Below, in pieces: positions 1-24,670 of a DNA stretch of 24,670 nucleotides. Where the stretch lies: the NCBI GenBank assembly GCA_003221005.1, contig QHTZ01000028.1, forward strand, positions 1-24,670, given 5' to 3'. Below the pieces are notes generated by a model. That model saw nothing but the letters and a program-made list of their open reading frames with translations, made no database searches and was not told where the DNA came from. The position numbers and the translations under genes were made by a program. Positions within the stretch are counted from its first letter, which is position 1. Each line of letters begins with the position of its first letter. This DNA is from Gemmatimonadota bacterium (GTDB taxonomy: Bacteria; Gemmatimonadota; Gemmatimonadetes; Gemmatimonadales; GWC2-71-9).

Positions 1-559
1 GGACCACCGCCGCGAGGTCGTCGGGCGGGAGGTCGATGTCGCGCTTCACCCGGCGGCGGCGCTTCGCCTCTTCCAGCACCTCCTCGAACGGCTCCTTGCC
101 CAGCTCGAACACCACGTCGCCGTACATCTGCACGAAGCGACGGTACGAGTCGTAGGCGAAGCGCGGATTGCCGGAGCCCGTGATCAGCCCCTCGACCGTG
201 GCGTCGTTCAGGCCGAGGTTCAGGATCGTCTCCATCATCCCGGGCATGGAGACGGCCGCACCCGACCGCACCGACACGAGCAGCGGGTTCTCGGGGCTGC
301 CGAACCGCTTCCTGCTGACCTGCTCGAGCTGCTTTAGGTGGCGATCGACTTCTTCGGGGAGGTCATCGGGGAAGGTGCCGAGCTCGAGGTAGCGGATGCA
401 CAGCTTGGCGGAGAGTGTAAACCCCGGGGGGACCGGGAGGCCGAGGTTCGCCATCTCCGCGAGGCCGGCGCCCTTGCCGCCCAGGACGTCGCGCATCGCG
501 GCGGAGCCGTCGGCGCGGCGATTGCCGAACGAGTAGACCCACCGCTCCAGCGACGGCAC
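1..559 (-). CDS. ppdK: Pyruvate, phosphate dikinase, N-terminal part (runs off the left edge)
   Basis: Not in the ORF track. Manual translation from GTG 559 gives MPSLERWVYSFG...LGGKGAGLAEMANLGLPVPPGFTLS...PLLVSVRSGAAVSMPGMMETILNLGLN...FAYDSYRRFVQMYGDVV, which are typical PPDK N-terminal motifs. Confidence 0.95.
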   Translation of the reverse strand, partial: MPSLERWVYSFGNRRADGSAAMRDVLGGKGAGLAEMANLGLPVPPGFTLSAKLCIRYLELGTFPDDLPEEVDRHLKQLEQVSRKRFGSPENPLLVSVRSGAAVSMPGMMETILNLGLNDATVEGLITGSGNPRFAYDSYRRFVQMYGDVVFELGKEPFEEVLEEAKRRRRVKRDIDLPPDDLAAVV

Positions 560-565
560 GGGGGG

Positions 566-1966
566 TCACGTCGGCAGCGCGGCGAGGAGCGGCGCCGCGT
601 GCCGCGCTCGCTCGAGATCCTCGGGGATCTCGGTCGGGTAGTCCCCCGAGAAGCATGCGTGGCAGAACTCCCCAGGATCGCCGCCCGCGGCACGCAGCAT
701 CCCGTCGAGCGACAGGTAGCCAAGGGTGTCCACGCCCAGGTGCTGGCGAATCTCTTCGATGCTGTTGGTCGACGCGATCAGCTCCTTCTTGCTCGGTGTG
801 TCTATCCCGTAGTAGCAGGGTCCGGTGATGGGGGGCGAGCCCACGCGGAAGTGCACTTCCTTGGCGCCCGCCTGCCGGATCAGCTGCACCAGGGCCCGGC
901 TCGTCGTGCCGCGCACGATGGAGTCGTCCACCACTACGACCCTCTTGCCCTCGAGCACCTCGCGCACGGGATTGAACTTGATCTTCACCTTGGCCGTGCG
1001 CCCCGCCTGCACCGGTTGGATGAAGGTGCGCCCCACGTAGTGATTGCGGATCAGCGCGTGCTCGAGCTTGAGCCCGGACACCTCCGAGAAGCCCAGCGCC
1101 ATCGCGTTCGACGAGTCGGGGACGGAGAAGACGCAGTCGGCGCCGGGAACGGGATGCTCCCGCGCGAGCTCGCGACCGAGCTCCCGCCGCACCCGGTCCA
1201 CCGAGCGATGGAACACGGTGCTGTCGGGGCGCGAGAAGTAGACCAGCTCGAAGACGCAGCGGCGATGCGGGCGGGATGGCAGGGAGGGAAGCTCGTCCAG
1301 GTCCGATCCCTGAATCCGGATCACGTTGCCCGGCTCGAGCTCCCGCGCCGGCGTGGCGCCGAGGATGTCGAGGGCGCACGTCTCGGAGGCGACCACCCAG
1401 CCGCTCCCGAGGCGCCCCAGCACGAGCGGTCGGAAGCCCCGCGGATCCATGATCGCGTACAGCGTGCGCCCGATTGTGACCACGAGCGAGTAGGCCCCCT
1501 CCACCCGCTCCAGCGCGTCCAGCAGCTGGTCCTCGGGCTCGCGCGCCTCGGATCGGGCGACCAGATGCACCAGCACTTCGCTGTCGGACGACGTCTGAAA
1601 GATCGAGCCCTTGGCGACGAGGTCGGAGCGGAGCTGCACGGCGTTCGTGAGGTTGCCGTTGTGGGCGAGGGCGAGCGGGCCTTCGCGGTAGCCGGCGAGC
1701 ATCGGCTGCGCGTTGGCAAGCACCGAGGAGCCGGCAGTCGAGTAGCGCGTGTGCCCGATCGCGACGTCGCCCGGGAGGTTGGCGATGACCTGCTCGCTGA
1801 AGATGTCCGAGACGAGGCCCATCCCCCGCTGTGAGCGAGCGGCGCCGGCGCCGTCCACCGCCACGATCCCGGCCGACTCCTGGCCGCGGTGCTGCAGGCT
1901 GTAGAGCCCGAGATACACCTGGCGGGCAGCGTCTGGTACGCCCGAGAGTCCGATGATGCCGCACAT
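566..1966 (-). CDS. purF: Amidophosphoribosyltransferase (Fe-S type)
   Basis: True start is MCGIIG (ATG 1966, catalytic Cys after Met). Motifs LQHRGQESAG, GHTRYST, HNGNLTN, VVVDDSIVRGTT; Fe-S cysteines in CVFE, PCYYGID and FCHACF. The ORF-track extension to 2449 is spurious. Confidence 0.97.
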   Translation of the reverse strand: MCGIIGLSGVPDAARQVYLGLYSLQHRGQESAGIVAVDGAGAARSQRGMGLVSDIFSEQVIANLPGDVAIGHTRYSTAGSSVLANAQPMLAGYREGPLALAHNGNLTNAVQLRSDLVAKGSIFQTSSDSEVLVHLVARSEAREPEDQLLDALERVEGAYSLVVTIGRTLYAIMDPRGFRPLVLGRLGSGWVVASETCALDILGATPARELEPGNVIRIQGSDLDELPSLPSRPHRRCVFELVYFSRPDSTVFHRSVDRVRRELGRELAREHPVPGADCVFSVPDSSNAMALGFSEVSGLKLEHALIRNHYVGRTFIQPVQAGRTAKVKIKFNPVREVLEGKRVVVVDDSIVRGTTSRALVQLIRQAGAKEVHFRVGSPPITGPCYYGIDTPSKKELIASTNSIEEIRQHLGVDTLGYLSLDGMLRAAGGDPGEFCHACFSGDYPTEIPEDLERARHAAPLLAALPT

Positions 1967-1974
1967 GCGCGCTG

Positions 1975-4236
1975 TCAGTCTCCCATGCGACGGGGGATCG
2001 CGTTGAAATATACGTCGCGGAGCTGGCCGACGGGGTGGCGACTTTCGGCGTTGCGCAGCGTGATTCGGACCGTGCCGTTCCGCTCGCCGACGGTCCCCGC
2101 GCGATACGCCGGCACGCCGAGCTCCTGCGCCAGGGCGAGGGCGGCGGCCGCGCGCTCCGGCGCGCACGTGATCACCGCGCGAGCCTGCGATTCGCTGAAC
2201 AGGACCTCGGCAGCCGTGAGTCGGGAGTAGGAGGAGAGATCGATCTCGAGCCCGAGGCCGTTCTCCTGATACGGGCCACCCATGGCGACCTCCGCGAGCG
2301 CCACTCCGAGCCCGCCCTGTGAGCAGTCGTGAGCCGACCGAAACAGGCCACGCTCGGCGCCCGTGACCAGATAGTCCACGAGTCGTCGCTCGGCGGCGAG
2401 ATCGACGCGCGGTGGTGTGCCGCCCTTGAAACCGTGCAGCGCCTCCCACAGCGCCGAGCCGCCGAGCTCCGCGCGCGTTTCCCCCAGCACGAACACCACG
2501 TCACCCGGCGCGGACGCGTGACTCGGCACCGCGCGGTCGATCCGCGCCAGGAGACCGACCATCCCCACCACGGGGGTTGGGTCCACGGCGCCGGTCGGGC
2601 TCTCGTTGTAGAACGAGACGTTGCCGCCGGTCACCGGCGTCCCGAGCGCCCGGCAGGCGTCGGCGATGCCGCGGCAGGCCTCGCGGAACTGGTAGAAGAC
2701 CTCGGGGCGCTCAGGGCTGCCGAAGTTGAGGCAGTCGGTGATTCCGAGGGGGCGGGCGCCGGAGCAGGCGACGTTGCGGGCGGCTTCTGCTACCGCCGCC
2801 TTCCCACCCTCGTATGGGTCGAGCCGCACGTAGCGGCTGTTGCCGTCTACGGTCACCGCGATCCCGAACTCGGCGTCGCGCACGCGGATTACACCCGCGT
2901 CGCCGCCGGGCCCGAACACGGTGCTCGCCTGGACCGTCGAGTCATACTGCTCGTAGACCCAGCGCTTCGAAGCGATCGCGGGATAGTCGAGTAGGCGCAG
3001 CAACACCTCATCGGGAGGCGGGAGGTGGGAGGCGGGAGGGGGTTGTGCGCGGCGCAGCTCCGCGATCCTCGGATCCTCTTGAGCCGCCGGGTCGTAGACG
3101 GGACAGTCTTCGACAAGGCGTTTGCCCGGAATCTCCGCCACGGTCTGGTCACCCCACCTCGCGCGATACATGCCGTCGTCGGTCACCCGGCCGATCGGGG
3201 TTGCGGTGAGCTCCCACTTGGCGGCGATCGCGGCGACCTGCGCGAGGCGGTCGGGCTTCGCGACCACGAGCATCCGCTCCTGGGACTCGGACAGCAGGAT
3301 CTCGTACGGGGTCATTCCCGGCTCCCGCGTGGGGACGAGCGAGAGGTCGATCTCGACCCCCACGCCACCCCGCGCCGCCATCTCGGCGGAGGACGAGGTA
3401 AGCCCTGCGGCGCCCATGTCCTGAATCGCCACGATGTGACCCGAGGCGATGAGCTCGAGGCTCGCCTCCAACAGGAGCTTCTCGGTGAAGGGATCGCCGA
3501 CCTGGACCTGGGGCCGTCGCTGCTCGCTGTCGTGCGTCAGCTCCTCGGACGCGAACGAGGCGCCGTGGATCCCGTCCCGCCCAGTGCGCGATCCGACGAC
3601 CACGAGCACGTTCCCCACTCCGCGCGCGGCGGCCCGGATCAGGTCGCGCTCCCGCACTAGACCCACGCACATGGCGTTGACGAGAGGATTGCCGGCGTAG
3701 CTCGCCCCGAAGTCCACTTCGCCCCCCAAGGTGGGGACGCCGACGCAGTTGCCGTAGTCGCCGATTCCCCTGACCACGCCCGCGCAGAGATAGCGGCTGC
3801 GCGGGTCCGCGAGGTCGCCGAAGCGCAGGCTGTTGAGGAGCGCCACGGGGCGTGCGCCCATGGTGAACACGTCGCGCAGGATGCCGCCCGCGCCCGTCGC
3901 GGCGCCTTGGTAGGGCTCCACCGCCGACGGATGATTGTGCGACTCGATCTTAAACGCGACCGCCCACCCGTCAGGGAGTCGCAGCACGCCGGCGTTCTCG
4001 CCCGGGCCCTGGACGACCTGGGGGCCTGTGGTCGGAAACTGCCTGAGCACCTGCTTCGAGTGCTTGTAGGAGCAGTGCTCGCTCCAGAGGGCGGAGAAGA
4101 TGCCAAGCTCCGCGAACGTGGGCGCGCGGCCCAGCAACGCCTCCACGTGGCGGTACTCGTCCGCGGTGAGATTGTGCTCGCGGACGAGCGCCGGCGTGAT
4201 CGGTGGGTCGCCCGGGAAGGGAGCGGGGCCGCTCAC
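1975..4236 (-). CDS. purL: Phosphoribosylformylglycinamidine synthase subunit PurL (small type)
   Basis: Motifs [64 protein letters not shown] start at 4236 overlaps the upstream TGA (GTGA). Confidence 0.96.
3013..3040 (+). repeat. Tandem heptamer repeat (GGGAGGN)x4 inside purL, G-quadruplex-type motif
   Basis: GGGAGGC GGGAGGT GGGAGGC GGGAGGG read directly; encodes the [10 protein letters not shown] linker on the minus strand. Confidence 0.85.
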
Positions 4237-4559
4237 TCGTCGAGCACCTTGGCCCCGGTGACGCCCCGCATGACCGCTCCGAACACGCGCGTGAAGATGC
4301 CGCGCTCGGGATGCTGCAGCAGCTGCTCCGCCTCGCCGGCGTCGAACCACAGGCCGTGGCAGTGCGTGCACTGGTCGATCTGCACGCCGTGCCAATCGCC
4401 CGTAATGAGGTCGTACCCGCACTTGGGGCACTTCATATGGTGGGAGCGGCGCTCGAGCTCAGCTGCGGTGCGGCGCGCCGCCTCGCGCTGCTGCCGGCGC
4501 AGCTCGGCGTCGCGGCGGGCGAAGTACTCCTCTTCGTTCTTGCTCGGCTTTTCGGTCAT
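4233..4559 (-). CDS. Small zinc-ribbon protein (zf-TFIIB-like family)
   Basis: 108 aa with an N-terminal charged helix ([14 protein letters not shown]), then MKCPKC-x17[13 protein letters not shown]. Start and stop overlap both neighbours. Confidence 0.85.
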
Positions 4560-5230
4560 GTAGTGTCGGGCCGGACTTTGAGATTGCCGCCGCCGGGCGG
4601 CGGCCCGTGGGGCTCTACGCTCGCGGGCGAGGAGGATTGGCCGCTGTAGTTGTGGCCCGGCCAGCGCACGATCGCGTCCACCACCTGGCCCTTCTGCAGG
4701 GTCACGACGTCAAGGGTGCCACACGTGTACTCGCAGCCGTTCTTGAAGAACAGGTACGTGAACTCACGGAGGTGTCGCACGGCCACGGGCGGGCCCCACA
4801 CCGAGTACACGTCCTTCTCGTGCATCCCTGGAGTGATGGTGCCGGTGTCATCGGAAACGTAGGGCTCGTCGCGCAGCCGCGGCGGGTTCATGCTGGTGGG
4901 GAGCTGCGGCGGCGCGGGCGGCGCCGGTGCCGCGGCTACGCGGCGCGGCGGCGTCGCGGGCGCGGGCTTCCCGGAGCCCGCGGGGGCAGCCGGCGCCCCG
5001 CCCGGAGGCGCGGGAGCCGGTGTGGGCTCCGCTGTGGGCGGGGGAGGCGGCGGCTTCTTGTGCAGCAACCTCTGGCGCAGGAGATCCACCTTCTGCCTCA
5101 GGGATGCGCCGATCGTCCTCACCGATGGGCCGATCGTCGTGCCGATCGTCGCGACTTGCTTCTTGACACGGTCACACCCGGAGGTGGCGGTCACCAACAG
5201 CGCGCACATCAACAGCGTGCTGCGTCGCAT
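4556..5230 (-). CDS. Hypothetical lipoprotein with Pro/Ala-rich linker and a C-terminal domain resembling SmpA/BamE-type folds
   Basis: Start [19 protein letters not shown] (lipobox-like, ATG 5230), long [16 protein letters not shown] linker, C-terminal [17 protein letters not shown]...CEYTC. ATGA overlap with the next gene. Confidence 0.7.
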
Positions 5231-5888
5231 TGCGAGCCTCCATCGATAAGAAGACGCGGGCTCCGTCAGGGCCGCCCAAGACCGGGGCGTTGCGACGCTC
5301 CGGATGCGGCATGATCCCCACCACGTTGCGCCCGGCGTTGCAGATCCCGGCGATCTCGTTGGTCGATCCGTTCGGGTTGTCGCGCACGTAGCGCCACACG
5401 ACGCGGTCGCCCGCCTCGAGCTCAGCAGTGGTACCCGGATCCGCGACATAGCGCCCGTCGCCGTGCGCGATCGGGAGCTCCAGGACCTCGCCCACCTGGT
5501 ACAAGCGCGTGAACGGCGTATCCGTCGACTCCACGCGCACCCACGCCGGGCGCGAGAGAAACCGCTGGCGGGCGTTGCGCATCAAGCCACCCGGGAGCAG
5601 ACCAGCCTCGCACAGGATCTGGAAGCCGTTGCAGATCCCCAGCACCGGCCCCCCGGCGCGGGCGTGGGCGGCCACGGATGCCATCACGGGGGAGAACCGG
5701 GCGATCGCGCCGGAGCGGAGATAGTCCCCGTAGCTGAAGCCGCCGGGGAGGACGACGACATCGGCGCGCTGCAGGTCCGTGTCGCGATGCCACACGTAGT
5801 ACGCGTCGCAGCCAGCCGCGCGGGCGGCCGCCAGCGTATCGGCGTCGCAGTTCGAGCCGGGGAAAACCACTACCGCCACGCGGGGCAT
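5172..5888 (-). CDS. purQ: Phosphoribosylformylglycinamidine synthase glutaminase subunit PurQ
   Basis: [28 protein letters not shown] (catalytic Cys), [17 protein letters not shown] at 5888. Confidence 0.96.
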
Positions 5889-6142
5889 CAACCGGTCCCC
5901 ACGGCCACGTCGAAGTCCTCGGTCACGGGGTTGGCGAGCAAGCGGTCGCACATCGCGCGCGCGCGGGCGGCGGCTTCGTCGCGACTGGCGGCCTCGACGT
6001 CGAGCAGCAGATGTTTCCCCACGCGCACGCGCGCCACCTCGCCGAACCCGAGCGCGTGCAGGGCGTGCTCGACGGCCTGGCCCTGCGGATCGAGCAGCGC
6101 GGCGCGCGGCATCACCCGGACTTCCACGCGGTAGGCGGTCAC
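5888..6142 (-). CDS. purS: Phosphoribosylformylglycinamidine synthase subunit PurS
   Basis: 84 aa from GTG 6142: [13 protein letters not shown]...VRVGK...[14 protein letters not shown]. It is the C-terminal end of the 402-aa track ORF. Confidence 0.94.
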
Positions 6143-7002
6143 GTCGCGCCGCCGCCAGGCACGATGGTGCGCGGCTCCTCCTCGTCGAACGGCGGCAGCG
6201 TTGGGCCGTCGGTGATGACGATCGGCCCCGCGATCTCGGCTTCCTCGTCGTCCTCGCGCTCGGTCAGGAGGCCGAGCAGCGCCGCGCGCAATACCCCGTA
6301 GCTCATGTAGGTGATTCCCAGCGGGAAGAAGAAGACGTCGTGCTCCAGGATGCCGAAGACGATCGTAAACATGATCGTGGCGAGACCTAAAAGCCCGCGC
6401 ACCGAGCGGAAGCCGGCGCGCGGCACGGTCGCGTACCGCACCTGGCTCACCATGAGGATCGTGAGGAGGATCATCAGGAATTGCATCAGGTGATGCCACG
6501 GCAGGCCCCGGAGCGCGCCCTGATACACGGCGGTCTGCGTGAACGGGTAATAGGTCGCCAGCGTCATTCCGGCGGCGGGCGAGGGAAGCCCGATGAACGC
6601 CGCCTTGGCGGCGCCGGCCTGTGTCACGTTGAAGCGCGCCAGCCGGATCGCCGCCGCCATGACGTAGAAGAAGCAGAAGATCCACTCCGCCTGGCCGGCG
6701 TTGGAGAAGACGAGCGCGTAGATCAGGAATGCGGGCGCGACGCCGAAGCTGACGACGTCCACCAGGCTGTCGAGCTCCGCCCCGAAACGGCTGCCGGTGT
6801 TGGAGAGCCGGGCCACGCGGCCGTCCAGCGCGTCGAGGATCCCCGCGAAGAAGATGTACCAGCTCGCGCGATAGAACTCGCCACGGCTGGCCAGAACCAT
6901 GGACCAGATCCCGAAGAACAGATTGAACAGTGTGAACAGGCTCGGGACGACGACCACCACTCGCCGCATACTTGGGGGGCGCGGGAACCGGGGCCCTCTC
7001 AT
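6139..7002 (-). CDS. pssA: CDP-diacylglycerol--serine O-phosphatidyltransferase
   Basis: [11 protein letters not shown]-alcohol phosphotransferase motif DALDGRVAR...[24 protein letters not shown]; adjacent to psd. The start could be ATG 6969. Confidence 0.93.
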
Positions 7003-7652
7003 AGCGCGTACTCAGCCAGGACCGACGCTCCCGCTCGGACGCGGTCGCCCACGCTGACCCGCACGGCGGGACGGCTGGAGCGGGGCAAGAACACATCCAC
7101 CCGCGAGCCGAAGCGAATCATCCCCATGCGCTGCGCCTGGGCGACGCGATCCCCGGTGCGACCGTCGGTCACGATGCGGCGCGCGATCAGCCCGGCAATC
7201 TGGCGCACGAGCACGGGGCCGGCCGGTCCGCGGATCCCGACCGAGGCCTGCTCGTTGTCGAGACTCGCTTTTTCGGATGCGGCGTGCAGGAATTTCCCCG
7301 GGTTGCGGTGCACCAGCTCGATCGATCCCGCGAGCGGATACCGGTTCACATGCACGTCCAAGACGTTCATGAAGATCGAAATGCGCGTCGCCTCCGTCTT
7401 GAGATACATCGGCTCATGCACCACCGCGACGTCCACGATCCTCCCGTCCGCCGGGGCGATGATGAACCGATCGCCGCGCGGCCCCCGGCGCTCGGGGTCG
7501 CGAAAGAACACCAGCAGCCACACGGCCAGCGCGAACAGGATCGCTTCGGGGATCCAGAGCCACGCGATCCCGCGCCCCGCACCCCACGCCCCGACCCCCG
7601 CGAGCGTCCACCCGGGCAGGATGAACGGCCAGCCTTCGGGCGCGATCCTCAC
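6999..7652 (-). CDS. psd: Phosphatidylserine decarboxylase proenzyme (short type)
   Basis: FFRDPER, APADGRI, SIFMNVLDVHVNR, QIAGLIARRI and FGSRVD (pyruvoyl self-cleavage site). Confidence 0.94.
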   Translation of the reverse strand: MRIAPEGWPFILPGWTLAGVGAWGAGRGIAWLWIPEAILFALAVWLLVFFRDPERRGPRGDRFIIAPADGRIVDVAVVHEPMYLKTEATRISIFMNVLDVHVNRYPLAGSIELVHRNPGKFLHAASEKASLDNEQASVGIRGPAGPVLVRQIAGLIARRIVTDGRTGDRVAQAQRMGMIRFGSRVDVFLPRSSRPAVRVSVGDRVRAGASVLAEYAL

Positions 7653-7655
7653 GGC

Positions 7656-8579
7656 TCACGCGACCCCCGGCAACGGTGTTCCGGTGAGCAACCGATACCC
7701 TTCCAGGTACCGGGCGCTCGTAGCCTGCACGACCTCGTCGGGGAGCCGGGGTGGTGGCGCATTGCCGTTCCACTCGCCCTGTTGCTTGAGCCGCGCCAAG
7801 TAGTCCCGCAGCGGCTGCTTGTCGAAGCTCGGCTGGCTCCGCCCCGGGCGATAGCGTTCGGCGGGCCAGAAGCGCGACGAGTCGGGCGTCAGGATCTCGT
7901 CGATCACGAGCAGCGTCCCCTCTGACGTCGTGCCGAACTCGAATTTCGTGTCCGCGATGATGATGCCGCGCGGGTCGGCAGAGGCGCGCCCGGCCTCGTA
8001 GAGGGCCAGACTCGCCCGTTTCAGCCGCTCCGCGAGCGCCTTGCCGAGTACCTGGGCCATGCGGTCGAACGTGACGTTCTCGTCGTGGCCAGCCTCCGCC
8101 TTTGTCGCGGGTGAGAAGATGGCGGGCTCGAGCCGCGCGCTCTCGACCAGCCCCGCGGGGAGGGGCTCACCCGCCAGCGTTCCCGACCGCTCGTATTCGG
8201 CCCACGCCGACCCGGCAAGGTAGCCCCGCACCACGCACTCGAACGGCACTGGAGTGGCGCGGCGGCACAGCATCGCCCGGCCGCCCAGCGTGTCGCGCGA
8301 GTCGGAGAGGGCGGGGACCTGAGTGACGATCTCATCCGCGTCCGCCGTGAGGAAGTGATTCGGGACGACGCGGGCGAGACGGCGGAACCAGAAGGCACTG
8401 AGCTGGGTCAGCACTGCCCCCTTGTGCGCGACCGGCTCCCGCATCACCACGTCGAACGCGCTCACCCGGTCACTCGCCACGAGCAGGAGCGCCTCGCCAT
8501 CCACCTCGTACACCTCCCGGACCTTGCCGCGGCGCAACAGCGGCAGGGGCAGGGCGCTGGCGACGAGGGGCGCGGTCAT
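7656..8579 (-). CDS. purC: SAICAR synthetase
   Basis: [65 protein letters not shown]. Confidence 0.96.
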
Positions 8580-9925
8580 ACGCTGACCTCCGCGGCCGCC
8601 GGTGCCGGGGCCACGGCCTCGATGCGGCGCAACAGCGCCGGCACCGCCTGGTTGAGGAAGTCGTCCACCTGGCGCGGCGCGCGCCCAACGTACGCCGCCG
8701 GGTCAAGCTCGTCGCGCCGTACGGCGACCTTGAGCGCCTTGAACGCCGGGTCGCGCGCGAGTCGCTCGAGCAGGTCGTTCGCTGCATCCTGCTCCGCCAC
8801 GGCCTGCGCCACGGCGAGGGCGTGAGTGCGGATCACCTCGTGGAGCCGCTGGCGGTCGCCGCCCGCCGCCACGCCGCGCATCAGGAGGTGCTCCGTGGCG
8901 AGGAATGGCAGCTGCGCCGCGACGTGTCGTGCAATCACCGGCTCTCGCACCTCGAGCCCGGCGGCCACATTCGTCGCGAGCACGAGGATCGCGTCGGTCG
9001 CGAGGAATGCCTCCGGGATCACCAGGCGGCGATTCGCGCTGTCGTCGAGTGTGCGCTCGAGCCACTGCTCCGCCGCCGTGTGCCACGCGTTCCCCTCGAG
9101 CTCGATGACGAAGCGCGCCAGGCCCGTCATCCGCTCCGCCCGCATCGGGTTGCGCTTGTACGCCATGGCGCTCGAGCCGACCTGGTCGCTCTCGAACGGC
9201 TCGAGGATTTCCCCTTCGTGCTGCAGCAGGCGCAGGTCGGTGGCGAACTTGGCGGCGGACTCCGCAATGCCCGACAGCGCCGCGAGCACCTGGGCATCGA
9301 CCTTGCGCGGATACGTTTGGCCCGTCACCGCGAAAGCTTTGGCGAACCCCATCTTCCGCGTGACGCGGACGTCGAGCTCGCGGACCTTGTCGTCGTCCCC
9401 GTGGAACAGCTCCAGGAAGCTCGCCTGGGTGCCGGTGGTCCCCTTCACGCCTCGAAACGCCAGCGTGTCCCGCCGGTGGAGCCGCTCTTCCCCGTCGAGC
9501 CGGAACTCGTAGCGGCGCGCCAAGTGCCCGAGAGCCACGAGCACCGCCGCCAGCCGGCCCAACAACAGGTCGAGCCCTTCGCGCATGAGAATGAGGTCGG
9601 CGTTGTCGGTCACGTAGGCGCTGGTGGCACCCAGGTGGATGAACGGACGGGCGGCGGGCGCCTGCTCGCCGAGGTGGTGGATGTGGGCCATGACGTCGTG
9701 GCGCAGCCGCTTCTCGTGTTCGGCGGCGCGCTCCAGGTCCGCGTCGTCCAGATGAGCGCGCGCCTCGGCCAGCGCGCGGTCGGGGATCTCGAGTCCGAGC
9801 TCCTGCTGCACCTCCAGCAGAGCGAGCCACAGCCGGCGCCACAGGCCGATGCGGCGCCGCTCCCCCCACAATGCTTGCATGGCGGGCGAGGCGTAGCGCT
9901 GGGACAGCGGCGAAGTGTACGTCAC
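8576..9925 (-). CDS. purB: Adenylosuccinate lyase, with an apparent in-frame internal deletion near 9508
   Basis: GTG 9925: [69 protein letters not shown]. The conserved TH-x-Q-x-A segment is missing between ARRY and EFRLD. Confidence 0.9.
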
Positions 9926-10630
9926 GCGAGTGCCACCTCGGCGTAGAGGTCCGGGGGATACCGCACCGCCACCAAGTAGAGCCCCTGAGGCGGAGCGGGC
10001 GGACTGGCCGCCTGGTTGTCGGTTGCGGCGAGCAGCGCAGTGAAGTCGGAAGGCGGGCGCCGGTGGAGCGCGACGTCGACCATCGCGCTCGGCGAGCGCC
10101 ACGCGGCAACGGTAGTCGGGCTTTGCCGCTCCGTGCGAGGCCAGGCCGCGGAAATCATGCGTCCCCAGCAGCGCTGCGGCCGCGCCGCTGAGCAGCGCCA
10201 CGTCGAGCGGGCGGCTCCCCCCCAAGGCCCACTCATACGGCCGGCGGAAGGGGGATTGCGCCGCGTCGTCGATGCCGACGAGATAGCGGTAGCGACGCGC
10301 CGTCGCGCTCCGCCGCGCGTGAAAGCCCGGCCGCATCGCCAGCACACGCTCCACCCAGATGTCCCGCGGCAACAGCGCGTTGAGGGCCCGCCGCAGGCCC
10401 GCCGGATCCTGCCCCCACCGCTCGCCGGCGGCGAATCCCACCCCTTGCCCCAGGGCGTGCACGCCGGCGTCGGTGCGACCGGCACCCGTCGCCGCCGTCG
10501 GCCGGCCGAGCAGGCGCTCCAGCACCGCCTCGAACTCCGCCTGCACGGTGCGCCCTTCCGCCTGCCGCTGCCACCCGACGAACTGGGCCCCGTCGTAGTG
10601 CACTACGGCGAGGTAGGGCCGGCTCGTCAC
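9922..10630 (-). pseudogene. truA: tRNA pseudouridine(38-40) synthase, frameshifted near 10087 (probably an assembly artefact)
   Basis: First frame: YDGAQFVGWQRQ, GAGRTDAGVHA, FHARRSATARRYRY, LLGTHDF. The C-terminus MVDVAL...APPQGLYLVAVRY is in another frame ending TGA 9922. The FLxxMVR segment is missing. Confidence 0.88.
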
Positions 10631-10636
10631 GGGCGA

Positions 10637-10665
10637 AAGATAGGGAAAACGGAGAGGCCAATCAA
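10637..10665 (-). promoter_or_regulatory. Sigma70-like promoter of the truA-pur operon, likely leaderless
   Basis: Minus strand TTGATT-17 nt-TATCTT-6 nt-GTG (truA start). Confidence 0.65.
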
Positions 10666-10688
10666 GCGGCGCAACCCATTGTCGTTAT

Positions 10689-10718
10689 TTGACAAGAGTC
10701 GTTTTTCCCGGGTACCTT
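10689..10718 (+). promoter_or_regulatory. Sigma70-like promoter of trpD
   Basis: TTGACA (10689-10694)-18 nt-TACCTT (10713-10718), just upstream of GTG 10723 and ATG 10738. Confidence 0.6.
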
Positions 10719-10737
10719 TCGCGTGCCCGAAACCACG

Positions 10738-11793
10738 ATGCCCGACACTTCCGCGCCGCTTCAGGAAGCGCTTGCGTTCCTCGCCAATCGCCGGTCGCTG
10801 AGCGAGCGCCTCACGGCGCAGGTGTTCGGCGTCGTCATGCGCGGCGAGGCGACGCCGGCCCAGGTGGCAGCCCTCCTCATGGGCCTGCGCGTAAAGGGGG
10901 AAACCCCTGACGAGGTCGCCGGCGCGGCCCGCGCGCTGCGGGAGGCGATGGTGCGGGTCGATGCGGCCGGGCCACACCTCGTGGACACCTGCGGCACGGG
11001 AGGTGGCGCCGTCGGGACGTTCAACATCTCGACCGCTGCTGCGTTCGTGGCCGCCGGCGCAGGAGCGACGGTGGCGAAGCACGGCAACCGCTCGTTTACG
11101 TCGAAGTGCGGGTCGGCGGATGTGCTGGAAGCGCTGGGCGTGACGATCGCCTTGGACGCGGGCGCCGCAGCGCGGGTGCTGCGCGAAGCATGCGTCACAT
11201 TCTTGTTCGCGCCAAACTTTCACCCCGCCATGAAGCACGTCGGACCGGTGCGCCGCGAGCTCGGCGTGCCATCGGTGATGAATCTGGTCGGGCCGCTCGC
11301 AAACCCGGCCGGGGCGCGGCGCCAGGTGCTTGGAGTCGCGGACCCGGAGCGCGTGGCGCTCATGGCTGAAGCGCTGGCGCGCCTTGGGGCTGAGCACGCC
11401 ATGGTCGTTCACGGGCGCATCGGAATGGACGAGGTCTCGCCCCTCGGGATGACGGATGTGTGGGAGGTTCGTGACGGTCGCGTGACCCATTGGGAGCTCG
11501 ACCCGGCGCAGTACGGCTACGCGATCGCCGACGCGGGGGCGCTGGCCGGCGGGGAGCCCGCCAACAACGCCGCGCGCGTTGAAGCATTGCTGGCGGGAGG
11601 GGGCAACGACGCTGCGGGGCGGGCCGCCGTCATGCTCAACGCCGGGGCCGCCGTCTACGTGGCGGGTCTCGCCTCGACCTATGTGGAGGGGATCAAGCGG
11701 GCAGCCGATGCCATCAGCCGGGGCCTAGCGCTACGCGCGCTCGAGCGGCTGCGCCAGGCGAGCGCTGGTGCCTCGGCTAGTACTTCCGGATGA
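10738..11793 (+). CDS. trpD: Anthranilate phosphoribosyltransferase
   Basis: LRVKGET, VDTCGTGG, TFNIST, AKHGNRSFTSKCGSADVLEALG, FAPNFHPAMK, NLVGPLANP, GMDEVS. Start is ATG 10738 or GTG 10723. Confidence 0.96.
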   Translation: MPDTSAPLQEALAFLANRRSLSERLTAQVFGVVMRGEATPAQVAALLMGLRVKGETPDEVAGAARALREAMVRVDAAGPHLVDTCGTGGGAVGTFNISTAAAFVAAGAGATVAKHGNRSFTSKCGSADVLEALGVTIALDAGAAARVLREACVTFLFAPNFHPAMKHVGPVRRELGVPSVMNLVGPLANPAGARRQVLGVADPERVALMAEALARLGAEHAMVVHGRIGMDEVSPLGMTDVWEVRDGRVTHWELDPAQYGYAIADAGALAGGEPANNAARVEALLAGGGNDAAGRAAVMLNAGAAVYVAGLASTYVEGIKRAADAISRGLALRALERLRQASAGASASTSG

Positions 11794-12385
11794 CGCCGAC
11801 CACGACTCCCTGCACGACGACGTCGCGCTCGTTCACGCGCAGCGGCGCCACACTGGGGTTAGCGGGCTGAAGGCGAATCCAGCCCCCGGGCTCGCGGTAG
11901 AACTTCTTGACCGTGGCGCTGCTGCCGTGGACCAACGCGACCACCATCTGGCCGCTGTCCGCCTGGTTCCGTTCTTGGACGATCACGAAATCGCCGTCGC
12001 GGATCTGCTCGTCGATCATGGAGCTCCCGCGGACCTTCAGGACGTAGCTGCGACCGCGTCGCGGCACCAGCTCGTCGGGCACGGCCAGCGTGTCGTCCCC
12101 CGTGATCGCCTCGATCGGCTCGCCCGCCGCCACGAGGCCCAGCAGCGGCAGCTCGGTGGCCCCCGTCTGGCCCTTCGGCGGAACGACCTCGATCGCGCGG
12201 CTCTCGTTGTGGGTGCGCCGGATGAACCCTTTGCGCTCCAGGTTCGTGAGATGCTCGTGCACGGTCGCGAGCGACTGGAAACCGAATTGCCGGGCGATCT
12301 CCTCGAAGCTCGGCGCGTACCCCTTGCTCTCGATATGTTGCGAGATGAAATCGAAGATCTCGCGCTGACGGCGCGTGAGCGGCAC
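11777..12385 (-). CDS. lexA: SOS repressor LexA
   Basis: LTRRQREIFDFI...GYAPSFEEIA winged HTH, VAAGEP (Ala-Gly cleavage site), GSSMID (catalytic Ser), ATVKKF (catalytic Lys), LQPAN. GGGAG RBS upstream. Confidence 0.97.
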   Translation of the reverse strand: MPLTRRQREIFDFISQHIESKGYAPSFEEIARQFGFQSLATVHEHLTNLERKGFIRRTHNESRAIEVVPPKGQTGATELPLLGLVAAGEPIEAITGDDTLAVPDELVPRRGRSYVLKVRGSSMIDEQIRDGDFVIVQERNQADSGQMVVALVHGSSATVKKFYREPGGWIRLQPANPSVAPLRVNERDVVVQGVVVGVIRKY

Positions 12386-12392
12386 CCTGGCT

Positions 12393-12435
12393 CCCGAAAA
12401 TAAACCGAAGCAAATCTACCCGAAAATCGCCCGAA
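12393..12435. promoter_or_regulatory. Two candidate LexA operators CCCGAAAAT-N3-CCGAA (TTCGG-N6-TTCGG on the lexA strand)
   Basis: CCCGAAAATAAACCGAA at 12393-12409 and CCCGAAAATCGCCCGAA at 12419-12435, in the 57-bp lexA/trpC intergenic region. Confidence 0.7.
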
Positions 12436-12440
12436 CGCAA
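12413..12440 (-). promoter_or_regulatory. Sigma70-like promoter of lexA
   Basis: Minus strand TTGCGT (12440-12435)-16 nt-TAGATT (12418-12413). Confidence 0.6.
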
Positions 12441-12442
12441 GG

Positions 12443-13234
12443 ATGGCCCAAGCCACGCTCGACACGATCCTCGCTGCCACGCGGCGCCGCGTCGCCGAGC
12501 TGCGGCCCCGGGCATCCGAGCTCGAGCGGCGCGCCGCCCAGGCGCCCGCGCCGCCGCGGTTCGCCGACGCCCTCAAGGGACCCCTGGTCGGCGTGATCGC
12601 CGAGGTCAAGCGGCGGTCCCTATCGGCCGGCGCCATCGCTCCGGGGCTCGATCCCGTCGCCCACGCGGCGGCCTACGCCCGGGGCGGCGCCGTGGCGATC
12701 TCGGTCCTCACCGACGAGCCCCACTTCGGCGGGTCACTCGAGGACTTGGAACGCGTGGCGCGGGAGGTCCCGGTGCCCGCGCTCCGCAAGGACTTCATCC
12801 TCGACGAGCTGCAGCTGCTCGAAGCGCGGGGGGCGGGCGCGAGCGGTGTCCTCCTGATCGTGCGGGCGGTGACGCCGGCGCGGCTGCGAGACCTGGCGCG
12901 CACGGCCGGCGCACTCGGCCTGGGCGTGCTCGTCGAAGTGCATACCGAGCTTGAGCTCGACGCAGCCCTCGCGGCGGAGCCGACCGCGGTGGGCGTCAAT
13001 AGTCGCGACCTCGCGACGTTCGCCGTGGATCTCGGCCTGGCCTTGCGGCTCGTGGCGCGCGTCCCCCACGGCATCCCGGCGGTAGCGGAGAGCGGCATTG
13101 AGGGTCGCGCTGACGTCGAGCGGTTCGCGGCGGCGGGCGCGGACCTCGTACTGGTAGGGACCTCCGTGGCCCGGACGACCGATCCGGCCTCCTCGGTACG
13201 GGCGCTTGTGGGCGTCCCAAGGAAAAGTCGATGA
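12443..13234 (+). CDS. trpC: Indole-3-glycerol phosphate synthase
   Basis: [52 protein letters not shown]. Confidence 0.96.
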
Positions 13235-14430
13235 CCGACGACCGCATGACAGCTCCCGGGCGGTTTGGTCGCTACGGCGGGCGGTACGTCCCGGAGACGC
13301 TGATGGCGGCGCTTGAGCAGCTCGAGGCGGTCTACGCCGCGGCGCAGGCGGACCCCGCTTTCTGGGCGGAGCTTGACGGGCTGCTCCGCGATTACGTGGG
13401 CCGGCCCACGCCGCTCACCGAAGTACCGCGCCTCTCGGCAGCGGTCGGGCCGGGGGTACGCGTGGTGCTCAAGCGCGAGGATCTGAACCACACGGGGGCG
13501 CACAAGATCAACAACACCCTCGGTCAGGGGCTCTTGGCCCGCCGCATGGGGAAGCGGCGCATTATCGCCGAGACCGGGGCCGGGCAGCACGGCGTGGCCA
13601 CGGCGACCGTGTGCGCCCGTTTCGGACTCGACTGCGTCGTGTACATGGGTGAAGAGGACATGCGGCGCCAGCGGCTCAACGTTTATCGCATGGAGCTGAT
13701 GGGCGCGCGCGTCGTCCCCGTGGCCTCTGGTACCAAGACGCTGAAAGACGCGACCAACGAAGCGCTGAGGGACTGGGTCACCAACGTCACGGACACCCAC
13801 TACATCATCGGGTCGGTCGTGGGTCCCGATCCCTTCCCCCGCATCGTGCGGGACTTCCAGGCTGTGATCGGGCGCGAAGCGCGCGCCCAGGTGCTCGAGC
13901 GGTACGGGCGCTTACCCAAGAGCGTCGTCGCGTGTGTGGGTGGCGGATCGAACGCGATGGGCATCTTTACGGCCTTCCTCGACGACCGGAGCGTGGAGCT
14001 CGTGGGGGTCGAGGCGGCGGGCGAGGGGGTGGAGACGGGGCGGCACGCCGCGTCGCTGGGGCGCGGCCGTCCCGGGGTATTCCACGGCAGCCTCAGCTAC
14101 CTACTGCAAGATGCGGACGGCCAGGTGCAGCCGGCCCACAGCGTGTCGGCGGGGCTCGACTACCCCGGGGTGGGGCCGGAGCACGCTTTTCTCAAGGACT
14201 CCGGCCGCGTATTGTATCAGGCGATCACAGACCGAGAGGCCCTGGAGGCGTTCGGGGAGCTGTCGCGGCTGGAGGGGATCCTCCCGGCCCTCGAGAGCGC
14301 ACATGCCGTGGCGTGGGTGCGGACCCGCCGCGAGCGTTGGAGCGAGGGCGATATCGTGCTCATCAACCTGAGCGGGCGCGGCGACAAGGACGTCGCAATG
14401 GTCGCCGAGCTCAGCGGGGCCACCCCGTGA
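13231..14430 (+). CDS. trpB: Tryptophan synthase beta chain
   Basis: [28 protein letters not shown] (PLP lysine), [43 protein letters not shown]. Confidence 0.98.
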
Positions 14431-16027
14431 CCGGCATCAGCCGGTTTGCACCGGCTCACGTCCCGGAGCTGGCGCTGCCCCCGGCGCAGGTCGAGGAGCT
14501 GATGCAGGTCCTCGTGAAGGGTCTGCGCGCCACCCAGCTCTACCTGCCGAACAATCCGGTGTACCAGCGCGCGGTCGAGAACATTCGCGCGAGCTTCCGT
14601 CAAATCTGGCAGGCGACCGACGATCTCCACCTCGACGTGGAGGAGACCTCGTTCAAGTGGGAGAACGCGGTCGTCTACAGCCAGGAGCAGCGTGGGGAGA
14701 GTATCGCCTGGACCTTGTACAAGGACGGGATCCGCTCGGTCACCATTCGTCCGGGCGTCGAGGACGCGGAGATCGTGCGCTTCCTCGCCGTGCTGCACAA
14801 GGCGAAGAACCTCGCCGCCGACGCGCCCGACGACCTGCTGACGCTGCTCTGGTCGGAGGACTTCCAGTTCATCAGCTACACGTTCCGCGAGCTCGCGGCG
14901 GAGAACGCCGTCCCGATCGAAGCGGGCGAGACGATCCCCTCGGCCCCTCCCAGCGAGATCCGCCACGCGGTCGAGCAGGAGGCCCCGCCGCGGCCCGAAG
15001 GCATTGTGTCGATCGAGGAGTTCGACACGACGCTCTACTTCCTCGAGGAGCGCGAGATCGAGTACCTGCGCAAGGAGGCCGACCGGGAGTATGCGCAGGA
15101 CTTGCGGCGCAACGTGCTCGCGATGCTGTTCGACCTGCTCGAGCTGCAGACCTACGGCACCGTACGGGCGGAGCTGATCGGGATCGTCGAGAACTTCATC
15201 CCCTATCTGCTCGGCGCTGGGGACTTCCGGTCGGTCGCCTACATCCTGCGTGAGGTGCGCGTGGTGCTGGAGCGGGCGCGCGAGCCACGGTGCACCCCAC
15301 CGAGGAGGAGCTCAGCGAAACCTTCCGGGAGCTGCGCGCCGAGGCGTTGCCGACCCTGATGGGCTGGATCCCGCGCCTCACGAACGAGCGGGTGCGCGAT
15401 CTCGTCAACACAGCCGCGTCGCGCCTCGCGCAGGATCACGCGAGCGAAGTGTTGATGGCGCTCGCGAGCCCGGACTCAGGGGCGCAGCTCGAAATGGTCC
15501 GGCTCGCCGGACGCCTCAAGCTGGCGGGCGCCCCGGACGGCATGGGGCCTCTGCTCGACAGCGAGGACCGCACGCTGAAGCTCGCCGTGGTGGAGGCGCT
15601 GACCCACATCGCCAGCCCCTCCGCGCTGCGGCTGCTCGAGAAAGCGGTGGACGACGGCGACCGCGACGTGCGCATTGCGGCCGTGAAATTCCTGGCGTCG
15701 CGGGGACATCGCAACGTGTTCAACCGGGTGGAAGCGGCGGTAACGGGCGCGAGACTGAAGCATACCGATCTCACCGAGAAGATGGCGTTCTACGAGGCGT
15801 ACGGGACGCTCGCCGGGCCCAAGGGGATCCCCGTGCTCGAGAAGACCCTCATCGCGAAGGGGCTGCTCGCGAAGAAGGAGGATCCCGAGACCCGGGCCTG
15901 CGCGGCGATGGCGCTCGGCAAGATCCGCACACCCGAAGCCCGGGCCGTGCTCGAAAAGGCGTCGCAGGACAAGGAGGCGCTGGTCCGGAACGCCGTCAGC
16001 CGGGCGCTGCGCGAGGTCGGATCGTGA
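14427..16027 (+). CDS. HEAT-repeat protein with an uncharacterised N-terminal domain, split by a frameshift near 15284
   Basis: GTG 14427 overlaps the trpB stop. Frame 1 reads sensibly to VLERARE, then frame 2 continues [10 protein letters not shown] with HEAT/PBS-like repeats ([48 protein letters not shown]) to TGA 16027. Confidence 0.8.
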
Positions 16028-17502
16028 GCGGCAGCGCGCCCGAGGGTCGCCGGGCATCGATCGTCGAGACCGTCGCCACCACGGACGGCTTCCTGCGCCT
16101 CGCAGGACGCGATTTCCTCGTCGTCCTCTACACGGCATTCCGCTCGCTCAAGCTGTACCCGCTCGAGAACGCCCAGGTGCAGAAGGCGCTGGACGACCTG
16201 GGCGCCACCACGAAGCACCTCCTCGACGTGGAGCGGGAGATCGAGCTGCGGATGCAGGGCGAGTTCATCTTCGTCAACTCGACGCGGCTGCGCCTCGACC
16301 TCGACAACTATGCCTCGTTCTCCCACATCCTGGGCGTGCTCCGGCAGTGCGGCATCGGCGCTGTCCGCGTGGACGAAGGCGTGGACCGCAAGCAGCTCCA
16401 GATCTTCGTCTCCCTGCTGCTCTCGTACGCGGCCAAGGAGGTAAATCCGAACAAGGTGTTCGAGCTCGGGCAGAAGCTGAGCGACGGCGGCGTCACCTGC
16501 ATCGGCGTCGAGCCCCCGCTCGAGACCGAGGAGGACGTGGAGGACGTCGAGCGGCAGAAGGAGGCGGCGAAGCGCACCTACGCCCGCTCGGTGGCGGTGA
16601 CCAAAGAGGTCATCAACAGCATCCGCATGGGCCGCACCGCCAACGTGAAGAAGGTGAAGCGCGCCGTGCAGGCGATTGTGGACCAGGTGCTGAACAACGA
16701 GGCGTCGCTCGTCGGCCTGACGACGCTGCGCGACTACGACGAGTACACGTTCACCCACTCGGTGAACGTGAGCATCTTCTCAGTCGCCCTGGGGCGTAAG
16801 CTCGGCTTCTCCAAGCTGCAGCTCTACGACCTCGGCATGGCCGCGCTGTTCCACGACGTGGGCAAGTCCCGCGTGCCCCTCGAGATCCTGAACAAGCAGG
16901 GCGGCTTAAGCGACGAAGAGTGGCGCATCATGACGGCGCACCCATGGCTCGGAGTGCTCACGCTCTTCGGGCTGCGGGGCTATGGGGAGATCCCCTACCG
17001 CGGGATGATCGTCGCGTACGAGCACCACATGAAGACGGATCTCACCGGGTACCCGAAGTCACTTCGGGCCCGCGAGCTGTCCATCTTCTCCAAGATCGTC
17101 GCGGTGGCCGACGGCTTCGACGCGGCCACGAGCCGGCGCGCATATCAGACGGTGCCGATTCAGCCGGACCAGGTGCTCAAGGAAATGTGGGAGAACCCCC
17201 GTCGCGGCTACGACCCCGTGGTGGTGAAGGCCTTCATCAACCTCATCGGCATTTATCCCGTGGGGACGTGCGTGATCCTCGACACCATGGAGGTGGCGAT
17301 CGTCCACGCGGCCAACCCCGACGTGACCCAGGTGCACCGCCCCGTGGTGCGGATCGTCGCCACACCCGAAGGCGCGGTGCAGCACCCCGGCGTCCTGGCT
17401 GATCTGGCGCAGCGCGACGCCCAGGGCAACTACCCGAGGACCGTCGTCAAGGTCACCGACCCCCAGAAATACGGCATCAACGTCAGCGACTATTTTGTCT
17501 GA
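16024..17502 (+). CDS. HD-GYP domain protein (putative cyclic-dinucleotide phosphodiesterase or binder)
   Basis: GTG 16024 overlaps the upstream stop. DEYTFTHSVNV, FHDVGK, HPWLG, HHMKTDLTGYP, VADGFDAATSRRAY, and a C-terminal GIYPVGTCVIL extension. Confidence 0.9.
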   Translation: MSGSAPEGRRASIVETVATTDGFLRLAGRDFLVVLYTAFRSLKLYPLENAQVQKALDDLGATTKHLLDVEREIELRMQGEFIFVNSTRLRLDLDNYASFSHILGVLRQCGIGAVRVDEGVDRKQLQIFVSLLLSYAAKEVNPNKVFELGQKLSDGGVTCIGVEPPLETEEDVEDVERQKEAAKRTYARSVAVTKEVINSIRMGRTANVKKVKRAVQAIVDQVLNNEASLVGLTTLRDYDEYTFTHSVNVSIFSVALGRKLGFSKLQLYDLGMAALFHDVGKSRVPLEILNKQGGLSDEEWRIMTAHPWLGVLTLFGLRGYGEIPYRGMIVAYEHHMKTDLTGYPKSLRARELSIFSKIVAVADGFDAATSRRAYQTVPIQPDQVLKEMWENPRRGYDPVVVKAFINLIGIYPVGTCVILDTMEVAIVHAANPDVTQVHRPVVRIVATPEGAVQHPGVLADLAQRDAQGNYPRTVVKVTDPQKYGINVSDYFV

Positions 17503-18286
17503 CCACCCGATCGCGGCGCGGTGGCGCGTGGTCCGGGACGAGCGCCGCGCTGCGCTCATTCCGTACCTCACCGCGGGTTACCCCACGCCGGCGCGCGCGG
17601 TCGAGGCGTTGCGCATGGTCGCAGCCGCGGGCGCGGACCTGGTGGAGGTCGGCCTCCCGTTTTCCGATCCCCTGGCGGACGGCGTCACGATCCAGCGCTC
17701 CACGCAGGCTGCGCTCGATCAGGGCGTGACGGCGGCGCGCGCGCTCGAACTGGTCGACCAGGCAGCGCTCGATATCCCGGTCGTGATCATGACCTACGTC
17801 AATCCGGTGCTGGCGTACGGCGTCGAGCGGTTCCTCTCCGATGCCCACGCGGCGGGTGCCTCCGGGCTGCTGCTCACCGATTTCCCCGCGGGCGCCGACC
17901 CCGACCTCGAGGAGCGCGTGGCGGCGAGTCCGCTCGCCCTGATCCGCCTGATCGCGCCCACGACGCAGCCCGAGCGCCTGGCGCGCGCAGTCCGGGGCGC
18001 GAGCGGATTCATCTACCTCATCTCGCGCCTCGGGGTCACGGGCGCTCGCGACGAGGCGCCGCCGGATCTCTCCAAGCACGTCGCTGCGATCCGCGCCGCC
18101 ACGCGTTTGCCCATCGCGGTAGGGTTTGGGATCGGCACGGCGGCGCAGGCGCGCGCCACGGCACGCGTGGCCGACGGCGTGGTCGTCGGGAGCGCGTTGG
18201 TGGAGGCGCTGGGCGGGGGCGGCCTGTCCGAGGCGGAGCGTCTCGTCCGCGCGCTCGCCGCGGCGGTGCGGGAGGAGCGGCGGTGA
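17495..18286 (+). CDS. trpA: Tryptophan synthase alpha chain
   Basis: [68 protein letters not shown] start. Confidence 0.97.
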
Positions 18287-20271
18287 CGGCCCAGCGGCTC
18301 GTCGTGCTGTACAGCCGGGCGCTGGTGTACGCCGGCCCCGCGTTGCTCGTCGCCGTGCTGCTCGCCGATCGGCGCTGGACGGGACAGGTCCCGGAGCTCG
18401 TCGCGTTGCTCGCGGGGGGCATCGCGCTCCGCACCGCACTCGCGGTCGGCGTCAGCACGTTCGCCGTGGACTGGCTGTGGCTCCGTAAGGCGCCCCAGGC
18501 GGCGGCCGTCAATCTCGGGCGCGAGCTGATCGCGGCGGTCGCGGCCTACGGGGTGTACGCGGGATTGGTGCACGCCTCCAGTGCTCCGCCCGGGCTGCAC
18601 GTGGAGACCCTCCCGGGGCTGTTCTTCTACGGCCTCTGCTACTTCGTTTGCACCCGGCTGCTGTTCTATTTCGCGCTCATCATCCGGGGGAAGCTCGAGC
18701 AGAGCGAGCGCCTCCTGATCCTGCGCTACGAGTGCATCAGCTTCGGCGCGACGATCATCGCCGCGGCGTGCGTCGTGGGGACCGTCGTGTACTGGCCGCC
18801 GGTCGCCTGGCTGTTCGTGGGGGCTGTCCTGGGGGCGATTGGCCTGCTCTTCAAGAAGACCATGGAGGAGGCGATCGCCGCCGAGGAGCTCAACAAGGTC
18901 CACGCGATGGAGGCGGTGATCACGAGCAACGTGAGCCTGCATGACTCCTTTGCCCGGATCGAGCGGCTGGCGCACCGGCTCATGGACTGGGGTGACTTCC
19001 GCATCTACCGCCACCACGAGGGCCAGCTCGCGCTCGCCTACCGCGGGGAAATCGGGCGCGCCGAGCGCGAGGAGCCGTCGCCCGACGTCGCGGAGCTGCG
19101 CCGGCAGGTCGTCACGTCGGGGGAGTCGGTGCTCATCGACGACGTGACGCGCGACCGCCGCGTGACGGACGCCAGCCTCAACGTCCAGAGCCTCGTCATC
19201 ATGCCGCTCAAGTTCGGTGACCAGGTGATCGGGACGTTCGAGCTCGACCATCACAAGCGCAAGTCGTATCGGCCCAAGGATCTGGTCACCATCACGACGT
19301 TCGCGGCGCAGCTCGCCACGGCCATCCACATCACGGAGCTGCGGCGCCCGCTGCTCGACACGGTCGACCGCCTGAACGCGCAGCTGGGCACGCTGGCTCG
19401 GGCCGCCGTGGCGCTGCGCGAAGCGGCGGGCGCGGTCGCGGGGTCCACGAACGTGATCCGCGAGGGCGTGGTGGCCGAGCAGGGCGAAGTCTCGGGCGGC
19501 CTCGCAGCCACCGAGAGCCTGGCGCAGGTCTCGCGGCGCGTGTCGGTCGACGGTGCCCAGGCGGCGCAGGCCTCGAGCACGGCGAGCGACGTGGCGAGCC
19601 GCAACCGCCAGCAGATTCGTGAAGCCATCGAGCGCCTGGTCGCATTGAAGCTGTTCGTGGGCGAGAGCTCGGCCAAGGTGCAGCAGCTGGGTCAGGTCTC
19701 GCGGCGGATCACCGGCTTCATCGCATCGATCCGCGACCTCGCGGACCTCACGAACCTGCTGTCCCTCAACGCGGCGATCGAAGCGGCGCGGGCGGGCAAG
19801 CATGGCCGAGGGTTCGCGGTCGTAGCGGAAGAAGTGCGCCGCCTCGCCGAGCAGAGCGCGAGCGCCGCGGCTGAGGCGGCCGAGCTGGTGCAGGATATCC
19901 ACCGGCAGGTGGGCGAAGTCGTGGAGCAGATGCGGCGCGGCCAGGTGAATGTGGGCGGTGTGGAGGAGCTCTCGTCAGCAGCGCTGCAGGCGCTGGACGC
20001 CATCGTGGCGGCGACCGCGGACGCAACCGAGCACGCGCGCCGCATCGCGGCGGCTGCGGGCGAGCAGGACACGGCGTTCGCGCGCCTGCGCGAGCGTATC
20101 CACGCGGTGGCCGCGATTGCGGGGAAGAACCGCGCCGAAGCGGACGACGTCGCCACCCGGGCGAGCGAGGCGGCGCGCGGGCTCTCGGACCTGGAGCGCG
20201 CGACGCGCGAGCTGGAGGAGGTCGCCGCGATGCTGAGAGACCTCACCCGCGGCTTTGCGACGGTTGCGTAG
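18283..20271 (+). CDS. Multi-TM + GAF + methyl-accepting chemotaxis (MCP) signalling-domain protein
   Basis: GTG 18283 overlaps the trpA stop. Several hydrophobic helices, a GAF-like region ([19 protein letters not shown]), and the MCP hairpin-tip motif [36 protein letters not shown]. Confidence 0.9.
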
Positions 20272-20283
20272 GGCGTTTACCAT
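20255..20283 (+). promoter_or_regulatory. Internal sigma70-like promoter for folK-panB-panC, likely leaderless
   Basis: TTGCGA (20255-20260)-17 nt-TACCAT (20278-20283)-6 nt-GTG 20290. Confidence 0.6.
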
Positions 20284-20289
20284 TCCCCC

Positions 20290-20730
20290 GTGTGGACGGG
20301 CGAGCGCGTCTACGTGGCGCTGGGATCGAACGTCGGGGAGCGGGAAGGACATCTCGCGCACGCCCGGGCGCGCCTCGCGACGCTGCCGCGCACGCGTCTC
20401 GTTGCCGCGTCGCGCGTCGAGCAAACCGCCCCACTTGGCCCCGTCCCCCAGGATCCCTACCTGAACCAGATGGTGCTCCTCGAGACCGGCCTCACGCCGG
20501 CCGAGCTGCTGCGTCACCTCCACGCGATCGAGGCGGAGCGGGGGCGCGCGCGCCGCGTGCGCTGGGGGCCGCGCACGCTCGACCTCGACATTGTGCGCTT
20601 CGGAGACCGCGAAGTGCGCGATGCGGAATTGACCGTGCCGCACCCCGAGCTCGCACACCGCGACTTCTGGCTTCGCGAGATCGCGGAGCTCGACGCCGCC
20701 GCGCCGCCGCTCCCTTCCCCGCATGACTGA
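20290..20730 (+). CDS. folK: 2-amino-4-hydroxy-6-hydroxymethyldihydropteridine diphosphokinase
   Basis: YVALGSNVG, QDPYLN, IEAERGR, RWGPRTLDLDIV, LTVPHPEL. Confidence 0.95.
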   Translation: MWTGERVYVALGSNVGEREGHLAHARARLATLPRTRLVAASRVEQTAPLGPVPQDPYLNQMVLLETGLTPAELLRHLHAIEAERGRARRVRWGPRTLDLDIVRFGDREVRDAELTVPHPELAHRDFWLREIAELDAAAPPLPSPHD

Positions 20731-21538
20731 CAACCGCTCGCCGCTCACCATCCCCGACCTGCTTCAGATGAAGGCGCGTGGCGAGCGGATCGTGACGCTC
20801 ACTTGCTACGATGCCCTGTTCGCGCGGCTCCTCGATGCGAGCGGCGTGGATATCCTGCTCGTGGGCGACTCCGTGAATCAGGTGCTCGCCGCAGCGGAGA
20901 CCACCTTGTCCGCCACCCTCGAGCAGATGCTGTACCACACGAGGCTGGTGCGGCGCGGCTCCGAGCGCGCGCTCGTGATCTGCGACATGCCGTTCCTGAC
21001 CTACCAGGTCTCGAAGGAAGAAGCGATCAGGAATTGTGGGCGCGTGCTGGCAGAGACAGGGTGCCACGGCGTGAAGCTCGAGGGTGGCCGGCCCGTCGTA
21101 GAGACGGTGCGGGCGCTCGCGGACGTAGGGATCCCCGTCATGGGGCACCTCGGGCTCACGCCGCAGTCGGTGCACGCCATCGGCGGCTACCGCGTGCAGG
21201 GGCGGGACGCCCGCGGGGCTGAACGGCTGCTTGATGATGCCAAGGCGCTCGCGGACGCCGGGGCGTTCGCCGTGGTGCTGGAGCTCATCCCCGCGCCGCT
21301 CGCCTCCCAGATCACCAAGGCGCTCCCGATCCCAACCATCGGAATCGGGGCAGGTCCTGCTTGCGACGGCCAGGTGCTCGTGTTGCACGACATGCTCGGT
21401 CTCAATGAAGGCTTCAATCCCAAGTTCCTGAAGCGCTACGCCGCGCTGGCCGAAGACGTGCGCGAGGCGGTGAAGCTCTTCGCCGCCGAGGTGCGGGAGG
21501 GGCGTTACCCGGGCCCAGAGCACTCGGTCGCGAAGTAG
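20723..21538 (+). CDS. panB: 3-methyl-2-oxobutanoate hydroxymethyltransferase
   Basis: LTCYD, LLVGDS, DMPF, VKLEGG, MGHLGLTPQS, TIGIGAG, DGQVLVLHDMLG. Confidence 0.96.
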   Translation: MTDNRSPLTIPDLLQMKARGERIVTLTCYDALFARLLDASGVDILLVGDSVNQVLAAAETTLSATLEQMLYHTRLVRRGSERALVICDMPFLTYQVSKEEAIRNCGRVLAETGCHGVKLEGGRPVVETVRALADVGIPVMGHLGLTPQSVHAIGGYRVQGRDARGAERLLDDAKALADAGAFAVVLELIPAPLASQITKALPIPTIGIGAGPACDGQVLVLHDMLGLNEGFNPKFLKRYAALAEDVREAVKLFAAEVREGRYPGPEHSVAK

Positions 21539-22410
21539 TGCACGAAATCAGCGCGCCGGCGGAGATGCGGGAGTGGTCGCGCGCCGAGCGCAAGCGTGGA
21601 CACCGCATCGGGCTCGTCCCCACGATGGGCTTTCTCCACGAAGCACACCTGCGGCTCGTCGATCGAGCGCGCGAGCGCGCCGACCGAGTCGTGCTCTCGA
21701 GCTTCGTCAACCCGCTGCAGTTCGGGCCGCGCGAGGACTTCGATCATTACCCGCGGGACCCGGCACGCGACCGGCGCCTGGCCACCGAGCGCGCAGTGGA
21801 TTGCCTGTTCGCCCCCAGCACCGAGGCGCTCTACGCCGTCGATCCGGTAGTACGCATCGCACCCGGCCCGATGTCGGACGTGCTCGAGGGCGCGGCGCGG
21901 CCCGGTCACTTTCAGGGAGTCTTGACCGTCGTGGCGAAGCTGTTCCACGTGGTCGAACCCGACATCGCCGTGTTCGGCCGCAAGGACTTCCAGCAGGCGA
22001 TGCTGGTGCGCCGCATGGTCGCCGACCTCGACTTCGGGCTCGAGGTGGAGATTGTGCCGACGGTGCGCGAGCTCGACGGCCTCGCGATCTCCTCCCGCAA
22101 CAGCTATCTGGGACCTGACGAGCGACGGGCGGCGCTCGCCCTGTCCCGGGCGCTGCGCGCCGTCGAACAGGCGTGGCGCGGCGGACAGGCGGACCCCAAG
22201 GAGTTGGAGCGCCGCGGGCTCGAGGTGTTGCACGCGCCCGGCGTCGCCCCAGAGTACCTGAAGCTCGTGGGAGAGGACCTCCGGCCGGTGGCACGGGCCG
22301 ACGCGCGCACGGTGGTGGTGGTCGCCGCAGCTGTAGGGGGCACGCGGCTCATCGACAACGTGGTGCTCGGTGAGGGCATGGCCAACGACATAGCGGTGCG
22401 TGCCTCCTGA
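21538..22410 (+). CDS. panC: Pantoate--beta-alanine ligase
   Basis: VPTMGFLHEAHL, FVNPLQF, RPGHFQGV, FGRKDFQQ, RELDGLAISSRN, RLIDN. Confidence 0.96.
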   Translation: MHEISAPAEMREWSRAERKRGHRIGLVPTMGFLHEAHLRLVDRARERADRVVLSSFVNPLQFGPREDFDHYPRDPARDRRLATERAVDCLFAPSTEALYAVDPVVRIAPGPMSDVLEGAARPGHFQGVLTVVAKLFHVVEPDIAVFGRKDFQQAMLVRRMVADLDFGLEVEIVPTVRELDGLAISSRNSYLGPDERRAALALSRALRAVEQAWRGGQADPKELERRGLEVLHAPGVAPEYLKLVGEDLRPVARADARTVVVVAAAVGGTRLIDNVVLGEGMANDIAVRAS

Positions 22411-22431
22411 TATCCGTGGGCTGAAGCTCCG

Positions 22432-22929
22432 GTGACTCTGCCCCCCTGGGCAATCGTGACCCCCGAACGGCGCGCCCACATCGAACGGGTCGCCGCGCTG
22501 CTCGACTCGTGGGCCCCGCGCCTGGCGGTGGACGGTGCCGAGCGGGCTCGCTGGCTTCGAGCCGCCTACCTGCACGACGCCTTACGCGACGCGCCACTCG
22601 CGACCAAGCTCGCGCACGGACCAGCGGCCGCCGACCGCGCCGCCCGCGAGGGGGAGACCGATCGCGGCGTGCTCGACGCGGTGCGCTATCACACCATCGG
22701 CTACGCCGGGTGGGACGACGTGGGCCGCATGCTATACCTCGCCGATTTTCTCGAGCCGGGGCGCACGTTCGCCGCGGCCGAACGACGCGCGCTCGCCGAC
22801 CTGGTGGTCCTCGAGCGGGACACGGTACTCGAGGAAGTGGCGCGACGCCGGATTGGGTGGACGCTGCGCTCGCGCTGGCCGCTCGCTCCTGAGACGGTAG
22901 CCTTCTGGAACGCACTCGTCTCGCACTGA
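22432..22929 (+). CDS. HD-domain hydrolase, YqeK-like (possible Ap4A hydrolase)
   Basis: H-x-HD-x-H-x-H-x-D pattern: RRAHIERV, YLHD, AHGPAAA, AVRYHTIG, LYLADFLEPGR, as in the YqeK family. Confidence 0.75.
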   Translation: MTLPPWAIVTPERRAHIERVAALLDSWAPRLAVDGAERARWLRAAYLHDALRDAPLATKLAHGPAAADRAAREGETDRGVLDAVRYHTIGYAGWDDVGRMLYLADFLEPGRTFAAAERRALADLVVLERDTVLEEVARRRIGWTLRSRWPLAPETVAFWNALVSH

Positions 22930-23223
22930 GCGTCGCGGCCTGCGCCCTGGCTGCCTGCCGCGGCGACCGGAATGGGGGCAGAGCGCTCCCCGTCCCAGGC
23001 GAGGGCACGCCGCGCATCACCGTGGAGGTGCTCAACGCGAGCGGGCGAGCCGGGCTCGCCCGTCTCGGTACCCGCGTGCTGCGCGAAGCTGGATGTGGGC
23101 CAGCGGGTGCGGGCGGCGCTACACGTCGGCCGGGTCGCCATGCAGCTTGACTCGACCAGGCTATTCGACGCGAGCGTGCTCCTGGGCAGGGACTTTGCGC
23201 CGCGGCTCCAGTTCCACCCGTAG
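22905..23223 (+). pseudogene. LytR C-terminal-domain lipoprotein, frameshifted near 23092
   Basis: Manual translation LERTRLALSVAACALAAC (lipobox)...ITVEVLNASGRAGLARLGTRVLREAG, then in another frame DVGQRVRAAL...DASVLLGRDF (LytR_C end motif). The middle is missing; the only upstream start is CTG 22905. Confidence 0.7.
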
Positions 23224-24255
23224 CTGACCGCATGCCGCCGCGATGTCGAGTCCGCGGCTGCGGCGCAGCACCGCCGTCACGCCCCGCGCTTTCAGACGGC
23301 GTGCGAATTCAGCGCTTGCGGCCCGGGAGCTGCGTGCCAGATCGGGAGCCCCGCCGGGATGGAGCGGCAGCAAGTTCACCAGCGCCCCGAGCGGCGCCGC
23401 GAGATCCGCGAGCCTGTCCGCCAACTCTGGCATGTCGTTGCGTCCACCGATCAACACGTACTCGAACGTCACGCGGCGCCGGAACTGCCCCAGGGCGGTG
23501 AGCACCTCGGACAGGGCGTATTTCTTCTCGATCGGCATCAGCGCGAGCCTGACCTCGGGCGTCGGCGCGTGCAGCGAGACGGCCAGCCGGAACTGCTCCG
23601 GCCGTTTAGCCAGCAGCGTGAGGTTCGGGACGATGCCGACCGTCGAGAGCGTGATGTGTCGCGCGCCGATGCCGAGCCCGTCCGGCTGATTGAGGATTGT
23701 GAGCGCAGCGTCTACCGCGGTCCAGTTGAGCAGCGGCTCGCCCATCCCCATGAAGACGACATTCGTTGGTTGGGGTGAGGCGTCGCGGAGCAGGAGCTCA
23801 CGTACTTGGCACGCGATCTCGCCCGCCGAGAGGTTGCGCCGGAACCCCATGCGCCCCGTGGCGCAAAACACGCACCCCAAGGCGCACCCCACCTGCGACG
23901 AAATGCACAGCGTGCGCCGCCTGCCTTCGGGGATGAGCACCGACTCGATCGCTTCTCCGTCTCCCAGGGCCCACAGGAACTTCTCGGTGCCATCCCTGGA
24001 TACCTGGTGGGCCGCCAGCTCAAAGCGGGGCAGCGGGAACGCGTCGTCGAGGCCGCGCCGCAACGGGGCCGGCAGATCGGTGGCGTCCTCCCAGGAGCCC
24101 ACGGGGCGCTGCCACAGCCGGGGAAGTATTTGCCGCACTCGATAGGGGGGCTCTCCCCGGACTGCGAGCCACGCGGCGATGCGGGCGCGCGCTTCGGCGG
24201 GGGTCAGCGACAGAAGGTCAGGGGTGAGCTCGGCAATGTGTTGCATGTCGAACAT
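23161..24255 (-). CDS. rlmN: 23S rRNA m2A2503 / tRNA m2A37 radical-SAM methyltransferase
   Basis: DGTEKFL, IESVLIP, CISSQVGCALGCVFCATG, FMGMGEPLLN, LAVSLHA, FEYVLI, DIAAACGQL. Start is ATG 24255 or 24246. Confidence 0.96.
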   Translation of the reverse strand: MFDMQHIAELTPDLLSLTPAEARARIAAWLAVRGEPPYRVRQILPRLWQRPVGSWEDATDLPAPLRRGLDDAFPLPRFELAAHQVSRDGTEKFLWALGDGEAIESVLIPEGRRRTLCISSQVGCALGCVFCATGRMGFRRNLSAGEIACQVRELLLRDASPQPTNVVFMGMGEPLLNWTAVDAALTILNQPDGLGIGARHITLSTVGIVPNLTLLAKRPEQFRLAVSLHAPTPEVRLALMPIEKKYALSEVLTALGQFRRRVTFEYVLIGGRNDMPELADRLADLAAPLGALVNLLPLHPGGAPDLARSSRAASAEFARRLKARGVTAVLRRSRGLDIAAACGQLRVELEPRRKVPAQEHARVE

Positions 24256-24323
24256 TTACGTGGTCAAGTGGCGCTGTCAACTTAACTTAACTATCTTCAA
24301 GCGCTTACGACACTTGGCCCGAG

Positions 24324-24670
24324 ATGCGCCTATCTGAGCTCCTGACGCCGAACCGCATTCGGATCCCCCTCCACGCGCGTGACAAGGAGGGGGTGCTGCG
24401 TGAGCTAGTGGAGCTGATCCTCCCCGAGGATGACGGAACCGCAGGGGGAGGCGGGGGGGGAGGGGGAGGCGGGCCCGGGCAGGCAGAGGAGGTCCTCGGG
24501 GCGATCCTCGAGCGGGAGCGGCAATTCCCGACCGGGATCGGCTACGGCGTGGCGGTTCCGCACGGCAAGACGCCCGCGCTGTCGACGCTGGGATTGGTGG
24601 CGGGGACGACCGTTGACCCGGTGGCATACGAAACGGTCGACGGAGAGCCGGTGCGGATCTTCTTCATGCT
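24324..24670 (+). CDS. PTS system IIA component (fructose/Ntr-type), partial at the right edge
   Basis: Manual translation MRLSELLTPNRIRIPLHARDKEGVLRELV...ILERERQFPTGIGYGVAVPHGK...VDGEPVRIFFM, with the phospho-His motif GVAVPH. Confidence 0.9.
   Translation, partial: MRLSELLTPNRIRIPLHARDKEGVLRELVELILPEDDGTAGGGGGGGGGGPGQAEEVLGAILERERQFPTGIGYGVAVPHGKTPALSTLGLVAGTTVDPVAYETVDGEPVRIFFM
24443..24473 (+). repeat. G-rich tandem duplication encoding a Gly10 tract
   Basis: AGGGGGAGGCGGGGGGGG followed by AGGGGGAGGCGGG; contains a G8 run at 24453-24460. Confidence 0.85.

Follow-up and report, generated by a model that had tools for sequence, protein, structure and literature searches.

The paired genes A and B of a soil Gemmatimonadales bacterium encode a HEAT-repeat protein and an HD-GYP protein that begin, judging by profile comparison, with homologous domains. 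We put the chances at about even that their products are the two components of a single conserved signalling unit for cyclic dinucleotides. The window, that is the whole stretch of DNA analysed, is GCA_003221005.1, contig QHTZ01000028.1, positions 1–24,670, and its relevant features are as follows.

13231–14430, + strand: trpB, tryptophan synthase beta (PALP, E 6.7e-43)
14427–15284, + strand: gene A 5' part, residues 1–286 (shared N-terminal domain, linker, first helical repeats)
14481–14906, + strand: shared N-terminal domain of gene A, residues 19–160, motif QLYLPNNP (hhalign, model, profile A4)
15284–15285, no strand: junction, 94 bases absent (alignment with G005, G001 and G003)
15287–16027, + strand: gene A 3' part, read in frame 2, with the HEAT repeats (HEAT_2 match)
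16024–17502, + strand: gene B, HD-GYP protein, 492 aa (GTG start overlaps gene A stop)
16087–16521, + strand: shared N-terminal domain of gene B, residues 22–166, motif KLYPLENA (hhalign, AlphaFold, profile A4)
16528–16626, + strand: predicted long linker helix of gene B, residues 169–201 (model)
16726–17223, + strand: HD-GYP catalytic domain, residues 235–400 (HD_5, alignment to 4mcw and 5z7c)
17224–17499, + strand: C-terminal extension of gene B, approximately 90 aa (conserved)
17495–18286, + strand: trpA, tryptophan synthase alpha (Trp_syntA, E 1.4e-79; ORF list)

Homology of the N-terminal domains

The similarity between the N-termini of A and B, claimed in the initial annotation from alignment by eye, was borne out by hhalign (P 1e-6 to 2e-5, with controls at P ≥ 0.012). 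The A and B family profiles aligned with P 1.4e-5 over 125 columns, a second comparison gave P 1.9e-5 over 99 columns, and alignments confined to the domain gave P 1.2e-6 over 98 columns. Reversed templates gave P ≥ 0.019 in 20 out of 20 controls, and 80 column shuffles (20 each for four pairs) gave P values down to 0.012. BLASTP between the two window proteins aligned residues 24–123 of A with 30–132 of B (26.2 bits, E 0.001, 24/111 identical). Profile A4 matches the A domain with E 7.6e-49 and the B domain with E 1.7e-44. The four segments that had been paired by eye, at approximately 14490–14879 and 16105–16509, were found in these places and agree with the predicted secondary structure. 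The ungapped pairing of a 14-residue segment with IELRMQGEFIFVNS suits the predicted strands better than the gapped hhalign version does.

The shared domain also heads three further families in the order, called A', A'' and B' here. All ten profile pairs of the five families align co-linearly over 90–114 columns with P 4e-12 to 4e-5, and one tyrosine is invariant in the 131 aligned sequences. The A and B domain models have the element order H-H-E-E-E-H-E-H-H-E in common. On these sequence comparisons, the N-terminal domains of A and B are homologous. Identity is low (14–22%) and the hairpin part of the profile also matches one TPR protein in 23 stretches, but chance, or the composition of two regions that are both helical, is a negligible explanation, given the co-linearity of every family pair, controls that never fell below P 0.012, and a strand part of the fold that is likewise common to both models.

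Predicted structure and catalogue searches

The domain is predicted as a high-confidence block at residues 21–160 both in the AlphaFold model of gene B (pLDDT 80–98) and in the model of the A orthologue from the relative G005 (pLDDT 88–97). The models begin with a two-helix hairpin, which is followed by three strands, a helix, a strand, two helices and a last strand. The most conserved residues, namely the invariant tyrosine and a YPxxNP/HP motif, are placed by the models at the turn of the helical hairpin.

The initial annotation could not place the domain in a characterised family, and no Pfam or NCBIfam model covers it in any of the five families. The Pfam scan (E ≤ 1; E ≤ 0.1 for A'') showed no domain cover in B, A', A'', B' or the G005 A protein, P0001 gave no Pfam match, and the NCBIfam scan returned only chance-level rows over the shared domain. 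PDB sequences searched with profiles A2 and A3, built on the N-terminal parts of A and B, gave nothing below E 0.25. With residues 1–215 of B, Foldseek against the PDB found nothing at E ≤ 0.001 (best 0.24). The wide VIA structure search with the same residues reached a best Z of 5.4 (5x8p_t, rmsd 5.7, 92 aligned); the remaining rows were mostly long-helix or helical-bundle matches. For residues 1–340 of A the best Foldseek E was 0.05, and the VIA scores of up to Z 9.7 concern the helical repeats at 221–340 only, so that the N-terminal domain of A was hardly probed. The fold searches pointed to neither a ligand pocket nor a known sensor fold for the domain. ESM Atlas scores were low for the B domain (0.76). 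For the A domain, clusters with mostly Thermodesulfobacteriota labels scored 0.92 and 0.89, and a single cluster labelled Gemmatimonadota scored 0.90. All of these serve as leads only.

The DUF3391 model (PF11871) does not cover the shared domain; its match to B reaches 16.9 bits against a cut-off of 27.8 (E 0.0095) and lies on the linker only, at residues 168–210 and profile positions 93–135. This sub-threshold linker match is repeated in the B proteins of relatives. PF11871 exceeded its cut-off in none of 21 genomes, matched none of 14 named genomes in a DUF3391 control, and did not match A, A', A'' or B'.

Families that carry the domain

Among 72 database matches of at least 300 aa, 40 carry HEAT, nine HD/HD_5 and one TPR, and 22 have no Pfam domain. 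The outputs joined to the domain in the Pfam-bearing matches are thus only HEAT or HD-GYP, one TPR protein apart, and that match is probably spurious. The domain occurs in up to about 10,000 sequence clusters of public data. This figure is a maximum, since the matches include at least one spurious TPR protein.

A second pair has the same layout. An A''-type domain lies upstream of a B'-type HD-GYP gene in all 10 loci fetched, and in the five loci with ORFs read the upstream gene is an ORF of 685–756 aa that abuts or overlaps the HD-GYP gene. HEAT_2 matches two of three A''-type proteins scanned with E 1.5e-9 and 1.6e-5, and the third weakly (0.056). A' is a third HEAT paralogue and has no HD-GYP neighbour, so the domain is not always in need of an adjacent HD-GYP partner. 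In a tree of the domain the five families are separate on long branches and A groups with A' (support 90/98); the tree does not resolve the order of B, B' and A'' or separate HEAT-type from HD-GYP-type clades.

Conservation and gene order

Conserved adjacency in other genomes had been set as a check on the pair; of 40 relatives from three families across the order, 39 have A and B on the same contig and strand. The exception, G002, is 77% complete, with its B match at a contig end. Among the genomes sampled the pair occurs in 71/71, 30/31 and 2/2 members of the three families (f1, f2 and f3, respectively). A scan of genome contigs returned 583 relatives, of which the best 80 all have Gemmatimonad* titles. 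A cluster look-up of 10 matches gave one organism name, Gemmatimonadaceae, and the first database search with the A domain gave at least 120 matches, those listed all being close relatives. No description of the A+B pair was found in the literature searched.

The GTGA overlap of genes A and B claimed in the initial annotation is present at 16024–16027, and the four-base overlap of A stop and B start recurs in 25 of 38 loci, while the gap between the genes is at most one base in 35 of 38.

The pair is embedded between the tryptophan synthase genes, a setting that the earlier description did not include. The trpB stop and the gene A start codon GTG overlap at GTGA 14427–14430, and the TTG start of trpA lies 8 bases upstream of the end of gene B; codons overlap at all three junctions of trpB-A-B-trpA. 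Of 38 relatives, 29 have trpB upstream of gene A and 28 have trpA downstream of gene B, with both flanking the pair in 28 loci. On the + strand no terminator-like site was found from trpC to the gene after trpA, which is weak evidence for co-transcription. Nothing in the promoter and terminator scan exceeded shuffles.

Gene A: a HEAT-repeat protein in a broken frame

Gene A has no catalytic domain; after its N-terminal domain comes an alpha-solenoid with HEAT repeats at the end. HEAT_2 matches with E 5.4e-21 (75.1 bits, cut-off 27.7), the HEAT model with 32.4 bits (cut-off 23.5), and the C-terminal part also matches HEAT_PBS. The intact G005 orthologue scores 70.7 bits; it is modelled as helical over residues 216–340, a part that matches helical-repeat structures (Z up to 9.7).

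The HEAT_2 match upholds the description of the locus as a HEAT and HD-GYP pair, but the window has the N-terminal domain in one reading frame and the repeats in another. This break is absent from the initial annotation. Frame 0 spans 14427–15359 and is out of register past 15284, with its stop at 15357–15359; the HEAT part in frame 2 is open from 15254, has its first start codon at 15290 and stops at 16027. All 38 relatives examined have gene A as one ORF of 536–628 aa, to which the 5' part of the window gene is 35–83% identical. Between 15284 and 15285 the window lacks 94 bases that are present in three relatives of the same genus (G005, G001 and G003), and this gap shifts gene A from frame 0 to frame 2.

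Contigs of the public soil runs X1 and X3 are identical to the window over 15187–15285 and then diverge. Their continuation past 15285, translated in the gene A frame from the shown consensus, gives the residues that the relatives have there. The same is true of a contig of run X4, which is less similar (9 other letters). Where X1 and X3 contigs match from 15284 on, the letters that precede translate to the end of the relatives' extra stretch. Because contigs identical to the window continue into the missing stretch, the gap is probably an assembly fault and not the mark of a pseudogene. A true pseudogene with a real 94-base deletion, which would leave B working alone in this strain, is distinctly unlikely: the window as given carries the deletion and frameshift, and the soil runs are perhaps from another sample than the window's, but contigs of X1, X3 and X4 carry on into the relatives' stretch, none of the pieces listed bridges 15284/15285 as the window does, and other damage was looked for in the flanks of the junction and none was seen.

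Gene B: an HD-GYP protein

Gene B is made of the N-terminal domain, a predicted long linker helix, the HD-GYP domain and a C-terminal extension, and it shares 53–90% identity with the orthologue that stands beside gene A in relatives. Its assignment, like that of A, agrees with the domain identities first proposed: HD_5 matches with E 5.4e-21 (75.5 bits, cut-off 27.2) and HD with 45.2 bits (cut-off 22). The metal ligands H245, H277-D278, H306, H334-H335 and D363 align with those of 4mcw, and G342-Y343-P344 is kept.

Tyr241 occupies the place of PmGH E185, whose role as third-metal ligand and whose meaning for the class are given by Galperin & Chou 2021. By this alignment, B belongs to the HD-GYP class that has no third-metal glutamate, and it lacks the mark of the trinuclear class. 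With Tyr in this place, B would be expected to yield mainly pGpG. The motif written HHExh(D/N)GxGYP by the same authors reads HHMKTDLTGYP in B; HH, D and GYP are kept, whereas M stands in place of E and L in place of the first G. Full phosphodiesterase activity of B is not certain because of HHM in place of HHE and KQG in place of KPG.

The C-terminal extension has no Pfam or NCBIfam match and is conserved in 38 B-family sequences (the window and 37 relatives). A PilZ-like reading of it, made by eye, was dropped, as Pfam gave it no support.

Proposed joint function

A common uncatalogued domain together with joint inheritance suggests that A and B act as one signalling unit. B would be an HD-GYP phosphodiesterase with its N-terminal domain at the position that sensor or regulatory domains take in other HD-GYP enzymes. 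The two proteins would be made together and may associate, most simply via their like N-terminal domains, so that the HEAT solenoid of A could tether or control the phosphodiesterase of B. Binding through the shared domain is what we infer from gene order and coupling. A complex prediction with residues 15–165 of A and 18–205 of B (both with alignments) scored 0.00 in a run made without controls, which is evidence neither way.

Alternatively, one and the same signal, a small molecule or a protein, could be bound by the domain in each of the two proteins, which form no complex; B would then hydrolyse c-di-GMP alone while A scaffolds something else, and gene coupling would ensure only co-expression. 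The B domain does sit at the sensor place upstream of the long linker helix, the conserved tyrosine and YPxxNP/HP motif at the predicted hairpin turn could be a ligand site, and A' exists without an HD-GYP neighbour. Yet a four-base overlap and strict adjacency in two paralogous pairs are usual for subunits of a complex, and the fold searches point to no pocket or sensor fold; parallel sensing is in our view somewhat unlikely.

HD-GYP enzymes act as dimers. The domain might be a homodimerisation module, each protein being homodimeric and the adjacency a remnant of tandem duplication with exchange of output domains, with a loose functional link. The unrelated DUF3391 may promote a dimeric active form (Galperin & Chou 2021), and the five domain families are well separated. 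A remnant is, however, not expected to stay adjacent in 39/40 genomes and in a second pair as well, which makes this account improbable. A signalling unit of A and B could also be extended to an unrecognised two-subunit HD-GYP class in which the HEAT subunit docks via like N-termini, both are translated in one string with tryptophan synthase in Gemmatimonadales, and c-di-GMP turnover is tied to tryptophan or indole with the domain as sensor; we regard this as highly improbable.

Of the two classes of c-di-GMP phosphodiesterase, HD-GYP enzymes have received less attention. In the 2021 census, most HD-GYP architectures in Pfam have HD or HD_5 as the sole recognised domain (Galperin & Chou 2021), which leaves the rest of those proteins unassigned. 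One such unassigned part is now a defined domain of approximately 140 residues, confidently predicted and with a conserved YPxxNP/HP turn, which the non-catalytic HEAT protein of the neighbouring gene also carries. If A and B bind each other, A would be a partner subunit for the HD-GYP class, of a kind not found in the literature searched, and the pair would offer a testable handle on how HD-GYP enzymes are placed or switched. Nearly every genome sampled from this widespread soil order has the A+B pair.

Comparison with known systems

We know of no PBS-lyase/NblB-type HEAT protein with the shared N-terminal domain, and A matches NblB below the cut-off (44.7 bits vs 300). For the catalytic domain of B, the best solved relatives are PmGH (Persephonella marina, GAF-HD-GYP, PDB 4MCW/4MDZ; E 1.1e-21) and V-cGAP3 (Vibrio cholerae, PDB 5Z7C; E 5.5e-22), similar scores that leave both c-di-GMP and cGAMP as candidate substrates. 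The His, His-Asp, His, His-His, Asp and GYP positions of both all align with B. PmGH differs in having E185 where B has Tyr241, HHE for HHM and KPG for KQG, and its N-terminal domain is a GAF domain, unlike that of B.

In overall layout B resembles the Bd1817 family (PDB 3TM8; PA4108, VC2497), which consists of DUF3391/PF11871, a linker helix and HD-GYP (Galperin & Chou 2021). Both have a non-enzymatic N-terminal domain of approximately 120–140 aa on a long helix that leads to the HD-GYP domain, and the 3tm8 sequence matches B over the pre-HD helix and HD-GYP (residues 212–368, E 3.3e-8). 3tm8 is not among the fold matches listed for residues 1–215 of B, a result that leaves a related fold possible. 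In DUF3391, four strands are described as preceding two long helices (Galperin & Chou 2021), whereas the shared domain is predicted to begin with the helical hairpin. For the Bd1817 family, the available text of Galperin & Chou 2021 mentions no partner protein, and the word 'HEAT' is absent from its main text. RpfG and HnoD, as described there, are a precedent for HD-GYP proteins that work in protein–protein complexes; the partner named there, HnoB (REC-EAL), has other domains, and that text makes no mention of a shared N-terminal module such as A and B have in common.

Homology of the N-terminal domains

Genes A and B, which adjoin in the window and encode a HEAT-repeat and an HD-GYP protein, begin with homologous N-terminal domains. 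BLASTP of the two window proteins gave 26.2 bits and an E value of 0.001, with 24 of 111 positions identical. Family profiles of A and B were built from the orthologues of 38 relatives. Profile-profile comparison gave a P value of 1.4e-5 over 125 columns for the full-length alignments, 1.9e-5 over 99 columns for hhalign of A 1–340 against B 1–215, and 1.2e-6 over 98 columns for the domain-only alignments. Reversed templates gave P ≥ 0.019 in 20 of 20 comparisons, and the lowest P in 80 column shuffles (20 each for four pairs) was 0.012. The similarity claimed in the initial annotation is thus real.

AlphaFold models made with the two family alignments have a mean pLDDT of 82.8 for residues 1–215 of B (block means 80–98 across residues 21–160) and of 84.7 for residues 1–340 of the A orthologue from G005, a same-genus relative. 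The order of elements is identical in both models: two long helices, three strands, a helix, a strand, two helices, and a strand. The four segments previously aligned by eye lie on matching structural elements. The HEAT identity of A and the HD-GYP identity of B were likewise confirmed.

Five families with the shared domain

When 40 relatives were searched with single domains as queries, three more families emerged: A' and A'' of the HEAT type and B' of the HD-GYP type. All 10 profile pairs among the five families are co-linear over 90–114 columns, with P values of 4.4e-12 (A/A'), 1.9e-11 (A'/A''), 6.1e-11 (A''/B'), and 5.1e-8 (A'/B); the weakest pair is A''/B (4.2e-5). The A' profile has 15 rows, one of them from the unpublished genome G020. 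In the joint alignment of 131 sequences, made without G020, a single tyrosine is invariant; its motif, LYPxxNP/HP, lies in the models where the chain turns from the first helix into the second. In a tree of 50 domains, the five families separate and A joins A' (support 90/98), with no resolution in the order of B, B', and A''.

The A'' ORFs are 685–756 aa long (five loci with ORFs listed), and the three proteins scanned match HEAT_2 with E values of 1.5e-9, 1.6e-5, and 0.056. B' carries the domain and HD-GYP in approximately 390 aa, and its motif reads HHIMLNGGGYP. All 10 fetched loci (L119–L128) have an A''-type domain upstream of the B' gene, and the ORFs abut or overlap in all five loci read; in L123, A'' (1931–3985) and B' (3982–5154) overlap by 4 bases. 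This pair exists in addition to the A–B pair, and the HEAT and HD-GYP two-gene design therefore occurs twice. The B' query did not find the B' domain in the window's own genome (94% complete).

A' (514 aa) combines the domain with HEAT repeats (HEAT_2 E 4.4e-25) at G000:C26. Its locus, L221:3940-5484 (equivalent to G000:C26:9439-10983), holds this third paralogue without an HD-GYP neighbor. Upstream are scpA, scpB, and a gene for a pseudouridine synthase; downstream come a MoxR-type AAA gene, whose start overlaps the A' stop, and then a DUF58/VWA gene.

Gene order

The window corresponds to contig C124 in a 2.79 Mb genome of 141 contigs, and its close protein relatives are labelled Gemmatimonadales in the source records. 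The relevant features are as follows.

11777–12385, minus strand: lexA, divergent, upstream of the trpC-trpB-A-B-trpA string
12443–13234, plus strand: trpC
13231–14430, plus strand: trpB (PALP, E 6.7e-43)
From 14427, plus strand: gene A
16024–17502, plus strand: gene B
17224–17499, plus strand: C-terminal extension of gene B, conserved, approximately 90 residues after HD-GYP, assigned to no family
17495–18286, plus strand: trpA (Trp_syntA, E 1.4e-79)
18283–20271, plus strand: GAF-MCPsignal gene, after trpA

Within 13231–18286 trpB and trpA enclose the signalling pair, and codons overlap at all three junctions: by 4 bases at trpB/A, by 4 at A/B (the GTGA noted earlier, which we confirmed), and by 8 at B/trpA. 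Of the 38 loci from relatives, 28 have trpB and trpA on either side of the pair, one has trpB and is cut off by a contig edge, and nine lack both genes. Retention of the pair without the trp genes speaks for shared expression rather than for dependence on tryptophan synthase. In eight of those nine loci lexA directly abuts gene A upstream, and in three of them the GAF-MCP gene follows gene B. Overall, 25 of the 38 loci have the GAF-MCP gene in the downstream flank that was fetched.

The frame break in gene A

In the window, gene A is not a single ORF: frame 0 closes at 15359, and the HEAT repeats are read in frame 2, up to 16027. Compared with three same-genus relatives, 94 bases are absent between 15284 and 15285, which puts the HEAT part out of frame. 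Gene A is one ORF of 536–628 aa in 38 of 38 relatives. The initial annotation recognized the HEAT domain correctly but overlooked that the N-terminal and HEAT parts are in different frames.

We examined the junction with contigs of four public soil runs over 14900–15700. In runs X1 and X3, a contig is identical to the window over 15187–15285 and then has 105 letters unlike it; X4 has a less similar contig (9 other letters), likewise with 93 letters unlike the window past the junction. Read in gene A's frame, the X1/X3/X4 consensus past the junction encodes the relatives' residues. In X1 and X3 contigs covering 15284 onward, the preceding letters encode the end of the relatives' extra stretch. 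No listed contig piece from the four runs bridges 15284/15285 as the window does. The break is probably an assembly fault; a true 94-base deletion is unlikely, although the four runs may not be the source sample.

Distribution and proposed mechanism

Genes A and B are tightly co-inherited and coupled. All 41 genomes sampled from the order have a match to each, and in 39 of 40 relatives (the unpublished G020 included) the two lie next to each other on the same strand; the exception, G002, is 77% complete with its B match at a contig end. In the phylum sample, which includes the unpublished G083 and G121, the joint domain profile matches 114 of 151 genomes (by family, f1 71/71, f2 30/31, f3 2/2, f6 3/6, f7 1/16, f10 1/13, f11 0/3, f12 0/3). 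The 80 loci kept of 583 relatives all have Gemmatimonad- titles.

A search of 1.84 billion representative proteins with the profile gave 9943 clusters at E ≤ 0.001, of which 3651 remain at E ≤ 1e-10; both counts are upper bounds because the profile's hairpin part can pick up TPR repeats. P0240, a TPR/ankyrin protein of 2094 aa, is matched in 23 short stretches at profile positions 9–46, which indicates that the domain's helical hairpin is TPR-like in sequence. Among the hits examined, HEAT and HD-GYP are the only real outputs detected by Pfam: of the best 150, the 72 of at least 300 aa were scanned and the 78 shorter ones dropped, giving 40 HEAT, 9 HD/HD_5, 22 without a Pfam domain, and 1 TPR.

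Proteins A and B may associate, most simply through their like N-terminal domains, and the solenoid of A would then place or control the B phosphodiesterase; we give this about an even chance. Proteins A and B could also be parallel sensors that form no complex, a reading we find less likely. That the domain is a homodimerisation module, with the A and B genes only loosely linked, is quite improbable beside the adjacency of the genes.

Gene B and comparison with known systems

The catalytic domain of B aligns with V-cGAP3 (PDB 5z7c, E 5.5e-22) and PmGH (PDB 4mcw, E 1.1e-21). H245, H277-D278, H306, H334-H335, D363, and G342-Y343-P344 are conserved. B reads HHM in place of HHE and KQG in place of KPG. 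In PmGH, E185 binds the third metal (Galperin and Chou, 2021), whereas B has Tyr241 at this position. Since the listed residues are kept and the E185 position is tyrosine, B is expected from its sequence to be active and to belong to the binuclear class. The C-terminal extension of B includes an invariant Arg-Pro; the B' proteins are shorter, with much less sequence after HD-GYP.

The shared domain could not be assigned to a family in the initial annotation, and our searches agree: across the five families it is not covered by any Pfam model, and the NCBIfam matches were all at chance level. Full-text searches, judged by titles and abstract openings, found no paper on a HEAT and HD-GYP pair, and the words "HEAT" and "Gemmatimon" are absent from the main text of the Galperin and Chou (2021) preprint. 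PF11871 (DUF3391) touches only the linker helix of B (residues 168–210; 16.9 bits, cut-off 27.8) and exceeds the cut-off in 0 of 21 genomes. As that preprint describes it, DUF3391 in Bd1817 consists of four strands and then two long helices. The predicted element order of the shared domain differs from this strands-then-helices order.
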